Part shown: positions 1 to 64,000 of the stretch, one piece after another
Numbering within the stretch: the first letter of the stretch is position 1
Layout of the letters: each line of letters starts with the position of its first letter
The notes under the pieces: generated by a model
Databases searched by the model: none
Seen by the model: the letters and a program-made list of their open reading frames with translations, nothing else
Told to the model about the DNA's origin: nothing
Assembly: GCA_965198065.1 (NCBI GenBank)
Contig: CBDAON010000004.1
Coordinates: forward strand, 1,888,001 to 1,952,000
Reading direction: 5' to 3'
Length of the DNA: 64,000 nt
Source: Longimicrobiales bacterium
GTDB taxonomy: Bacteria; Gemmatimonadota; Gemmatimonadetes; Longimicrobiales; Gaopeijiaceae
Made by a program: the position numbers and the translations under genes

Positions 1-1
1 G

Positions 2-355
2 ATCCTGCTCTACACTGGGCGTTGGGCGAGGCGCGCCGCGCTGGGGCCGTGGCCGACATCGGAGGGCGTGGCGGGATACCATGCCGACGTCGCGTACTTC
101 TTAAAGGAGCGAGGCGTCTCCTTCATCGGACACGACATGTGGAACGACGTCTCCCCGCACGCCGACAAGGAGCGGCTCCCGCTCCACCGGCTCGCGCTCG
201 TGTCGCTCGGCGTGGGGATCTTCGACAACCTCGACTTCGAGCACGTAGCCCAGGTGGCCAGGGAGTTGGGTCGTTACGAGTTCCTCTTCACGGCCGCGCC
301 CCTCAGAATCGAGATGGGGATGGGGTCTCCGCTCAACCCGATCGCGACGTTCTGA
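2..355 (+). CDS. Cyclase / kynurenine formamidase-like protein, C-terminal part (5' truncated by window edge)
   Basis: Frame open from base 2: ILLYTGRW...LPLHRLALVSLGVGIFDNLDFE...YEFLFTAAPLRIEMGMGSPLNPIATF, the typical cyclase-family C-terminus. Confidence 0.8.
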   Translation: MLLYTGRWARRAALGPWPTSEGVAGYHADVAYFLKERGVSFIGHDMWNDVSPHADKERLPLHRLALVSLGVGIFDNLDFEHVAQVARELGRYEFLFTAAPLRIEMGMGSPLNPIATF

Positions 356-389
356 GGGGGGGGAGACAAGCCCCCTCCTCCCTTTCTCA

Positions 390-432
390 CGCGCCCGACA
401 GGATTCGAACCTGTGACCTTCGGCTCGGGAGG
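390..432 (-). repeat. Partial tRNA-Arg(CCG) 3' half, att-like copy 1
   Basis: Reverse complement CCTCCCGAGCCGAAGGTCACAGGTTCGAATCCTGTCGGGCGCG has T-arm and acceptor 3' strand but no D-arm or 5' half; 42/43 identical to 3878-3920. Confidence 0.85.
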
Positions 433-932
433 ACGCGAAGCCGTATCAAGCTGCGACAGGGGCCGCCTACCGCCTAGGTTTTGGCCCTAACCCGCCGGCT
501 GGCGCTTGCCGACGCTCGCCCACGCTGGCACAACTTCCGCACAATGCCCGCGCGCGCACGATGGTTCCCGTCGGTGCGTCTGCACCCTGATTCTCGTGGG
601 CGCGCGCTACGTTCTGGCTTGGTAGGTGGGGGGCGACGTGCGGGCCCCCACGTCAACACCCGAGAGTGGGGCAGGAAACGTGGAGCTCGTCTGAAAAGGG
701 TCAGCAAGCGAGTCGGGGGCCCCTCCTTCCGCGAGGCGAGGCATCCGGAGACGACAGTTGTCGTCGCGAGTGCCGGCGCGGAACAACCGGCTCGCACGAA
801 GAGTGGGCTGCGTGCTCGACTTCGTTCGTACGAGAAGCCCCGAGGGTCACCTCTTGTCCGGGACCCCCCCGCTGGAGACCTTTGTCCACTCGATACCGCA
901 CACACGCGCCGCTTCCGATCGAGCCCGCTTTC

Positions 933-3825
933 ATGACGTCACCGACCCTCCGCATGAGCCGGGACATACGGTTGTCGCTCGGTTTCCCCCTCGCCGTTTC
1001 CCTGGCTGCCGCCCTGGGAGTCTCGCTGGCCGTGCCCGCCGGCTTGGCGGCCCAGGATGTCCCGGGGACCGGGGCGGACCAGGACACAGTGAGTGACACC
1101 CAGGACGGCCAGGCGGGAGGCGGTGCCGGGGACGCGGTTGTCGCCGGCGTTTCCACCGAGGACTACAACCACGCCGAGGCGCCCCGGGCCATCGGAGTGC
1201 GGCTCGAGGGTGGGAGCATCTCCCTGGACGGGATCCTCGACGAGGCTGCGTGGACCAACGCACCGCCCATCACCGACTTCATCCAGATCGTGCCCTTCGA
1301 AGGCCGGCCCGGATCCGAGCGGACCGAGGTCCGGATCCTGTACGATGACGAGGCCATCTACGTGGGGGCGGACCTGGGCGATTCGCAGCCTGTCTCGACC
1401 CAGCTCGTGCGGCGGGACGGTGGGCTCTCTGCGTCGGACGCTTTCGAGATCCTCTTCGATAGCTATCACGAGCACGAGACGGCGTATCGCTTCGGCACCA
1501 ACCCGTCGGCGATCCGAAGCGATGCCGTCATCTCGAGCGGGGGCGGAGGCTTCGGCGGCAGGGGCGGGGGCGGGGGGGACTCGTCATGGGATCCGGTCTG
1601 GGACGTGGCCACCGAGATCACAGACCGGGGGTGGAGCCTGGAGATGCGGATCCCGTTCAGCCAGCTCCGCTTCCAGCCCACCGTGGAGCAGACGTGGGGG
1701 ATCCAGGTGGAGAGGACCATCCAGCGGAACCAGGAGAGGGTCCTCTACCCCTTCGTCCCGTCCCTGGAGCGGGGCGGCATCTCCCGGTACGGGCACCTGG
1801 ACGGGCTCGGCGACCTGGAGACGGGCAGGCGCCTGGAGCTCCTCCCCTACCTGACGGCCCGGGGCGAGTACCTCCAGCTCTCCGATCCAGACGGGGTCGG
1901 GTTCGACAACCCGTACCGGAGCGGCTCCGACCTCTTTGGCGATGTGGGGCTCGACTTCAAGTACCGGCTGGGCATGAATCTGACCCTGGACGCCACGGTG
2001 AACCCCGACTTCGGTCAGGTCGAGGTGGATCCGTCGGTCATCAACCTCACGGCCTTCGAGACCCGCTATCAGGAGCGGCGCCCCTTCTTCGTGGAGGGCG
2101 CGGACATCTTCCAGTTCGGGGAGGGCGGCCCCAGGGGAAGCGTCGGGAACCCGCCCGCCCTTCTCTACTCCCGGCGCATCGGGCGGCCCCCCCATGGATC
2201 GGCTCCCTCCCATGCCGTCTTCGAGGACGCTCCCGGGAGCACAACGATCTATCAGGCCGGAAAGATCTCGGGCCGGGTGGGAGAGGGCTGGTCCCTGGGT
2301 CTGCTGGAGGCCGTGACCGCCGAAGAGACGGCGGCCTATGTGGACGACGGACGGCAATCCGGGCGAGGTGGCCGGGAGCCCCTTTCCAGCTACGTGGCGG
2401 GGCGCCTCCGGAAGCTCGTCGGCGAGGGCGACACGCGCTTTGGCCTCATCGCCTCTGCCGTGAACCGGAGCCTCTCGGACACGCCGCTCGTCGATCGGCT
2501 GCACGAGTCGGCGTACACGGGCGGCATCGACTTCGCGCACGAGTGGGGCAACCGGGAGTGGCGGCTGAGCGGCGTCCTCGAGGGCAGCCGGGTGCAGGGC
2601 AGCGCCGAGGCCATCGCCCGGACCCAGCGCACCTCGTCCCGCTACTACCACCGGCCCGACGCGGACCATCTGGAGCTGGACCCCACGGCCACGACCCTGA
2701 CGGGCTATTATGCCTTCGTGGAATGGATGCGGCAGGCGGGCACGTTCTCGCCCCGGGTCGTGCTGGCGGCTGTCAGCCCGGGCCACGAGGTCAACGACCT
2801 TGGATTCCAATCCGAGGCCGACCGGATCATCTTCGACACCCACTTCCAGTACAACCAGCCCCTGCCGGGCGACTTTCTCCGGTCCTGGAGCATCGGCGGC
2901 GGACCCGATGCGAAGTGGAACTACGACGGCCGGCGCGTCTTCACCAACTTCAATGCCAGCTCGAACTTCCAGTACCTGAAAACTACTGGAGCACGTCGCT
3001 TCGTCTAGAGCACGAGCCACGCTATTACGACGACCGCCTGACCCGGGGCGGCCCCATGGCCGAAAGGCCTCCTAGCTACGTCGCCAACTTCAGCATCCGG
3101 TCCGACAGCCGTCTGAACACGAGGTACAGCGCGTCGGTGAACTGGAGCGGCGACGAGGCCGGATCGTGGGGCTTGAATTACGGGCTCAGCCTCGACACCC
3201 AGCCCCGGGAAAGCCTGAGCATCAGCGTCGGGCCCGGCCTCCGTACCTCGTACGAGGAGGCCCAGTATGTGACCAGTGTGGAGGACCCCACGGCCACCGC
3301 CCCTACGGTCGCCGCTACGTCTTCGCCGGGCTGAACCGGACCACGCTTTTCTTCGACACGCGGGTCAACGTCACCTTCACCCCGGACCTCTCGCTCCAGC
3401 TCTGTCTGGAGCAGCCGTTCATCTCCATCGGGGATTACGGCCAGCTACGGGAGTTTGCCGAGCCGGACAGCTACGACTTCTTCGACTACGGCGGCGAGGC
3501 CGGCACGCTGGAGCGGAACGACGACGGTTCCTACCAGGTGGACCCCGACGGCGCGGGGCCGGCCGCCGACTTCCGCTTCTCCAACCGGGACTTCAACTAC
3601 CGAAGCCTCATCGGCAACGCGGTGCTCCGCTGGGAGTGGCGCCCCGGTTCCACCCTCTACCTGGTGTGGCAGCAGCGGCGGATCGACTCGGTCACGGGCG
3701 CCGATGACACCGGGAATTACGGGTGGGTCGGCGACTTCGACCTGTCGCGAGACACCCAGGACATGTTCTCCACCAAGCCAGACAACGTCTTCGCCATCAA
3801 GGTGAACTACTGGCTGAATCCGTAG
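933..3825 (+). CDS. DUF5916 / CBM9-like secreted or outer-membrane protein, split by two frameshifts (near 2980 and 3300)
   Basis: Signal peptide; motifs LDGILDEAAW, WSLEMRIPFSQLRF, TVNPDFGQVEVD, ERRPFFVEG, LRWEWRPGSTLYLVW, KVNYWLNP; the reading passes through ORFs 666-3008, 1586-3334 and 3166-3825. Confidence 0.8.
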
Positions 3826-3877
3826 GCCTGCTCCCCCTTCGGCCTAAGCCGTTGGGGGCCTTGTTCTTACTTCGTAG

Positions 3878-3920
3878 CGCGCCCGACAGGATTCGAACCT
3901 GTGACCTTCGGCTCCGGAGG
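3878..3920 (-). repeat. Partial tRNA-Arg(CCG) 3' half, att-like copy 2
   Basis: Reverse complement CCTCCGGAGCCGAAGGTCACAGGTTCGAATCCTGTCGGGCGCG includes the CCG anticodon and T-arm; the 5' half is absent. Confidence 0.85.
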
Positions 3921-4117
3921 CCGCGGACGAGCGTCAGCCCGCGTCAGGCGATCGGAGAACGTCCAGCAACGGCGCCATTTCTCGTTTCGGACCTTTCGGG
4001 TTGCGTTCGCCAGCGTCAGGGGGGTTTGTCACCGCTATTGTCACCGCGGAGCTTCTGAGGAAGCGAGACATCAAAGGATCGGGATCCGGGTCTGGAGAAG
4101 CCGCGGGGGGGCCTGGG

Positions 4118-4592
4118 TCATGGCATCCACTTTTGGGGGAAGGGCCACGGCTTCACATCACCGGCCCCACCCCTCTTTAGGCGGCGCTTGTGCTCTGGGG
4201 CCATGCAGAGGCGGGCCATGAACGGAGCGGTGTGTCGCTTGGCGAACTGCTCCAGCTTGTGTCGTGACCGCACGACGTTCTCTGCGAGCGCCTTGTGGGA
4301 GTGTCTCCCAACGCAAAAGAACACCGCCGCTTCAGTATCAATGATAGCACGTACTTCGATCTCTTTCTTGCGAATTCCCGTTCTTCGTCAGACCAACCCA
4401 ACCGTTATCCGTGAGAGCAGAGAGCCACTCCTCATCCGGGGTACGGGCGCCAAAGCGTGGCTCGAACGGTACGACTTCCAGTCCGCCTCTACGAAGGATT
4501 CGGATGAACTCACAACTCTCCTTAGGCCCCAGGTCCCGATCGACAAGGTACGTGAGCGGCTCAGGCGGCTTCGAGGCGCCACGCTTCGTCAT
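4118..4592 (-). CDS. PIN-domain toxin (VapC45/PIN_10-like), frameshift near 4377
   Basis: YLVDRDLG...TPDEEWL...GWVGLTKN continues in another frame as IRKKEIEVRAIIDTEAAVFFC; overlaps the antitoxin stop. Confidence 0.75.
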
Positions 4593-5056
4593 ACTCGGGT
4601 GCCGTCAGGCCGTAATCCTCGATGACGTGCCCGCGGGTCTCTCCGGCATCTACCCGGGAGATGATGGCAGACGTCCGGATTCCCGTCCTCGCTATAACGG
4701 GTCGCCCAAACGAAATCGTGGGATTCACAAGGACGAGCTTCGGGCCCTTCGGGCGCTCGCCTATCACGGGGTAGAATGCCGCCGAAAGCTTGTCGGGGCC
4801 GTACTCGATGCGCTTTCAGGTACTGTGCGAGTATCTCTCTTATGTACAGCTGACGGCTCCTGGAAAGAGGCATCAGTTGTCCAAGCGTGTCCAGAAAGAA
4901 TCCGCGGCCGTCGTGCCGGAAGTCCTGATGCAAGAACGGGCGGGCGATGCCGTAATCGCTTTGGGCCACCTCCAGAATACGAGCGGCCTGGGCGTACGAG
5001 TACGCCCCAAGGTCTCGAATGTCCGTTGCCGATCGCGGTGCCGTCATCCGAGCCAC
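4561..5056 (-). CDS. DUF433-containing antitoxin (VapB45-like), frameshift near 4812 and probable internal deletion
   Basis: N-terminal YSYAQAARIL; C-terminal VLVNPTISFGRPVIARTGIRTSAIISRVDAGE...DYGL is a DUF433-type motif. Confidence 0.75.
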
Positions 5057-5296
5057 CTAACCTATGATGCGGAGATCCTTCTTCTGTGCTTCCTTGTAGG
5101 TCTTCCGGACAGATTCGTTGAACTGCATGTCTAGGTAATCCGCCACCGCATCCCGAATCAGCCCTACCAGGGGGGGGTTCCCCGGAAGGTGATCGTGCAA
5201 GAAGTCGAGTCTCCGCTTCTGATCTGGGTAAAGGAGGGCCGAAACCTTCACCGTGTCCTTCTGCTTCGGCCTACCTCGGCGCTTTGCTTTTGCCAT
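5057..5296 (-). CDS. Small ribbon-helix-helix/CopG-like DNA-binding protein
   Basis: 79 aa MAKAKRRGRPK...VKVSALLYPDQKRRLD...LIRDAVADYLD; abuts the antitoxin start; AT-rich upstream region at 5300-5335. Confidence 0.55.
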   Translation of the reverse strand: MAKAKRRGRPKQKDTVKVSALLYPDQKRRLDFLHDHLPGNPPLVGLIRDAVADYLDMQFNESVRKTYKEAQKKDLRIIG

Positions 5297-5387
5297 TCCA
5301 TTTCTTTGTATTTTATTGCGTAATAATATGTAATCGTCCGGAAGAAACCACAAGTTACTCGCTGAGCGAACGTCGGTCCTCCCCGAG

Positions 5388-6207
5388 TCACCAGCCGCCG
5401 TAGAGACACCCCCATCTGAGGGGCGTGACCGCCGTGCGCCCGGTTCGAGCACTGCGGACCATCCAGTCGTTCGTGTAGACCCTCACCACGCCGGCATAGA
5501 CCCCGCCGTAAACCTCGACGGACGCCACGGACTGGATCGGGAGCGAATCGAGCTCACCGTAAGCGAAGTAGGACTTTCGCTCATCCACGCAAACGAGGAT
5601 ACGGCCCTCAGAGGCCGTCCTGAAGGAACGGAAGCGCGCCGGTACACAGAGCTCGGACGGGTCCCCCCGACAGGGCCCGATCATGGGGCTCCTCGTGCGA
5701 ACGAAGTCCAGCACGCTCCCGACGGCGAATCTGTCCAGATCGATTCGGTCTGCGGAGATCACGGATTCCGGAAACGCGTTCCGCCTGGCCGCGATGCGTT
5801 GCTCGAGCACTTCCATCCGCTCGATGAGCGCCTCAGCGTCCGCCTCATTCACGACGAGAGCCTCGATTCCCTCGAGCGGGATCGGATTGGGATCCAGGAG
5901 CAGGACCGAGGTCCTGGAAGGCGCGGCATCGTCGAGATCGAAGCGTTCTGGCAGGTAGCCGAGGCGCCGGGCGTAAATCGTGAAGGGCGCTCCGGGCTCG
6001 AGCGGGAGAGCGAACGCACCGAGGGAATCCGTCACGACCACCCTGGAGGAGTCGGCGGTGAGGACCCTGGCTCCGACGATCGGGGTCCCCGAGACCGCGT
6101 CCTCGACGCGACCGCGAAGGACGACGGGCACCTGGGCGCTGGCGGCCGAGGCCAGCAGCAGGTACGCCGAGGCCCCCCAGGAGCGCCCATCCGGACCGCG
6201 CTCGCAT
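5388..6207 (-). CDS. Secreted carboxypeptidase-regulatory-like domain protein (frameshift in a G run near 6175 within the signal peptide)
   Basis: LRGRVEDAVSGTPIVGARV...VTDSLGAF...ARRLGY; corrected N-terminus reads MRARSGWALLGASAYLLLASAASAQ. Confidence 0.65.
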
Positions 6208-6283
6208 CACCGGCACAATGGGATGACGACGCTTCTCGAGGGAGTAAAGAAGGTCGGCACGCCAACTTCGCTAGATGGACACC

Positions 6284-8101
6284 TCACCACGTAATCCCCG
6301 CCTCTTCGAGTAACGCCTGGTATCGGGGGTCGTCGCGGAGGAGGTCCGAATGGTTCGACTGTGCGTCGTTAAGGGCCGTGATTCCGTGCAGTCCCTCTCG
6401 AACGATCTCTTCCAACAGCGCGAGGGCGCGCTCAGATTGCCCGGTCTCAGTGTACAGCCAACTCAGGCCCGGCCAATTCAATTCGACGTCGGAGAACCTT
6501 TGCAGCTGACCAGTTTGGTGGTAGCGTATCGCCGCTTCATACGCCCCTCTCCCAGCTTGAACGTCAACATTGGCGAGTTCCAGATACCTGCCAAATGCTG
6601 CCAGGCCCTCCTCGTATTCGCCGACCTCCAACAGCGCCCCCGATAGATCAAACCAGCCACCCTGCCATTCTGGGGCCAAGGCTATGGTTTCGCAGTGTTG
6701 TTCGATCGCCTCGTCAATACGCCCAGCTCCCCACAAGGCCCTACCCAGAACCAGCGAATTCACCCGGGCGACCGGATCGAGTTCAAAAGCCCGCTCTGCA
6801 TGAATTACTCCCTCGATCGCGCTTCCAGTACTGTAAAGAGAAATTCCCGTACCATGAGGTGCGCGGCCGCATATCCTGGGTTCAGATCGATCGCCGACTC
6901 GAACTCCTGTTCAGCTCCTTCCCATTCGCCACCGTACCACAACCCGAAGGCCAGAGAAGTGTGAGCCATGCCGAGGGAGGGGTCTAGTTGTACAGCTCTG
7001 CGGGCTGCGATGAGTCCCTGGTCAACATTCATCCGCCGATCCTGGGGGGTAGCGGTCACATCGTAATAGGCCACCAAAAAATAGGAGTCCGCGAGCCCGG
7101 AGTACGCTTCTGCGTACTCCGAGTCCAGCTCTATCGCAAGCTCGAACTCGGTGATCGCGTCGAGAAGTTGCTGCGCGGTGCGTTGGCTAACGAAAAAACG
7201 GCCTCGCTGATACGCTTGGAACGCCTCAGGAACGGTGGTCCCCTGTGCCACGAGCGGCGTCTCTGCCCCTCCGGCCAGCGCGACCTGAAGTTCGTCCGTA
7301 ACTGCTCGGGCTAATGCATCCTGAATCGCGAAGACGTTCGAAGCTGGGCCGTCGATTGCCTCCGACCACAGAACAGCCCCAGTTGCAGCCTCTACAAGCC
7401 GAGGCCGGACACGAACCGTCTCACCCACCTGCTGAAGGTCGCACTCCAGCACTGTTGCAACATCCAACGTCTCCGCGATTTCCTCGATGTCGGCGTTCAA
7501 CTCAAGCAGCGCGATGACTGAGGTTATGCCGATGACCTTGAGGCCGGGCAGCTGCGCCAGGCCACCAATGATCCCTTCGGCGAAACCTTGAGTGAGAGGG
7601 GTCTGATCTCCTGGCGCGCTCACATCGGTGCATGGCATCACCGCGACCGACGGGTCAATGGACATCGGAGCCTCAGCGATCGTGGATCCCGTCCCGATCG
7701 CGCCCCCGAGGATCACCCAACCCGTCCCCACGAATCCAAGCAGCGCGAAGGCCGCTACGCCTCCGAGGAAGGCATGCCGCCAAGTGAAGAGACGGGACTG
7801 TGGACTCCACTTGATCCCCCGTTTCCTGTGCACCGGCTGTGCTCTTCACGGGTTGGGCCTCGTGTCCCGGACCACCGTGCTGCACGAAGGCGGTGGCCAG
7901 CACGAGAGGGAGACCGACGATGAGGAGGCCCAGAGCAAACCGGGGGAACCAGTCCGGTAGGCCGAGCGCGTCGCCCAGGGTGCCCACGCCTCCCAAGACA
8001 GCCCAAGACGCGACCGCATAGATCCCAAGCACCTGCCACAGACTACGGCGGTGGATCTCAGCGATCAGACGCTTCAGAGGATTGTCGGAGGGGTCGCTCA
8101 T
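6284..8101 (-). pseudogene. Membrane-anchored TolB-like/TPR protein with several frameshifts (near 7820 and 6850)
   Basis: EIHRRSLWQVLGIY...LGLPDW N-terminus, SVAVMPC TolB-like domain, TPRs (AIELDSEYAEAYSGLA, AVQLDPSLGMAH), C-terminal DLLRDDPRYQALLEE; spread over three ORFs. Confidence 0.7.
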
Positions 8102-8328
8102 AGTCCCGCACATGAAGAGAAACGGGAACTGCGCCCATCTGTGAAGACGCGGGAAAGATGCCGGGCGTTCAGGGGGGCGGCAAGAAAGATGTAGCGCAAC
8201 TGGGGGAATCAGCCATCACCCCCAGCCGGCCACCGTGCTCCGGGTCGTGGAGTACGCAAGGTAGGGGGATCGCCGCGCTCCATTAGGGCTGGCCGGGATG
8301 CGTTCCGGATGCAGGCCCGGAAAACACC

Positions 8329-8363
8329 AAAGCGCCACAAGGCCAGGAAGCCTTGCGGCGCTT
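8329..8363 (-). terminator. Hairpin terminator downstream of tRNA-Val
   Basis: AAGCGCCACAAGGC-loop-GCCTTGCGGCGCTT, followed by a T-rich tract on the minus strand. Confidence 0.6.
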
Positions 8364-8375
8364 CGCCTCTCTCAA

Positions 8376-8448
8376 TGGTCGCTGCTGGACTCGAACCAGC
8401 GACCCCCACGATGTGAGCGTGGTGCTCTACCAGCTGAGCTAAGCGACC
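8376..8448 (-). tRNA. tRNA-Val(CAC)
   Basis: GGTCGCTTAGCTCAGCTGGTAGAGCACCACGCTCACATCGTGGGGGTCGCTGGTTCGAGTCCAGCAGCGACCA folds as a 73-nt cloverleaf; CCA not encoded. Confidence 0.95.
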
Positions 8449-8510
8449 GGGCCTCGAGACATGCCCCTCCGACCGACGTGGACGAAGGCGCACGCACCGC
8501 TATGGGAATA

Positions 8511-8583
8511 TACCCCCACGGGGAATCGAACCCCGGTTTCCTGGCTGAGAACCAGGTGTCCTAGGCCACTAGACGATGGGGGC
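8511..8583 (-). tRNA. tRNA-Glu(CTC)
   Basis: GCCCCCATCGTCTAGTGGCCTAGGACACCTGGTTCTCAGCCAGGAAACCGGGGTTCGATTCCCCGTGGGGGTA folds as a 73-nt cloverleaf. Confidence 0.95.
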
Positions 8584-8641
8584 CGAAGAGCGACCCTCAG
8601 TTTCAAAGAACCGGGATTATAGGGGCATCCCACCACCCGCG

Positions 8642-9436
8642 CTACGGGCTCAGTGCCGCTGGTTCGACATGGATCGTGGCGTCGGGAAGGGTCACGGCAT
8701 CTGGCCCGCCGACGAGGAAGCGCCGAAGCTCCTCGAAGACCTCGGCGTCGCCCACGAGTCCCAGGTGGGTCGGGCAGCAGACCTCGACATTGTACGCGCC
8801 CGGAAGCATGGCCGAAGATCCCGGGATCACGCGGGTGTCGATCGAGGTCCTCACTGACAGCATCTCGATCCCCACGACGGGCTCCGCGGCGTTCAGACGC
8901 CCGAGAAACTCGCTCCCGGGAAACATCTCGCGTCCCCCGTCGCCCCACGCGACCGCGGCCGTGACGGTGCCCCGATGGGGCGTGCCGAGGAACACCAGCC
9001 GACGGACCACGCGCGGGCGGGTCCCATCCGTGAGGAGCTGGCGAACCGCGAGCCCGCCCATGGAGTGCGCGACGACGTCCACGTGCTCCGATCCCGTCGA
9101 GCGGGCCAGCTCGTCCAGGGCGCGCCCGACCTGCCCGGCGTTCACCTCGTTGCTCCCCACGGGATCCATGAAGGTGAGCGCGGAAACCGCCTCCCACGGC
9201 CATCCCGCGTTCATGAAGCGATCGTGGAGCAGGGCGAGGTCCGCCGCGTCGTCCCCCCAACCCGGCACGAGGAGGATGGGGACGGGGCCGCTCGGCGTAG
9301 TCCGCACCGTCGGTGTCGCGTCCGGAACCGCGTCACCCGGCTGGGCCCCGGCGCCGCAGACGGGGAAGACCGCGGAGGTCGCGAGGGCCCCCAAGCCGGC
9401 GCGGAACGCCGCCCGGCCCGCTCGATTTCGTCTCAC
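8642..9436 (-). CDS. Secreted lipase/esterase (alpha/beta hydrolase)
   Basis: PILLVPGW, VDVVAHSMGG nucleophile motif, LVFLGTPHRGT; start uncertain. Confidence 0.85.
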   Translation of the reverse strand: MRRNRAGRAAFRAGLGALATSAVFPVCGAGAQPGDAVPDATPTVRTTPSGPVPILLVPGWGDDAADLALLHDRFMNAGWPWEAVSALTFMDPVGSNEVNAGQVGRALDELARSTGSEHVDVVAHSMGGLAVRQLLTDGTRPRVVRRLVFLGTPHRGTVTAAVAWGDGGREMFPGSEFLGRLNAAEPVVGIEMLSVRTSIDTRVIPGSSAMLPGAYNVEVCCPTHLGLVGDAEVFEELRRFLVGGPDAVTLPDATIHVEPAALSP

Positions 9437-9527
9437 GGTGTCCTCCCCTATCTTGCCCGCGGGTGCCGCGGGGGGGACGGTATCGACAGGCATAGATATA
9501 CTCGGGGGGATCGATGGAGTGTTCCAC

Positions 9528-10319
9528 ATGACCCCACTCACGGGGGAGGGTCGCTGGGCGCTCGTGCTCGGCGCGTCGAGCGGGTTCGGCGAGGCGTGCG
9601 CGAGGGCGCTTGCGAAGGCCGGATATCACGTCTTCGGCGTCCACCTCGATCGTCGCGCCGGGCTGAAGAAGGTGGAGGAGCTACAGGAGGAGCTCCGAGC
9701 GTCCGGCCGGAAGGCGCACTTCTTCAACATCAACGCGGCTGACCCTGAGCGGATGGAGGCCGCCCTGGACGAGATGGCCGCCCTCGTGGGAGAGGGGGAG
9801 GACATCGGGGTGCTCATGCACTCTCTCGCGTTCGGGACCCTTCGACCCTACGTGGGTGACGAGGCCGTCGCGCCGGCGCAGATGGACATGACGCTCCGGG
9901 TGATGGCGCATTCGCTCGTAGACTGGACGCGCGCGATCCTGGCGCGTGACCTCATGGGAGAGGACGGGCGGATCTTCGCCATGACTTCCTCGGGATCGAA
10001 CCGGGTGATCCCGACCTACGGCCCGGTGTCCGGAGCGAAGGCGGCGCTCGAGGCGCACTGCCGCCAGCTCGCGTACGAGCTCGCCCCGAGGGGGATCACC
10101 GTAAACGCGCTGAGAGGAGGGGTCACGGACACCCCCGCGTTACGCAAGATCCCGGGTCACGACGAGCTGCTCGCGGGAGCTCGGGCGAGGAATCCGTCGA
10201 AGCGGCTCACCACGCCGGAAGACGTAGCGTCCGCGACCGTGGCGCTCTGCTCTCCGCTCACGCACTGGATCACGGGGAACGTGATCAACGTGGACGGGGG
10301 GGAGGAGATCACGGCGTGA
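9528..10319 (+). CDS. SDR-family oxidoreductase, enoyl-ACP reductase (FabL/FabI-like)
   Basis: LVLGASSGFG, YGPVSGAKAALE, ITGNVINVDGG. Confidence 0.85.
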   Translation: MTPLTGEGRWALVLGASSGFGEACARALAKAGYHVFGVHLDRRAGLKKVEELQEELRASGRKAHFFNINAADPERMEAALDEMAALVGEGEDIGVLMHSLAFGTLRPYVGDEAVAPAQMDMTLRVMAHSLVDWTRAILARDLMGEDGRIFAMTSSGSNRVIPTYGPVSGAKAALEAHCRQLAYELAPRGITVNALRGGVTDTPALRKIPGHDELLAGARARNPSKRLTTPEDVASATVALCSPLTHWITGNVINVDGGEEITA

Positions 10320-11628
10320 GGGCCTTCCGTAAGGCATCGCTGGCCCACTCGAGCTGACCCCGATCGATCGTGAGCGGCGGGGCGAGCTCGACCACGTGGG
10401 AGCGCTCTCCCGCCGCGAGAACGAGGAGCCCTGCCCGGAGGGCCCGGGTTGCGGCCGCCGCAGCCGCGCCCGCCCCGTCCAGCTCGATGCCTACGAGGAG
10501 CCCGCGGCCCCGGACGTCCCGGACGCCGGGAATCCCGCCGAGCGTCCGTTCGAGGTGGTCCAGAAGCCACGCCCCCTCGTCCCTGGCCCGCTCCACCAGG
10601 CGCTCGGTCCGGATGACGTCCAGGAGAGCCAACGCAGCGGCGCAGGCGAGAGGGTGACCCAGAAACGTGGACGTGTGCAGGGCTTCGCCCTTCGATGCTG
10701 GCCATGCGTCCATGACCTCCCGTGGCCCCACGCACGCGCTGAGCGGGAGCCCTCCGCCGAGGCCCTTGCCGAGGCAGAGGAGGTCCGGGGCGGTCCCGTC
10801 GCGCTCGAACGCGAAGAGGTGGCCGGTTCGGCCGAGCCCCGTGAGCACCTCGTCCACGACGAGGAGCGCTCCCTCGCGCCGCGCCCGCCCGGCGACCTCG
10901 GCCAGAAAGCCCGTCGGGGGCACTCGGACCCCGGCTCTACCCTGAATCGGTTCGACGATCACGCACCCGGCCGGCGTCCCCTCGGATGCGAGCTCGGAGA
11001 GCGCGCGGTCGAGAGCCTCGAGTGAGCGCGGTCCCGCCGAATCCCCGTGTGAGGCGTGGTCCGGGAACGGGATGAATCGCACCGTCGGAAACAGGCGCTC
11101 CGCGAAGGGCGCCCGGAAGTCCTCTCTTGAGGTTACCGCGAGAGCCCCCACAGTGAGCCCGTGGTAGGCGCCCTCGAACGCTACGATCGCGCTCCGGCCG
11201 GTAGCGAGGAGGGCGGTCTTGAGCGCGATCTCGACAGCATCCGACCCAGAGGAGGCCAGGACCGAGCGCGCCTCTTTCCAGGGAGCCAGGGCCGAGAGAC
11301 GCTCGAGGAGCTCGACCTTCCCGATCGGGGGATGGACGTCTCCCATCCCGTGCACGAGGACCGTTGCCTGCGTTCGGATCGCCTCGACCACGGCCGGGTG
11401 GCCGTGCCCCGCGAGCGAGACGCCGAAGGCCGCCGTCAGATCGAGAAAGACGTTTCCGTCCGCGTCTTCCACGGTTGCGCCCTCGGCCCGCCTCCAGAAG
11501 ACCGGGAAGTCGGCGGCGCGGTACGTGACATTTCGCGACTCGACGGCGGCCAGGCGCGCCGCCAGCTCGCGCGAGGCCGGCCCGGGCGGCGGGACGGGGA
11601 TCCGGGGGAGCGGCGACCGGGGCGTCAC
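10309..11628 (-). CDS. Class III PLP aminotransferase (GabT/ArgD-like)
   Basis: FEGAYHG, VIVEPIQG, DEVLTGLGRTG, DLLCLGKGLGGG. Confidence 0.9.
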   Translation of the reverse strand: MTPRSPLPRIPVPPPGPASRELAARLAAVESRNVTYRAADFPVFWRRAEGATVEDADGNVFLDLTAAFGVSLAGHGHPAVVEAIRTQATVLVHGMGDVHPPIGKVELLERLSALAPWKEARSVLASSGSDAVEIALKTALLATGRSAIVAFEGAYHGLTVGALAVTSREDFRAPFAERLFPTVRFIPFPDHASHGDSAGPRSLEALDRALSELASEGTPAGCVIVEPIQGRAGVRVPPTGFLAEVAGRARREGALLVVDEVLTGLGRTGHLFAFERDGTAPDLLCLGKGLGGGLPLSACVGPREVMDAWPASKGEALHTSTFLGHPLACAAALALLDVIRTERLVERARDEGAWLLDHLERTLGGIPGVRDVRGRGLLVGIELDGAGAAAAAATRALRAGLLVLAAGERSHVVELAPPLTIDRGQLEWASDALRKALTP

Positions 11629-11641
11629 CGGACCTGTTCCC

Positions 11642-13705
11642 TCACGGCTCGATCCCCGCGCCCTCGAGCATCGCGAGAAAGCCGTCCTCGTCCAGCACCT
11701 CCACGCCGAGCTCGTGGGCGCGCTCGAGCTTGGAGCCCCCGGCTTCCCCGGCGACGAGAAAATCCGTCTCCCCGCTCACGCTCGAGACCGCCCTGCCACC
11801 TCCCTGCTCGACCAGCTTCTTCGCGCGGGACCGAGACATGGAGGCGAGGGCCCCGGTGAACGCGAACCGGCGTCCCTGGAACGGCCCCTCCGGCGTCCGG
11901 GCCTCCGGGACGACGAGCGCATCCATCCGCCTGCGGAGCTCGTCCAGGCCCCCGCGATTGGCGGGCTCCTCGAAGAACCCTCGGATCTGCTCGGCCATGC
12001 GAGGACCGACTCCCGAGACCTCCTGGAGCGCGTGCTCGTCGGCATCCCGAAGGGCCTCGAACGTCCGGAAGTGCGAGGCCAGGTCCCGGGCCACCGCCGC
12101 GCCGACTTCGGGGATTCCGAGACCGTAGAGGAAGCGGTGAAGCTCGGTGGTTCGGCTGGACCGGATGGCTCGGACGAGCTTTTGCGCCGACTTCTCGGCA
12201 AGACGGGGCAGGGTGAGAAGGTCGGTCTCGGACAGGTCGAACAGGTCGGCCAGCTCCCTCACGAGGCCCCTCTCCACCAGCAGGGACGCCCTCTCCGGGC
12301 CGAGTCCCTCGATGTCCAGCCCCGCGCGCGACGCGAAATGCGTGAGCCGGCCCTTGAGTTGGGCCGGGCAACCGAGCCGGTTCGGACAGAACGTGAAGGG
12401 ACCTCTGACCTGGACGGGCGTCCCACACGCCGGGCACCGCTCCGGCATGACGAAGAAGGCCGAGCGTCGGCGTCCCGCTTCCGCCATCACCTCCACGACC
12501 TGGGGGATCACGTCGCCGGCGCGCTGTACCCGGACGAGATCCCCCTCCCGCACGTCGCGCCGATCGACCTCCTCCCGGTTGTGCAGGGACGCCCGGGAGA
12601 CCGTGACGCCACCCACCTCCACCGGGAGCAGGAGGGCGACGGGCGTCAGGACGCCCGTGCGGCCGACCTGTACCGCGATCCGCTCGACGCGCGTCACCTC
12701 CTTCCGGGGCTCGAACTTGAAGGCGATCGCCCACCGGGGGTGGTGGGCGGTCGTCCCCAGGTCCGCGCGCTCGTCGAGATTGTTCAGCTTCACAACGACC
12801 CCGTCGATCTCGTAGTCGAGGGCGTCGCGATCGCGCTCGAAGGCGGCGTGATACTCGAGGATCTCTTCCACGCTGCGGGCGGTCCGGACCCGCTTGGGCG
12901 TCGGAAACCCCCACTCGTCGAGCGCGCCGACCAGTTCCAGGTCCGTTCGAAAGCCGGTCCCTCTGACCTCGAGGATGTCGTAGGCGAGCAACTGGAGCGG
13001 CCGACTCGCCGTGATCGACGGGTCGAGCTGCCGGAGGGCGCCCGAGGTGGCGTTCCTGGGGTTGGCGTACGTCTCTTCCCCGGCCTTCAGCCGTTCCTCG
13101 TTCAGGCCCTCGAACGCTGAGAGCGACATGAGCACCTCCCCCCGCACGGAGAGGAACGCAGGCGCCTCGCGGTCCTCCTCCCGGAGGCGGAGCGGGACTG
13201 AAGGAATCGTACGCGCGTTCTCGGAGACCGCCTCGCCCTCCCGGCCGTTCCCGCGCGTGACTGCGCGCGTCAGCACTCCGCTCTCGTACACGAGCTCGAG
13301 CGATACGCCGTCCAGCTTCGGCTCGAGCATGAACTCGGCCTCGTCCGCCTCCACCGCCTTCAGGATTCTCTCCAGGAAGCGACGCACCTCGTCCGGTTCC
13401 TGGGTCGAGTCCAGCGACAGCATCGGGGCCGCGTGCGCGACGGTCGGGAGGTCGTCTCGGGGCTCGCCGGCCACCCGGAGGGTGGGCGAGTCGTCGCTCC
13501 GAAGCTCGGGAAAGGTCTCCTCGACCTGCTTGAGCCTGCGGAACAGGCGGTCGTACTTCGCGTCGGAGATCTCGGGCCGTCCCGCCACGTGATACAGGTA
13601 GTCGTGGCGACGGATCTCTGATCGGAGCGCCGCCACGAGGCTACGGGCGGCCTCTGCCCGCAGCTCGGCGGGCGGGGTCTCGAGGTCGAGCAGCTCGTCC
13701 GTCAT
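11642..13705 (-). CDS. ligA: NAD-dependent DNA ligase
   Basis: EPKLDG, TRGNG, YEIDGVVVK, VGRTG, Zn finger, BRCT domain. Confidence 0.97.
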   Translation of the reverse strand: MTDELLDLETPPAELRAEAARSLVAALRSEIRRHDYLYHVAGRPEISDAKYDRLFRRLKQVEETFPELRSDDSPTLRVAGEPRDDLPTVAHAAPMLSLDSTQEPDEVRRFLERILKAVEADEAEFMLEPKLDGVSLELVYESGVLTRAVTRGNGREGEAVSENARTIPSVPLRLREEDREAPAFLSVRGEVLMSLSAFEGLNEERLKAGEETYANPRNATSGALRQLDPSITASRPLQLLAYDILEVRGTGFRTDLELVGALDEWGFPTPKRVRTARSVEEILEYHAAFERDRDALDYEIDGVVVKLNNLDERADLGTTAHHPRWAIAFKFEPRKEVTRVERIAVQVGRTGVLTPVALLLPVEVGGVTVSRASLHNREEVDRRDVREGDLVRVQRAGDVIPQVVEVMAEAGRRRSAFFVMPERCPACGTPVQVRGPFTFCPNRLGCPAQLKGRLTHFASRAGLDIEGLGPERASLLVERGLVRELADLFDLSETDLLTLPRLAEKSAQKLVRAIRSSRTTELHRFLYGLGIPEVGAAVARDLASHFRTFEALRDADEHALQEVSGVGPRMAEQIRGFFEEPANRGGLDELRRRMDALVVPEARTPEGPFQGRRFAFTGALASMSRSRAKKLVEQGGGRAVSSVSGETDFLVAGEAGGSKLERAHELGVEVLDEDGFLAMLEGAGIEP

Positions 13706-13803
13706 GCGCCTTATCTTCGAGCCGGACCCGGCTCCTGGGAAGGGAGGCGGGCCCGCTCGCCGCGCTCTGGCTTCCCCGCGCGGCGGCGGCGTATGTTCCG
13801 CGC

Positions 13804-15324
13804 ATGCCTCGCTGGCGCCGAGTGGTCCACGGATCTGTCGCGGCTCTGCTCTTGTCGGGGGTGGGGGGGTGCGCGGTGTGGGCCGGCGCAGGCGGCGTGC
13901 TCGGGCTTCCTCCCCTCCGTGAGCGCGTGGACGCCCTCCTGGCTGAGCCGCCCTTCGACGGCGTCCAATGGGGTGTTCTCGCAACCGACGCCGAGACCGG
14001 CGAGCTTCTCTACGAGCGAAACCCCGCTGTCCGCTTCATTCCCGCGTCCAATCAGAAGATTCCCGTGACCGTGGCGGCGATGGACCTCCTGGGACCCGCG
14101 TACCGCTGGGACACACCGTTCATGGCCCGAACCTTCCCGGAAGACGGTGTGGTGGAGGGGGATCTGGTCCTCGTGGGCTCCGGCGACCCGACCCTGGGAG
14201 AGCCGTTCTTCGAGTCCGCCGAACATGCGCTCGAGGCCGTCGTCGAAGCGCTCCGGGATGCGGGGATTGAGCGGGTGACGGGCGCTCTCGTTCTCGACGC
14301 CTCCCGCTGGGACTCCACCTCGGTGCCGGAGTCCTGGATGGTGGAGGACCTGGTCGCGACCGCGGGCGCCACCGGGGGGCCGTTCGTCCTGTGGCGAGGC
14401 GAGCTCGAGATTCGGGTGACGGGGGCCCCCACCCCGGGGGATCCGGCGCAGGTGGAATGGTCGCCGATGGGCGCGAGCACCTTCGTGGAAGCGAACGTTG
14501 CGACCGAGTCCCCGGACGTGGGACCCGACATCGCCGTGGATTACCACCCCGAGTCCAGACGCTGGACCGTCACCGGTACGATCGGCCCCGAGCGGGAGGC
14601 CACGCGAACGGTGCCGGCGCGGGATCCCGTGCGGCTCGCGCTGGACGCCCTCGAGCGGGCCATGGCTGACGCGGGGATCGTCGCTGAAGGAGGGGTGCGG
14701 ATCCACTGGGACCGGGGCACCCCGGTCGGGGACACCTGCGTCGCCGGAGAGCTCGACGCCTGTCCGGACCTGGTGGCGATCGCCGAGCTCCGATCGCTTC
14801 CGCTCGGCGAGGTCGTGGCAGCGATCCTGGGACCCAGCCAGAACTGGATGACCGAGCAACTCGTCCGCACGGTCGGGGCCGAGGTCGGGTCGGAGGGGAG
14901 CTGGCCCGAGGGTCTGCGCGTGATCCAGGAGCACCTCCGCGCGGCTGCCGGCGTGGATTCCCTCGCGCTCCGCATGGAGGACGGCTCGGGTCTCTCGGCC
15001 AAGAACCTCTTGTCGCCGCGGGCCATGGTCGCGATCCTGGCCCACGCCCGGGGCTCGACCTGGTTCTACTCGTTCGCGGGCGCCATGGCGCGCCCCGGGG
15101 GGCCCGACACGACGCTGGAAGACCGGCTCGCCGGGCTGGAGGGGCGTCTCTTCGCCAAGACCGGGACGATCACGAACGTGAACTCTCTCTCGGGATACCT
15201 CATCCGCAGTGACGGGCGCGAGGTGATCTTCAGCATCCTGTCGAACGGATCGAACCTGTCGTCGGACGCGGTCCGCGACCGAATCGACGAGCTCGTCAGG
15301 GAGGTGGCACGGCCCGAGGGTTGA
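13804..15324 (+). CDS. dacB: D-alanyl-D-alanine carboxypeptidase/endopeptidase (PBP4, S13)
   Basis: PASNQK (SxxK), SQN, DGSGLS, AKTGT. Confidence 0.92.
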   Translation: MPRWRRVVHGSVAALLLSGVGGCAVWAGAGGVLGLPPLRERVDALLAEPPFDGVQWGVLATDAETGELLYERNPAVRFIPASNQKIPVTVAAMDLLGPAYRWDTPFMARTFPEDGVVEGDLVLVGSGDPTLGEPFFESAEHALEAVVEALRDAGIERVTGALVLDASRWDSTSVPESWMVEDLVATAGATGGPFVLWRGELEIRVTGAPTPGDPAQVEWSPMGASTFVEANVATESPDVGPDIAVDYHPESRRWTVTGTIGPEREATRTVPARDPVRLALDALERAMADAGIVAEGGVRIHWDRGTPVGDTCVAGELDACPDLVAIAELRSLPLGEVVAAILGPSQNWMTEQLVRTVGAEVGSEGSWPEGLRVIQEHLRAAAGVDSLALRMEDGSGLSAKNLLSPRAMVAILAHARGSTWFYSFAGAMARPGGPDTTLEDRLAGLEGRLFAKTGTITNVNSLSGYLIRSDGREVIFSILSNGSNLSSDAVRDRIDELVREVARPEG

Positions 15325-16207
15325 GGGGCGTGGCTTCGAGCGTGCGCTCCGCCGCGATTCGGCCGGACTCGATCATCTCGTCGATGTGCTCGAAGTCGAG
15401 CGTTTCGAAGCGGTCTACCTCCGGACGGATGTAGAGGAGGGGCGGTCCGTCCCACTCCTGGATCGTCCTCCGCCGGCGGTTTCCGGACATGATCGAGAAC
15501 ACGCGCTCGTGGATCGCGAGCATCCCCTGGGCCACGACGGCCCGCGGCTCCACACTCTCGGCTGCGCTCACGTCGATGGCCACGATGCCCGTGGCGCCCA
15601 GCTCCACGGCTCTCCTGATGGGGAGCGCGTCTTCCGAGCCGCCGTCCACGTAAACGCCGCCGGGGAGGGAGATGGGCGGATAGAACAGGGGGAGCGCCGC
15701 GGACGCGTACACGGCGTCGGCGAGCGACACGTCCGTCCGAGCCCCAATCCCGAACCACTCCGTCCTCCCGGTGCCGAGCTCGACGGCGTTCGCCTGGAAG
15801 CGAACTTCGAGCCCCTCCCAGCCCTCTTCGGGGAGAACCTTCGAGAGGTATCGCCGGAGCGTCTCCTCATGAAAGACTGCCGGGGCCCGGATCCCGCGCA
15901 TCCAGACCGCTCGCCGCTGCATCCGAGCGATATCGCCCCGCCGGAGGCTCCTCGCATCGGCCAGCATCTCGTCGAGGCCCCGGCCACCGGCCACGCACGC
16001 TCCGATCAGGGCTCCGATGCTCGTCCCGATAATCCCTGTCGGAGCCAACCCGGCCCTGCTCAGGACTCCCCAGGCTCCGAGGTGCGCGAGCCCCCGGAGG
16101 CCCCCACCCCCGAGCACGAGCCACGGCAGCTCGCCGAGAGACACCTGTCCGAGCTTGAGCCCACGCTCGCCCCGCCCACGCTCGCGCTTCCAGAGCTTGA
16201 GCATCAT
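15296..16207 (-). CDS. Patatin-like phospholipase
   Basis: LVLGGGGLRG, GTSIG, YVDGG; start uncertain. Confidence 0.9.
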   Translation of the reverse strand: MMLKLWKRERGRGERGLKLGQVSLGELPWLVLGGGGLRGLAHLGAWGVLSRAGLAPTGIIGTSIGALIGACVAGGRGLDEMLADARSLRRGDIARMQRRAVWMRGIRAPAVFHEETLRRYLSKVLPEEGWEGLEVRFQANAVELGTGRTEWFGIGARTDVSLADAVYASAALPLFYPPISLPGGVYVDGGSEDALPIRRAVELGATGIVAIDVSAAESVEPRAVVAQGMLAIHERVFSIMSGNRRRRTIQEWDGPPLLYIRPEVDRFETLDFEHIDEMIESGRIAAERTLEATPLNPRAVPPP

Positions 16208-16279
16208 GACCTCCGCTGCACTCCAACGGCGACTGGCTGAAAGCCCCCGAATCGGAAGGAAACTATGCAGGGAGTCCTC

Positions 16280-16330
16280 TTGACGCTCCCGCGGGTTCAA
16301 GCCTAGATTGCGATAATCAGAATCATTCTC
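16280..16330 (+). promoter_or_regulatory. Sigma70-type suf promoter with downstream Fur-like box
   Basis: TTGACG (16280) - 18 bp - TAGATT (16304); GATAATCAGAATCATTCTC (16312-16330) matches 16/19 of the Fur consensus GATAATGATAATCATTATC. Confidence 0.7.
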
Positions 16331-16359
16331 AATAGCCTTCTCGCTCACCGCTCCCGGAG

Positions 16360-17145
16360 ATGACCCGGAGAATGGCTCCTGGACCCATTCTCTTGATCCG
16401 CGATCTCTACGCCAGGGTCGCCGAGCCGGAGGCGGAGATCCTCCACGGCGTGGACCTCGAGGTGCCGCGGGGAGAGATCCACGCGATCATGGGTCCGAAC
16501 GGATCCGGAAAGAGCACGCTTGCCAAGGTTCTCGTGGGCCACCCCGGTTACGAGGTGACTGCGGGCACGGTTCAGTACGATGGCGAGGACGTGCTCGAGC
16601 TGGGACCGGACGAGCGCGCGCGAAAGGGAATGTTCCTCGCGTTCCAGTATCCGGTGGAGATCCCCGGGGTGTCGATCGCGAATTTCCTCCGCACGGCCTT
16701 GCAGGCGAAGCTCGGGGAAGACCAGGAGCTCGATCTCTTCGACTTCCAGGAGCAGCTCCTCGAGCGGATGGAGCTCCTCGAGGTGGACCCGTCCTTCGCG
16801 GAGCGCCCCGTGAACGACGGCTTCTCGGGCGGGGAGAAGAAGCGGAGCGAGATCCTCCAGATGGCCGTTCTCCGGCCTGCGCTCGCGATCATGGACGAGA
16901 CGGACTCGGGTCTCGACATCGACGCGCTCCAGGTCGTGGCGAAGGGCGTGAAGAAGCTGCACGAGGAGGACCCCGACATGTCGGTCCTCATCATCACGCA
17001 TTACCAGAGGGTGCTGAATTACATTCGGCCCGACCGAGTACACGTGATGGTGGGGGGGAGGATCGTCCGGTCCGGAGGTCCCGAGGTGGCGGAGGCGCTC
17101 GAGGCGAAGGGGTACGAGGAATACAAGGCCGCGGTGAAGGGGTAG
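16360..17145 (+). CDS. sufC: Fe-S cluster assembly ATPase SufC
   Basis: HAIMGPNGSGKST, FLAFQYPVEIPGV, GFSGGEKKR, DETDSGLDIDAL. Confidence 0.97.
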   Translation: MTRRMAPGPILLIRDLYARVAEPEAEILHGVDLEVPRGEIHAIMGPNGSGKSTLAKVLVGHPGYEVTAGTVQYDGEDVLELGPDERARKGMFLAFQYPVEIPGVSIANFLRTALQAKLGEDQELDLFDFQEQLLERMELLEVDPSFAERPVNDGFSGGEKKRSEILQMAVLRPALAIMDETDSGLDIDALQVVAKGVKKLHEEDPDMSVLIITHYQRVLNYIRPDRVHVMVGGRIVRSGGPEVAEALEAKGYEEYKAAVKG

Positions 17146-17151
17146 ACAACC

Positions 17152-18567
17152 ATGCCAGACACTCCGATCGTCCAGGACCTCGACCTCGACCAGTACAAGT
17201 ACCACTTCATCACGGAGGACGAGCCGGTCTTCCGCTCGGGCCGCGGCCTGAACGAGAACGTGGTCCGGGAGATCTCGGCGCAAAAGGGGGAGCCCGACTG
17301 GATGCTCGCGCTCCGGCTGAAGGCGCTCGAGATCTACAACTCGAAGCCGATGCCCACGTGGGGCGGCGACCTCTCCAAGCTGAACGACGTGCTGGACCAG
17401 ATCTACTTCTACGTGCGCCCGCAGGAGAAGATGGAGCGCTCGTGGGACGACGTGCCCGTGAACATCAAGGAGACGTTCGAGAAGCTCGGCATCCCCGAGG
17501 CGGAGCAGAAGGTCCTGGCCGGCGTCGGAGCCCAGTACGAGTCCGAGATGATCTACCACTCCCTGAAGAAGGAGTGGGACGAGAAGGGGGTGATCTTCGA
17601 CTCGATCGAGGATGGGCTGAAGAACCACCCCGAGCTCTTCCGTGAGCACTTCGCTACGGTGATCCCGGTGGCCGACAACAAGTTCGCGTCGATGAACTCG
17701 GCCGTCTGGTCCGGCGGATCGTTCGTCTACATCCCGAAGGGGGTCGAGCTCGACACCCCGCTCCAGGCGTACTTCCGCGTGAACCAGGAGCAGATGGGCC
17801 AGTTCGAGCGAACGCTCATCATCGCGGACGAGGGCTCGAAGGCACACTACATCGAGGGGTGCACGGCGCCGGTCTACTCCACGGACTCGTTCCACTCCGG
17901 GGTCATCGAGATCATCGTGAAGCCGGGCGCGCACTTCCGGTACACGACCATCCAGAACTGGTCAAACAACATGTACAACCTCGTGACGCAGCGGGCGCTC
18001 GTGCACGAGAACGCGACCATGGAGTGGCTGGACGGAAACCTAGGGTCCAAGCTCACGATGAAGTACCCGAGCTGCTACCTGGTCGGCGAGGGTGCGCACG
18101 GGTCCGTCCTCTCCATCGCGTACGCGGGTGACGGGCAGCATCAGGACACCGGCGGCAAGGTGATCCACGCGGCCTCGAACACGACGTCCCAGATCATGTC
18201 CAAGTCGATCTCGAAGGGGCACGGCCGCGCCACCTACCGCGGGCTCCTCAAGGTCCACGAGGGGTCGGTCAACGCCCGCTCGAACGTCGAGTGCGACGCG
18301 CTCCTCATCAACGAGACGTCCCGGACGGACACGTATCCGTACATCGAGATCGAGGAGAACCAGTCGAACGTGGGGCACGAGGCCTCGGTCTCGAAGATCG
18401 GCGAGGAGCAGCTCTTCTACTTGAAGAGCCGCGGTATATCCGAGGAGGAGGCGATGGCCATGATCGTGCGGGGGTTCATCGAGCCGATCGCGAAGCTCCT
18501 CCCCCTCGAGTATGCCGTTGAGCTGAACCGGCTGATCGAGCTCGAGATGGAGGGATCCGTTGGGTGA
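17152..18567 (+). CDS. sufB: Fe-S cluster assembly protein SufB
   Basis: [33 protein letters not shown]. Confidence 0.97.
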
Positions 18568-20014
18568 GACCGGAGCCCCCGGCTCCGGCGCGGCGGCCGG
18601 CGTTAAGGGGGGATCCGGAAAGGTGAGACGACCGGCTTCGGGCTCGACGGCCACGCAGGCCCGAGCGGTTCCCGAGGGGATCACGCCTTCGATTCATCGC
18701 GAGGCCGTCCTGGCTCTCGCGGCGGACGAGCCCTCTTGGCTCCGCGAGCGCCGGCTCGAGGCGTGGGACGTGTACGAACGGACCCCCATGCCGACGACCC
18801 GCCTCGAGGAGTGGCGCTATACCGACCTCAAGCGGAAGCTCGCGCTGGATCGGTTGACGATCGTTCCGTGGGAGGAGCGATCGTTCGACGAGAGCGGAGC
18901 GCCCCAGGAGCTGGTGGCCGCGATGGCGGCCGACCGGGCCGCGTCGGGCCATCTGATCGAGCTCGACGGGTCGGTCGCGCGGGTCGATCTCCTGGACGAG
19001 CTCCGCGCCAAGGGTGTCGTCCTCGCCTCGCTCCGTGAGGCGGTCCGGACTCATCCCGCGATCGTGGAGCCCCTCCTCGCCACGGAAGCTGTTCCAGCGA
19101 CGCTAGGGAAGTTTCAGGCGCTGAACGCTGCGCTTTGGACGGACGGCATCTTTCTCTACGTCCCCCGCGGGGTGCGGCTCGAGCTGCCGGTGCGGGTCAC
19201 CCGGTGGACCTCGGAGCTGGGACGCGCGCTCTTCTCCCGCACGCTCATCGTGGCCGAGGAGGCGAGCCAGGTGTCGTTCGTAGACGCGGCGCACTCGGCG
19301 GACTTCGGGGAGCAGACGCTCGTCTCGTCGGCGGTAGAGGTCTTCGCCCGGGACGGCGCGCAGATCCAGTACGTGTCGCTCCAGAGTATGGGTCGCGGAG
19401 TCTTCCACCTCTCCCAGCAGCGCACCCTGGCGGACCGGGACTCGACCGTCGACACCCTGAATGTGAGCCTGGGCGCCTCGGTGGCCCGCGTTGATCTCAA
19501 CGCGGAGCTCCGCGGGCCGGGATCCAACTCGGACATGCTGGGCCTCTGCTTCGGGGACGGGGACCAGCACTTCGACCACAACACGCGGCAGGACCACGTA
19601 TCGCCGAACGCGAAGAGCGACCTCCTGTACAAAGGAGCGCTCGACGGGAAGGCCCGCTCCGTCTTCCGGGGGATCATCAAGGTCCACAAGGGCGCGCAAC
19701 GGACGGACGCGTACCAGACGAATCGGAACCTGCTCCTCTCGGAGCACGCCCGCGCGGAGTCGCTTCCGAACCTGGAGATCGAGGCGGACGACGTGCGGTG
19801 CTCCCACGGGGCCACGGTTGGGCAGCTCGAGGAGGAGCACGTGTTCTACCTCATGAGCCGCGGGCTGTCCCGTTCGCGAGCCGAGCGCTTGGTCGTGCTC
19901 GGATTCCTGGGCGAGGTCCTCTCCAGGCTTCCCCTGGGCGGGGTCGTCGAAAAGGTGAACGGGATCATCGCGGAACGGCTCGGTGGGACGCTGGACGAGC
20001 CTGCCCATGGCTGA
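18560..20014 (+). CDS. sufD: Fe-S cluster assembly protein SufD
   Basis: [33 protein letters not shown]. Confidence 0.93.
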
Positions 20015-20321
20015 ATGGGTCCGCGTGGCGGATGTCGCGGACTGCGGGGAGGACGGGTGTCTCAAGGCTGTGAGCGGGACCGGAGAGGCGATCGTGCTGG
20101 CCCGCTGGGACGGGGAGCTGTTCGCTCTCGAGGACTGCTGCTCGCACCAGGACTTCCCCCTTTCGGAGGGGGCGCTCCAAGACGGCCGGATCGAATGCGT
20201 CTTCCACGGGGCGAAGTTCGACGTCCGATCCGGGAGGGCGGTGCAGCTTCCCGCTATCAAACCCGTCCGAACGTTCCCGGTGGAGATCCGGGACGGCGCG
20301 GTGTTCGTCCAGGTGGAGTGA
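20007..20321 (+). CDS. Rieske-type ferredoxin
   Basis: CSH...CVFHGAKFD Rieske ligands. Confidence 0.92.
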   Translation: MAEWVRVADVADCGEDGCLKAVSGTGEAIVLARWDGELFALEDCCSHQDFPLSEGALQDGRIECVFHGAKFDVRSGRAVQLPAIKPVRTFPVEIRDGAVFVQVE

Positions 20322-20405
20322 CCGGATGGCCTCCGATCGAAGCGGTTTGCTTCGCTCGGCTCGAGCCGCGCTAGGAGGCCGTCCATACACCAGGAGGCCG
20401 TCCAG

Positions 20406-21677
20406 ATGAAGACGTCCACGCCGGCCCCGCCCCCTGCGCCGTCGCAGGCGCTCGACGCGGAGCGCCTCCGCCGGGACTTCCCCGCGCTGGACCAGGAGGT
20501 GAGCGGCCGGCCGCTCGCGTACCTGGACAACGCGGCCACGTCCCAGAAGCCGAGGCGAGTGCTGGACGCGCTCCGGAACTACTACGAGCACGACAACGCG
20601 AACGTGCATCGCGGGCTCCACGAGCTGAGCCGGCGGGCGACGGATGCGTACGAGGCGGCGCGGGCCGTAGTGGCCCGGTGGATCGGAGCCTCCTCCGCAG
20701 AGGAGGTCGTCTGGACTCGCGGGACCACCGAATCCATCAACCTCGTGGCGGCGAGTTGGGGTGGGGCGAACCTGAAGCCGGGAGACGAGATCCTCGTTTC
20801 CGAGATGGAACACCACTCGAACCTCGTGCCCTGGCAGCTCGTGGCCGCGCGCACGGGGGCGAGGCTCCGCTTCCTCGAGCTAGACGACCAGGGGCGCCTG
20901 AACCTGGATCCCCTTTCGGAGATCCTCGGCAGGGGTCGCGTCCGGATCACCGCGCTCGGCCACGTGTCGAACGCGCTCGGGACGATCAACCCGATTGCGG
21001 AGATCTCGCGGCTCGTGCACGAGGCGGGGGCGCTGCTTCTCGTGGACGGAGCGCAGGGGGCGGCGCACCACGGGGTGGACGTAGGCGGGCTCGGGGCGGA
21101 CTTCTATGCGTTTTCGGGACACAAGATGTGTGGGCCGACCGGGATCGGGGTCCTCTGGGCCCGAAGGGAACTCCTCGAGGCGATGCCGCCGTACCAGGGC
21201 GGGGGCGAGATGATCGACCTTGTGGAACGCGACCACTCCACGTGGGCTGCCGTGCCGCACAAGTTCGAGGCGGGCACTCCGGACATCTCGGGCGCCATCG
21301 GCCTACACGCCGCGGTGGACTACCTCGAGGAGGTCGGATCCGACTCGATCCTGGCCCACGAGCAGTCGCTCGTGGCATACGCGCTGGAGAGGCTGGGCGA
21401 GGTCGAGAGGGTCCGGCTCTTCGGCCCGTCGGACCCTGCCGAGCGGGCCGGGGTCGTGTCGTTCACGGTGCCGGAGGCGCACCCGCACGACGTCTCGACC
21501 GTGCTCGACAGCGAGGGGATCGCGATCCGGGCCGGTCACCACTGCGCTCAGCTCGTGATGCGTCGATTCGGGGTGGCTGCCACCGCGCGCGCGTCGTTCT
21601 ACCTCTACAACACGACGGACGAGGTGGACCGGCTGATCCGGGGACTCGAGACGGTCCGATCGATCTTCGGGGATTGA
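20406..21677 (+). CDS. sufS: Cysteine desulfurase SufS
   Basis: YLDNAATSQKP, FSGHKM, RAGHHCA. Confidence 0.96.
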   Translation: MKTSTPAPPPAPSQALDAERLRRDFPALDQEVSGRPLAYLDNAATSQKPRRVLDALRNYYEHDNANVHRGLHELSRRATDAYEAARAVVARWIGASSAEEVVWTRGTTESINLVAASWGGANLKPGDEILVSEMEHHSNLVPWQLVAARTGARLRFLELDDQGRLNLDPLSEILGRGRVRITALGHVSNALGTINPIAEISRLVHEAGALLLVDGAQGAAHHGVDVGGLGADFYAFSGHKMCGPTGIGVLWARRELLEAMPPYQGGGEMIDLVERDHSTWAAVPHKFEAGTPDISGAIGLHAAVDYLEEVGSDSILAHEQSLVAYALERLGEVERVRLFGPSDPAERAGVVSFTVPEAHPHDVSTVLDSEGIAIRAGHHCAQLVMRRFGVAATARASFYLYNTTDEVDRLIRGLETVRSIFGD

Positions 21678-21691
21678 CCACGGCCTCGCCG

Positions 21692-22177
21692 ATGCCCGCC
21701 ATTCCCGAGCCGCAGCTTACGTCGCTCTACCAGGAGCTGATTCTCGAGCATTACAAGCGCCCCAGAAACCGGGGCGATCTCAAGGATCGGACGGTCGAGG
21801 TGCACATGCGGAACCCGTCCTGCGGGGACGAGATCCTCCTCCAGCTCAGGGTCGAGGGCGGCGTCATCGCGGACGTGCGCTTCGTGGGAGAGGGTTGCTC
21901 GATCTCCCAGGCCTCCGCCTCCATGATGACAACGGCGGTGAAGGGGCGCGAGCTGGAGGACGCGATGGGGCTCGCCGGACGATTTACCGAAATGATGCGC
22001 GGAGATCCCGAGGCGGCCAAGGACAGGACGCTGAAGGATCTGAGGGCGTTTCAGGGCGTCTCGAAGTTTCCGGTAAGGGTGAAGTGCGCTCTGCTCGGCT
22101 TCGACGCCCTCCAGGAGGCCGTGAAGCGCGAACGCGGAGGTGACGGCTCCCCGGAGGCGCGGGCGGCGACGCCGTAG
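21692..22177 (+). CDS. sufU: SufU (NifU-like) sulfur-transfer protein
   Basis: LYQELILEHY, NPSCGD, GCSISQASAS, RVKCALL. Confidence 0.93.
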   Translation: MPAIPEPQLTSLYQELILEHYKRPRNRGDLKDRTVEVHMRNPSCGDEILLQLRVEGGVIADVRFVGEGCSISQASASMMTTAVKGRELEDAMGLAGRFTEMMRGDPEAAKDRTLKDLRAFQGVSKFPVRVKCALLGFDALQEAVKRERGGDGSPEARAATP

Positions 22178-22217
22178 CGAACGGCCGCGACCCGGCGGAG
22201 CGCGTCGGTTGCGGGCC

Positions 22218-23489
22218 CTAACCCGCCGAGAAGCCGCCCTCGTCTGGCGTGAGCACCACCTTCAGGGCCCCACTCCTCCCCCGGTTCGCTGCCGCCGACA
22301 GCGCGTAGCGGTACTGCTCCAGTGGGAACGCGTGTGTCACCATGCGGTCGAGCGGCGCGCCCGTCTCGAGGATGAGGCGCTCGGTCACCTCGAAGGTATG
22401 GAGCTCCTCCCCGCGCCACCGCTCCCGCCCGTACCCGACGAACCCTCGGATCTCGAGCTCTCGCGCCCAGAGAAGCGAAAGGTCCACGCGCCTGAGCTCC
22501 GCGGCGCACCCCAGCATGACGATCCGCCCTCTGGGCGCGGCGAAGCGCAGCGCCTGGGCGAGCGAGGCAGCCGAGCCCACACAATCGAAGACGTGCGGGA
22601 ATCCACCCCCCGAGAAGACCTCGTTCCCGAGGATAGGCTGGTACGCGCGGGCCCCCGTCTCCACAAGCGCTTCGCGAGCGACCTCGCCGGGGCTCACGAC
22701 GTCGGTCGCACCCAGCAGGCCCGCCAGCTCCCCCTCGGGAGCCCGCTTCGTCTGCGCCACGATCGCTCCGCCGAAGCCGGCGGCCCGAAGCGCCCAGACC
22801 GTTCCGAGCGCGATGGGGCCGCTCCCGATCACGAGGACGTCCTCCCCCGCGGGCGGAAGGGCGTTCAGGACCGCATGGACGCACACGGAAAGCGGCTCGA
22901 CGAGCACGCCGGCCCGGTTTGGAATCGCCGTGTCGAGGGGGAAGAGCTGGGATTCGTGCGCCAGCATCCGTCCGCACCACCCGCCCGAGAGGTCCCGGTG
23001 GTAGCCGATCATGAGCCCGCGGCTTAGCGGTCGCCCTCCGATGATCGTACTTCCCTCCTCCCCGGCCATCTCGCACGTGCCATGGAGCCCGGCTCGGCAC
23101 GATGCGCACCACTCGGGCTCCGACCAGCCGCGTACTGCGCACGAGATCAGCGGGTCGGCCGCGACCCGGTCGCCCGGGACCACGCGCCGGACCCCAGGCC
23201 CCACGCTCTCGATCCGCCCGAGGATCTCGTGGCCGAGGACGGCCGGGAAGGATCCGAACGGCTCCAAGATCGGGCTGGCCTCGTAGGAGAGGTTCCCGAG
23301 GTCTGTTCCGCAGATGCCACAACCCAGAACGTCCAGTCGGGCCCACCCCGGGGGCGGCGCTGGTGGGTCCTCCAGATCGCGGAGCCGGAGCCCGGTCCAC
23401 GCGTTGAAGCGGAACCGCTCGCCGAGGCGCCCCACGGATCTCGCGACGAGGAACCCCGGGATCGTCACGTTGAACTGGACGGCTCGCAT
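22218..23489 (-). CDS. Zinc-binding alcohol dehydrogenase family protein
   Basis: GICGTD, LGHE, structural Cys cluster, VIGSGPIA. Confidence 0.9.
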   Translation of the reverse strand: MRAVQFNVTIPGFLVARSVGRLGERFRFNAWTGLRLRDLEDPPAPPPGWARLDVLGCGICGTDLGNLSYEASPILEPFGSFPAVLGHEILGRIESVGPGVRRVVPGDRVAADPLISCAVRGWSEPEWCASCRAGLHGTCEMAGEEGSTIIGGRPLSRGLMIGYHRDLSGGWCGRMLAHESQLFPLDTAIPNRAGVLVEPLSVCVHAVLNALPPAGEDVLVIGSGPIALGTVWALRAAGFGGAIVAQTKRAPEGELAGLLGATDVVSPGEVAREALVETGARAYQPILGNEVFSGGGFPHVFDCVGSAASLAQALRFAAPRGRIVMLGCAAELRRVDLSLLWARELEIRGFVGYGRERWRGEELHTFEVTERLILETGAPLDRMVTHAFPLEQYRYALSAAANRGRSGALKVVLTPDEGGFSAG

Positions 23490-24682
23490 CAGAACACGTC
23501 CAGGAGCCGGAAGTCCGCGAGTCCCATGACCGGCTTCCACCCCGCGAGACCCTCGTCCTGCCCCGGGAGGGCCCCCGCGACGAACAGCTCCGTGACCCGC
23601 GCGATGGACAGGGTTCGCTCGGCGTCACCCGGCGCCTTGCCACGGATCGGGCCCTCGCTCGTTCCAACCCAGGTCCCCGCGTTCTCGGAGATCTGCTTGT
23701 CCACGACGGGGAGACCCTCTTCCTCCCGGAAGCCGACAGCCTCGAGGACGCGCCGGAGGTCCAGGATGCGTAGCATGGGTCCCCTCAGGAGTGTGGCCGA
23801 GGGAAACCACAGCCCTCGAGCGGGCCCGTGGCCGGGGATCCGCGGGTGAGGGAGGCGGACGTGGAAGCGCTCCCCGGGGAGAGCGTCGTAGCGAACGCGC
23901 GGCCACTGGTCCCGCTGCGCCGAAAGCCAGCCCAACAGGGCGCCGTACGCCGCCTCGTCCGTGGCCAGGAGCTCCCGCACCGCGAGCGTCGCTCGCTCGG
24001 GGATCTTCGACCGCCTTCCGCGGACGGTGACGTACCCGAGGAGCGCGCCTCCCTCCTCCAGGAGACCGTAGATCGGGTCACCCTCATCCAGCCGGCTCCT
24101 CCACATTTCTGGCGTGCGCTCGATGAGGCCGTTCGTGCGCGAAAGCAGAACCTCATAAAGCCCCGGCAGGTGTCGGGCGGCCTCCTCCGGCCCCAATCGA
24201 CGCACGCGTTCGCACCCGGGCACCCGGGCAAGGTCGGCGGCTGAGAATCGATAGCGGTGGAGTGCCCCGACGAGCGCGTAGCCCATCCGGCCGTAGAAGC
24301 CCGCGCGGAAGGGATAGAGCGCGCTCAGGGCCGCCCCTCCCTCGAGGCCGTTTCGGATCGCGCGCTCACACATGCAGAGGCCGATCCCTTGACGGCGCGC
24401 GCTCGGTACCACCGCCACGGAGGCGATCCCCAGAACGGAGAAGACCCGACCCCAGAGGTGCATCCGGAGGGGGTAGCAGCGGAGCCCGCCCACGAGAGCC
24501 AACCCGTCTTCGGCGACCCAGCACGTCTCGAGGCCCCCGTAGGGTTCCGTGCCCTCGAGGAGGGCTTCGAGCCGAACGTCCGCCCTCCGCTCTCCCGGAA
24601 ACGCCTCGGCCCAAAGCTCCGCGAGCGGCCGCGCGTCCCGCTCCTCCGCGGGCCTCATTCGGATCCCCGGGTCGGTTCGCAT
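23489..24682 (-). CDS. Eis-like GNAT acetyltransferase
   Basis: GIASVAVVPSARRQGIG, SALYPF...FYGRMGY, PMLRILD. Confidence 0.85.
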   Translation of the reverse strand: MRTDPGIRMRPAEERDARPLAELWAEAFPGERRADVRLEALLEGTEPYGGLETCWVAEDGLALVGGLRCYPLRMHLWGRVFSVLGIASVAVVPSARRQGIGLCMCERAIRNGLEGGAALSALYPFRAGFYGRMGYALVGALHRYRFSAADLARVPGCERVRRLGPEEAARHLPGLYEVLLSRTNGLIERTPEMWRSRLDEGDPIYGLLEEGGALLGYVTVRGRRSKIPERATLAVRELLATDEAAYGALLGWLSAQRDQWPRVRYDALPGERFHVRLPHPRIPGHGPARGLWFPSATLLRGPMLRILDLRRVLEAVGFREEEGLPVVDKQISENAGTWVGTSEGPIRGKAPGDAERTLSIARVTELFVAGALPGQDEGLAGWKPVMGLADFRLLDVF

Positions 24683-24755
24683 TCGGCGAAGCGTACCAGC
24701 CCGTCCGGGCCCGAGCCAGGGGCACGGCCGTCCTGCGGACGGGTACGAGCCCCGC

Positions 24756-26030
24756 ATGAAGACCGCGCTCATCGCCGGCTGCCGGACGCCTTTCTCCAAG
24801 GCGGGGACTTCGCTCCGAGAGCTGAGCGCGATCGACCTCGGCAAGATCGCGGTCCCGGAAGTGCTCGCCCGCGCCGACGTCCCGCCCGAGGCGGTCGATC
24901 AGCTCGTGTTCGGCACCGTCGTCCACAACCCGAGAGCACCAAACATCGGCAGGGAGGTCGGCCTCGCGGTGCTTCCGAAAGAAGTGCCGGCCTCGACCGT
25001 CTCCCACGCGTGCGCGTCGGCGAACCAGGCGATCGGGGACGGGGTGAACCTGATCGAGCTCGGGCTGGCCGACGTGGTCGTGGCCGGAGGGGCCGAATCC
25101 CTCTCGCATATCCCGATCACTGTATCGGACCCGCTGGCCGCGGCTCTCATGGAGGCGGCGAAGGCACGGACGCTGGCGCGGAGGGTGGCCGCGTTCTCGG
25201 GCGTCCGGCTCCGCCATCTGGCGCCCGTGCGGCCCGCGATCGAGGAGCCGACTACGGGCGAGACGATGGGGGAAGCCGCGGAGCGGATGGCCAAGGAAAA
25301 CGGTATCCCTCGCCCGGTGCAGGACGAGTGGGCGCACCGTTCGCACTCCCGCGCCCACCGCGGCTTCGAGGACGGCCGGCTGGCCGAGGAGATCGCTCCG
25401 CTCCACCTGGCGCCCACGTTCGAGACGGTCGTCGATCGGGACAACGGAGTTCGCGGGGACTCGAGCATCGAGGCGCTCGCGAAGCTCCGGCCCGTCTTCG
25501 ATCGGAGGTACGGCTCCATCACGGCCGGAAACGCCTCCCCGCTCACGGACGGCGGTGCCGCGGTCGTCCTCATGTCCGAGGGTGCCGCCAAGGCGCACGG
25601 GGTCGAGCCCCTCGCCTGGATCCGGAGCTATGCCACGACGGCGCTCGACCCGGGTGCTCAACTCCTCCAGGGCCCGGCGTACGCGGCACCGATCGCCCTG
25701 GACCGGGCGGGGATCACCATGTCGGACGTGGACCTGATGGAGATGCACGAGGCCTTCGCCGCCCAGGTCCTGTCGAACCTCCAGGCCCTCGAGTCCGACG
25801 AGTTCGCCCGGCGGAAGCTGGGCCGGGACCGGGCGGTCGGGCACCCCGACGTGGATCGTATCAACGTGATGGGAGGCTCCATCGCTCTGGGGCACCCGTT
25901 CGGCGCCACGGGCGCCCGCCTCACGACCACGCTGGCTCGGGAGCTTCGTCGAACAGACGGCGAGTTCGGGCTCCTCACGGTGTGCGCTGCCGGCGGCATG
26001 GGCTTCGCCATGGTCCTCCAGGCGGCGTGA
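24756..26030 (+). CDS. fadI: Acetyl-CoA C-acyltransferase (thiolase, FadI-like)
   Basis: HACASAN, EMHEAFAAQ, GHPFGATG, TVCAAGG. Confidence 0.85.
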   Translation: MKTALIAGCRTPFSKAGTSLRELSAIDLGKIAVPEVLARADVPPEAVDQLVFGTVVHNPRAPNIGREVGLAVLPKEVPASTVSHACASANQAIGDGVNLIELGLADVVVAGGAESLSHIPITVSDPLAAALMEAAKARTLARRVAAFSGVRLRHLAPVRPAIEEPTTGETMGEAAERMAKENGIPRPVQDEWAHRSHSRAHRGFEDGRLAEEIAPLHLAPTFETVVDRDNGVRGDSSIEALAKLRPVFDRRYGSITAGNASPLTDGGAAVVLMSEGAAKAHGVEPLAWIRSYATTALDPGAQLLQGPAYAAPIALDRAGITMSDVDLMEMHEAFAAQVLSNLQALESDEFARRKLGRDRAVGHPDVDRINVMGGSIALGHPFGATGARLTTTLARELRRTDGEFGLLTVCAAGGMGFAMVLQAA

Positions 26031-26036
26031 GGTCCC

Positions 26037-26537
26037 CTAGCGCCCCTCCCCGAGCTCCTTCGCCAAGGCCTGCCTCACCTCTCTTCGGCGTGCCCCTTCA
26101 CGGAAGCGCCGCTCTTCCTCCTCCGTCTGGAGCTCGAGCCGCGGTACCTCGACCGGCCTGCCGTCATCGTCCACGGCGACGAACGTCAGGTAACAGGTGT
26201 TCGTGAGATGGCTCACGCCGGTGAGGGGGTTTTCGGATTCCACCGTCACGCCCACCTCCATGGACGTCCGGCCCACGTAGTTTACCTGGGCCCGACAGGT
26301 CACGAGCCAGCCCGAGTAGATCGGCTCCCGGAAATCCACACGATCGATCGACACGGTCACGCATGCGTGGCCCGAGTGCCGCATGGCCGCCACGGCGGCC
26401 GCCCGGTCGACCATCGAGAGGATCACGCCCCCGAACACGTGTCCCAAGTGGTTCACGTGCTGAGGCATGATGAGGTCGGAAAAGGTCGCGGCGGAGGCCG
26501 ACGGGGGGCGTGGGCCTCGAGGCGGGTGGGGGGTCAC
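26037..26537 (-). CDS. Acyl-CoA thioesterase (hotdog fold)
   Basis: NHLGHVFGG, VGRTSMEV, YLTFVAVD. Confidence 0.92.
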   Translation of the reverse strand: MTPHPPRGPRPPSASAATFSDLIMPQHVNHLGHVFGGVILSMVDRAAAVAAMRHSGHACVTVSIDRVDFREPIYSGWLVTCRAQVNYVGRTSMEVGVTVESENPLTGVSHLTNTCYLTFVAVDDDGRPVEVPRLELQTEEEERRFREGARRREVRQALAKELGEGR

Positions 26538-26561
26538 AGGAGTGCCGATCAGCCGATCCGA

Positions 26562-27620
26562 TCAGCTCGCGGGAGGAAGGGGACGGGCCACCATGATCCC
26601 GCTCTGGGTAGCGATGCCCTGGATCCTCTCCGCCAGAGGCAGAACCGAGATCTCGACGGAGTCGCCCACGAGCGGGGCATGGAGCAGGTGGATCCGGCCC
26701 TGGTGGAGGATCGCGATCCCCGTGTGCGCGATGTCCAGCCCGTCCACGGTGCTCACGGCCGCGATGATGTCACCCGTCCGGATCTCGTCCTCGACCTCGG
26801 CGATGCGATCGGCGGGGACCGCGTAGCGCGGCTCGCCTCGGAGCCGGGCCTCTGCCACTTGAATGGCGGCCAGGTGGCCAGGGTCCTCGCCCAGCTGACG
26901 GTACGCGTCGGGGTGAGCGCTCATGTAGCGGATCGACCGCGTGTCCGGCGCTCCCCCGAGGCTTCTCGTGAGGTCCTCTGCGAGTCCTTTGGCCTCCGCG
27001 TTCCGTATCCACTCCGAGAAGTAATGGAGCCGGCTCGGGTACCCCGACAGGATGCCGTCTCGGTACCGCACTCGGGTCAGCTCAGCCCGATACAGCTCGC
27101 GGAAGCGCTCGGCGTCCGCGATCGCCTGAGCCGGTGCCGCGAGCGTCAAGCGAGCGAGGACCAGGACGTGCTCGACAAGGGTCACGCAGTCGAAGGCACG
27201 CAGGTTCACTACCAGGCGCTCCGGCCCCGGGAGCTCGAGGGAGCCGGGAACGTAGGGGGAGCCCACGAACGTCGCGGCGAGCATAGCCATGACGTCGCCG
27301 ATGGGGAGGCGCTCGAGGCCTCTGGTCCTCGCCCACTCCACCGTCCCGAGCGCGATGGCCCAGTCGCGCTCCGTCTCGTGGCGGTCGGCGTCGTCGGACT
27401 CGAGCGGTGGAAGGTCCACCAGAACCGGTCCCGCGTATGTGAACCCGGCCGTCTCGGTCGCGTCGAGATCCGTGGCCGTCACGTACTCGGGAATGGGCGA
27501 GGGACCAGGCGCGGCCGGCCGATCGGGGCTCCCCGCTTCGCGGGAAGTCTGGGGCTCGCAACCGGCGAGGGCCCACCCGAGAACGACGGCCGGGAGAGCC
27601 AGTCGGAGGGCTCCGCGCAT
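26562..27620 (-). CDS. DUF1460 amidase-like lipoprotein
   Basis: Lipobox LAGC; LVVNLRAFDCVT, RLHYFSEW, GLDIAHTG, LLHA. Confidence 0.85.
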   Translation of the reverse strand: MRGALRLALPAVVLGWALAGCEPQTSREAGSPDRPAAPGPSPIPEYVTATDLDATETAGFTYAGPVLVDLPPLESDDADRHETERDWAIALGTVEWARTRGLERLPIGDVMAMLAATFVGSPYVPGSLELPGPERLVVNLRAFDCVTLVEHVLVLARLTLAAPAQAIADAERFRELYRAELTRVRYRDGILSGYPSRLHYFSEWIRNAEAKGLAEDLTRSLGGAPDTRSIRYMSAHPDAYRQLGEDPGHLAAIQVAEARLRGEPRYAVPADRIAEVEDEIRTGDIIAAVSTVDGLDIAHTGIAILHQGRIHLLHAPLVGDSVEISVLPLAERIQGIATQSGIMVARPLPPAS

Positions 27621-27623
27621 CGA

Positions 27624-27677
27624 TCGGCTCACGGGTCGAAGTCGGATCACGGCTCGAAGTCCGCTCATGGCTCGAAG
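27624..27677. repeat. Three tandem 18-bp imperfect repeats
   Basis: TCGGCTCACGGGTCGAAG / TCGGATCACGGCTCGAAG / TCCGCTCATGGCTCGAAG. Confidence 0.85.
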
Positions 27678-27816
27678 TTGGATGAAACGCGGGCGCGCGG
27701 GCAAGGCCTGCCCGGAAGACCTCGCCGCAGCCTCGCACTTCCGTCGAGCTGCGGGGTACGGCGGCGTTCAGTTGACGTGTTCAGTTCCTTGTTCGGTTAC
27801 TCACTTGGGAGGAACG

Positions 27817-28263
27817 ATGCCGTACCCAGAGCAACTTGTGGCCCCGATGCGGCAGGAGCTGGTGCGTACAGGATTTCGCGAGCTTCGCACGGCGGCGGAG
27901 GTAGACGAGGTTCTCCAGGGATCCACGGACCCGGCCCTGGTGGTGGTGAATTCGGTGTGCGGCTGCGCGGCGGGCTCGCTTCGCCCGGCCGTGGCGCTGT
28001 CCCTCATGGGTGAGACCGGCCCGCCGGTGCTCACGACGGTCTTTGCCGGTCAGGACCTCGAGGCCACCGCTCGGGCGCGTGAGTACTTCACGGGGTACCC
28101 TCCGTCCTCCCCGAGCGTGGCCATCCTGAAGGACGGAGAGGTCCTGTGGATGATGGAGCGCCACGAGATCGAGGGTCGCCCGCCCCAAGTCATCGCGGAG
28201 CAGCTCTCGAGGGCGTATCTGACGCACTGCGTCACCGAATCTCCTCGGGCACGGGAATCGTAG
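27817..28263 (+). CDS. Bacilliredoxin BrxA/BrxB family
   Basis: YPEQLVAPMRQEL, NSVCGCAAG, TVFAGQD, PPSSPS. Confidence 0.92.
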   Translation: MPYPEQLVAPMRQELVRTGFRELRTAAEVDEVLQGSTDPALVVVNSVCGCAAGSLRPAVALSLMGETGPPVLTTVFAGQDLEATARAREYFTGYPPSSPSVAILKDGEVLWMMERHEIEGRPPQVIAEQLSRAYLTHCVTESPRARES

Positions 28264-28309
28264 GTCAGAGGAGCGGTCTCGAGGCGACTCTTGGAATAGG
28301 AGCGGGAGC

Positions 28310-28699
28310 ATGGACGAGGAGAAGAAAGTCCACCAGGACCGCCTCCAGGCGGTGATCGAGGAGCTGGAGGCGAGGATCCGGGACCTCATCTCCCGTGCCA
28401 GGCGAGCTGAGGCCGATCTCCGTCGCCGGTTCGAGGGAGAGGAGTCCGAGCTCCGCGCCAAGCTTGACGAGGCGCGAGCTCGCTTCAAGGAGGTTCGTGA
28501 GGCCTCCGAGGAAGGGTGGGAGGAGGTGAGGGCCGGAGCGGAAAAGATATGGACCGACGTCCGCGATGCGTGGGAGAGGAGCGGTAGCGGGGCCGACGGT
28601 CTGGACGGACACGAGGGCCCACCGCCTCCGCGCGAGGGAGAGGGGGATTCGGGCGAGGGAGAGGGGAGCTCGAGGGAGGGACCCTCCGCCGGAGCCTAG
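28310..28699 (+). CDS. Hypothetical coiled-coil protein
   Basis: RBS GGGAG; charged heptads, EASEEGWEEVRAG. Confidence 0.65.
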   Translation: MDEEKKVHQDRLQAVIEELEARIRDLISRARRAEADLRRRFEGEESELRAKLDEARARFKEVREASEEGWEEVRAGAEKIWTDVRDAWERSGSGADGLDGHEGPPPPREGEGDSGEGEGSSREGPSAGA

Positions 28700-29418
28700 C
28701 GGCTTCGTGCACGCCGCTGTCCGCGCTTTCGCTGGCGTGCCTGGTGATCTGTCTCGCCGGGTAGGCGTACTCGAACGTCCACCCCACCCATCAGCGCGAA
28801 ACCCGAGATCCTGAGCACGGGTGATCCTTCGTCCGGAGGTGCGATCGGCTCGGCGTCGTCCGTGAACCCTCCCATAACTGCAAATCCCGAGGTCTCCACG
28901 TGAACCCCGGGGGGCACCAGGATGCCCACGCCCCCCATGACGGCGAGCACGTGGAGCTCGGTGACCGCCGAGCCGAACATCGCCTCGCGGAAGTCCAGGT
29001 CGACTCCCCCCATACAGGCGATGGCTGTGATCCTTCGAGCCGGAATCCACCGGCCCCTCCGCGAGCGCCCGCTGCAGAAGGCGACGGTGAACTGGCGATC
29101 GGGAACGCGAGAGGAATCGACGACGCCGTAAGAGCTCCCGGGTTGGGGGAACAGCTCCGGCTCGCTCACGGTCAAACGACCTGCCGTGTCCCCGCCGCCG
29201 ACGGCATCCGGCGCCACGGGCAAGCCGGCGAGAAGGCTCGCGAGGTCCGCGTCGGACCGAGCCCGGGCCGCCCTGTCGAGCCTTTCCTCGAGCTGGGTCA
29301 GACCGATCCTGTCCTGAGCGAAGGCCTCACACAGCTCGTCGACTACGCGGCGGCGACGAGCCGGCGTCGGTCCTCCTCCCTGCACCGGATGCGGTCCGGT
29401 CCCCCGGTTCTCAGCCAT
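28696..29418 (-). CDS. DUF1707 + LiaF/DUF2154-like domain protein
   Basis: RRRVVDELCEAFAQDRI...LEERL; MGGVDLDFREA; MGGVDV. Confidence 0.8.
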   Translation of the reverse strand: MAENRGTGPHPVQGGGPTPARRRRVVDELCEAFAQDRIGLTQLEERLDRAARARSDADLASLLAGLPVAPDAVGGGDTAGRLTVSEPELFPQPGSSYGVVDSSRVPDRQFTVAFCSGRSRRGRWIPARRITAIACMGGVDLDFREAMFGSAVTELHVLAVMGGVGILVPPGVHVETSGFAVMGGFTDDAEPIAPPDEGSPVLRISGFALMGGVDVRVRLPGETDHQARQRKRGQRRARSR

Positions 29419-29743
29419 GGCGGTGGCATCGAGTGTACGGTTTTCCCTGTCGTGCTGCACTCTTTTCCGCGGTCCTGCTCGAAAAACCGAGTGCCGCACC
29501 GCTCGGCTCACGCTCACCTGCGCCCGCGCGACGACCCCGGGAGCACCGGTCCGACCCCTGATCGTGAGCCGGAAGGGGCGTTTACGCCCCCCTCTCGAGA
29601 GGGCGCGACCGTGAGCAGCCCGGGCGCCCGCGCTTTTCCGCTCGATGGTACAAAACGTGCAGCATCGGGGTACCGATTAGAGTCGGTCGCTCGGCACGGG
29701 TCCGAGCCGGGTGGCCCGCTGACACGTCACGAGGAGCGAGTTG

Positions 29744-29941
29744 ATGCGTCCAAGCTTGTTCGCGTATGTCGCAGGCGCCGTCGTGCTTACCGCGGGTGCG
29801 GTTCTCGTCCGCCTTCTTCGCTCGCCGGTTCCCGAGATCGGGCGGAGCGAGCCGCGGAAGTCTCTGACCGAGACGTTGATTCCGCGGCCGTCGGAGTGGG
29901 AGAGCCTCCCGCAGCGTCTCAGGGAGCAGGGCCTACAGTAG
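29744..29941 (+). CDS. Small membrane-anchored hypothetical protein
   Basis: RBS GAGGAG; single hydrophobic N-terminal segment. Confidence 0.5.
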   Translation: MRPSLFAYVAGAVVLTAGAVLVRLLRSPVPEIGRSEPRKSLTETLIPRPSEWESLPQRLREQGLQ

Positions 29942-29994
29942 GCTTCCCCCACGATACTGGTCGACTGGGGGCCGACGGGTCTCGTGCCGCGGTC

Positions 29995-30720
29995 TCACTC
30001 GAACCGCCGCCGGTCCCTCCCCACGCGGCGGGTCCACCACGAGAGGCGGCGCTCCAGGATCGGGTGGGCGAGGGGAGCAAGCGGCGCGAGCACGTCCTCC
30101 GCGAGTTGGCGGGCGCGCACCCGCTCGGCGCGTGACTCCCAGAGGTGCGCGTGGCGGAGGTGATCCAGGGCCTCGGCCAGCGTCAGCCGGAGGACCGCTG
30201 GTGCCTCCGAGGCGAGCCGCTCCCGGAGCTCCCCGTCCGCCGGCGTTCCCGTTCCGAACCAGTCCAGCTCGGGTAGGGCGTCCCACAGCTCGAGGGCCGC
30301 GTCGGGGGTCCAGCTCCCGCCGGGAGCGTCCTCGACGCCGCTTCGCCGGGAGCGACCGCCCTCATTGGACGGCTCCGACCAGGCCGATCCCAAGAGAAGC
30401 TCCCGGACGGCCCCCCGCCCGACTCTGAGCCGGAGGTCCCGACTCTCGGCCAGGGCCCCGACCGCCAGGGTCCGCGCGTCGGTCTCCGCCAGGTCCTCTA
30501 GGAGGATGAGGACGGTGCGACCCGGATGGAGGAATGCGGGGTGACGCTCCGAGGGAAGGGGGGACGCGCCTGCCACGCGAGGGCGCATGGCGGTATGGAG
30601 CGCCCCTTCCAATAGCCGCACTCGCTCACCCGGCACGCCCGCTCGCCGTGCCGCGAGCCTGACCCTGCTCAGCATTTGCTGAGCGCGTCCAGCCTCGTCT
30701 GGATCGGGGCCCCAGTTCAT
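29995..30720 (-). CDS. HD_4-like fold protein lacking the HD motif
   Basis: AFLHPGRTVLIL...DARTLAVGALAES...LAEALDHLR parallels RelA/SpoT hydrolase-like patterns. Confidence 0.5.
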   Translation of the reverse strand: MNWGPDPDEAGRAQQMLSRVRLAARRAGVPGERVRLLEGALHTAMRPRVAGASPLPSERHPAFLHPGRTVLILLEDLAETDARTLAVGALAESRDLRLRVGRGAVRELLLGSAWSEPSNEGGRSRRSGVEDAPGGSWTPDAALELWDALPELDWFGTGTPADGELRERLASEAPAVLRLTLAEALDHLRHAHLWESRAERVRARQLAEDVLAPLAPLAHPILERRLSWWTRRVGRDRRRFE

Positions 30721-30769
30721 CGGGGTCGCGGAAAGGGCCCGTCCCCGGCCGACGCAGGGTCTTCTCGGT

Positions 30770-31645
30770 TCACGAATCGACTCGGGAGCTCAGGTGCCTC
30801 TCGAAGTGACGCCGGGTGGCGAGCAGGGCCTGGTTCAGGGCTGGCGTCGTTCCTGCGAACGGGTGCCGTGCCTCAAACGTGTGCCCGGCGTCCTGGATGA
30901 TCTCCAAGCGCGCCCGTGGGTTCGCGCCAATGAGGCGATGGGCCTCCGTCACGGGAACCGTGGTGTCGGCTTCGCCGTGCACGACGAGCCACGGCAGCGT
31001 CACGTGGGCGGAGGCGCGCTCGACGTCCAGCCGCCTTCGATGGGTCTCGAAATCCTCCAGCAGGCTCACGTCGAGAGGCATGTGCTGGCCGGTTCGCTGG
31101 TTCATCACGTGTATTCGGCCGCTCGCTCGCCACTCGGCGCGCGTCTCCTCGCTCCATCGGTCAAAGCTCGCGAGCGCGCCCCAGGTGACGAGCGCGTGGA
31201 CGGCCTCCGGGGCACGGAGCCGCTCCCGGGCCGCCAGGACGGCAATGGCCCCGCCACGCGAATGGCCCAGCAGGCCGACTCGGCGAACCGGCCGGGGCAG
31301 GAGGGATCCCTCGCGGACCTCATCGATGACGCGTAGGAGCTCACCGAGCTCGGCGCTGAACGTGTTCCTCGCGAAGTCGTCAAGACGCCCGAAGGTCTCG
31401 CCGTCGTCTGAAATCCCGTTCAGAGAGAAGTTGAATGAGACGACCGCATGTCCCTCGGCGGCTAGGGACTCCGAGACGTGGGGAAAGAAGCCCCAATCCT
31501 TGAATCCCTTGAAGCCGTGCACGACCAGCACCGCGCTTCGTGGCGGTGGCCCCTCGGGGATCCGGACATCGCCGCGGACGGAGCGGCCTGGCTCGATCGG
31601 GAGGACGAAGGTCCGAAGGATCAACTGGGGCCGTCCTTCCGCCAC
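30770..31645 (-). CDS. Alpha/beta hydrolase
   Basis: HGFKGFKDWGFF, GHSRGG, VHGEAD, AGHTF. Confidence 0.88.
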   Translation of the reverse strand: MAEGRPQLILRTFVLPIEPGRSVRGDVRIPEGPPPRSAVLVVHGFKGFKDWGFFPHVSESLAAEGHAVVSFNFSLNGISDDGETFGRLDDFARNTFSAELGELLRVIDEVREGSLLPRPVRRVGLLGHSRGGAIAVLAARERLRAPEAVHALVTWGALASFDRWSEETRAEWRASGRIHVMNQRTGQHMPLDVSLLEDFETHRRRLDVERASAHVTLPWLVVHGEADTTVPVTEAHRLIGANPRARLEIIQDAGHTFEARHPFAGTTPALNQALLATRRHFERHLSSRVDS

Positions 31646-32187
31646 TCCACGTCCGCGGTGCCGGTCTCGAGGCTCTCCACCCTGGCCAGGACGAAGAGGA
31701 GGTCAGACAGGCGATTCAGGTAGCGGGCCGCGAACGCGGCACCGGGGTCGCCCTCCGCCCCAAGAGAGACGATCGCCCTCTCGGCCCGCCGGCAGACGGT
31801 GCGGCAGACGTGCAGCTCGGCCGCGCCACGCCTACCGCAGGGAAGGATGAAGGATCGCAGCGGCATGAGGCGTGCTTCCGCCTCGTCCATCCAGCTCTCC
31901 ATTTCGCCGATTCGCGCTTCTGGAAGGGGCGGGAGTTCCGGAGCCCTTCGTCCCTCCAGTGCTGGCGGAGTCGCGAGATGTGCGCCGATGGAGAACAGGT
32001 CGTGCTGGACGGCGGAAAGCCTCTCCGTGGAGACCGCCACGGCAAGAGCGCCGACCACCCGTCCGAGGCACGCGTTCAACTCGTCCACGGTGCCGTACGC
32101 TTCCACCCTCGGATGATCCTTGGGCACGCGCTGCCCTCCGAATAGGGTAGTCTCGCCGCCGTCTCCCTTGCGCGTGTAGATCTTCAT
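31621..32187 (-). CDS. PduO-type cob(I)alamin adenosyltransferase
   Basis: MKIYTRKGDGGET, YGTVDELN, RTVCRRAER, YLNRLSDLLF. Confidence 0.93.
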   Translation of the reverse strand: MKIYTRKGDGGETTLFGGQRVPKDHPRVEAYGTVDELNACLGRVVGALAVAVSTERLSAVQHDLFSIGAHLATPPALEGRRAPELPPLPEARIGEMESWMDEAEARLMPLRSFILPCGRRGAAELHVCRTVCRRAERAIVSLGAEGDPGAAFAARYLNRLSDLLFVLARVESLETGTADVEWRKDGPS

Positions 32188-32233
32188 GGGCTGGGGCTCC
32201 GCTGCGTGCTCATGGTGGCCGCCGTCCGACGCG

Positions 32234-32518
32234 TCAGCGGAGCTTGGTGATCCTCCTCAAGGCCTGTGCCTTTTGAATGAGAGACGATCCTTCTTCCAGG
32301 AGGGAGGTCGGCTCGCCGGGGTCCTGGGCGGTGGCCGGGGGGGACCGCTTCTCGAGGAGGTCCCGCATGTCCAGCAGGACCTCCAGGCCGATCTGGTCGC
32401 GCTGAAACTGGAAGTCGAGGCGTGCCATCTCCTCCCGATCGTCGCTCTTCTTCGCTCCCTCGAAGGCCTCATGATAGGCGGATTCGAGGCTCGACAGGAT
32501 GCGGTCTCGGGTGCGCAT
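32234..32518 (-). CDS. Hypothetical protein
   Basis: 94-aa helical ORF with coding-like composition in an operon context. Confidence 0.65.
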   Translation of the reverse strand: MRTRDRILSSLESAYHEAFEGAKKSDDREEMARLDFQFQRDQIGLEVLLDMRDLLEKRSPPATAQDPGEPTSLLEEGSSLIQKAQALRRITKLR

Positions 32519-32557
32519 GGGAGGCCTGTTCCGTCTGTGGGTCGATGCTTCCGGACG

Positions 32558-33192
32558 TCAACGGGCCGGGAACGCAGACGATCCCGGGCCGTGGCGGAAA
32601 TACTCCCTGACCGCCGCCTGGAGTTCCTCGAATGGCCGTGGAAGTAGTGATCGGAATCGGCGATCCGAACCAGCGTGACGGAGCCCGGGATTCCATCGAC
32701 GAGCTGCTGGACGTCGTCCCCGGACCCGTACTCGTCCTGCTCCCCCTGCACGACGAGGGTAGGCTTTGTGGTCCCGGACAGGAAAGAGAAGTCGTCCAGG
32801 GACACTGGTATGCCGAGTCCCACGAGCCCCGCGACCCGCGGGTCGCGAAGGCCCACCCTGAGCCCGACTCGCGACCCGAAGGAGAACCCCCCCACCAGCG
32901 CCGGAAGGCTGGGGTGCGCCTCCTGGATCCAGTCGAGCCCGACCCAGGCGTCCTCCTCCTCTCCCGTTCCACCCCCGTAGGTGCCGGTGCTTGCGCCCAC
33001 GCCCCGGAAGTTGAAGCGAAGCACGTGAAAGCCGACGTCCGTGAGCGCCTGCGCGGCCCGGTATACGGCCTTCGTGTGCATCGTGCCGCCATGCTGAGGG
33101 TGAGCATGGCAGAGCACTGCGGCACCACGCACCGGGGGATCGGCGGGCCTCAGGTTCGCCTCCAGGTGACCGTGGCTCACTGGAATCAGCAC
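32558..33192 (-). CDS. Alpha/beta hydrolase (frameshift near 32630)
   Basis: HPQHGGTM, LRFNFRGVG, GFSFG, QGEQDE, DHYF; continues FEELQAAVREYF in another frame. Confidence 0.8.
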
Positions 33193-33251
33193 GACCCTAG
33201 CGTCCCGAGTCAGAGTCAGAGGGTCCGCTGGCAGTGATGCGCTTCGGGAGA

Positions 33252-34931
33252 CTAGCGTGTCAGCGGTTTGTACGGGATCCGGCGCGGCTGCGCCGCCCCC
33301 GCCCCAAGGCGTCGGACGCGGTCCTCCTCGTAGGCCTGATAGTTCCCCTCGAACCAACAAACGGTGCAGTCTCCCTCGAATGCCAGGATGTGGGTCGCGA
33401 TCCGATCCAGGAACCAGCGGTCGTGGGAGATCACCGCGGCGCATCCGGGGAAGGAGAGCAGGGCATCCTCGAGGGCTCGAAGCGTGTCCACGTCCAGATC
33501 GTTCGTGGGCTCGTCCAGGAGGAGCACGTTACCTCCGGACTTGAGGAGCTTGGCCAGGTGCAGGCGGTTCCTCTCTCCACCCGACAGCACGCCCATCTTC
33601 TTCTGCTGTTCCGCCCCGCGGAAGTTGAACCACGAGAGGTAGGCGCGCGAGTTCACCTCGGCCCACCCGAAGTCCACGACCTCGTGCCCGCCCGAGACCT
33701 CCTCCCAGACTGTATGGTCTGGGTGGAGGTCGGCGCGGGACTGATCCACGTGGGCGAGCTTCACGGTGGAGCCCACGGTCATCGTCCCCTCGTCCGGTGA
33801 TTCGGTTCCGACGATCATGCGGAAGGTTGTGGTTTTCCCGGCCCCGTTCGGCCCGATGATCCCCACGATCCCCCCCCGTGGCAGACGGAAGCTCACGTTC
33901 TCCATCAGCACGTTGTCGCCGAACGCCTTCGTCACGCCCTCGAAGATCACTACATCGTTTCCGAGACGCGGTGGGCGCGGGATCAGGATCTCGGCGCCCG
34001 CCACCTTTTCCTCCTCGCCCTGCGCCAGCATTTCCTCGTAGGCAGTGATCCGGGCCTTTCCTTTCGCCTGCCGAGCCCGAGGGCTCATGCGGATCCACTC
34101 GAGTTCCCGCTCGAGCGTCTTCCGGCGGGCGCTCGCCTGCTTCTCCTCCTGCGCTAGCCGAGCGCTCTTCTGCTCGAGCCAGGAAGAGTAGTTTCCGTGA
34201 TACGGGTGGCCCTCCCCGCGGTCCAGCTCCAGGATCCATTCGGCCACGTTGTCCAGGAAGTAGCGGTCGTGGGTGACGGCCACGATCGTTCCCTTGAAGT
34301 CCGCGAGATGACGCTCGAGCCAGGCGACTGACTCTGCGTCCAGGTGGTTCGTCGGCTCGTCGAGGAGGAGCAGGTCCGGCTCCTCGAGCAGGACCTTGCA
34401 GAGCGCGACTCGCCTTCGCTCTCCACCCGAAAGGGTCTCGATCTCGACGTCGGACGGGGGGAGGCGAAGCACGTCCATTGCGATCTCGATCTTCCGGTCC
34501 AGATCCCACGCGCCCGTGGCGTCGATTCGATCCTGGAGCCGGGCCTGCTCCTCGAGGAGGGCCTGCATCTCCTCGTCCGACGTGACCTCGCCGAACGCGA
34601 GGTTTACCTCATCGAATCGTGCGAGTAGCGCGCGGGTCTCCTTCACACCCTCTTCCACATTGCCGCGAACGTTCATGGAGGTGTCCAGCCGGGGCTCCTG
34701 CGGGAGGTAGCTCACGCGGGTGCCGCGAGCCGGCCAGGCCTCACCTTGGAAGTCCTGATCGACGCCGGCCATGATGCGGAGGAGGGTGCTCTTTCCGGCG
34801 CCGTTCGGTCCGACGACCCCGATCTTCGCGCCGGGAAAGAATGACAGCCAGATCCCCTTGAGGATCTCGCGCTTGGGCGGAACGACCTTCCGAAGATCTT
34901 TCATCACGTAGATGAACTGGGGCCCGCTCAT
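33252..34931 (-). CDS. ettA: Energy-dependent translational throttle ABC-F ATPase
   Basis: LSFFPGAKIGVVGPNGAGKST, two ABC cassettes, RQAKGKARI, DRIATHILAFEG. Confidence 0.95.
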   Translation of the reverse strand: MSGPQFIYVMKDLRKVVPPKREILKGIWLSFFPGAKIGVVGPNGAGKSTLLRIMAGVDQDFQGEAWPARGTRVSYLPQEPRLDTSMNVRGNVEEGVKETRALLARFDEVNLAFGEVTSDEEMQALLEEQARLQDRIDATGAWDLDRKIEIAMDVLRLPPSDVEIETLSGGERRRVALCKVLLEEPDLLLLDEPTNHLDAESVAWLERHLADFKGTIVAVTHDRYFLDNVAEWILELDRGEGHPYHGNYSSWLEQKSARLAQEEKQASARRKTLERELEWIRMSPRARQAKGKARITAYEEMLAQGEEEKVAGAEILIPRPPRLGNDVVIFEGVTKAFGDNVLMENVSFRLPRGGIVGIIGPNGAGKTTTFRMIVGTESPDEGTMTVGSTVKLAHVDQSRADLHPDHTVWEEVSGGHEVVDFGWAEVNSRAYLSWFNFRGAEQQKKMGVLSGGERNRLHLAKLLKSGGNVLLLDEPTNDLDVDTLRALEDALLSFPGCAAVISHDRWFLDRIATHILAFEGDCTVCWFEGNYQAYEEDRVRRLGAGAAQPRRIPYKPLTR

Positions 34932-35746
34932 GCAGCGGCGCTCCTCCGGTCGGCGGACGAGCGGACGAGCATGACGACCAGCATCGTGGTGCCCAGGATG
35001 CCCATGAGCCCGGAAAAGATCTGCGAGAGGGTGAGCCCCCCCCAGACGATGTCTTCCTCCCGGAGGTACATGAGGCCGAAGCGGATCCAGCCGTAGAGGC
35101 CGATGAAGCTCCAGCTGATGACTCCGCGCGGCGGGCGGAGTCTTTCACGCACGAGGAGCAGGAAGCCGGCGAGCGCGAAGTTCTTCGCCGACTCGTACAG
35201 CTGCGTGGGGTGTCGGCAGCCTTCGGGCGGGCGAGCCATGAACTCGCTCTGGGAGTAGTCCACGCAGACGAGCCCCTCGTAAGGAGTGCCGTACATCTCC
35301 GCGTTCACGAAATTCGCGATCCGCCCGAGCGCCAGCGCGACGGCGACCGGAATCGCGATCCGGTCCAAGAGGTGGAAGAGCCGAATGCCGTAGCGGTGAG
35401 TGAACCATGCCGCGGTGATCAGCACGCCGGTCAGCCCTCCGTGAAACGCGAGGCCGCCCCGCCACACGGAGATCCAGGCCAGGGGATCGATGCCGTATCG
35501 ATCGAACTCGAACACGAAGACGTGGAAGAACCGCGCTCCGACGAGCGCGGCCAGGATCGCCGCCAGAACGAAGTTCTCGGCGGTCTCCTCGGAGAGGTTC
35601 GGGATGCGCTCCTGCCGAGCCGCCTTCCTCAGCGACAGGTACACGAAGAGCATGCCGAGCATGTAGGGAAGGGAATACCATCGCACCCCGAAATCCCCGC
35701 CAAACCGGATGATGAACGGATCGATGTTGTGGAGGATTCGAAGCAA
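34928..35746 (-). CDS. lgt: Prolipoprotein diacylglyceryl transferase
   Basis: VRWY, GGLAFHGG, GRIANFVNAE, RHPTQLYE. Confidence 0.93.
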   Translation of the reverse strand: MLRILHNIDPFIIRFGGDFGVRWYSLPYMLGMLFVYLSLRKAARQERIPNLSEETAENFVLAAILAALVGARFFHVFVFEFDRYGIDPLAWISVWRGGLAFHGGLTGVLITAAWFTHRYGIRLFHLLDRIAIPVAVALALGRIANFVNAEMYGTPYEGLVCVDYSQSEFMARPPEGCRHPTQLYESAKNFALAGFLLLVRERLRPPRGVISWSFIGLYGWIRFGLMYLREEDIVWGGLTLSQIFSGLMGILGTTMLVVMLVRSSADRRSAAA

Positions 35747-35838
35747 CGAAGCGGCTCTCGAGTGAGGTCGGCGTCGCGCGGGAGTGACCCGCTAATCCTC
35801 CACGGGGACCCGCAGATGTCAACCGAACGTGCGGATCA

Positions 35839-36993
35839 TCAGCCCTCCGGCCGAACCGCCTGGAGAACGCACAGGATGAAATCGTCCCACGCCAGCATCT
35901 TGCTGACGACCGGGCGATCGACCCCCTGCTGTGGCACGGCACCCCCGGTGAAGAAAACGACCCGGTCGGCCAGCTCCGGAGCCTCCGCCCTCAAACCTCG
36001 GTAGATGTCGTTGGCCGAGAGATCCCTCAGGTTCAGGTCGAGGAGCACGACGTCCGGTGTTTCGGTCCGTATGCTGCCGACCGCTTGAGCGACGGACGAC
36101 CACCCGACCGGGTCCATCTCCAATGCCTCGGCACCGGAACGGCGAAGCAACCGGCCGAAGGTTCGCCGGACGGCGCTGTCATCGTCCACGATCGTCACGC
36201 AGAGGCCGGCCAGGGGGGAGCGGTCCCGGATCGGGGCCAGGTTCCCGGGCCCGCCTGGCGAGAGCCGTACCTGCCAACCATTGTGGAAAGCGGGAGGACG
36301 ACGCGGAACGTGGCTCCGCAGAGGATCGAGGGGTCCGGCTCGAACGTGAGCCCCCCCCAGCCGTTCGATGCCCCAGCGGGCGAACGAGAGGCCCAGACCG
36401 ACACCCAGGCCCGTTCCCGACACGAACGGGTCGAACAGGTGATCGGCGAGCTCGCGCGACATCCCATCGCCATCGTCTTCCACGCGAATCTCCACCTGCC
36501 CCCCGTCCGCAGTGAGCCTCACGGAGAGGCGGATCTCGGAGCGGGCGTGGCGGGCCGCGTTTCGGAGGAGGTTCCCGATCGCGCGGGAGAAGAAGCTCCG
36601 CGGCCCAGAGACCTGAACGTCCTTGCGGAGCGACGAATTCAGGGTGGTGGTCACGGCGGGGGCTCCCATGAGCCACCGATTCACCACCTCCTCGAGGGTC
36701 CCCTAGACGGGAAAGGTTAGCTCCATCGGTGTCCGGAAGCCCCGCAGCTCATCGAGGACCTCGACGACCATCCGCCGAATCTCCTCCGTGTCCGACTGGA
36801 TGCGGCTGAGCTCTTCCGACGGTGTGCGCCCGAGCGCGGCCTCTTCACGGGCAAGCGAGACGCGGCCCGCGAGAATCGAAAGGAGGCCCCCCAGGTCGTG
36901 GAGGAGCTCGCCCGTGACCCTTCCGAGCTGCCGGAGTCGCTCCTCGCGGTCCAGGGTACCATCCTCGCGCGAGCGCGTACGAGCCTCGGCCAT
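35839..36993 (-). pseudogene. Sensor-less hybrid histidine kinase (HisKA-HATPase-REC) with in-frame TAG at 36703-36705 and an apparent local frameshift pair
   Basis: ELLHDL H-box, NLLRNAARH, VEDDGDG, GVGLGL, REC VTIVDDD/LLDLNL; ORFs 36703-36993 and 35839-36687 share a frame. Confidence 0.75.
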
Positions 36994-36998
36994 CGGTC

Positions 36999-37817
36999 CT
37001 ACCTCTTGTCCGCCGCGTCGTCGCGGAACTCTTCGAGCTGACGCAGGAACGCGCTAGACACCGTGTCGAAGGCCCCCCTCTCTCTGAGACCCCGGGGAGT
37101 CTCGGGGATCACCGAGCGGATCGCGCGCCGAAGGGCCTGGTCTCCGGAGTAGCCGCACGCCAGGCCGACGCTGAACACGGTGTGCCCCGGGTCGTCGAGC
37201 AGGGCGGACGCGAACAACACGCGCAGCCAGAGGAGGAGCCGGCGGGGGTTCGGCAGTTGCGATCGGTGGCACCACCTAAGGAGAGTGGAAGGGGAGAACC
37301 CCAGCGATCGGGCCAGGTCCTTCGGATGGCCCCCGATCATGACGGTTTCGACGGCGGCATCCAAGAGCGTTCGTGCCCGGCCGGTCAGGGGAACGCCCGA
37401 ATCGTGCGAAAGGAGGCGTCTGAGCGGCTGCGCCCGAGCGCGGACCAGCCTTCGCGTGAGCGCCACCTGGCTGGAATCCTCGTCGTTCTGGAGGATCTCG
37501 GCTATACCCCACTCTCCGAGAGTCCAGATGTCTCGGTAGCGGGCCGGGGCCGTATCCAGAGCCACGATGACCGTAGACGAGGGAAAGGCGGTGAGGATCT
37601 CGTACAGTGCTGGAGAGGGACCCCCGCCGTTCGTCTGGCCGAGAAACGGATCCACGAGGACGACGGCGGCCGGCGGCGCCTCGCTCACGGCGACCCGCAG
37701 ATCCTCCCAACTGTCCACCATGGAGACTCGGAAGCGGGCGTGCGCAGCGCGCGACACCCTTTCACGGAGGCCCCCGTCCTGATGGAGGAGAAGGAGGGGG
37801 CGGGGGACGAACTTCAT
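36999..37817 (-). CDS. AraC-family HTH regulator with N-terminal receiver-like domain
   Basis: DLARSLGFSPSTLLRW...LLDDPGHTVFSVGLACGYS...LRRA; N-terminal VVLVDP. Confidence 0.8.
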   Translation of the reverse strand: MKFVPRPLLLLHQDGGLRERVSRAAHARFRVSMVDSWEDLRVAVSEAPPAAVVLVDPFLGQTNGGGPSPALYEILTAFPSSTVIVALDTAPARYRDIWTLGEWGIAEILQNDEDSSQVALTRRLVRARAQPLRRLLSHDSGVPLTGRARTLLDAAVETVMIGGHPKDLARSLGFSPSTLLRWCHRSQLPNPRRLLLWLRVLFASALLDDPGHTVFSVGLACGYSGDQALRRAIRSVIPETPRGLRERGAFDTVSSAFLRQLEEFRDDAADKR

Positions 37818-37819
37818 AT

Positions 37820-37854
37820 ACTGACGTAATCCGTTATGGAACTGACGGGATCGG
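37820..37854. promoter_or_regulatory. Direct repeat with 21-bp period, candidate operator
   Basis: ACTGACGTAATCCG (37820) and ACTGACGGGATCGG (37841), 11/14 identical. Confidence 0.45.
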
Positions 37855-37975
37855 AGTGTGCTGCCCGGCACCGACCAACCCAAATTCGATCCCGTGTGTT
37901 CCCTCGTCGAACATGAACGACACCCTCAGGAAAAGGGGATTATATATCGGGGTTGACGGGCGGGGCTGCGCGCCG

Positions 37976-38116
37976 CTAAGCCTTGCTGCCCGTGTGACGG
38001 GCTGGCTTCTCGGGGCGGTATCTTAAGACCGCCTCAGCCACCTGCTTCGGTGTGGCGCCACCGTACGCGGCTTTCAACGGCTTCTTCTTCTTCTTCTCGG
38101 GTTTCCTCATGGTCAT
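37976..38116 (-). CDS. Small basic passenger protein inside the IS
   Basis: RBS GAGGTG; MTMRKPEKKKKKPLKAAYGGATPKQVAEAVLRYRP. Confidence 0.5.
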   Translation of the reverse strand: MTMRKPEKKKKKPLKAAYGGATPKQVAEAVLRYRPEKPARHTGSKA

Positions 38117-38241
38117 GGCTTCTTCACCTCGGTGGTGACAGATTCGGTTGATGCCTGGGAACAAGACAGCCTACTACGGATTTACCGGCATCATCGAGCC
38201 CAGATCCGCGACAAGAATAGCTAGTGCCTTCAATCGGGCCG

Positions 38242-38925
38242 TCAGTTCTCGGGGAACGGCTGGTAGGTCGCGTGCGGGTAGGTGCGCCTGCGGTAGGTAT
38301 CATTCATGGCAGGTGCCTGGGCTCGGCCGGACTCCAGGTAATCGATCAAGTCCCACGCCTCGTCAACTTGCTTGGTAGAGCGGTCCTTCATGCCCACGAC
38401 CGCCGTCTTGCCCACCGAGCCGCGGCCAGCACGGAGCCGCTTCGACGAGTGCTTGTTCTTCTCCCGGCCGCCGACGTAGGTTTCGTCCACTTCGACCGGT
38501 CCTTGGAAGACCATCGGCCCGATGTCGGCGAAGGCTTCCCGGATCCGCTGCTGCATGAACCACGCGGTTTTCTGCGTCACTGAGATGTCGCGGTGCAGCT
38601 TCATCGAGGACACGCCCTTGAGACTCGTGCAGTCCAGGTAGATCGCATAGGCCCACTTGCGAAGCGGAAGGGGCGAGCCCTCCATGACCGTGCCGGTCTT
38701 TGGGGAGAAGTACTTCCGGCAGTCGCGGCACCGATAGGGCATCGTCCGATGGGAGCACTCGTGCGTGTTCAGGCTTCCGCAACGCAGACAGGCCCGCTCC
38801 CCGTCCGGCCAAAGAATCGACTCGAACCACCGGCGGGCCTCGCCTTCGTCCGCGAAGCGGTCCGACAACTCCAACATCGAGATCCCCTTCCGATGAGACT
38901 TGCCGGGCGCCTTGGTGATAGCCAT
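38242..38925 (-). pseudogene. Truncated IS1595 (ISXO2-like) transposase
   Basis: Zn ribbon CLRC/CRDC, KGVSSMKLHRD, VEVDETYVGG; similarity ends at DRSTKQV, so the rest of the DDE domain is missing. Confidence 0.9.
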
Positions 38926-38962
38926 GTAACCTCCTGTCAGTACGCGTCTTACCGTACACTTG

Positions 38963-38991
38963 AAGGTAACAGTCTACGGCCCGTCTGTCAA
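38963..38991 (-). promoter_or_regulatory. Inward-facing sigma70 promoter of the transposase
   Basis: TTGACA - 17 bp - TACCTT on the minus strand, with the -35 inside the right inverted repeat. Confidence 0.65.
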
Positions 38992-39027
38992 CCCTGAGAT
39001 ATAAGCCCCCAGGAAAAGGATTGGGTC

Positions 39028-39249
39028 ATACGCAAGCTCCGGCTCCTCGCGGCGGCTATCGCCCTCACCATGACGGCCGCCTGCGGTGACTTCGGCCCTA
39101 CGGCCCCCGAACCTAACGACGCCGAGAACGGGTTCCTCGGGTCGGGCGGTGGCGGCAACGGCTTCCTCGGCTCCGGTGGTGGTGGCAATGGCTTCCTCGG
39201 CTCCGGCGGCGGCGGCAACGGCTTCCTCGGCTCCGGCGGTGGAGGCTGA
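39028..39249 (+). CDS. Unannotated 73-aa lipoprotein-type prepropeptide with four NGFLGSGGGG repeats (start codon reads ATA)
   Basis: RBS AGGAAAAGGA; (M)RKLRLLAAAIALTMTAA|CGDFGPTAPEPNDAE(NGFLGSGGGG)x4 then stop; repeat differences are all synonymous. Confidence 0.8.
   Translation: MRKLRLLAAAIALTMTAACGDFGPTAPEPNDAENGFLGSGGGGNGFLGSGGGGNGFLGSGGGGNGFLGSGGGG
39127..39246 (+). repeat. Four tandem 30-bp coding repeats
   Basis: Units start at 39127, 39157, 39187 and 39217; each translates to NGFLGSGGGG. Confidence 0.95.
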
Positions 39250-39272
39250 CGCAATCACCGCGCAGGGGTCGA

Positions 39273-39323
39273 AAGGGGGGAGGCAACGGTGGACTCGGAG
39301 CCTCCCCCCTTCCCTTCTTTGTT
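39273..39323. terminator. Hairpin between the convergent peptide and TPR genes
   Basis: AAGGGGGGAGGC...GCCTCCCCCCTT followed by CCCTTCTTTGTT. Confidence 0.6.
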
Positions 39324-39339
39324 GCGATCTGCGCGGCAC

Positions 39340-40704
39340 TCACCGGTCGCTCGCGACCGACGCCTCTGCAACCGATGAGCCCTCGGGGGCTCCCGGCGCC
39401 TCTACGCCCACCTGAAGCGAGCGAAGCAGGTCGCGAGCCAGGCGGTCCGCTTCATCGGTCGACGCTGCTGGGGTCGCCGTGCGGAGTGCCCGCGCGGCCT
39501 TGACGTCAGCGTGGATCTCTTCCATGACGGACTCCGCGAGCAGCCGCACCCGCCCTTCCCGACGAGCGCGGGCGACGGACTCGGCCAGGTGAGCCGCTTC
39601 ACCGGCCTCGTCGTGGCGGCCCAGCATGAGGGCGCCCCGCGCCACCTCCACCCAGGACTCGGACACTCCCGGAGCGGGCTCGCACCGGCCGAGCTCGTTG
39701 CGCGCCCAGTCGAACGCGTCGGTGTCCCCGAGCCCCCCGGCCGCACGCGCGACGGAGCCGAGAACGGTCGGCCGCTCCACGGGCCCGACCCTCCCGAGGG
39801 TCTCGAGAAAGACCGGGAGGGCGTGCCGGCAGTCTCCGCTCTCGAGCCAGAAGTAGGCGATGTCGTGCGCGAGCCGCGGGAGACCCGAGTGGCCGCGACT
39901 GTGGGCCGCGACCGCCTCGCGGGCGTAGCTGAAGGCCCGGTCCGGGTTACCCGCCTGCCATTCCAGAGTAAAAAGGTCGTGCAGGGACCAGGCCTCGCCG
40001 TCACGGAGGCCCTGCCGCCTCGAGCGGCGAAGGGCCTTGAGAATGCTTCGACGCGCGGCCGGGATCACCCCACGGCGAAGCATCATGACGCCGTGCTGGA
40101 GGTACGCGCGGACATACGCCTCCCAGTCGCGCGCCTGGCGAGCGAGCCCGACGGCCCGATAGAGCCATGCCTCCGCGCGGCCGTATTGCGCCAGGTCCCT
40201 CGACGTGCGGCCAACGGCGAGGGCGAACGCCGGATCCGCCGGGCAAGAAAGAGCAGCGGCTTGGAGGAATTCGAGCTCGGTGCGGCGATGGCCGCGCCCC
40301 TCTGCCCAGGTCGCAATTCGCCGGCAGGCGACGGCGACGAACCCGGGGTCGGCACGTTCGGGCTCCGACAGGACCGGGATCAGGTCCTCGAGCGCTTCCG
40401 TGAGTGCGGGCTCGTCGGCCGGCGCCGTGGCGAGGATCTCCAGCTGCCGCCGATCGGCCGCACCATCATCGAACAGTTTCCAGCGGGAAGCGGCGCCCAC
40501 ATCGGCCCAAAGGATCACGGATCGGAGGGACTTCCAGAGGACGCACCCGAGCTCGCCTCCGATCTCTCCGAGGACAACGAGTCCCTCCGGACCGGGCCCG
40601 TCCCCGTCGTGGACCAGAGGAGGAGGAATCCTCCAGCGCCTCTTCGCGACGGTGGGGTTCGTTTCGCGCGTTGGCGCACCGCGTCCGAGCTCGGCTGCTC
40701 GCAT
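39340..40704 (-). CDS. TPR-repeat protein, no signal peptide
   Basis: Helical repeats YGRAEAWLYRAVGLAR, YVRAYLQHG, EAWSLHDLF, PRLAHDIAYFW, SWVEVARGA; start uncertain. Confidence 0.75.
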   Translation of the reverse strand: MRAAELGRGAPTRETNPTVAKRRWRIPPPLVHDGDGPGPEGLVVLGEIGGELGCVLWKSLRSVILWADVGAASRWKLFDDGAADRRQLEILATAPADEPALTEALEDLIPVLSEPERADPGFVAVACRRIATWAEGRGHRRTELEFLQAAALSCPADPAFALAVGRTSRDLAQYGRAEAWLYRAVGLARQARDWEAYVRAYLQHGVMMLRRGVIPAARRSILKALRRSRRQGLRDGEAWSLHDLFTLEWQAGNPDRAFSYAREAVAAHSRGHSGLPRLAHDIAYFWLESGDCRHALPVFLETLGRVGPVERPTVLGSVARAAGGLGDTDAFDWARNELGRCEPAPGVSESWVEVARGALMLGRHDEAGEAAHLAESVARARREGRVRLLAESVMEEIHADVKAARALRTATPAASTDEADRLARDLLRSLQVGVEAPGAPEGSSVAEASVASDR

Positions 40705-40913
40705 TCGGCCTCCGTGAGCGTGATCACTGTCTGGACCGTGCCGCTCATAGAGTTTCAAGCTAAAACCCCGAGAGGGCCCAGGTCCAGAGTGCCAAGACTC
40801 CTGCAGGGCGCCGGTCCAACAGCGCCCTCGTGGATCCAGTGGCTGGACGACGGGCCGAAACGATCCGTACGCCCCAGCCCGGGCTCCCGGGGTGTCAATC
40901 AGGCAGGCCGGGC

Positions 40914-41696
40914 CTACGGAGTCCCCACCGGAGCGCCTTCGAGAAGGGTTCGCACGGGAGGCGGCAGCTCCAGCTCGGCGGCGGTTACCCCGTTCAGCTC
41001 GACGCTCGTCACCGTGACCTCTTGGTCCTGGCCCATCACGCGCTGAATCATCCGCATGGGAATGAGCATGCCGCCGTGCTCGCGGTAATCGGAAAGGAGC
41101 GTTGTGACGGGGAGGGGCCCCATGGGCGTGAGCTCGACGTCCTCGGATGCGATGAGGAGCCCGCTGTCCGCCGAGAAGCAGTCGTGGCTTTCGCGCCCGG
41201 AGGCCCATTCGAGTCGCACCCTCCAGCACGCTTCCCCTTCGAACTCGGACAGCTCCACTGTCTCGCGTCCGGGCACGATCTCAGGATCGCGGAGGTCTCC
41301 CAGCACGTGCGCGCGCTCCCGGGCCTGCTCCAACTCGGCTCCCTCGAGGAGCATGGGGCCGAGCAGCGAGTTCATGCTCCAGCCCACGCGGCCGTCGTAG
41401 CCGAGCACCTGCTCTCCGATGCCAGGCAGAGTGGCCCGAAACACGCTCTGGTCCGGGAGAATCTGGATCACCTCGAACTCCCCCTCGATCCCAAGCCCGG
41501 CCATGGACACGGTTCCGGTGGTGCGAATGCTCAACGGTGCCAGATGCGCGTCGCTTCCCCCAATGGCTTCCACGTACCTCCTGATCAGGTCGTCCGCCGC
41601 GGGTAGCTCCTGGGCCCGGAGGGAAGGCGAGAGGAGAAGGAGGGCGAAGCCCAGGGCCGTATGAATCGAACGCTGTCTCATTATCGGTGTCTCCAT
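40914..41696 (-). CDS. Secreted LolA-like / lipoprotein-sorting-like beta protein
   Basis: Signal peptide; YVEAIGG, GYDGRVGW, SDYREHGGMLIP. Confidence 0.6.
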   Translation of the reverse strand: METPIMRQRSIHTALGFALLLLSPSLRAQELPAADDLIRRYVEAIGGSDAHLAPLSIRTTGTVSMAGLGIEGEFEVIQILPDQSVFRATLPGIGEQVLGYDGRVGWSMNSLLGPMLLEGAELEQARERAHVLGDLRDPEIVPGRETVELSEFEGEACWRVRLEWASGRESHDCFSADSGLLIASEDVELTPMGPLPVTTLLSDYREHGGMLIPMRMIQRVMGQDQEVTVTSVELNGVTAAELELPPPVRTLLEGAPVGTP

Positions 41697-41705
41697 ATGG
41701 CTCGG

Positions 41706-43097
41706 TCAGCGGGGGCCCGATACGGGGGCCGACGCACCCGGAAGCGAGCCCAGCCAGTCCAACGCAGCTGCGAGCGCGACGTCCCTCCCCGCGAGGAGGG
41801 ACTCACGGCTCGGTGCTCGCGGGACATCGGGCTGCACTCCCGACCCCTCGAGCCGCGATCCGTCCGGTGCCGTGAAGTCGGCGACCACGTGCATCATGCG
41901 GTCCCCATTGGGCAGTTCCACGACGACTGCCGGAAGCGCCTGACCGGCCGTGGGCTCCCCGAACAGCCGGGCGCGACCGAGCGCTTGGAGGCCCGCCGCG
42001 AAGAACTCCGAGGTGCTGGCGGTCAGCGGATCCACGAGGATGGCCACCGGTCCCGCGTAGGGCTCCACGCGGCGCCCGTCCGGAGCGACGCGCTGAGGGT
42101 TCACGACGAACTGGAGCTCCGTGTCCCGGGTACGCATCGCGCCGAGGCTGACGGGCTCGTCGAGGAAGTGCCCCCCGATCCCCATGGCGAGGGCGCCGAG
42201 CCTCCCGGGGTTCCCCCGGAGATCCAGCACGATGCCGTGGGCATCGCGCAGTTCGTCCACGGCCGCGGCGACGGCGGGCACGATCGCCGGGAACCAGGCT
42301 GACCAGCGGACGACTCCGACCCGCTGGCCGCCGGTCAGGATCTCCTCCCGGAAGTCGGCGTCCACGCGAAGCGGCGGGAGATTTCCGAAGCGCACCTCCT
42401 CCCCTGCCGGAGGAGCACGGTCGACGTCGAAAACGATGGGCGCACTGGAACCGTCCCGAAACCCAAGCCGGACCGGCGTTCCCTCTGGTCCGAGCAGCCG
42501 CCGCTCGACGGCTTCCGGGAGCCAGAGCGCGAACTCGCGTTCCTCCGTGCGATCGGGAACGGCCGCCCGGATCCGCTGGACCAGGCTGTCTACCGGAAGG
42601 CCTGCGATGGACTCGAGGATCCAGCCGGGTTGAATGCCTGCGACGGCCGCGGGGCTTTCCTCTCGGACTCGCGCGACCACGACCGCGCCGTCCAGCCAGC
42701 GGATGCCCAGGCCAGGGCTCGCGTTGCCCTGCGGCGGACCGACCGGATCCACGCCCAACAGCCCCACCGCCGAGCCGGGAATGATCGTGAAGTGCGACTC
42801 TCCGAGCCGCCCGAGCATCTCGGACAACACGCGCCGAAGCTCGCTCGGGCTCTCGGCCGCGACCGCACGCGGCCGGAGCTCCGCACGCACCGCATCCCAA
42901 TCCAGGCCGCGCATGCCGGGGTCGTAGTATGTGTCGCGTATCCGATTCCACACGAAGTCGAACGTGACCTGCGGGGAAGCCGTCCCCGGGGAGGAGGGAG
43001 GCTGACGGAGCGCGGCGGCGGCCGGCGGCGAAAGAACGGAAACGGCGACGCCTACCGCGAACAGGCCACGCCTGCCGTTCCTGGGTGAAGTCAACAC
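41706..43097 (-). CDS. Secreted S41-family peptidase with PDZ domain
   Basis: YYDP, SPAAVAGI PDZ, IVLDLRGN, TASTSE, GVQPD. Confidence 0.85.
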   Translation of the reverse strand: MLTSPRNGRRGLFAVGVAVSVLSPPAAAALRQPPSSPGTASPQVTFDFVWNRIRDTYYDPGMRGLDWDAVRAELRPRAVAAESPSELRRVLSEMLGRLGESHFTIIPGSAVGLLGVDPVGPPQGNASPGLGIRWLDGAVVVARVREESPAAVAGIQPGWILESIAGLPVDSLVQRIRAAVPDRTEEREFALWLPEAVERRLLGPEGTPVRLGFRDGSSAPIVFDVDRAPPAGEEVRFGNLPPLRVDADFREEILTGGQRVGVVRWSAWFPAIVPAVAAAVDELRDAHGIVLDLRGNPGRLGALAMGIGGHFLDEPVSLGAMRTRDTELQFVVNPQRVAPDGRRVEPYAGPVAILVDPLTASTSEFFAAGLQALGRARLFGEPTAGQALPAVVVELPNGDRMMHVVADFTAPDGSRLEGSGVQPDVPRAPSRESLLAGRDVALAAALDWLGSLPGASAPVSGPR

Positions 43098-43206
43098 CGG
43101 TCTAGCGGCCCGAGCATGGTTGGCCGATCGAGAGTCCGGTCGGACGGGTCCCTTCTCAAGGCAACTCCCGTGCGAGGGGAAGGTAGCGCGCGCCCGCGGA
43201 TCTCGC

Positions 43207-43413
43207 TCAGGTGTCCAGGACCACGCTCCTTCGGCACCGTGGACAGGTCCACCATGCCCGTCGGCGTACGTAGCTCACCTCGGCGGAGGGCGTAATGTTC
43301 CGGGCGAGTGTGAGGCTCGACCCACACCGGGGGCACTCGAGGCGCCTCCGCGCGCGGTGCGCTCGCTTGAGGACTTCTACCTCTTGCCGCGAATAGACTC
43401 GAGTCGTGACCAC
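43207..43413 (-). CDS. Small zinc-ribbon protein
   Basis: Two CPRC motifs in 68 aa. Confidence 0.6.
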   Translation of the reverse strand: MVTTRVYSRQEVEVLKRAHRARRRLECPRCGSSLTLARNITPSAEVSYVRRRAWWTCPRCRRSVVLDT

Positions 43414-43523
43414 GGGCTCCTCCGAAGAATTGCCTCATGCGGTCTTCCGATGTGCGCCAAACGTTTCCACGTCGATTGGCCGGAAGGCCAGTATTCAAGC
43501 GGCTTTTCCTGGTCTCCTTTCCC

Positions 43524-43552
43524 TTGACGCGTCTGTGGGCGCGGCTTACCGT
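43524..43552 (+). promoter_or_regulatory. Sigma70-like promoter upstream of the HU gene
   Basis: TTGACG - 17 bp - TACCGT. Confidence 0.5.
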
Positions 43553-43704
43553 TCACAAGGTTTCCGGGCGGGGGTCCCTCAGGTAGCCTTTCTTCCCGGG
43601 GATATGGACGGCATCGCTCGTGGCCTGTGGTGCTTGCGGGTCGGGACGCGCTAGGAGTCGCTGGCTCAGTTCACCTCACCATCTTGCTCCGAGGAGTGAC
43701 CCTG

Positions 43705-43989
43705 ATGAACAAATCCGAACTCGTGGACGCACTCGCGAATGCCACCGGCATGACGAAATCCGATGCGGGGCGGGCGATCGATGCGCTCTTCTCCACGGAT
43801 GGGGGAGTCATCGCGAAGGCGCTGAGAAAGGGGAATCGGGTTCAGATCACTGGTTTCGGCACGTTCGAGACCAAAAATCGGAAAGCGCGCACCGGAAGGA
43901 ATCCTCGCACCGGTGAGACGATTCGGATCGCGGCGACGAGGACTCCAGGGTTCCGCGCGGGGAAGGGGCTGAAGGACGCTGTCCGCTGA
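43705..43989 (+). CDS. hup: DNA-binding protein HU
   Basis: MNKSELVDALA, ITGFGTF, RTGRNPRTGE, FRAGKGLKDAV; RBS GAGGAG. Confidence 0.95.
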   Translation: MNKSELVDALANATGMTKSDAGRAIDALFSTDGGVIAKALRKGNRVQITGFGTFETKNRKARTGRNPRTGETIRIAATRTPGFRAGKGLKDAVR

Positions 43990-44133
43990 TGGACTGAACA
44001 CGGCCCCGGGGCGGTTGCCGCCCGCGGGAGCTGACCGGGAGGCCGCGCTCTCGCCCCGAGGGCGCGGCCTCTCGCGTCTTCCGGGAAGCACCGCTTCGGG
44101 TCCGAAACGATCATGCCGGTCACGCATGCGGGC

Positions 44134-45036
44134 TCAGGAGGTAGCTGAATGAGGCTGACGCTGGGATACCACGGCCATTGCCACGCCTCCCAAGATCAGA
44201 ACGCTCGCCACGACCAACCTGAGCGAGACGAGCTCTCCGAGAAACACGACTCCGCCAAACGAGGCGAGCACGGGCACCAGGAGTTGTACGACGGCTGCGA
44301 GGGTGCGCGTGAGGCCCCGTAGCGCCCGGTACCAGACGACGTACCCGAGACCGGATGCAACTGCGCCCGACGCCGTGGCCAACAGTAGGCCCGTCCAGTC
44401 GACCGTAATGAAGGAGAACCCGACGACACTGGCGAGAAGGGCCAGCGGGAGTGCTCGGACGAAGCTTGTCGTGGTGGCGCGGACCGGAGCCTGGGCTCTT
44501 CTGCCAAACAGGGAATAAACTCCCCATGCGACACCGGCTGCCAGCATCAGTAGCGCACCGACTGGATCGGGAGCCGTGGCTCCTGGCACTGTCAGGTAAG
44601 CCATACCGCCGGCTGCCAGGACGAATCCCAGCCACTGCGCGGCTCGGAGGCGCTCGCCGGACCGGAGCCCCGCCCCAATCATCGTAGCCTGCACCGCCCC
44701 GAACAGGATGAGGGCACCCGTGCCAGTCTCCAGGGACACGTATGCCATCGAGAAGGTCGCCGCGTAGCCGAAGAGCGCTAGCGCCGATCGCCACGATCCC
44801 TCAGAGCCCCGTGAGGCACTCACCCTCCGGACACCGCTCAGATACCGCAGGGAGACCAGGACGAGAGTCCCGCTGAGCAACCTGACGGTCGTGAAGGAGA
44901 GAGGTCGATCAGCCCGGCGACCCAGGGCCATCCGGCAAAGAAGGGAGTTCGCGGCGAACGCCACCATGGCGAATGCCACGAGGGTCGCGGTAAGCCCGAC
45001 CGGCTCACCCGTTTCTCGAGCCGCGCTCACCTCCAA
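44134..45036 (-). CDS. DMT/EamA family transporter
   Basis: About ten hydrophobic segments; AFAANSLLCR, SGLGYVVWY, FLGE. Confidence 0.88.
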   Translation of the reverse strand: MEVSAARETGEPVGLTATLVAFAMVAFAANSLLCRMALGRRADRPLSFTTVRLLSGTLVLVSLRYLSGVRRVSASRGSEGSWRSALALFGYAATFSMAYVSLETGTGALILFGAVQATMIGAGLRSGERLRAAQWLGFVLAAGGMAYLTVPGATAPDPVGALLMLAAGVAWGVYSLFGRRAQAPVRATTTSFVRALPLALLASVVGFSFITVDWTGLLLATASGAVASGLGYVVWYRALRGLTRTLAAVVQLLVPVLASFGGVVFLGELVSLRLVVASVLILGGVAMAVVSQRQPHSATS

Positions 45037-45493
45037 GGGATACGGTGTAGCAGAGGGCCGTGCCTTCCAGGGCGACGGTGCTATCGTCGCGAGTCACCGT
45101 TGTCCTCAGCTTCGTGATGGGCTTGTCGGTGCGCACTTCGAGCACCTCTACCGAGCCCGTGATGGAATCGCCCGGCCGAACCGGAGCCTTGAAACTCCAA
45201 TCAACGTGGAGAAAAACGGTTCCCGGTCCCGGCAGCTGCTCGGCAACAACCGCGTTCAGGATAGCGCTGGTGACCCCGCCTTGAACGATGATCTCGCCGA
45301 AGGTCGTACCCCGAACAAGGTCTTCGTCGTAGTGAAGAGGGTTCCGATCCCCGGAGATGGCCGTGAACAATTCGATATCGCGCTCGGACACCTTGCGTGT
45401 CCGCTCCGCCCGCTGGCCCGTCCGGGGTGCGCCGGAGGGCCAGATGCTATCGAGTCCCACGGTGAAAATCTCCTTTGTGTTGGCCACTCTCAT
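45005..45493 (-). CDS. MaoC-family dehydratase
   Basis: ISGDRNPLHYD, LPGPG, FKAPVRPGD. Confidence 0.9.
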   Translation of the reverse strand: MRVANTKEIFTVGLDSIWPSGAPRTGQRAERTRKVSERDIELFTAISGDRNPLHYDEDLVRGTTFGEIIVQGGVTSAILNAVVAEQLPGPGTVFLHVDWSFKAPVRPGDSITGSVEVLEVRTDKPITKLRTTVTRDDSTVALEGTALCYTVSLGGERGSRNG

Positions 45494-45502
45494 GACACTC
45501 GC

Positions 45503-47182
45503 TCATGCCTTCCGCCCACCTCCGCCCCCGGGCCCCTTTCCTGCTCCGGGGCGTCCACCCGGTGGTCGCGGCCGGCCGCTTCGCCTCTCCCCTGCATCGC
45601 CGGCGGGCGCGTGTCTCCTGGCGGCATCCGCACGCGCGTCCTTGCGATCGAAGTCTGCCCGCACGCTCCTTCCCCGGATAGTGGTTCCGTTCAGCGCGCG
45701 GATGACGCGATCCGCTACCTCCTCGTGCACCTCCACCTTGGAGAACGTGTCTCTTAGATCGATGCGTCCAACCTGCTCCCTTTCGACGCCGGCCTCCCCC
45801 AGGATGGCGCCTAGCAGGTCACCCGGGCCGACTCCGTCTCGATCGCCGACGCTCAGGAACAGACGGACCCACGCGGGCGGGCGCGCGCCCGCCGCCGCGG
45901 TGCCCCGGCCGACATCCAGACCCGCACCCGCCGCCGCGCGGCCCGCGGGTGGGACTGCTCGACGGAGGAGGAGCGCCAGCGCGGCGGCGACCTCGGCCGG
46001 GTCCCGGGCCCGGAACATCGGCTCGAGAAGGACGAGATGGGGCAGGAGGTCCTCCTCGTCGATCACCCGCGTCAGATCCTCGAGGAAGGTCGAGGCCGGG
46101 TCCCTCCCGGGGATCGCCCCGGGAGTCCAAGCCTCCAGCGAATACCCCGCCTCCCGGGCGGCCCGGCGGAGGTGAGGAAGCTCCCTCGGATGCGCGAGCA
46201 CAACGCCCCCTCCGGGCGAGCGACCGTGGCGCCGATCCAGCTCGTCCGCGTCGATCGGCACCTCGAGTGAGAGCGACACGACTCGGTCGCCGTCCACACC
46301 CGAAGCCTCGAGGGCGGCCCTGGCCTCGAGCGCATCCACACCCAGCCAGACCGGCGTCTCCCTGTCTCCGGGCGCGCCGCCAGCGAATCCCCGAAGCACG
46401 AGTAAGTCTCCCACGTCGGCGGCGCGGTCCTCGGACCTGGCGTAGGTCATCACGTGGGCGAACCCCTCGTCGAGAAGCGCCTCGACGACCGCGGCCAGAA
46501 GGTCGTCCTCGTCCCCCGTCCACGCATGAACGCGCACAGAGCCGCGTGGAACGCTCGGGGCCTGGACCGTATCCGATCCGGCTTCGGGCGGCAGGAAGAC
46601 CGCGCGCCGCGCATGGCGCTCCACGAGCTCGCGCACGCTCGAGTCGATCGGGTCGCTCACGACAATGAGCTGCAGATCCTGGCGCTCGATGGACGCGAGA
46701 AGGATGGGCAGGTGGGCGCCCGATCCATCCGCGAGCAGCGCGCCGGCCTGATCCAGCACGACAGCCCGCACCTCGTCGACCTTGACCGCGGCCGTTCTGA
46801 CGTATCGCTCCAGATCCTCCTGAGTGGCAAACAGGACGTCCGAACGCTCGGGAACCGCCCACGGGACTCCGAGGGCGCCGACCCGGTGTCCGCTGGTGAC
46901 GGCGAGTCTGGCGAGCGACGTGGCTAGCGACCCCGCCCGCTCCCGCCCGAGCGTGATCACGAGCGCCTGGGGGTAGGAGCCTGCCGGAGTGAGGCGCTCG
47001 AGGAGCGGGACGCCGTACGCGACGAGGATGCCGCTTCCGGGGCCGGCCCGCAGCACGGCGGAGTTCCCGCGCAGGAGGAGCGGGACGGCCTGTGCCTGGA
47101 GCGGCGTAGGGACCTCGATCCCCTCCGCTGCCAGCGCCTCCTCGAGCGGAGGGCTCACACCCAGCTCTTCGAATGACGGCAT
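45503..47182 (-). CDS. DEAD-box-helicase-like protein with DbpA RNA-binding domain and degenerate motifs
   Basis: Q-motif FEELG...PTPLQ; Walker A region GPGSGILVAY; DEAD replaced by DQAG; C-terminal RLFLSVGDRDGV.PGDLLGAI. Confidence 0.8.
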   Translation of the reverse strand: MPSFEELGVSPPLEEALAAEGIEVPTPLQAQAVPLLLRGNSAVLRAGPGSGILVAYGVPLLERLTPAGSYPQALVITLGRERAGSLATSLARLAVTSGHRVGALGVPWAVPERSDVLFATQEDLERYVRTAAVKVDEVRAVVLDQAGALLADGSGAHLPILLASIERQDLQLIVVSDPIDSSVRELVERHARRAVFLPPEAGSDTVQAPSVPRGSVRVHAWTGDEDDLLAAVVEALLDEGFAHVMTYARSEDRAADVGDLLVLRGFAGGAPGDRETPVWLGVDALEARAALEASGVDGDRVVSLSLEVPIDADELDRRHGRSPGGGVVLAHPRELPHLRRAAREAGYSLEAWTPGAIPGRDPASTFLEDLTRVIDEEDLLPHLVLLEPMFRARDPAEVAAALALLLRRAVPPAGRAAAGAGLDVGRGTAAAGARPPAWVRLFLSVGDRDGVGPGDLLGAILGEAGVEREQVGRIDLRDTFSKVEVHEEVADRVIRALNGTTIRGRSVRADFDRKDARADAARRHAPAGDAGERRSGRPRPPGGRPGAGKGPGGGGGRKA

Positions 47183-47199
47183 GAGGCGAGAGCTCCCCG

Positions 47200-47502
47200 T
47201 CACCCGGACAGCCCAGACCCGGGCCCGCCGGTGTCGCCGACTTCGTACGGAAGGCGGTTCAGGAAGCTCTGGATCTCGTAGTCCATGCGGGAGGTCCGAA
47301 GCCGGTCGGTTTGCGCCGTCACCTCGGTGTAGAGCGAGTGCCGGTGCGCCGCGATCGTGACCGTCCCTTCCTCGCCGATGTACGTCGCGCCGTGAGACGA
47401 GTCCCGCGACCTGGAAACGCCGATGCGCTCGGGCAGCACCTCGTCCGCGAGCCCGAGGACCTCCTTGGGCGTCGCCACGGTCTTACGCGAGTAGCCGGCC
47501 AT
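47200..47502 (-). CDS. Hypothetical protein
   Basis: 100-aa ORF tightly coupled to both neighbours. Confidence 0.65.
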   Translation of the reverse strand: MAGYSRKTVATPKEVLGLADEVLPERIGVSRSRDSSHGATYIGEEGTVTIAAHRHSLYTEVTAQTDRLRTSRMDYEIQSFLNRLPYEVGDTGGPGSGLSG

Positions 47503-47504
47503 AC

Positions 47505-48104
47505 CTAACCATCGTTGCCTCCTAACCGTTCGAGAAAGTCGAGGACGTCGGCGGCACGTGTGAACCCCTCCAGCCTGCGCCCCCCAGTCTCGAGCGTGGG
47601 CACGCCGCGAACCCCCGCCTCGAGCGCCTCGGCGCGGCCCCGCTCCACCGCGGGGGCGAACCGATCCACCCCCAGAACGGTGCGGGCCTCCGCTCCGGAA
47701 AGACCCTGTGCTTCCGCGAGGCTCACGAGCGTGTCCACGCGACCGATGTCGATCGCATGAACGAAGTGCGCCTCGAAGAGAGCCGTGTGGATGCGATCGA
47801 AGCGTCCCTTCTCCCTCGCGTGGAGAGCGAGCTCGTGCGCCTTCCGGGTCCAGGGCAACCCTTCGGGGCACACGAACGGGATCCCCTCATCGGATGCGAT
47901 CCGCTCCATCTCCGCTATGAGCGCCGACCACTCGGGGGCAGGGGGGTCTAGTTGGGACGCCGGGGGCGCGCGAAGCTCGAGCGCCACCCACCTCACGTGG
48001 ATCGGGTCGGGTCGGTCGGCCACCCAGCGAGCCAGCAAACGGTGCGCCAGGTACGAGCCCGGGTCCACGTAGTCGAATGTGAAGTCGATCCGGGTGTGTC
48101 CCAT
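47505..48104 (-). CDS. DsbA/FrnE-like thioredoxin-fold protein without CxxC
   Basis: FTFDYVDPGSY, TRKAHEL, LFEAHF, GVRGVPT. Confidence 0.75.
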   Translation of the reverse strand: MGHTRIDFTFDYVDPGSYLAHRLLARWVADRPDPIHVRWVALELRAPPASQLDPPAPEWSALIAEMERIASDEGIPFVCPEGLPWTRKAHELALHAREKGRFDRIHTALFEAHFVHAIDIGRVDTLVSLAEAQGLSGAEARTVLGVDRFAPAVERGRAEALEAGVRGVPTLETGGRRLEGFTRAADVLDFLERLGGNDG

Positions 48105-48319
48105 CGGTTGCCGCCCATCTTCCCGCCGCCGCGACGACCCGGAACGGGTCCTCGACGCCCGCCGGGGGGGGCGGCTGGTAATCTGGTGGATTCGATCGAG
48201 ACAGATCAACCTCGCTCGGGTTGCTCCCCCTTTCGGGGGTCTCGATATTCCGGGCTCCGGCGCCCGGGCTGGCGCCGCGGACCCGGCCGGCTCCCTCTTC
48301 CACGCGATCCGCTCCGCCC

Positions 48320-49522
48320 ATGACCTACAGCGAGAACATCGCGCGGCTACAGCCGTCGGCAACCATGGCCGTGAGCGCCCTCGCGAAGAAGCTCGCCGCC
48401 GAGGGACGGGACATCATCGACTTGAGCGCGGGCGAGCCGGACTTCGACACGCCCGCGTGGATCTCTGAGGCGGCGATCGCGGGGATCCGGGGTGGTAAGA
48501 CGCGTTACACGCCGGCCTCGGGGCTCCCGGAGCTGCGCAAGGCCGTCGCCCAGAGCCTCGTGGCGCGATCGGCGCCGGGGTGGCAGTTGGCCGCGGAGAA
48601 CGTGGTGGTGAGCGCGGGGGCGAAGCAGGCGCTGTTCAACGCATGCTTCTCGGTGTTCGGACCGGGGGACGAGGTTCTCGTGGGGGTTCCGTACTGGACG
48701 AGCTACCCCGAGATGGTGTCACTCGCCCGTGCAGAGCCGGTGTTCGTCACTGGATCCGAGGCGAGGGGGTTCAGCCTCACGCCCGCGGAGCTGGACCGCG
48801 TCCGGACGCCGGTGACCCGAGGGCTGATTCTCTGCACTCCATCGAATCCTTCCGGGGCCGTCTATTCGCTCGATGAGCTTCGCGCGGTCGCGGGGTGGGC
48901 GAAGAAGTACGACATCTGGCTGATCAGCGACGAGATCTATCGATGGATCTACTTCTCCGACGAGAGTGGCGCGGCCCCGGGCCTACTCGACCTCGACCCG
49001 GGCGATGTGGGTCCGTTCGTCCTCGTGGACGGAGTGTCGAAGACATTCGCCATGACGGGATGGCGCGTCGGATACTCGGTCTCGGAGGCGGGGCTCGCCG
49101 GTCAGATCGGCGCCCTCCAGAGCCACACGACGTCGAACGCGGCCACCCCCTCACAGATTGCGGCTCTCGAGGCGCTCACCGAGGGCGATCGGGCGGAGAG
49201 CGTTATCGCGGAAATGGTCGCCGCCTTCCGGCGCCGCCGAGACCTGGTGGTGAGCCGCGTTCGCGAGCGACTCCCGCACCTGTCCTTCGTCGAGCCGCGA
49301 GGAGCGTTCTACCTGTTCCTCAAGGTGGAGGCGGAGTACGGGAGCGGCGTCCGCGGGTCTCAGGACTGGTGCGCTAAAGTGCTCGAGGAGACGGGGGTCG
49401 CCTGCGTGCCGGGCTCCGCGTTCGGAGACGATCGCTACGTTCGAATGAGCTACGCCACGTCGGACGAGCGCTTGGAGGAAGCGATTCGGCGACTGGCGAG
49501 TCGGCTCGTCACGCAGCCGTAA
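48320..49522 (+). CDS. Class I PLP aminotransferase (aspartate aminotransferase-like)
   Basis: GEPDFDTP, PSNPSG, SDEIY, SKTFAMTGWRVG. Confidence 0.93.
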   Translation: MTYSENIARLQPSATMAVSALAKKLAAEGRDIIDLSAGEPDFDTPAWISEAAIAGIRGGKTRYTPASGLPELRKAVAQSLVARSAPGWQLAAENVVVSAGAKQALFNACFSVFGPGDEVLVGVPYWTSYPEMVSLARAEPVFVTGSEARGFSLTPAELDRVRTPVTRGLILCTPSNPSGAVYSLDELRAVAGWAKKYDIWLISDEIYRWIYFSDESGAAPGLLDLDPGDVGPFVLVDGVSKTFAMTGWRVGYSVSEAGLAGQIGALQSHTTSNAATPSQIAALEALTEGDRAESVIAEMVAAFRRRRDLVVSRVRERLPHLSFVEPRGAFYLFLKVEAEYGSGVRGSQDWCAKVLEETGVACVPGSAFGDDRYVRMSYATSDERLEEAIRRLASRLVTQP

Positions 49523-49527
49523 CCGGC

Positions 49528-50208
49528 GTGGACCCTGTGGAACCTCTGACGGCCACGAGCGAAGCGCTGGGCCCGCTCGAGCGATACGTAGAGCGGTGGT
49601 TCGCCCGCGAGGACGCTCACCTCCGTGCCATCCGGGATGCTATGGGGCGCGAGGGGCTCCCGGCCATTCAGCTTCCGCCGGTCAGCGCCAGGCTACTTCA
49701 GATCCTCCTCCGGGCTGTCGGCGCCAGACGAGTCCTCGAGGTCGGAACGCTCGCCGGGTACTCTGCCCTCTGGATCGCCCGGTCCCTTCCTCCCGGGTTG
49801 AAGCGAGGAGAGGGCCTTCTCACGCTGGAGCGGGACGCGGAGCGCGCGCGGTTGGCCCGGGATCTCCTCGAGGGGGCCGGCGTCTCGGCGCTGGTCGAGG
49901 TCCGGGAGGGAGAGGCTGGAGCGGTCCTGCCGGAGATCGGGCCGGACGGCTCGTTCGACGCGGTCTTTCTGGATGCGGATAAGGAGTCCTTGACCCGGTA
50001 CGTGGCCGAAGCGAGGCGCCTCCTCCGTCCCGGCGGTCTCCTCATCGTGGACAATGCGCTCTGGAAGGGCCGGGTGATCGATCCGGCGGCCGACGATGCG
50101 GCCACTAGGGCGATCCGCCGCACGCACGAAGCGCTGGCCGCGGATCCCGACTTCGACACCACGATCGTCCCCGCGGGTGACGGGCTCCTGGTGGCGCTCA
50201 GACGGTAG
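49528..50208 (+). CDS. O-methyltransferase (family 3)
   Basis: VLEVGTLAGYS, FDAVFLDADK, LIVDNALW. Confidence 0.92.
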   Translation: MDPVEPLTATSEALGPLERYVERWFAREDAHLRAIRDAMGREGLPAIQLPPVSARLLQILLRAVGARRVLEVGTLAGYSALWIARSLPPGLKRGEGLLTLERDAERARLARDLLEGAGVSALVEVREGEAGAVLPEIGPDGSFDAVFLDADKESLTRYVAEARRLLRPGGLLIVDNALWKGRVIDPAADDAATRAIRRTHEALAADPDFDTTIVPAGDGLLVALRR

Positions 50209-50238
50209 CGCGCGACCCGCGCCGGTAGGAGCGCGCGC

Positions 50239-51195
50239 TCATCCCATTTCCGCCAGGAGCCTCTCGACGCGTACCCGGACCCCGGCCACGTATCCTTCCC
50301 CAAACAGGTTCACGTGCACGAGGAGAGGGTAGAGCTGGTAGACGTCACTCCTGACGCTGGCGTATCCGGACCCGAGCGGTGCCCGCTCCCGGTAGGCCTC
50401 GAGCGCGGCGGTGGAGAACCCCCCGAAGAGCTCCATCATGGCAATGTCGACTTCCCGGTGACCCCTGTAGAGGGCCGGGTCGAGGAGAACCGGCTCTCCA
50501 GAGACGTCCACGAGGACGTTTCCGCTCCACAGATCTCCGTGGAGCATCGAGAGCCCGTCGTTTTCCCGACCACGGAGCGCGTCGTCCAGGCGGTCGAGGA
50601 GTCGATCCCACAGCCGCTTCGTCCGCGACTCGAACCGTCCGGAGGCAAGACGCCACTGGGGGAGGAGCCGAGCATCTCGCCAGAACGTCGGCCAGCTCGG
50701 CCCGACGCTCCCGGGCAGGCGATTCCGCTGGGGGAGCGAGCCGATCCATCCGTCCTCCTCCCATCCGGGCTCCGCTCCCGGAATGGGTCGATGGAGCCGG
50801 GCGAGCCCGTGCCCCAAGCGCTCGTCCGTAGTGGGTCCGATTCGTCCGGACTCGATGAGCTCGAGCGCGAGCCATCCGCGCTGGCCCGGCTCCCCCTGCG
50901 CGAAGCCGAGGACCTCAGGGACGCGAAGGGCGCGTCGCGACCGGAGGGCCTCGAGCCCCCTGGCTTCCACACCGAAGCCGGTGAGCCCCGGCTCTCGGGA
51001 CCACTTGAGGAACACCGGCGCTCCGTCGGGCACGTCCAGGTGGGCCGCCGGGCTGATGCACCCGCCCCCGATCCTCGTGGCAGTGAGGGCGACGGGGCGC
51101 GTGCCTGGGGCCACGACGGACGCCACGTCGCGGAGGACGTCAGAGGGGACCCCGCGCGAACGGTGGCCGCCGCTGGGGACGCGCCCGGAGGTCAC
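50239..51195 (-). CDS. Fructosamine kinase family protein
   Basis: GGGCI, EARGL, LHGDLWSGN, DPALYRGHREVDIAM. Confidence 0.92.
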   Translation of the reverse strand: MTSGRVPSGGHRSRGVPSDVLRDVASVVAPGTRPVALTATRIGGGCISPAAHLDVPDGAPVFLKWSREPGLTGFGVEARGLEALRSRRALRVPEVLGFAQGEPGQRGWLALELIESGRIGPTTDERLGHGLARLHRPIPGAEPGWEEDGWIGSLPQRNRLPGSVGPSWPTFWRDARLLPQWRLASGRFESRTKRLWDRLLDRLDDALRGRENDGLSMLHGDLWSGNVLVDVSGEPVLLDPALYRGHREVDIAMMELFGGFSTAALEAYRERAPLGSGYASVRSDVYQLYPLLVHVNLFGEGYVAGVRVRVERLLAEMG

Positions 51196-51698
51196 GGCGA
51201 CGCTCGCTCCTCCAGGAGGTCGAGGAGTCGGACGCAGGAGCGCCGGACCATCTCGAACACACGCTCGAATCCGTCCGGACCTCCGTAGTACGGGTCCGGC
51301 ACGTCCAGATCGCCGCCCGCCGCCGGGTCGTAGTCCCTGAGGAGCGCCAGCTCCGCTCCACCGAGGGCGTCCCCGCGGAGCTCCACAAGCGCCCGGAGGT
51401 TCTCCCCATCCATCGCGACGATGAGGTCGAACTCGCGGAAGTCCTCGCCCCGCACCTGGCGAGCGGATCCCCCGAGCCGGATACCGTGCCTCCGGGCCAC
51501 TACCGCCGACCGGGCGTCCGGAGGCTCTCCCACGTGCCAGCCGCCGGTTCCGGCCGAGTCGGCGCGATATCGCCCAGCGGCCCCTCGCTCCCCGGTGAGA
51601 TGCGCGAAGACGCCCTCCGCGAGGGGGGAGCGGCAGATGTTGCCGAGGCAGACGAAGAGCACGGAGATGGGGCGAGCCCCGGGATCCGATGGCGTCAT
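51192..51698 (-). CDS. Low-molecular-weight protein-tyrosine phosphatase
   Basis: VCLGNICRSP, DPYY. Confidence 0.95.
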   Translation of the reverse strand: MTPSDPGARPISVLFVCLGNICRSPLAEGVFAHLTGERGAAGRYRADSAGTGGWHVGEPPDARSAVVARRHGIRLGGSARQVRGEDFREFDLIVAMDGENLRALVELRGDALGGAELALLRDYDPAAGGDLDVPDPYYGGPDGFERVFEMVRRSCVRLLDLLEERASP

Positions 51699-51867
51699 TA
51701 CGCTTCCGGTCGGGCGTGGGTGGAATCGACCTGCTAAACTATACGGAGCGGTTGGCCCGCCAGCAGTCCCACTCGCGGGGGAGCCGCCCCCACATCCGCC
51801 GCGAAGCAGCCACCTCAAACCGTCCGTGGGGCGACAACGTGTCCCCGCTCAGGGGGAGATCCCGGCC

Positions 51868-53121
51868 TTGGAAGAAGGGAAGAGCTTCGACGCCCTCGGG
51901 CTGTCGCCGGAGCGCCACGACGTGATTCACGGGCTCGGATGGGTCACGCCCACTCCGATCCAGTGGAAGGCAATTCCCGCGGCGCTGGAGGGGCGCGACA
52001 TCGTCGGCATCGCGCAGACCGGGACCGGGAAGACCGGCGCGTTCGTCCTTCCCTCCTTGGAGCGCATTCGACTGGAGGAGGGGCTTCAGGTCCTGGTCCT
52101 CTGCCCGACCCGCGAGCTGGCGTTACAGGTCGCCGAGGACGCGAGGGAGCTGGCTCGCGGGACTGGACTCAGAACAGGCGAGATCGTCGGTGGGGTGGGG
52201 TACGGGCCGCAGATCGAGGCGCTCCGGAAGGGTTACGAGATCCTCACGGCCACGCCGGGCCGCTTCAACGATCACCTGGATCGCGGCAACGTCGACCTCT
52301 CCCGGCTCCGGATCCTGGTTCTGGACGAAGCGGACCGCATGCTGGATATGGGGTTTCGTCCGCAGATCGAGAGCGTCCTGAAAAAGTCGCCGGCCGCCCG
52401 CCAAATCATGCTCTTTTCTGCCACCATGCCGCACGGCGTGCATGCGCTGGCGCTCCAGATTAGCAAGGATGCCGTTTGGGTGGAGGCGGCTCCGGCGGGC
52501 ACCACCGCCGAGGGGATCGAGGAGGCGGTCTACACCGTCCGCCCGGACAACAAGCCCGAGCTGCTCGCGCGCCTTCTTCGCGACCCCAGCTGGGATCAGG
52601 TGCTCGTCTTCACGCGCACCAAGGCGGGAGCCGAGGTGCTCCGCGGGAGGCTCCAAAGGGAGGCGATCCGCGTGGACAGCCTCCACGCGGACCGTCCCAT
52701 GCGCGAGCGCACGAGAGCCCTGGAGCGTTTCGCGGCGGGCGAGGTGACCGTGCTCGTCGCGACGGACGTCGCGCAGCGAGGGCTCGACGTGGAGGGCATC
52801 TCGCATGTGGTGAACTACGACATCCCGCTCGATCCGGAGGACTATGTGCATCGCATCGGTCGCACGGGCCGGGCGGGCGCGGTCGGTACGGCGATCACCT
52901 TCGTGACCGGTGCGGATCTGGGCCACCTCCGCTCGATCGAGCACAGGCTCGGGCGCTCCCTCGAGCGGCGGTCCGTGCCCGAGTTGGACTACGCGGGGGT
53001 GTCTGGAGATCGACAGGACAGGGATCGGAACCCACATTCCCGGTCCGGCCGGAGGATCGGCACCCGGTCGGCGAGCGACCTGACCGAGGAGGAGCTCGAC
53101 GCCCTCCTGAAGGGACGGTGA
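51868..53121 (+). CDS. DEAD-box RNA helicase (RhlE-like)
   Basis: AQTGTGKT, PTRELA, LDEADRM, SAT, HRIGRTGR. Confidence 0.95.
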   Translation: MEEGKSFDALGLSPERHDVIHGLGWVTPTPIQWKAIPAALEGRDIVGIAQTGTGKTGAFVLPSLERIRLEEGLQVLVLCPTRELALQVAEDARELARGTGLRTGEIVGGVGYGPQIEALRKGYEILTATPGRFNDHLDRGNVDLSRLRILVLDEADRMLDMGFRPQIESVLKKSPAARQIMLFSATMPHGVHALALQISKDAVWVEAAPAGTTAEGIEEAVYTVRPDNKPELLARLLRDPSWDQVLVFTRTKAGAEVLRGRLQREAIRVDSLHADRPMRERTRALERFAAGEVTVLVATDVAQRGLDVEGISHVVNYDIPLDPEDYVHRIGRTGRAGAVGTAITFVTGADLGHLRSIEHRLGRSLERRSVPELDYAGVSGDRQDRDRNPHSRSGRRIGTRSASDLTEEELDALLKGR

Positions 53122-53137
53122 GACGGGGGGACAGCGC

Positions 53138-53551
53138 ATGCTCTTTCGGCGGTATGGTTCGTCCATCCACAGGGTGGATCCGGACTTCGACCCCAACGCC
53201 ATGAACGAGATATCGTTTCGACGCGACCGCGCCGCTTCGTTTCCGTCTGACGAGCTTACGGTGGGCTACGAGAAGCTCCGTGAGGTGGCCCTCAGGGGAG
53301 AAACGGACGGGCCGGTGCAGACCGAGGCGGAGGCCCGTCTCCTGGAGGACCTGCGAGCCCGGCTGGACGGACTCGTCGCCGACCTCGGCGAAGGCGAGAT
53401 CCTGCTCGTGGAGAACGAGCGGGGTTTGGACTACCCCAGGGTGAAGGATCACAAGCGGGGGATCATGAAGGAGGGGGAGAACCGCCTCCACTTCCACTGG
53501 ACGGTGGATCCGCCCCTCCGGATCGGCGTCTATCGCCGGCGGGGACCGTGA
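53138..53551 (+). CDS. Hypothetical protein
   Basis: 137-aa ORF with RBS and coding-like composition. Confidence 0.7.
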   Translation: MLFRRYGSSIHRVDPDFDPNAMNEISFRRDRAASFPSDELTVGYEKLREVALRGETDGPVQTEAEARLLEDLRARLDGLVADLGEGEILLVENERGLDYPRVKDHKRGIMKEGENRLHFHWTVDPPLRIGVYRRRGP

Positions 53552-54135
53552 GTCGAAGGAGAGGCGACCGCACTCGGGGACGAGACGCCGGCCGCGGCTC
53601 ACCGTCGAGAAGGTGGCTCGTCGGGGCCCTGGTGCTCTCCGGTGTCCTCGGGTGCACGTTCGAGAGAAGGGCGGAGCCAGAGCCCGAGGACGCGCCGGCG
53701 GAGGAAGAGGCTACCCGGCCCGCTCCGGAGGGCGCAGGCACGGAGATCGGAGCCGCGCCCCTCGAGACAGTCGAGTTGTTCAGGGAATCGGTGGCCGCAG
53801 GAGACCTGTCGCTCGCCCTGGCGCTGCTGGACCGTGAGGCCACCCTCGTGGACGAGCTCGTGGGCGAGGCCTCGGAGGCGCGGACCCGCGGGGAACTCCT
53901 GCTCGAGCTGCGAAGGCAGCACGCGGCCGGGCTGGTGTTCGACCCGCTTGGACCTCCGGCCACGATCATTTCGGGCGAGAGCGCGCTCGTCGTGAGCCGC
54001 TTCACCGTGCTCCGCGAGACCGAGGGCGGCGCGAGGGAGGAGCTGGGCCGGGTGCACGAGACGGTCTTTCTGCTCGCTTTGCCGGACGGGTGGAGAATCC
54101 GGCATCTGCACCGCTCGCTCGCGTCAGACGCTTGA
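53548..54135 (+). CDS. Lipoprotein with NTF2/SnoaL-like domain
   Basis: Lipobox VLGC; C-terminal ETVFL...DGWRIRHLH. Confidence 0.65.
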   Translation: MSRRRGDRTRGRDAGRGSPSRRWLVGALVLSGVLGCTFERRAEPEPEDAPAEEEATRPAPEGAGTEIGAAPLETVELFRESVAAGDLSLALALLDREATLVDELVGEASEARTRGELLLELRRQHAAGLVFDPLGPPATIISGESALVVSRFTVLRETEGGAREELGRVHETVFLLALPDGWRIRHLHRSLASDA

Positions 54136-54192
54136 GGAAGGCGTTTCCGGGGGAGGCGCCTCGGCGAACGACGTGAAAGTTAGCGGCCTGCG

Positions 54193-55101
54193 TCAGCCGC
54201 TGGAGGGCGGCGGCTCGTCCGGAATCTCGGGGTCCGCGATGCAGTTCCGCCCCTGGTCTTTGGCCCGGAGGAGAGCCTGGTCGGCCAGGCGGTACAGGGA
54301 GTTGGGGTCCCGCCCATGATCCGGGCACGTCACATATCCGCCAGACACGGTGAGCTTCAGCTCCGACCCGACCGCGCGGGCCACCTCCGGCCCGGCCGCC
54401 GGAGCCAGGATCGCGAACTCCTCTCCCCCGACCCGGAACGGGGCGTCCGCCGCACGCGTGTGCTCGGTGAGGATCCTCCCGAGCCACTTCAGGACCTCGT
54501 CCCCCACGTCGTGGCCGAGCGAATCGTTCACCAGCTTGAACTGGTCGACGTCCATCAGGATAAGGGAGAACTGGTCCCCGTAGCGGCGCGCCCGGTCGCC
54601 CTCCTCGGCCAGGCGCTCGTGAAACGCCCGGCGATTCAGGAGTCCGGTGAGGGGGTCCTTCAGGGCCTGCTCGCTCAGGCCCCCCATTTGGGCGTCGGCG
54701 GACCGTATGCGACGCGACAGCACCTCCAGGAGTCGGAACGCGAGCCCGGACGACGACTGGACGACCTGCCGGAAGTCGTCCTTGGCCAGCATGAGGGTCG
54801 TGGTCGGCTCGAGGGTATGCACCGTTGCACTCCGGGGTTCGTCGTTCAGGAGCGCCATCTCTCCAAAGAAGTCGCCTGGTCCCAGTCGAGCCAGCTCGAA
54901 GTCCTGGTTCAGGCCCGGATAGAGGATCTGGACGCTGCCGCTCACGACGATGTAAAGGGAGTCCCCGGGCTCTCCAACCGTGACCACGTTGCGCCCTGCC
55001 GGAAAGCCCGCCTCCGTGGTGAGCCCCTGAAGGCGGTCCACCTCCTCCACGGTGAGCCCGGCAAAGAGCGGAATGCGGGTGAGCAGGCCGGCGTACGACA
55101 T
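54193..55101 (-). CDS. cNMP-binding domain diguanylate cyclase
   Basis: FFGEMALL...PRSATV; DPLTGLLNRR, GHDVGD, RVGGEEF. Confidence 0.9.
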   Translation of the reverse strand: MSYAGLLTRIPLFAGLTVEEVDRLQGLTTEAGFPAGRNVVTVGEPGDSLYIVVSGSVQILYPGLNQDFELARLGPGDFFGEMALLNDEPRSATVHTLEPTTTLMLAKDDFRQVVQSSSGLAFRLLEVLSRRIRSADAQMGGLSEQALKDPLTGLLNRRAFHERLAEEGDRARRYGDQFSLILMDVDQFKLVNDSLGHDVGDEVLKWLGRILTEHTRAADAPFRVGGEEFAILAPAAGPEVARAVGSELKLTVSGGYVTCPDHGRDPNSLYRLADQALLRAKDQGRNCIADPEIPDEPPPSSG

Positions 55102-55105
55102 CCCG

Positions 55106-55819
55106 CTACCGATCCTGGCTTCCGGTCACCCGGATCCGGGTGGCCAGCTCACAGCCGATCGTCTGGAGCGCCCCGGTCGAGCCGCCGACCCGGATCGTGA
55201 TGGGTCCGTTGAAGGGAGCCCTCGCGTCCACTGACAGGATCACGCCGGGGAGCAGACCCCGAGCCTCGAGGTAGCGGAGCCGGTCGGGATTGTCGTCGGC
55301 GACCGCGCGGATCTGCACCCGCTCCCCCGGGCTCGCGTCGGCCAGCGTCTGGTGATCCGTCGTCTCCACCCGCCCCTCCCTCGTCGGGATCGGGGCCCCG
55401 TGCGGGTCGTGGCGGGGGTCCTCCAGGGCGTGGGCCATTCGGTCGATGAGGTCGTCCGAGGCGGCGTGCTCGAGGCGCTCGGCCTCCTCGTGGACGTCGC
55501 CCCAGGAGTAGCCGAGGCGCTGACTCAGGTAGGTCTCGAGTATCCGATGCCTGCGGATTATGCGCAGGGCCTCACGCGTCCCCTCCAGGCTGAGGCGCAC
55601 CCCCCGGTAGGGGGCGTGCTCGACGTAGCCCTCCTCGGCCAGGCGCTTGATCATCCCGCTCACGGAGGCCGGCTGGACGTCCAGACTGACGGCGATCTGG
55701 CTCGTTGAGGCCGCTTCGCCCTTCTCGGAAAGGCCGTAGATCACCTTGAGGTAATCCTCGACTGAGCGCGAAAGTACGGGAAACTCGTCGGGCATGAAGC
55801 GCGGGGGTTGGGTGGCCAT
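55106..55819 (-). CDS. DtxR/MntR-family metal-dependent regulator with FeoA domain
   Basis: EDYLKVIY, RRHRILE, VHEEAERLEH, DPHGAPIP; start uncertain. Confidence 0.92.
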   Translation of the reverse strand: MATQPPRFMPDEFPVLSRSVEDYLKVIYGLSEKGEAASTSQIAVSLDVQPASVSGMIKRLAEEGYVEHAPYRGVRLSLEGTREALRIIRRHRILETYLSQRLGYSWGDVHEEAERLEHAASDDLIDRMAHALEDPRHDPHGAPIPTREGRVETTDHQTLADASPGERVQIRAVADDNPDRLRYLEARGLLPGVILSVDARAPFNGPITIRVGGSTGALQTIGCELATRIRVTGSQDR

Positions 55820-55962
55820 CGGGACGGCGTCGAATGTACTCCGTGCGTAGAAGGTCGTCGAGTGGGGCCACGGCGTAATCATATGTTTACCGCACCTTCG
55901 TAATTGTAGTACATTTCGGGTCCTTGGGCTGACATGACCCCGCCCTGTGCACGGAGGTCGTC

Positions 55963-56199
55963 TTGAGCGATTCGGTGACGGTGGATACCAAGCGGATCCT
56001 TCTGCGCTATGGAGTCCCGATCCGCGTTCTGGACAAGATAGGGGAGAAACAGAGGATCGCCTTCGCCCGGGACGTGAGCCGCACCCCCGTGCCGGATCGG
56101 AGCCAGCGGCTCCGTGAGCTGCTCGTCGAGGGCGGCTATCTCAAGCCCGATCCCGAAGGGGATAAGAAGAGGAAGGGGAGGAGGAAGGCCAGGAAGTAA
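55963..56199 (+). CDS. Small hypothetical protein
   Basis: RBS GGAGG before TTG; basic C-terminal tail. Confidence 0.6.
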   Translation: MSDSVTVDTKRILLRYGVPIRVLDKIGEKQRIAFARDVSRTPVPDRSQRLRELLVEGGYLKPDPEGDKKRKGRRKARK

Positions 56200-56200
56200 C

Positions 56201-57457
56201 CTACCTCACCCGCGAATCGACGTCGGTCTCCCCTTCCGACCGGGCGATGATCGCGGCGCCGCACGAATCGCTGAAGACGTTCACGGCCGTCCGGTACATG
56301 TCGAGCGGACGGTCGATCGCGAGCATCGAGCCGACGATCAGGTTCACCTCCGGCCCTCGCAGGTTGATGGCTTCCAGTACGATGAAGATCACGACCAGTC
56401 CCGCGGACGGGATGGCCGCCGCCCCGATCGATGCCAAGAGCGCCGTGAGCACGACGATCCCCTGCTGGACGAAAGAGAGCTCGAATCCCATCACCTGCGC
56501 GATGAAGAGGGCGCCGACACACTCGAAGAGGGCCGTCCCGTCCATGTTCACCGTGGCCCCCATCGGGAGTACGAAAGAAGCTACCCGGTTCGAGACCCCG
56601 ACCTTCTCCTCGACGTGAGCCAGAGTGACCGGGAGCGTGGCCGCGGACGAGCTGGTCGAGAAGGCCACCAGGAGCGGGTCCCTCATGTTTGCGAAGTGGA
56701 TGCGGGGTGAGATCCTCCCCATTGCGATGAGGAGCAGGGGGAGCGTCACGAACAGGTGGATCGTCAGTCCCGAGGCGAGCGTCAGCATGTAAAGGGCGAG
56801 CGCCCGGAACCCTCCGAACCCCGTCGTGCCGACCATCGTCGTAATGAGGGCGAACACGCCGATCGGCAGGAACGCGATGATTCCGGTCGTGAGCTTCATC
56901 ATGGCGTGGAAGAGAGCGTTGAACAGCTCCGTGAGGCGGACCCGGCTCGGCTCGGGCAGCACGGTAATCGACGCCCCGAACACGATCGAAAAGAAGATGA
57001 TCGCGAGCATGTCCGCGCTCGCCGCCGCCTGGAGCACGTTCTCCGGCACGATCGCGACCAGCAGATCGATGGGAGAGCCGGGCGTTGCCAGCTCGGGGAG
57101 ATCCTGGGTCGCCGCCTGGGACAGGTTAGAGCCCGCACCGGGGCGGATGACGTTGACCACGGCGACAGCGATGAGGACCGCGAGCAGGCTGGACAGGACA
57201 TAATAGCCGAGCGTCTTGCTGAAGAGACGACCGATCGTGGCGCCCGCCCCCACCGAAGCCACGCCGGAGACGATCGACGCCACGACCAACGGCACGATCA
57301 CCATGCGGAGCAGCCGGATGAAGAGGTCGCCGACCCACCCGATCGCGTTGGCAGCCGGCTCGCCGAACACGGCCCCTGTGACGATCCCGAGCGCCATAGC
57401 CACTAGGACCTGCCAGTGGAGGCGACGGTACCACGGAGCGTTGGTCTCTAGGGACAT
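56201..57457 (-). CDS. Dicarboxylate/amino acid:cation symporter (DAACS)
   Basis: AFSTSSSAATLP, GATVNMDG, DRPLDMYRTAVNV. Confidence 0.95.
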   Translation of the reverse strand: MSLETNAPWYRRLHWQVLVAMALGIVTGAVFGEPAANAIGWVGDLFIRLLRMVIVPLVVASIVSGVASVGAGATIGRLFSKTLGYYVLSSLLAVLIAVAVVNVIRPGAGSNLSQAATQDLPELATPGSPIDLLVAIVPENVLQAAASADMLAIIFFSIVFGASITVLPEPSRVRLTELFNALFHAMMKLTTGIIAFLPIGVFALITTMVGTTGFGGFRALALYMLTLASGLTIHLFVTLPLLLIAMGRISPRIHFANMRDPLLVAFSTSSSAATLPVTLAHVEEKVGVSNRVASFVLPMGATVNMDGTALFECVGALFIAQVMGFELSFVQQGIVVLTALLASIGAAAIPSAGLVVIFIVLEAINLRGPEVNLIVGSMLAIDRPLDMYRTAVNVFSDSCGAAIIARSEGETDVDSRVR

Positions 57458-57522
57458 CGCTCGCTGGTTGAAGGTGGGGCCGGGCCAGGGGAGAGTAGGC
57501 GGCGCCGGGCCGCCCGGCAAAC

Positions 57523-58860
57523 TCACGGCGCCGCGAGGATCTCCATGTCTCGCCCGGGGTCAAGCGGAAACTGGCACCTCACCCGAGCTTGATCACCCTC
57601 CCGGGAGACATCGACTTGAGCAGGCTCACCCCCAATCCGGACCTCGCCCGGGCGAAACTGGGGAAGGAGGGGCTCGAAGACCAGGTTCAGCGGGACCCTG
57701 CCCTCGCTCTGGGACACGTGGACTCTCACGGAGTGCTCCGACCGGCTCCAGACGACGGAGACGGAGGCGTCGCCGACCCGGAGTCCGCGGACCTCCCCTG
57801 CACCCGACTCGGCGATCCGGGGCGCGAGGCGAAGGCGGCCGAACGGGCCGTCGGGAATCGCTCCAAGGCAGCCTTCGACCCAGTCGCGAACCACGGCCGC
57901 GGCAGCGGGGGTCCCTCCAGCCGGGGTCATGGAGGCACCCTCCGGCGTCCTTCGGGGCGGCAGCGCCTCCCGAAGTCCCGAGAGGTCCAGCGCGACCGGA
58001 ACCCCCGTGCTGGCCGCGACCCGCTCGAGCGCGGATCGTCGTGCACTCAGGGGACGGGCGTCACCCGTCCACGCTACCCAGTCTGCGGCCAGGTGGAGGA
58101 GGGGGAGCGGCGGAATCGCCCGGTGGTCCAGTGCGGTCTCCAGGATGGCCCGGGCGAGGGCTCGACGTCCGCTCTCGAGCGCTGCCGTCCCCAGCTCGGC
58201 GAGTTCGACGCCCTGGAGATACCAGGGCCGATCGGGTCGCGCTCCGGCGAGGAACGGCCCGAGCGGCTCCCCCTGGGCTCCCATCCCGAGCGGCGCGTCG
58301 TCGATGCTGAGGAGGGCCCGCTCGACGGACGGATCCGGGGAGCCGTCTACGAGCACGCTAAGCCCGGTCTTCCCGTGGGAAAGAGAGCGCCGGGCGCGCA
58401 TGCGTCGGCGCGCGTCCAGTGAGCGGAGGAGGTCCGTCGATCGATCCGGCGGGGCATCGCCCGGGAGGACGACCAGGGTCGCGGCCTCGCCGGGAGAGAG
58501 CGGGAGTGTCGCGGCTTCGGGGGGATCCCCATGGCCGATGTGGATGCGCACCAAGAGCCGGGAGCTGGGCGGCAAAGGGGGCGCTGATGGAGACCCCGCC
58601 GGCCGGGAGAGCCACTGGAGCACCATAGCCTGCGGAGCGTCGCACAAGAGCCCGGTCTCCAAGAGGGCTCCACCGTGCTCGAGGCGCACCGTCCTAGACC
58701 AGGCGCCCCTTCCCGCCCGCCCTCTCTCGGAGCCCCCGACCGGAACACCGTCGAGCGTCAGCGCGAGCTCCCCCGTGAGCCGATCCTCCCCACGGAAGAG
58801 GCCCCGGAGACCCAGCCCAGGGTGGACGAGGGCCACTAGTCCCCCGCCCGTTACGGGCAC
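57523..58860 (-). CDS. Hypothetical protein with degenerate glycoside-hydrolase (GDE/GH65 C-terminal)-like ending
   Basis: WVEGCLGAIPDGPFGRLRLAP...VRGLRVGDA; the frame extends upstream to about 58950. Confidence 0.45.
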   Translation of the reverse strand: MPVTGGGLVALVHPGLGLRGLFRGEDRLTGELALTLDGVPVGGSERGRAGRGAWSRTVRLEHGGALLETGLLCDAPQAMVLQWLSRPAGSPSAPPLPPSSRLLVRIHIGHGDPPEAATLPLSPGEAATLVVLPGDAPPDRSTDLLRSLDARRRMRARRSLSHGKTGLSVLVDGSPDPSVERALLSIDDAPLGMGAQGEPLGPFLAGARPDRPWYLQGVELAELGTAALESGRRALARAILETALDHRAIPPLPLLHLAADWVAWTGDARPLSARRSALERVAASTGVPVALDLSGLREALPPRRTPEGASMTPAGGTPAAAAVVRDWVEGCLGAIPDGPFGRLRLAPRIAESGAGEVRGLRVGDASVSVVWSRSEHSVRVHVSQSEGRVPLNLVFEPLLPQFRPGEVRIGGEPAQVDVSREGDQARVRCQFPLDPGRDMEILAAP

Positions 58861-58946
58861 GACGTCCGACCCTTGGACCAGGGCCGGAACGGTCTCGTCA
58901 GGGCCTGTGCCGAACTCGGCCGACGGGAGCGGCCGGAGGAGGGGTC

Positions 58947-59474
58947 TCAGCCTCCCCAGTGAAAGCCCAGGTCGTCACCCTCGCGCTCCTCCGGCCTCCA
59001 CTGAAAGTGTCCACCCTCCTGACGCTCCCCCTCGGAGGAGGCCTCGGGGGTGGACGGAGGCTGCTCCCCCCAACGAAAGGATGGCGACCCGGCTTGTCCA
59101 GGTCCCCAGATGAAGCCCAAAGGGTCACCGGCGGAAGGGATCGGGTCCTGGGGGCGTCGCTTCGTCACCCCGCTTCCCCGACCCTCCACGCCCCACTCGA
59201 AGCTCGGCCGCGGCGGCTCCTCTTCCGACTCGAACGGAGGGTCGGTCGGGACGAGCCAACGCCGGCGTCGGCTGATGCCAGACCAGTGACAGCGTGCACA
59301 CCAGCGGCGCTCGATCCAGCGGCGGAGCAGCCCCATCCATGGGTCTTTCAGGGGGGAGGTGGCGTGATGGCAGTTCGGGCAGGCCCAACGAGCCGGCACC
59401 TTGCGCAGGGCCCAGAGCGCGATCGCCAGAGCAGCCCCGAAAGAGATCGCGAGCGGCGTCCAGAAGGAAAGCAA
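58947..59474 (-). CDS. Hypothetical membrane protein with zinc ribbon
   Basis: N-terminal hydrophobic segment, CPNC and CARC. Confidence 0.5.
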   Translation of the reverse strand: MLSFWTPLAISFGAALAIALWALRKVPARWACPNCHHATSPLKDPWMGLLRRWIERRWCARCHWSGISRRRRWLVPTDPPFESEEEPPRPSFEWGVEGRGSGVTKRRPQDPIPSAGDPLGFIWGPGQAGSPSFRWGEQPPSTPEASSEGERQEGGHFQWRPEEREGDDLGFHWGG

Positions 59475-59709
59475 GGCAGTCTCCGGGCACCCAGCCGAGC
59501 CGAGAGGTCACGGACGAAGCAGGCCCGACGTGCTGGAGACGGGCCCGGCTCCGTTGCGTGCCCAGAATAACTTCGGGGTTCCCGCGGAAACAAGAACGAC
59601 TGGAAGGCCGGCGACCGACTCTCTACCTTACGCTCTTCGCGTCCAGGGGTCTTCGCGCGTGCTCTATCTCGGCGCGTTTGTCTCACGTTCGGGTCTGGGG
59701 AGACGCCGA

Positions 59710-60687
59710 ATGGGTTCGCTCCGATCCTTCATGGACACGCATTACCGCCACTTCAACGCGCGTGAGACCGTAGCGGCGGCGCGCGCCTACGAGGAGCACC
59801 TGGAGGCGGGCGGGAAGATGCTCGTGGCCATCGCGGGCGCGATGTCCACGGCCGAGCTCGGCGTCATCCTCTCGCGCATGATTCGGGCGGACAACGTGCA
59901 TGCGATCTCCTGTACCGGGGCAAACCTCGAGGAGGACGTGTTCAATCTGCTCGGTCACGACGAGTACGAGGTCATCCCAGACTGGCGCGCCCTTTCAGCC
60001 GAGGACGAGGTCGCGCTCTATCGGAAGGGCATGAACCGGGTGACGGATACGTGCATCCCGGAGGACATCATGCGCCACCTCGAAGAGCGGCTGACCGACC
60101 GGTGGCGGGAAGCGTGCGAAGGTGGAACACGCAAGCTGCCCTCCGAATTCCTATTCGACGTCCTGAGGGGTGGGGAGCTGGAGAGCGCGTATCAGCTCGA
60201 TCCGTCGGAATCCTGGTTTCTAGCGGCCATGGAGAAAGAGCTCCCGGTCTATTCGCCCGGGTGGGAGGACTCGACCACGGGGAACATGTTGGCGGCCAAC
60301 GTCTTGCTCGGAAAGGTACCACACCACCAGTGCGTCAAGACGGGAACGGAGCAGTTCGCGCACCTGATCGAGTGGTACCTCGCGAACAACGGGGCCGCGA
60401 ACGGCCTTCCGTCCGTGGGCTTCTTCCAGATAGGGGGGGGGATCGCTGGGGACTTCGCGATCTGTGCGGTCCCGTCCATCATTCAGGACATGAGGCGCGA
60501 GAGCCCGTTCTGGGGATACTTCTGTCAGATCTCGGACGCCGAGGTATCGTACGGAGGGTACTCGGGCGCGGTCCCCAACGAAAAGATCACGTGGGGGAAA
60601 CTGGCCGCCGACACCCCCAAGTTCGTGATCAAGTCCGACGCCACGATCGTGGCCCCCCTCGTGTTCGGCTACGTCCTGGGGGATTGA
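59710..60687 (+). CDS. Deoxyhypusine synthase-like protein
   Basis: AGAMSTAELG, CTGANLEED, IGGGIAGD, YSGAVPNEKITWGK, SDATIVAP. Confidence 0.92.
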   Translation: MGSLRSFMDTHYRHFNARETVAAARAYEEHLEAGGKMLVAIAGAMSTAELGVILSRMIRADNVHAISCTGANLEEDVFNLLGHDEYEVIPDWRALSAEDEVALYRKGMNRVTDTCIPEDIMRHLEERLTDRWREACEGGTRKLPSEFLFDVLRGGELESAYQLDPSESWFLAAMEKELPVYSPGWEDSTTGNMLAANVLLGKVPHHQCVKTGTEQFAHLIEWYLANNGAANGLPSVGFFQIGGGIAGDFAICAVPSIIQDMRRESPFWGYFCQISDAEVSYGGYSGAVPNEKITWGKLAADTPKFVIKSDATIVAPLVFGYVLGD

Positions 60688-60721
60688 GCCCTCGCGGGGC
60701 GCCGAATCCCCGGCCGCCCCG

Positions 60722-61090
60722 TCACATCGCCACCTGGACGCTCCCGCTCATCATCAGGCCGTGGACTATGCAGAAGTAGGTGTACGTGCCGGGCGTCGTG
60801 GGCGTCGTGGGCATCGTGGACTGGAAGGCCCCGCTCGACTGAATCACCGAGTTGGCGAGCCCGGAGGTGTTGCTCCCCCTCCAGTTGACATCGTGCGGCT
60901 CCGACCCTGCCCAGGTCCACGTCACCATGGCTCCGGGCGAGACCCGGATGTCCTCTGGGCTGAAGAAGTTGTCCCGGACCGAGACCGACGTCGTCGCCAC
61001 CGGGCCGCCCCCACCGTCGGTCGGGGAGTCGCTGCCGCCGCACGCCGTGGCCAGCACGGCCAGGAGGGCCGTGCACAGGTAAATCGACCT
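60722..61090 (-). pseudogene. Plastocyanin/cupredoxin lipoprotein copy 2 (lacks its own start)
   Basis: LATAC lipobox, DNFFSP, VTWTW, H...YFCIVH..MMSG copper ligands. Confidence 0.75.
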
Positions 61091-61459
61091 AGGCGTACGT
61101 GCCGGTGGTCGCGGGCATGGTGGCCAGGAAGGCCCCACTCGACTGCGTCGCCGAGTCGGTCAGCCCGGAGGCGTTGCTCCCCGTCCACGTGACGCTGTGC
61201 TCCGCGCTTCCCGCCCAGGTCCACGTCACCGTCGCCTGGGGCGACACCTGGATGTCCTCCGGGCTGAAGAAGTTGTCCTGGACCGAGACCGAGGTCGTCA
61301 CCGTGGGGCCGCCTCCCCCCCCCCACCGCCTCCCCCGCCGTTCCCGCTCCCTCCATTCCCGCCGTCCGTCGGGGAGTCGCTGCCGCCGCAGGCTGTAGCC
61401 AACACGGCCAGAAGCGCGGTACACAGGTATGTCGACCTGCGCGAACTGAAGTGAATCAT
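61089..61459 (-). pseudogene. Plastocyanin/cupredoxin lipoprotein copy 1 (frameshift in a G run near 61320, lacks C-terminal Cu ligands)
   Basis: RBS GGGAGA; MIHFSSRRSTYLCTALLAVLATAC; stops at GTYA before YFC. Confidence 0.75.
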
Positions 61460-61610
61460 CGTGAATCTCCCGTTTGGTTTGCGAGACACCTCGCTGTGGT
61501 GGTGTCAGCGCCGAAGCATCGACGCCGATCCGACCCTTCCGACGCTGTATACGCGCGAGTCGGGGGGTCGAACTCTCAATTTGTTCATGAAACACCCTGA
61601 AAGGGAAGTG

Positions 61611-63101
61611 TCACGTGCGCCGATCAGGGGGGGAGCCGACCGCCGCGACCACGTCGGCGAGCCGAGCTGCCAGGGCCTTCGGGATCTCGTGGACGAGCCC
61701 CCTCCCCCCGAGGATCCCGCGGCCAAGCACCATGTGCTCCCACTCCAGGGCGTAGGGACCGGGCGACCGCCCGGGGACGGCGACCGGGCGGCCGTCCAGA
61801 AGCGTTCTCAGTTGAATCCGATCGAGCTGGATCCGGCGGGTCGGAGCCAGATGGCGCCCCCAGCGTGTGAGGAAGTGGTTCGATGGGGTCGGGGCGCCCC
61901 CGGCTCCCTTTCGGAGCGCACGGATTCCGAGGGATACGACGCGCCAGCCCCCGCCCCGCCCCGAGCGGGGCCACGACGGGACCGGCCACGATCCCAGGGT
62001 GTGCGCCCAGACGCTGTCACCCCGGACCATCCATTGGACTCCCGCCAGCTCGTCCGAATTAGCGAACCAGTGCTCTAGTTCTGTACCAGACGAGTATCGG
62101 AAAGTATTGTCGTAGCTTGCGGGATCGTCTCCGAAGATCTCGGGAACGCGGCTCCACCCATCCGCGGGCTGCCCTTCGGAGCCGAGCCCGGAGCGTCGGA
62201 GCTTGACCATGAAGAGGCCGCCCGAGTCCAGTTGGTGGGGATAGACCCGCCAGGCGTGGCGGAGGTCGGGGTGGTAGGTCTGATCCCGCCATCGGTCGAG
62301 CCCCGGCGAGTGCGGGAGCCGAAGGGAGATGGGCTCGACCTGGACCGGCGCGCCCTCCATGGCGCGGCTCACGACCCCCTCGTTCTCCTCAGGCGCGAAC
62401 GTGCACGTGGAGTAAACGATGGTCCCTCCCGGTCGGGTGAGATCTATGGCGCGGCGAAGGAGAGCCTCCTGCAGGGACGTCACGTACGACACGAAATTGG
62501 GGCTCCGGGGCGTCTCGCTTCTGCCCTTCCGGCGAATGGTTCCCTCGGCGGAGCAGGGGGCGTCCACAAGCACCCGGTCGAACAGCGCCGTGCCGGGAAC
62601 CGCCCGCCCGTCCATAGCAACCACGAGAACGTTTGTATGTCCAAGGCGGAACACGTTCGCGAGGAGGCCGCGGAGCCGCTTCTCCTTGGGGTCGACGGCG
62701 ACGAGGGAGCCACGATCCTCCATGAGCTGGGCGAGATGCGTCGTTTTGCCCCCGGGCGCCGCACAGAGGTCGAGGACCCGTTCTCCGGGGGTCGGTGCCA
62801 GGGCCAGCACGGGGAGCGTCATCACCGTCTGCTGAATGTGGAAAAGTCCCAGCCAGTGCTCGATGGTTTGGGCGATGGACCTCGGGCCAGCGACCAGCCG
62901 GTACTGAGACGCGAGCCCGGGGACCGGCTCGAGGGCGAAACCTTGGGCTCCGAGGTGCCGAAGAAGCTCCTCGGGGGTCGTAAGTCCAAGTCGGACGCGA
63001 ACGCCCACGGGCTCGGGCGTTGAGATGGCCGCCTGGAAGCCCGGCCAATCCGGCACGAACTCACGGTACCGAGCCAGGGATGGTGAACGGATTTCGTTCA
63101 T
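61611..63101 (-). CDS. RsmB/NOP2-family RNA m5C methyltransferase (RsmF-like)
   Basis: VLDLCAAPGGKT, VLVDAPCS, VYSTCT, PEENE. Confidence 0.92.
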   Translation of the reverse strand: MNEIRSPSLARYREFVPDWPGFQAAISTPEPVGVRVRLGLTTPEELLRHLGAQGFALEPVPGLASQYRLVAGPRSIAQTIEHWLGLFHIQQTVMTLPVLALAPTPGERVLDLCAAPGGKTTHLAQLMEDRGSLVAVDPKEKRLRGLLANVFRLGHTNVLVVAMDGRAVPGTALFDRVLVDAPCSAEGTIRRKGRSETPRSPNFVSYVTSLQEALLRRAIDLTRPGGTIVYSTCTFAPEENEGVVSRAMEGAPVQVEPISLRLPHSPGLDRWRDQTYHPDLRHAWRVYPHQLDSGGLFMVKLRRSGLGSEGQPADGWSRVPEIFGDDPASYDNTFRYSSGTELEHWFANSDELAGVQWMVRGDSVWAHTLGSWPVPSWPRSGRGGGWRVVSLGIRALRKGAGGAPTPSNHFLTRWGRHLAPTRRIQLDRIQLRTLLDGRPVAVPGRSPGPYALEWEHMVLGRGILGGRGLVHEIPKALAARLADVVAAVGSPPDRRT

Positions 63102-63116
63102 GGTAACATCGTATTC

Positions 63117-64000
63117 ATGACTTTCGACCCCTTCTCCGGTCACGCTGCCCCACGCGCTCGCACGGAGCTCCCAGACCCCGAGTCACACGCCTGGGGGCCG
63201 GAACCGGGAGACCCCGGGGGACCGGCTCCGTTCCCGGGCGCCCTCCCCCGCGCCATCACCCCCCGCTTCAGGTGGCTGCTCCAGGCCGCTCCCGTCGTGG
63301 TCATAACAGGACCTCACGGCGCGGGCGTGGAGACCCTCCTGTCGTCCGTTCCCGAGCTCCGCTCCTGGTCCGTAGGCTCCCTGGAGGACCTCGCCTTCCG
63401 CTTCCGCATCATACGCGACCCCGGCGGGCTCCTCGCGTCGGGCCGGTGGATCCTCCACGCCGTCCACCTCTGGCCCGAGCTCTGGACCCACGTGCGAGAG
63501 GCGGTGGACCTGCGGGAGCGCGCCCCCGGGCAGCTGGTGCTCACGTCCCCCCTTCAGCTCCAGGCCGATCTGGGCCGCGCCGAGCGCCTCGGGTCACGGG
63601 CGGTGTTCCTTCAGCTGGGTCCCCTCACCCGGCGCGAGCGCGCCGGGCAGGGGACGCCCGGCCCGTGGAGCGAGCTCTTCAAGACCCGCGACGAGAAGTG
63701 GGGGAGCGTCGTGGAGTGGGGAACGGGCGGGCGAGCCGACTGGGAGGCGGAGGTACGGGTGAGCGGGCTCACGGACGGGTTCTCGCCGTCCACGGATGGG
63801 CTCTCCCGGCTCCGTTCGGGCCGGACGTTCATCGAGGAGCTTTCCGCCATCACCGAGGTGGAGGCTCCCGAGAAGCTGCTGAGCCTCCTCGTGGCAGCCT
63901 CCCGGCACACCGGCAACCTGCTCAACCGGGCGGCGTTGGCGAGGGCGGCCGGGATCCCGCGTCCCACCGCCCACCGCCATCTGGACCTGCTCGAGCGGGC
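63117..64000 (+). CDS. AAA_14/DUF4143-like ATP-binding protein with degenerate Walker motifs (3' truncated by window edge)
   Basis: My translation: LPRAITPR...PVVVITGPHGAGVETL...WILHAVHLWPEL...PGQLVLTS; start uncertain. Confidence 0.55.
   Translation, partial: MTFDPFSGHAAPRARTELPDPESHAWGPEPGDPGGPAPFPGALPRAITPRFRWLLQAAPVVVITGPHGAGVETLLSSVPELRSWSVGSLEDLAFRFRIIRDPGGLLASGRWILHAVHLWPELWTHVREAVDLRERAPGQLVLTSPLQLQADLGRAERLGSRAVFLQLGPLTRRERAGQGTPGPWSELFKTRDEKWGSVVEWGTGGRADWEAEVRVSGLTDGFSPSTDGLSRLRSGRTFIEELSAITEVEAPEKLLSLLVAASRHTGNLLNRAALARAAGIPRPTAHRHLDLLER

Follow-up and report, generated by a model that had tools for sequence, protein, structure and literature searches.

TPR-receptor peptide signalling is described, in passages of PMC10075063 and PMC9765709, as a trait of Firmicutes. 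On the propeptide side the RRNPP signature consists of a product of 10-100 aa that is Sec-secreted and matured to a peptide, and on the receptor side of a protein of 250-500 aa that contains TPRs and whose gene is adjacent to that of the propeptide (PMC10075063, in part). Mature peptides are repeated in the propeptides of Rap, AimR, NprR and PlcR, and 92.3% of the RRNPPA propeptides with a predicted route are assigned to Sec/SPI (PMC9765709, in part). In RapF, as set out in a portion of PMC3601957, an N-terminal helical domain binds the regulator and the C-terminal groove is separate.

Here we describe a locus in a 64,000-nucleotide window of the genome of a Longimicrobiales bacterium (all positions are those of the window) that shares with this signature the propeptide size, the receptor size (454 aa), the TPRs and the gene adjacency. 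Its gene order and orientation are as given in a preliminary description: kinase and regulator genes on the minus strand, a peptide gene on the plus strand and a TPR gene on the minus strand, with an insertion sequence (IS) in between. The diderm host proposed there is borne out by LpxC and LolA in the genome. We put at roughly 0.6 the probability that the core of the locus is a Rap-Phr-ComA-like peptide circuit of three genes in a diderm phylum. The preliminary description knew of no described system with such an architecture, and we likewise found no account of the cassette in a search of the largely open-access literature.

The TPR-peptide cassette and its distribution

The TPR protein (39340..40704, minus strand; 454 aa) is intact, all-helical and without a signal peptide, and its homologues are mostly 420-445 aa long. 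It comprises an N-terminal helical domain and about seven TPRs (predicted structure at pLDDT 91; TPR_12 found in 111/112 family members) with conserved groove residues R169, D243 and D281. D243 and D281 fall at TPR position 6 in two neighbouring repeats, and the D281 column holds D in 126/143 and N in 10/143 sequences. The likeness to Rap proteins that had been suggested holds at the level of fold: structure comparison with RapH gave Z 20.5 and an rmsd of 4.0 over 284 aligned residues, and four Rap structures scored Z 19.4-20.5 at 10-14% identity, level with LGN, Pins and MalT (Z 20.9, 20.2 and 19.8; 10-15% identity across these fold matches), to which the protein is equally close. Since RapH aligns with residues 97-384 of the model only, the N-domain is not a Rap three-helix bundle in register. 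No RRNPP protein was present among the Foldseek matches listed or among the 60 PDB sequence matches listed, nor was an RRNPP-specific Pfam family among the 25 of 38 families listed.

Convergent with the TPR gene lies a 73-codon gene (39028..39249, plus strand) for a lipoprotein-type pro-peptide with a signal sequence, the lipobox TAA-C19, a linker and four copies of NGFLGSGGGG. The repeats had been recognized before, but the lipoprotein nature of the precursor had been overlooked; its signal is basic-hydrophobic and carries a lipobox by our own pattern, which makes it SPII rather than SPI type. Across 127 homologues the median size is 49 aa, and the C-terminal motifs are short, lineage-specific and in 14/127 tandem-repeated. 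The tail is constrained, with G-S-G-type ends in Longimicrobiales; the G-S-G tail is common to many paralogues, and its specificity is limited by this. Between the two convergent genes is a perfect 12-bp inverted repeat (39273..39311, no strand assigned) that is likely a terminator, although a terminator scan called none at the locus, this repeat included; a sigma-70 promoter scan also returned none at the locus.

TPR family matches occur in 90/201 genomes of the phylum, with a maximum of 20 matches per genome. Of 160 matches, 13 were set aside as incomplete or as weaker than 1e-15 and a further 6 for want of 500 nt downstream; a convergent lipobox peptide follows 125/141 of the family TPRs, compared with 1/141, 9/1120 and 7/1500 in controls, and the cassette arrangement is thus beyond chance. 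In the same family set an AraC gene is next in 110/139, and in a further sample a peptide follows 34/43 TPRs (one doubtful). Such neighbourhoods, which the preliminary description had proposed to look for, extend across the phylum beyond this genome, and the core is three genes: the TPR gene, a small lipobox peptide gene convergent on it and, divergent from the peptide gene, an AraC-type regulator gene. Atlas clusters scoring at least 0.96 are commonest in Gemmatimonadota, a figure that does not give the taxonomic range. Phages, plasmids and viral contigs were searched with single-protein queries and yielded no match. No TPR-regulator fusion was found: eight long matches were TPR duplications or unrelated extensions, and a search of longer proteins with the regulator alignment, which is weak evidence, also gave none.

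All 125 detected peptides are of lipobox type, a status that is partly a product of our own pattern filter even though the rate is far over the controls, and this would favour retention of the product rather than diffusion. It is one ground for an alternative that we regard as unlikely, in which the cassette would monitor the cell's own lipoprotein export or envelope: the precursor itself would be the ligand, altered Sec, Lgt, Lsp or Lol handling or periplasmic proteolysis would let its tail reach the TPR protein, and the regulator would shift with no cell-to-cell signal. The position of lgt directly 3' of the cassette in close relatives is in keeping with such a monitor, as is the lack of a conserved protease or import gene among the neighbours of the cassettes. 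The lgt linkage, however, is confined to those relatives, a MerR-family gene or LemA being next elsewhere, and the tandem motifs, the lineage-specific tails and a number of TPR matches that reaches 20 in a genome would fit diversification of a signal better than a single housekeeping monitor.

The regulator, its predicted operator and the decay of this copy

The AraC-type regulator (36999..37817, minus strand; 272 aa, intact) consists of a pseudo-receiver (about residues 1-128), linker helices and an AraC-type HTH. The REC assignment made earlier is right as to fold, the N-domain having five strands alternating with helices and matching StyR, FixJ and HupR as well as AmiR (1qo0), but not as to chemistry: the acidic pair after strand 1 is present in 2/107 regulators and the Lys after strand 5 in 1/107. 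Asp56 is retained in 99/107, and the Thr/Ser position in 65/107, with Leu there in the regulator of this strain.

Next to the regulator is a sensor-less HisKA-HATPase-REC hybrid kinase gene (35839..36993, minus strand), an accessory fourth gene that is here a pseudogene. It carries an in-frame TAG at 36705-36703, where sister strains have GAG, and the last part of its ATPase domain is scrambled by a compensated frameshift pair (-2/+2) lying between about 36350 and 36260. Sister strains P0011 and P0012 have an intact kinase of 384 aa. Read-through and assembly error were both rejected as explanations of the TAG, runs X1 and X8 being the same as the window there and X3, X7 and X9 having GAG. Run X1 is without differences from the window over the TAG part of the kinase and may be the source sample; X8 is from a separate study.

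Asp56 and the frequency of a canonical receiver after the regulator (67/111 cassettes, 62 stand-alone and 5 in a kinase) could speak for a phosphorelay in which the TPR protein is a Rap-type phosphatase or kinase modulator whose object is the sensor-less kinase or else the REC-AraC regulator in its phosphorylated state, much as had first been proposed. We consider this version very improbable. A regulator that lacks the acidic pair and the Lys is an unlikely object of Rap-type dephosphorylation, and its modelled contact with the TPR protein, on residues 89-153, lies away from Asp56. RapH_N (PF18801) had no match in three genomes at E 0.01, whereas the control in B. subtilis passes this cut-off. 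The kinase is found in 5/111 cassettes, is absent in the close relatives L183 and L184 and is broken here, which speaks against it as a core part or TPR target; 41/111 cassettes have neither receiver nor kinase.

Just 5' of the regulator ATG we found a direct repeat of 21-bp period (GATCCCGTCAG / GATTACGTCAG; 37821..37852, minus strand), a predicted operator with the spacing expected of AraC sites. A lag-21 repeat is present in the shared promoter in 54/106 (4.2 +/- 2.0 when shuffled), and in a genome scan with a matrix built solely from relatives, the cassette's own site came out on top (24.7; next 18.8). The feedback of the regulator on the divergent promoter that had been suggested gains support from this predicted operator. 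The scan also gave 17 weaker matches, against 1 in a reversed-genome null, which we found unconvincing as targets of a wider regulon.

The same intergenic region is interrupted by an element of 1075 bp (37935..39009, minus strand) that belongs to the IS1595 family by its Zn-ribbon and DDE transposase (truncated, 38925→38242), its 30-bp inverted ends and its target duplication, the 8-bp CAGGAAAA at 37927-37934 and 39010-39017. It is present as a single copy in the assembly and is strain-specific, with an empty site in runs X3 and X7. The element sits 10 bp 5' of the peptide start and splits the peptide gene from its promoter region. In addition, the start codon of the peptide is ATA in this strain and ATG in a close relative. 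The cassette allele in this strain is thus decaying, a point that had been overlooked. With the peptide gene and the kinase damaged and the TPR protein and regulator genes intact, this copy would be either listen-only or dying.

Predicted TPR-regulator contact, the peptide tail and a proposed circuit

A complex model of the TPR protein with the regulator scored 0.77, the best of 3 controls scoring 0.01; the mark we used is reached by 116/157 solved and 2/215 mismatched pairs and is a rough guide, our own alignments having been used. Runs had at least 73% of contacts in common, with a partner pLDDT of at least 82. The model places the TPR N-domain (residues 24-93) on the regulator stretch named above and leaves the groove residues free. 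Binding of the neighbouring regulator by the TPR N-domain is thus predicted, in line with one arm of the earlier proposal, by which the TPR protein would control either the kinase or the regulator. Pairs of positions that covary between the two proteins were no commoner in the modelled interface than expected (2 among the top 200, against 4.4 by expectation; 71 effective sequences), and mutual information between TPR and regulator columns was uninformative.

On the groove side, D243 follows the peptide tail more closely than any other of 290 columns (r 0.36, the runner-up having 0.20); the groove positions as a set track it no better than other columns (p 0.29, with one repeat anchor off by one residue). 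A proline in the tail core accompanies G243 in 19/31 pairs and D243 in 2/78, and was found in 0/24 new D243 pairs, a sample that contained no G243 TPR with a peptide. This link was defined post hoc and amounts to about 4 independent pairs (3.8 the same way, 0 opposite, p 0.125).

The covariation of D243 with the tail bears on a further alternative, to which we give little credence, that the regulator simply has the lipoprotein as an output, as a lipopeptide of the surface or envelope, and that the TPR protein senses another ligand and never the peptide. Peptide and regulator genes diverge from a common promoter that bears the repeats, four TPR-regulator pairs (L028, L062, L162 and L167) have no intervening peptide at all, and the two cysteines seen in many tails point to an exported loop that is stable, all of which would suit an output. 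Against it, as D243 is, are the many TPR-peptide pairs without an adjoining regulator, which indicate that the peptide travels with the TPR protein and not with the regulator alone. In one genus 15-20 TPR matches per genome occur, some without a peptide, and one genome (G039) has 7 strong regulator matches versus 16 TPR matches, a pattern that resembles the Rap repertoire (PMC3601957, in part) and favours the peptide circuit.

In the peptide circuit that we favour, the lipoprotein-type pro-peptide is probably exported, and cleavage would leave a short signal from its C-terminus. This signal would return into cells and occupy the groove of the TPR protein in the cytoplasm. By prediction the N-domain of that protein keeps hold of the pseudo-receiver AraC regulator encoded next to it, and peptide binding would free the regulator, an anti-activator mode to which we lean slightly over a co-activator mode. 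Once free, the regulator would work through the 21-bp-period repeats that lie between the divergent peptide and regulator genes, which would close a feedback loop. It would also turn on the gene downstream, in most lineages that of a stand-alone receiver and in a few that of a sensor-less kinase. The cassette may serve density sensing. It speaks against the circuit that a lipid-anchored precursor behind an outer membrane would need a protease and an import route, neither of which is encoded by a conserved neighbour; in its favour, peptide ABC-transporter binding proteins are encoded in this genome.

More tentatively, and at slightly less than even odds, we suggest a phylum-wide, lipoprotein-borne peptide communication with intracellular receptors in Gemmatimonadota, in which the TPR family would bind directly to a dedicated family of pseudo-receiver AraC regulators and so gate them. 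Each lineage would have its own peptide code, amplified alleles would be 'loud', some receptors would be orphan listeners, and a cell could run as many as about 20 channels. If true, this would be a Gram-negative counterpart of Rap-Phr that either arose independently or branches deep within RRNPP, and it would call for a novel route of peptide release and uptake across two membranes. A matching circuit whose receptor family reaches nearly half of the genomes sampled from a diderm phylum would broaden the Firmicutes-centred picture. Over 150 receptor-peptide pairs from nature are available, together with a predicted interface of receptor and regulator, candidate groove residues and a candidate operator; synthetic peptides could offer a way to probe the physiology of a phylum that is mostly uncultured.

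Comparison with known systems

AmiR of the Pseudomonas AmiC-AmiR system, which is among the fold matches of the regulator, is a non-phosphorylated receiver kept inactive by a ligand-sensing partner. That partner, AmiC, is an amide sensor of binding-protein fold, AmiR is an RNA antiterminator, and the system has neither TPR protein nor peptide gene. The sex pheromones of Enterococcus, sensed by PrgX, offer a lipoprotein-derived signal with a cytoplasmic TPR-like receptor; in Enterococcus the signal sequence is the source of the pheromone, and the PrgX-type receptor carries its own HTH, whereas the constrained part here is the mature C-terminus of the peptide. LGN/Pins and MalT share only the generic TPR superhelix in an unrelated context, and the LGN groove takes extended peptides according to PDB entry titles.

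The RapH-Spo0F phosphatase mode likewise sets a TPR protein on a receiver fold, as modelled here, but the receiver here is without the catalytic acidic pair and Lys and the modelled contact is off Asp56. With the Rap-Phr-ComA systems of Bacillus (RapF-PhrF-ComA, RapC-PhrC), as far as the cited passages describe them, the cassette shares an HTH-less TPR protein, a regulator-binding N-domain (here predicted) and a separate groove, an adjacent small pro-peptide (here probably exported) with repeated mature motifs (PMC9765709, in part), and arrays of receptor paralogues that include orphans (PMC3601957, in part). In RapF the groove Asn N227 binds the peptide backbone, and D281 and D243 are candidate counterparts only. 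The cassette differs from Rap-Phr in its diderm host, its lipobox precursor and a peptide gene convergent on the receptor gene. Whereas ComA is bound on its DNA-binding domain, the regulator linked to the TPR protein here is a pseudo-receiver AraC protein with its modelled contact on receiver and linker.

Gene order and damage at the locus

On the minus strand, the gene for an AraC-type regulator (37817→36999) ends 5 nt before the start of a HisKA-HATPase-REC kinase gene (36993→35839). A 73-codon peptide ORF on the plus strand (39028→39249) encodes a signal of the basic-hydrophobic type, then the lipobox TAA-C19, and repeats NGFLGSGGGG four times; it converges with the gene of a 454-aa TPR protein (40704→39340, minus strand). 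Between regulator and peptide lies a 1075-bp IS1595-family element whose inverted ends measure 30 bp and whose duplication is 8 bp long; it lies 10 bp ahead of the peptide's start codon and cuts the peptide off from a 127-nt shared promoter region. Directly after the cassette, here and in close relatives, comes lgt (prolipoprotein diacylglyceryl transferase; 34928-35746, minus strand), which was not found in that place in other families that we examined. The TPR gene is preceded (40914-43097, minus strand) by a 260-aa ORF, signal-like at its N-terminus and matching no Pfam family, and by an S41 peptidase with PDZ; synteny of one or both is seen only in close relatives (loci L070, L183, L184, L190 and L191), and the peptidase is a possible candidate for the enzyme that processes the peptide. 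Relatives are Gemmatimonadota, many of them Longimicrobiaceae. The genome encodes LpxC and LolA, so the host is a diderm.

While the regulator and TPR genes are intact, the kinase gene carries an in-frame TAG and a pair of frameshifts (-2/+2), between which about 30 residues of the ATPase domain's end are replaced; its protein cluster also holds two intact 384-aa kinases. The peptide start is ATA in the window versus ATG, in the same context, in close relative L183. Among sequencing runs, compared on contigs of depth 2-9, X1 equals the window letter for letter here and may be its source, and X8, from another study, agrees with the window at the TAG position and covers both IS ends. GAG stands at that position in X3, X7 and X9, the kinase frame is restored in X3 and X9, and the IS site is empty in X3 and X7, both of which have one unlisted difference in the peptide-start stretch that may or may not be the ATA base. 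Run X3 also has 60 nt less in the peptide repeats (39129-39190), two copies fewer than the window, possibly through repeat-number polymorphism or assembly collapse. Cassette decay has recurred in relatives of this genome: in L070, L190 and L191, at the matching position between the 260-aa ORF and lgt, deletion has left only the 5' part of the TPR gene beside the 3' part of the regulator gene.

Spread and gene linkage

A profile built from 112 TPR proteins, with eight candidates scored per genome, found matches at 1e-15 in 90 of 201 phylum genomes (counting this one and the unpublished G190), and five genomes of one genus of the same order gave 15-20 matches each. Across the loci examined there were 160 distinct hits, 147 of them full length and 141 with 500 nt downstream. 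A convergent small lipobox ORF followed 125 of these 141, compared with 1/141 on the same strand and, in this genome, 9/1120 long ORFs and 7/1500 random windows; the window itself was scored as a miss because of its ATA start. A second batch of TPR loci gave a convergent peptide in 34/43, one doubtful, and the regulator gene was next in 110/139, all these being counts from kin genomes spanning six family codes rather than independent trials. The preliminary description had joined peptide and AraC genes to the TPR gene, and both associations hold across the homologues. Its inclusion of the kinase as a core part does not: after the regulator, 111 cassettes have a stand-alone receiver (62), a kinase (5), neither (41) or no room (3), and nine close metagenome loci have the kinase (five), run straight to lgt (two) or hold remnants (two). 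The core is therefore three genes, with the kinase optional. The cassette is phylum-wide in Gemmatimonadota.

Four loci (L028, L062, L162 and L167) have a TPR-regulator gap of 40-55 nt with no peptide gene between, and are candidate listen-only loci. Seven others (L055, L068, L199, L202, L210, L223 and L227) cluster two or three TPR paralogues, some interleaved with peptide and regulator genes; a RadC/JAB gene follows one of these in L055. Six natural proteins of 700-880 aa (P0133, P0135, P0139, P0142, P0143 and P0160) are built from two copies of the TPR unit in tandem. A MerR-family gene follows the stand-alone receiver in L127 and L129 (scanned) and in L138, L146, L149, L154 and L158 (similar N-termini), with LemA nearby in several loci; this may be a conserved output operon of family f4.

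Predicted and possible contacts of the TPR protein, regulator and peptide

In the TPR model (pLDDT 91.3, pTM 0.83), a helical domain at the N-terminus precedes about seven TPRs; inspection of the sequence by eye revealed no signal or membrane segment. A wide fold search returned LGN (Z 20.9), RapH (20.5; rmsd 4.0, 284 aligned), Pins (20.2), pLS20 Rap (19.9), MalT (19.8), and phi105 Rap and RapI (19.4), and the Foldseek matches listed were eukaryotic and designed TPRs. Rap folds are thus tied with LGN, Pins and MalT, and descent from RRNPP is a possibility.

The regulator joins a receiver fold to an AraC HTH. Receiver chemistry requires an acidic pair and a lysine for phosphorylation, and since these are retained in only 2/107 and 1/107 regulators (Asp56 in 99/107), phosphorylation is unlikely. 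A phosphorelay, as read by the preliminary description, would suit the retained Asp56 and is, with those residues missing, highly improbable.

A TPR-regulator complex model scored 0.77 versus 0.01 for the best control, against a mark reached by 116/157 solved and 2/215 mismatched pairs that is rough here because our own alignments were used. Runs had at least 73% of contacts in common, with partner pLDDT of at least 82. In the model, residues 24-93 of the TPR protein, with parts of 173-216, pack against helix 4, strand 5, helix 5 and the linker of the regulator (residues 89-153), which leaves the HTH largely free and all twelve groove-side polar residues checked untouched. The score, which expresses model confidence only, is not obviously due to the model having memorised a similar complex, because no solved relative of the TPR N-domain was found among the PDB sequence matches listed or in the wide fold search; TPR-regulator covariation gave no backing for the contact. 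The TPR N-domain is predicted to bind the regulator, and because the face it would cover is the usual receiver dimer surface, we lean slightly towards anti-activation over co-activation.

Peptide homologues have a median length of 49 aa (mature part 27 aa), with a variable middle and a constrained tail ending in G-S-G types in Longimicrobiales and in QGSNN, NSNTC, DFVNP or KPWG elsewhere; 14/127 carry the tail motif in two to six copies. Many tails (L097-L117, L135, L142-L145 and others) read C-x(6-9)-C, and outside the cytoplasm their two cysteines could close a loop by a disulfide. Among TPR proteins, R169 (137/143), D281 (126/143) and D243 (84/143) occupy helix-A positions that, by a position rule, we take to line the grooves. 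With overall similarity removed, D243 was the best of 290 columns in tracking the tail (r 0.36, next 0.20). Taken together, groove positions tracked it no better than other columns (p 0.29). A tail-core proline accompanies G243 in 19/31 pairs and D243 in 2/78, and the two switch between close relatives (L019/L008, 85% identity; L041/L046, 78%). Independent pairs split 3.8 to 0 (p 0.125, for a trait chosen after seeing the data), and new loci had proline in 0/24 D243 pairs, in a sample with no G243 pair. The link is suggestive of direct peptide-TPR binding; RapF anchors PhrF through Asp194 and Asn227 (PMC3601957). That the peptide is a mere output of the system would accord with the four TPR-regulator loci that lack a peptide gene, sits poorly with the D243 link and seems quite unlikely.

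Upstream of the regulator, 54/106 cassettes have a direct repeat of 21-bp period versus 4.2 +/- 2.0 when shuffled; there is a slight excess at lag 11 (17), and the remaining lags are near background. AraC sites are typically direct repeats two helical turns apart, and we infer that this is the regulator's binding site. With a matrix from nine relatives the window's site tops the genome (24.7, next 18.8). Besides the cassette's own there are 17 weaker hits versus 1 in a reversed-genome null (883862, 1126937 and 2796685 on contig C4 of this genome, and 14 more), possibly putative regulon sites.

A proposed circuit and its relatives

We give a probability of about 60% to a peptide circuit in which the precursor would be exported as a lipoprotein, its tail released, taken up and bound in the TPR groove, whereupon the TPR protein would let go of the regulator, which would feed back at the divergent promoters. 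The proposal is weakest where it needs a protease and a route of uptake; the genome holds two peptide ABC binding proteins, for which no link to the cassette was found. A self-monitor of export or envelope, in place of peptide signalling, would share the lipobox-type signal, fits less readily with tails that are repeated and differ between lineages and with as many as 20 TPR matches in one genome, and is unlikely.

The proposed peptide circuit would function like Rap-Phr-ComA. The cassette shares with RRNPP systems a small propeptide, receptor size, TPRs and gene adjacency, and agrees with four of five signature criteria (PMC10075063); for the fifth, secretion, a lipobox-type signal is seen, with an ATA start in the window. 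The cassette also shares two features described for RRNPPA systems (PMC9765709): mature peptides in several copies, and receptor genes that have no peptide. The TPR protein fails a Rap N-domain test and the regulator a canonical receiver test, and the cassette is therefore not classed as Rap. The passages of PMC12700828 examined make no mention of Gram-negative or Gemmatimonad RRNPP members, and we found no description of the cassette in searches of mainly open-access literature.
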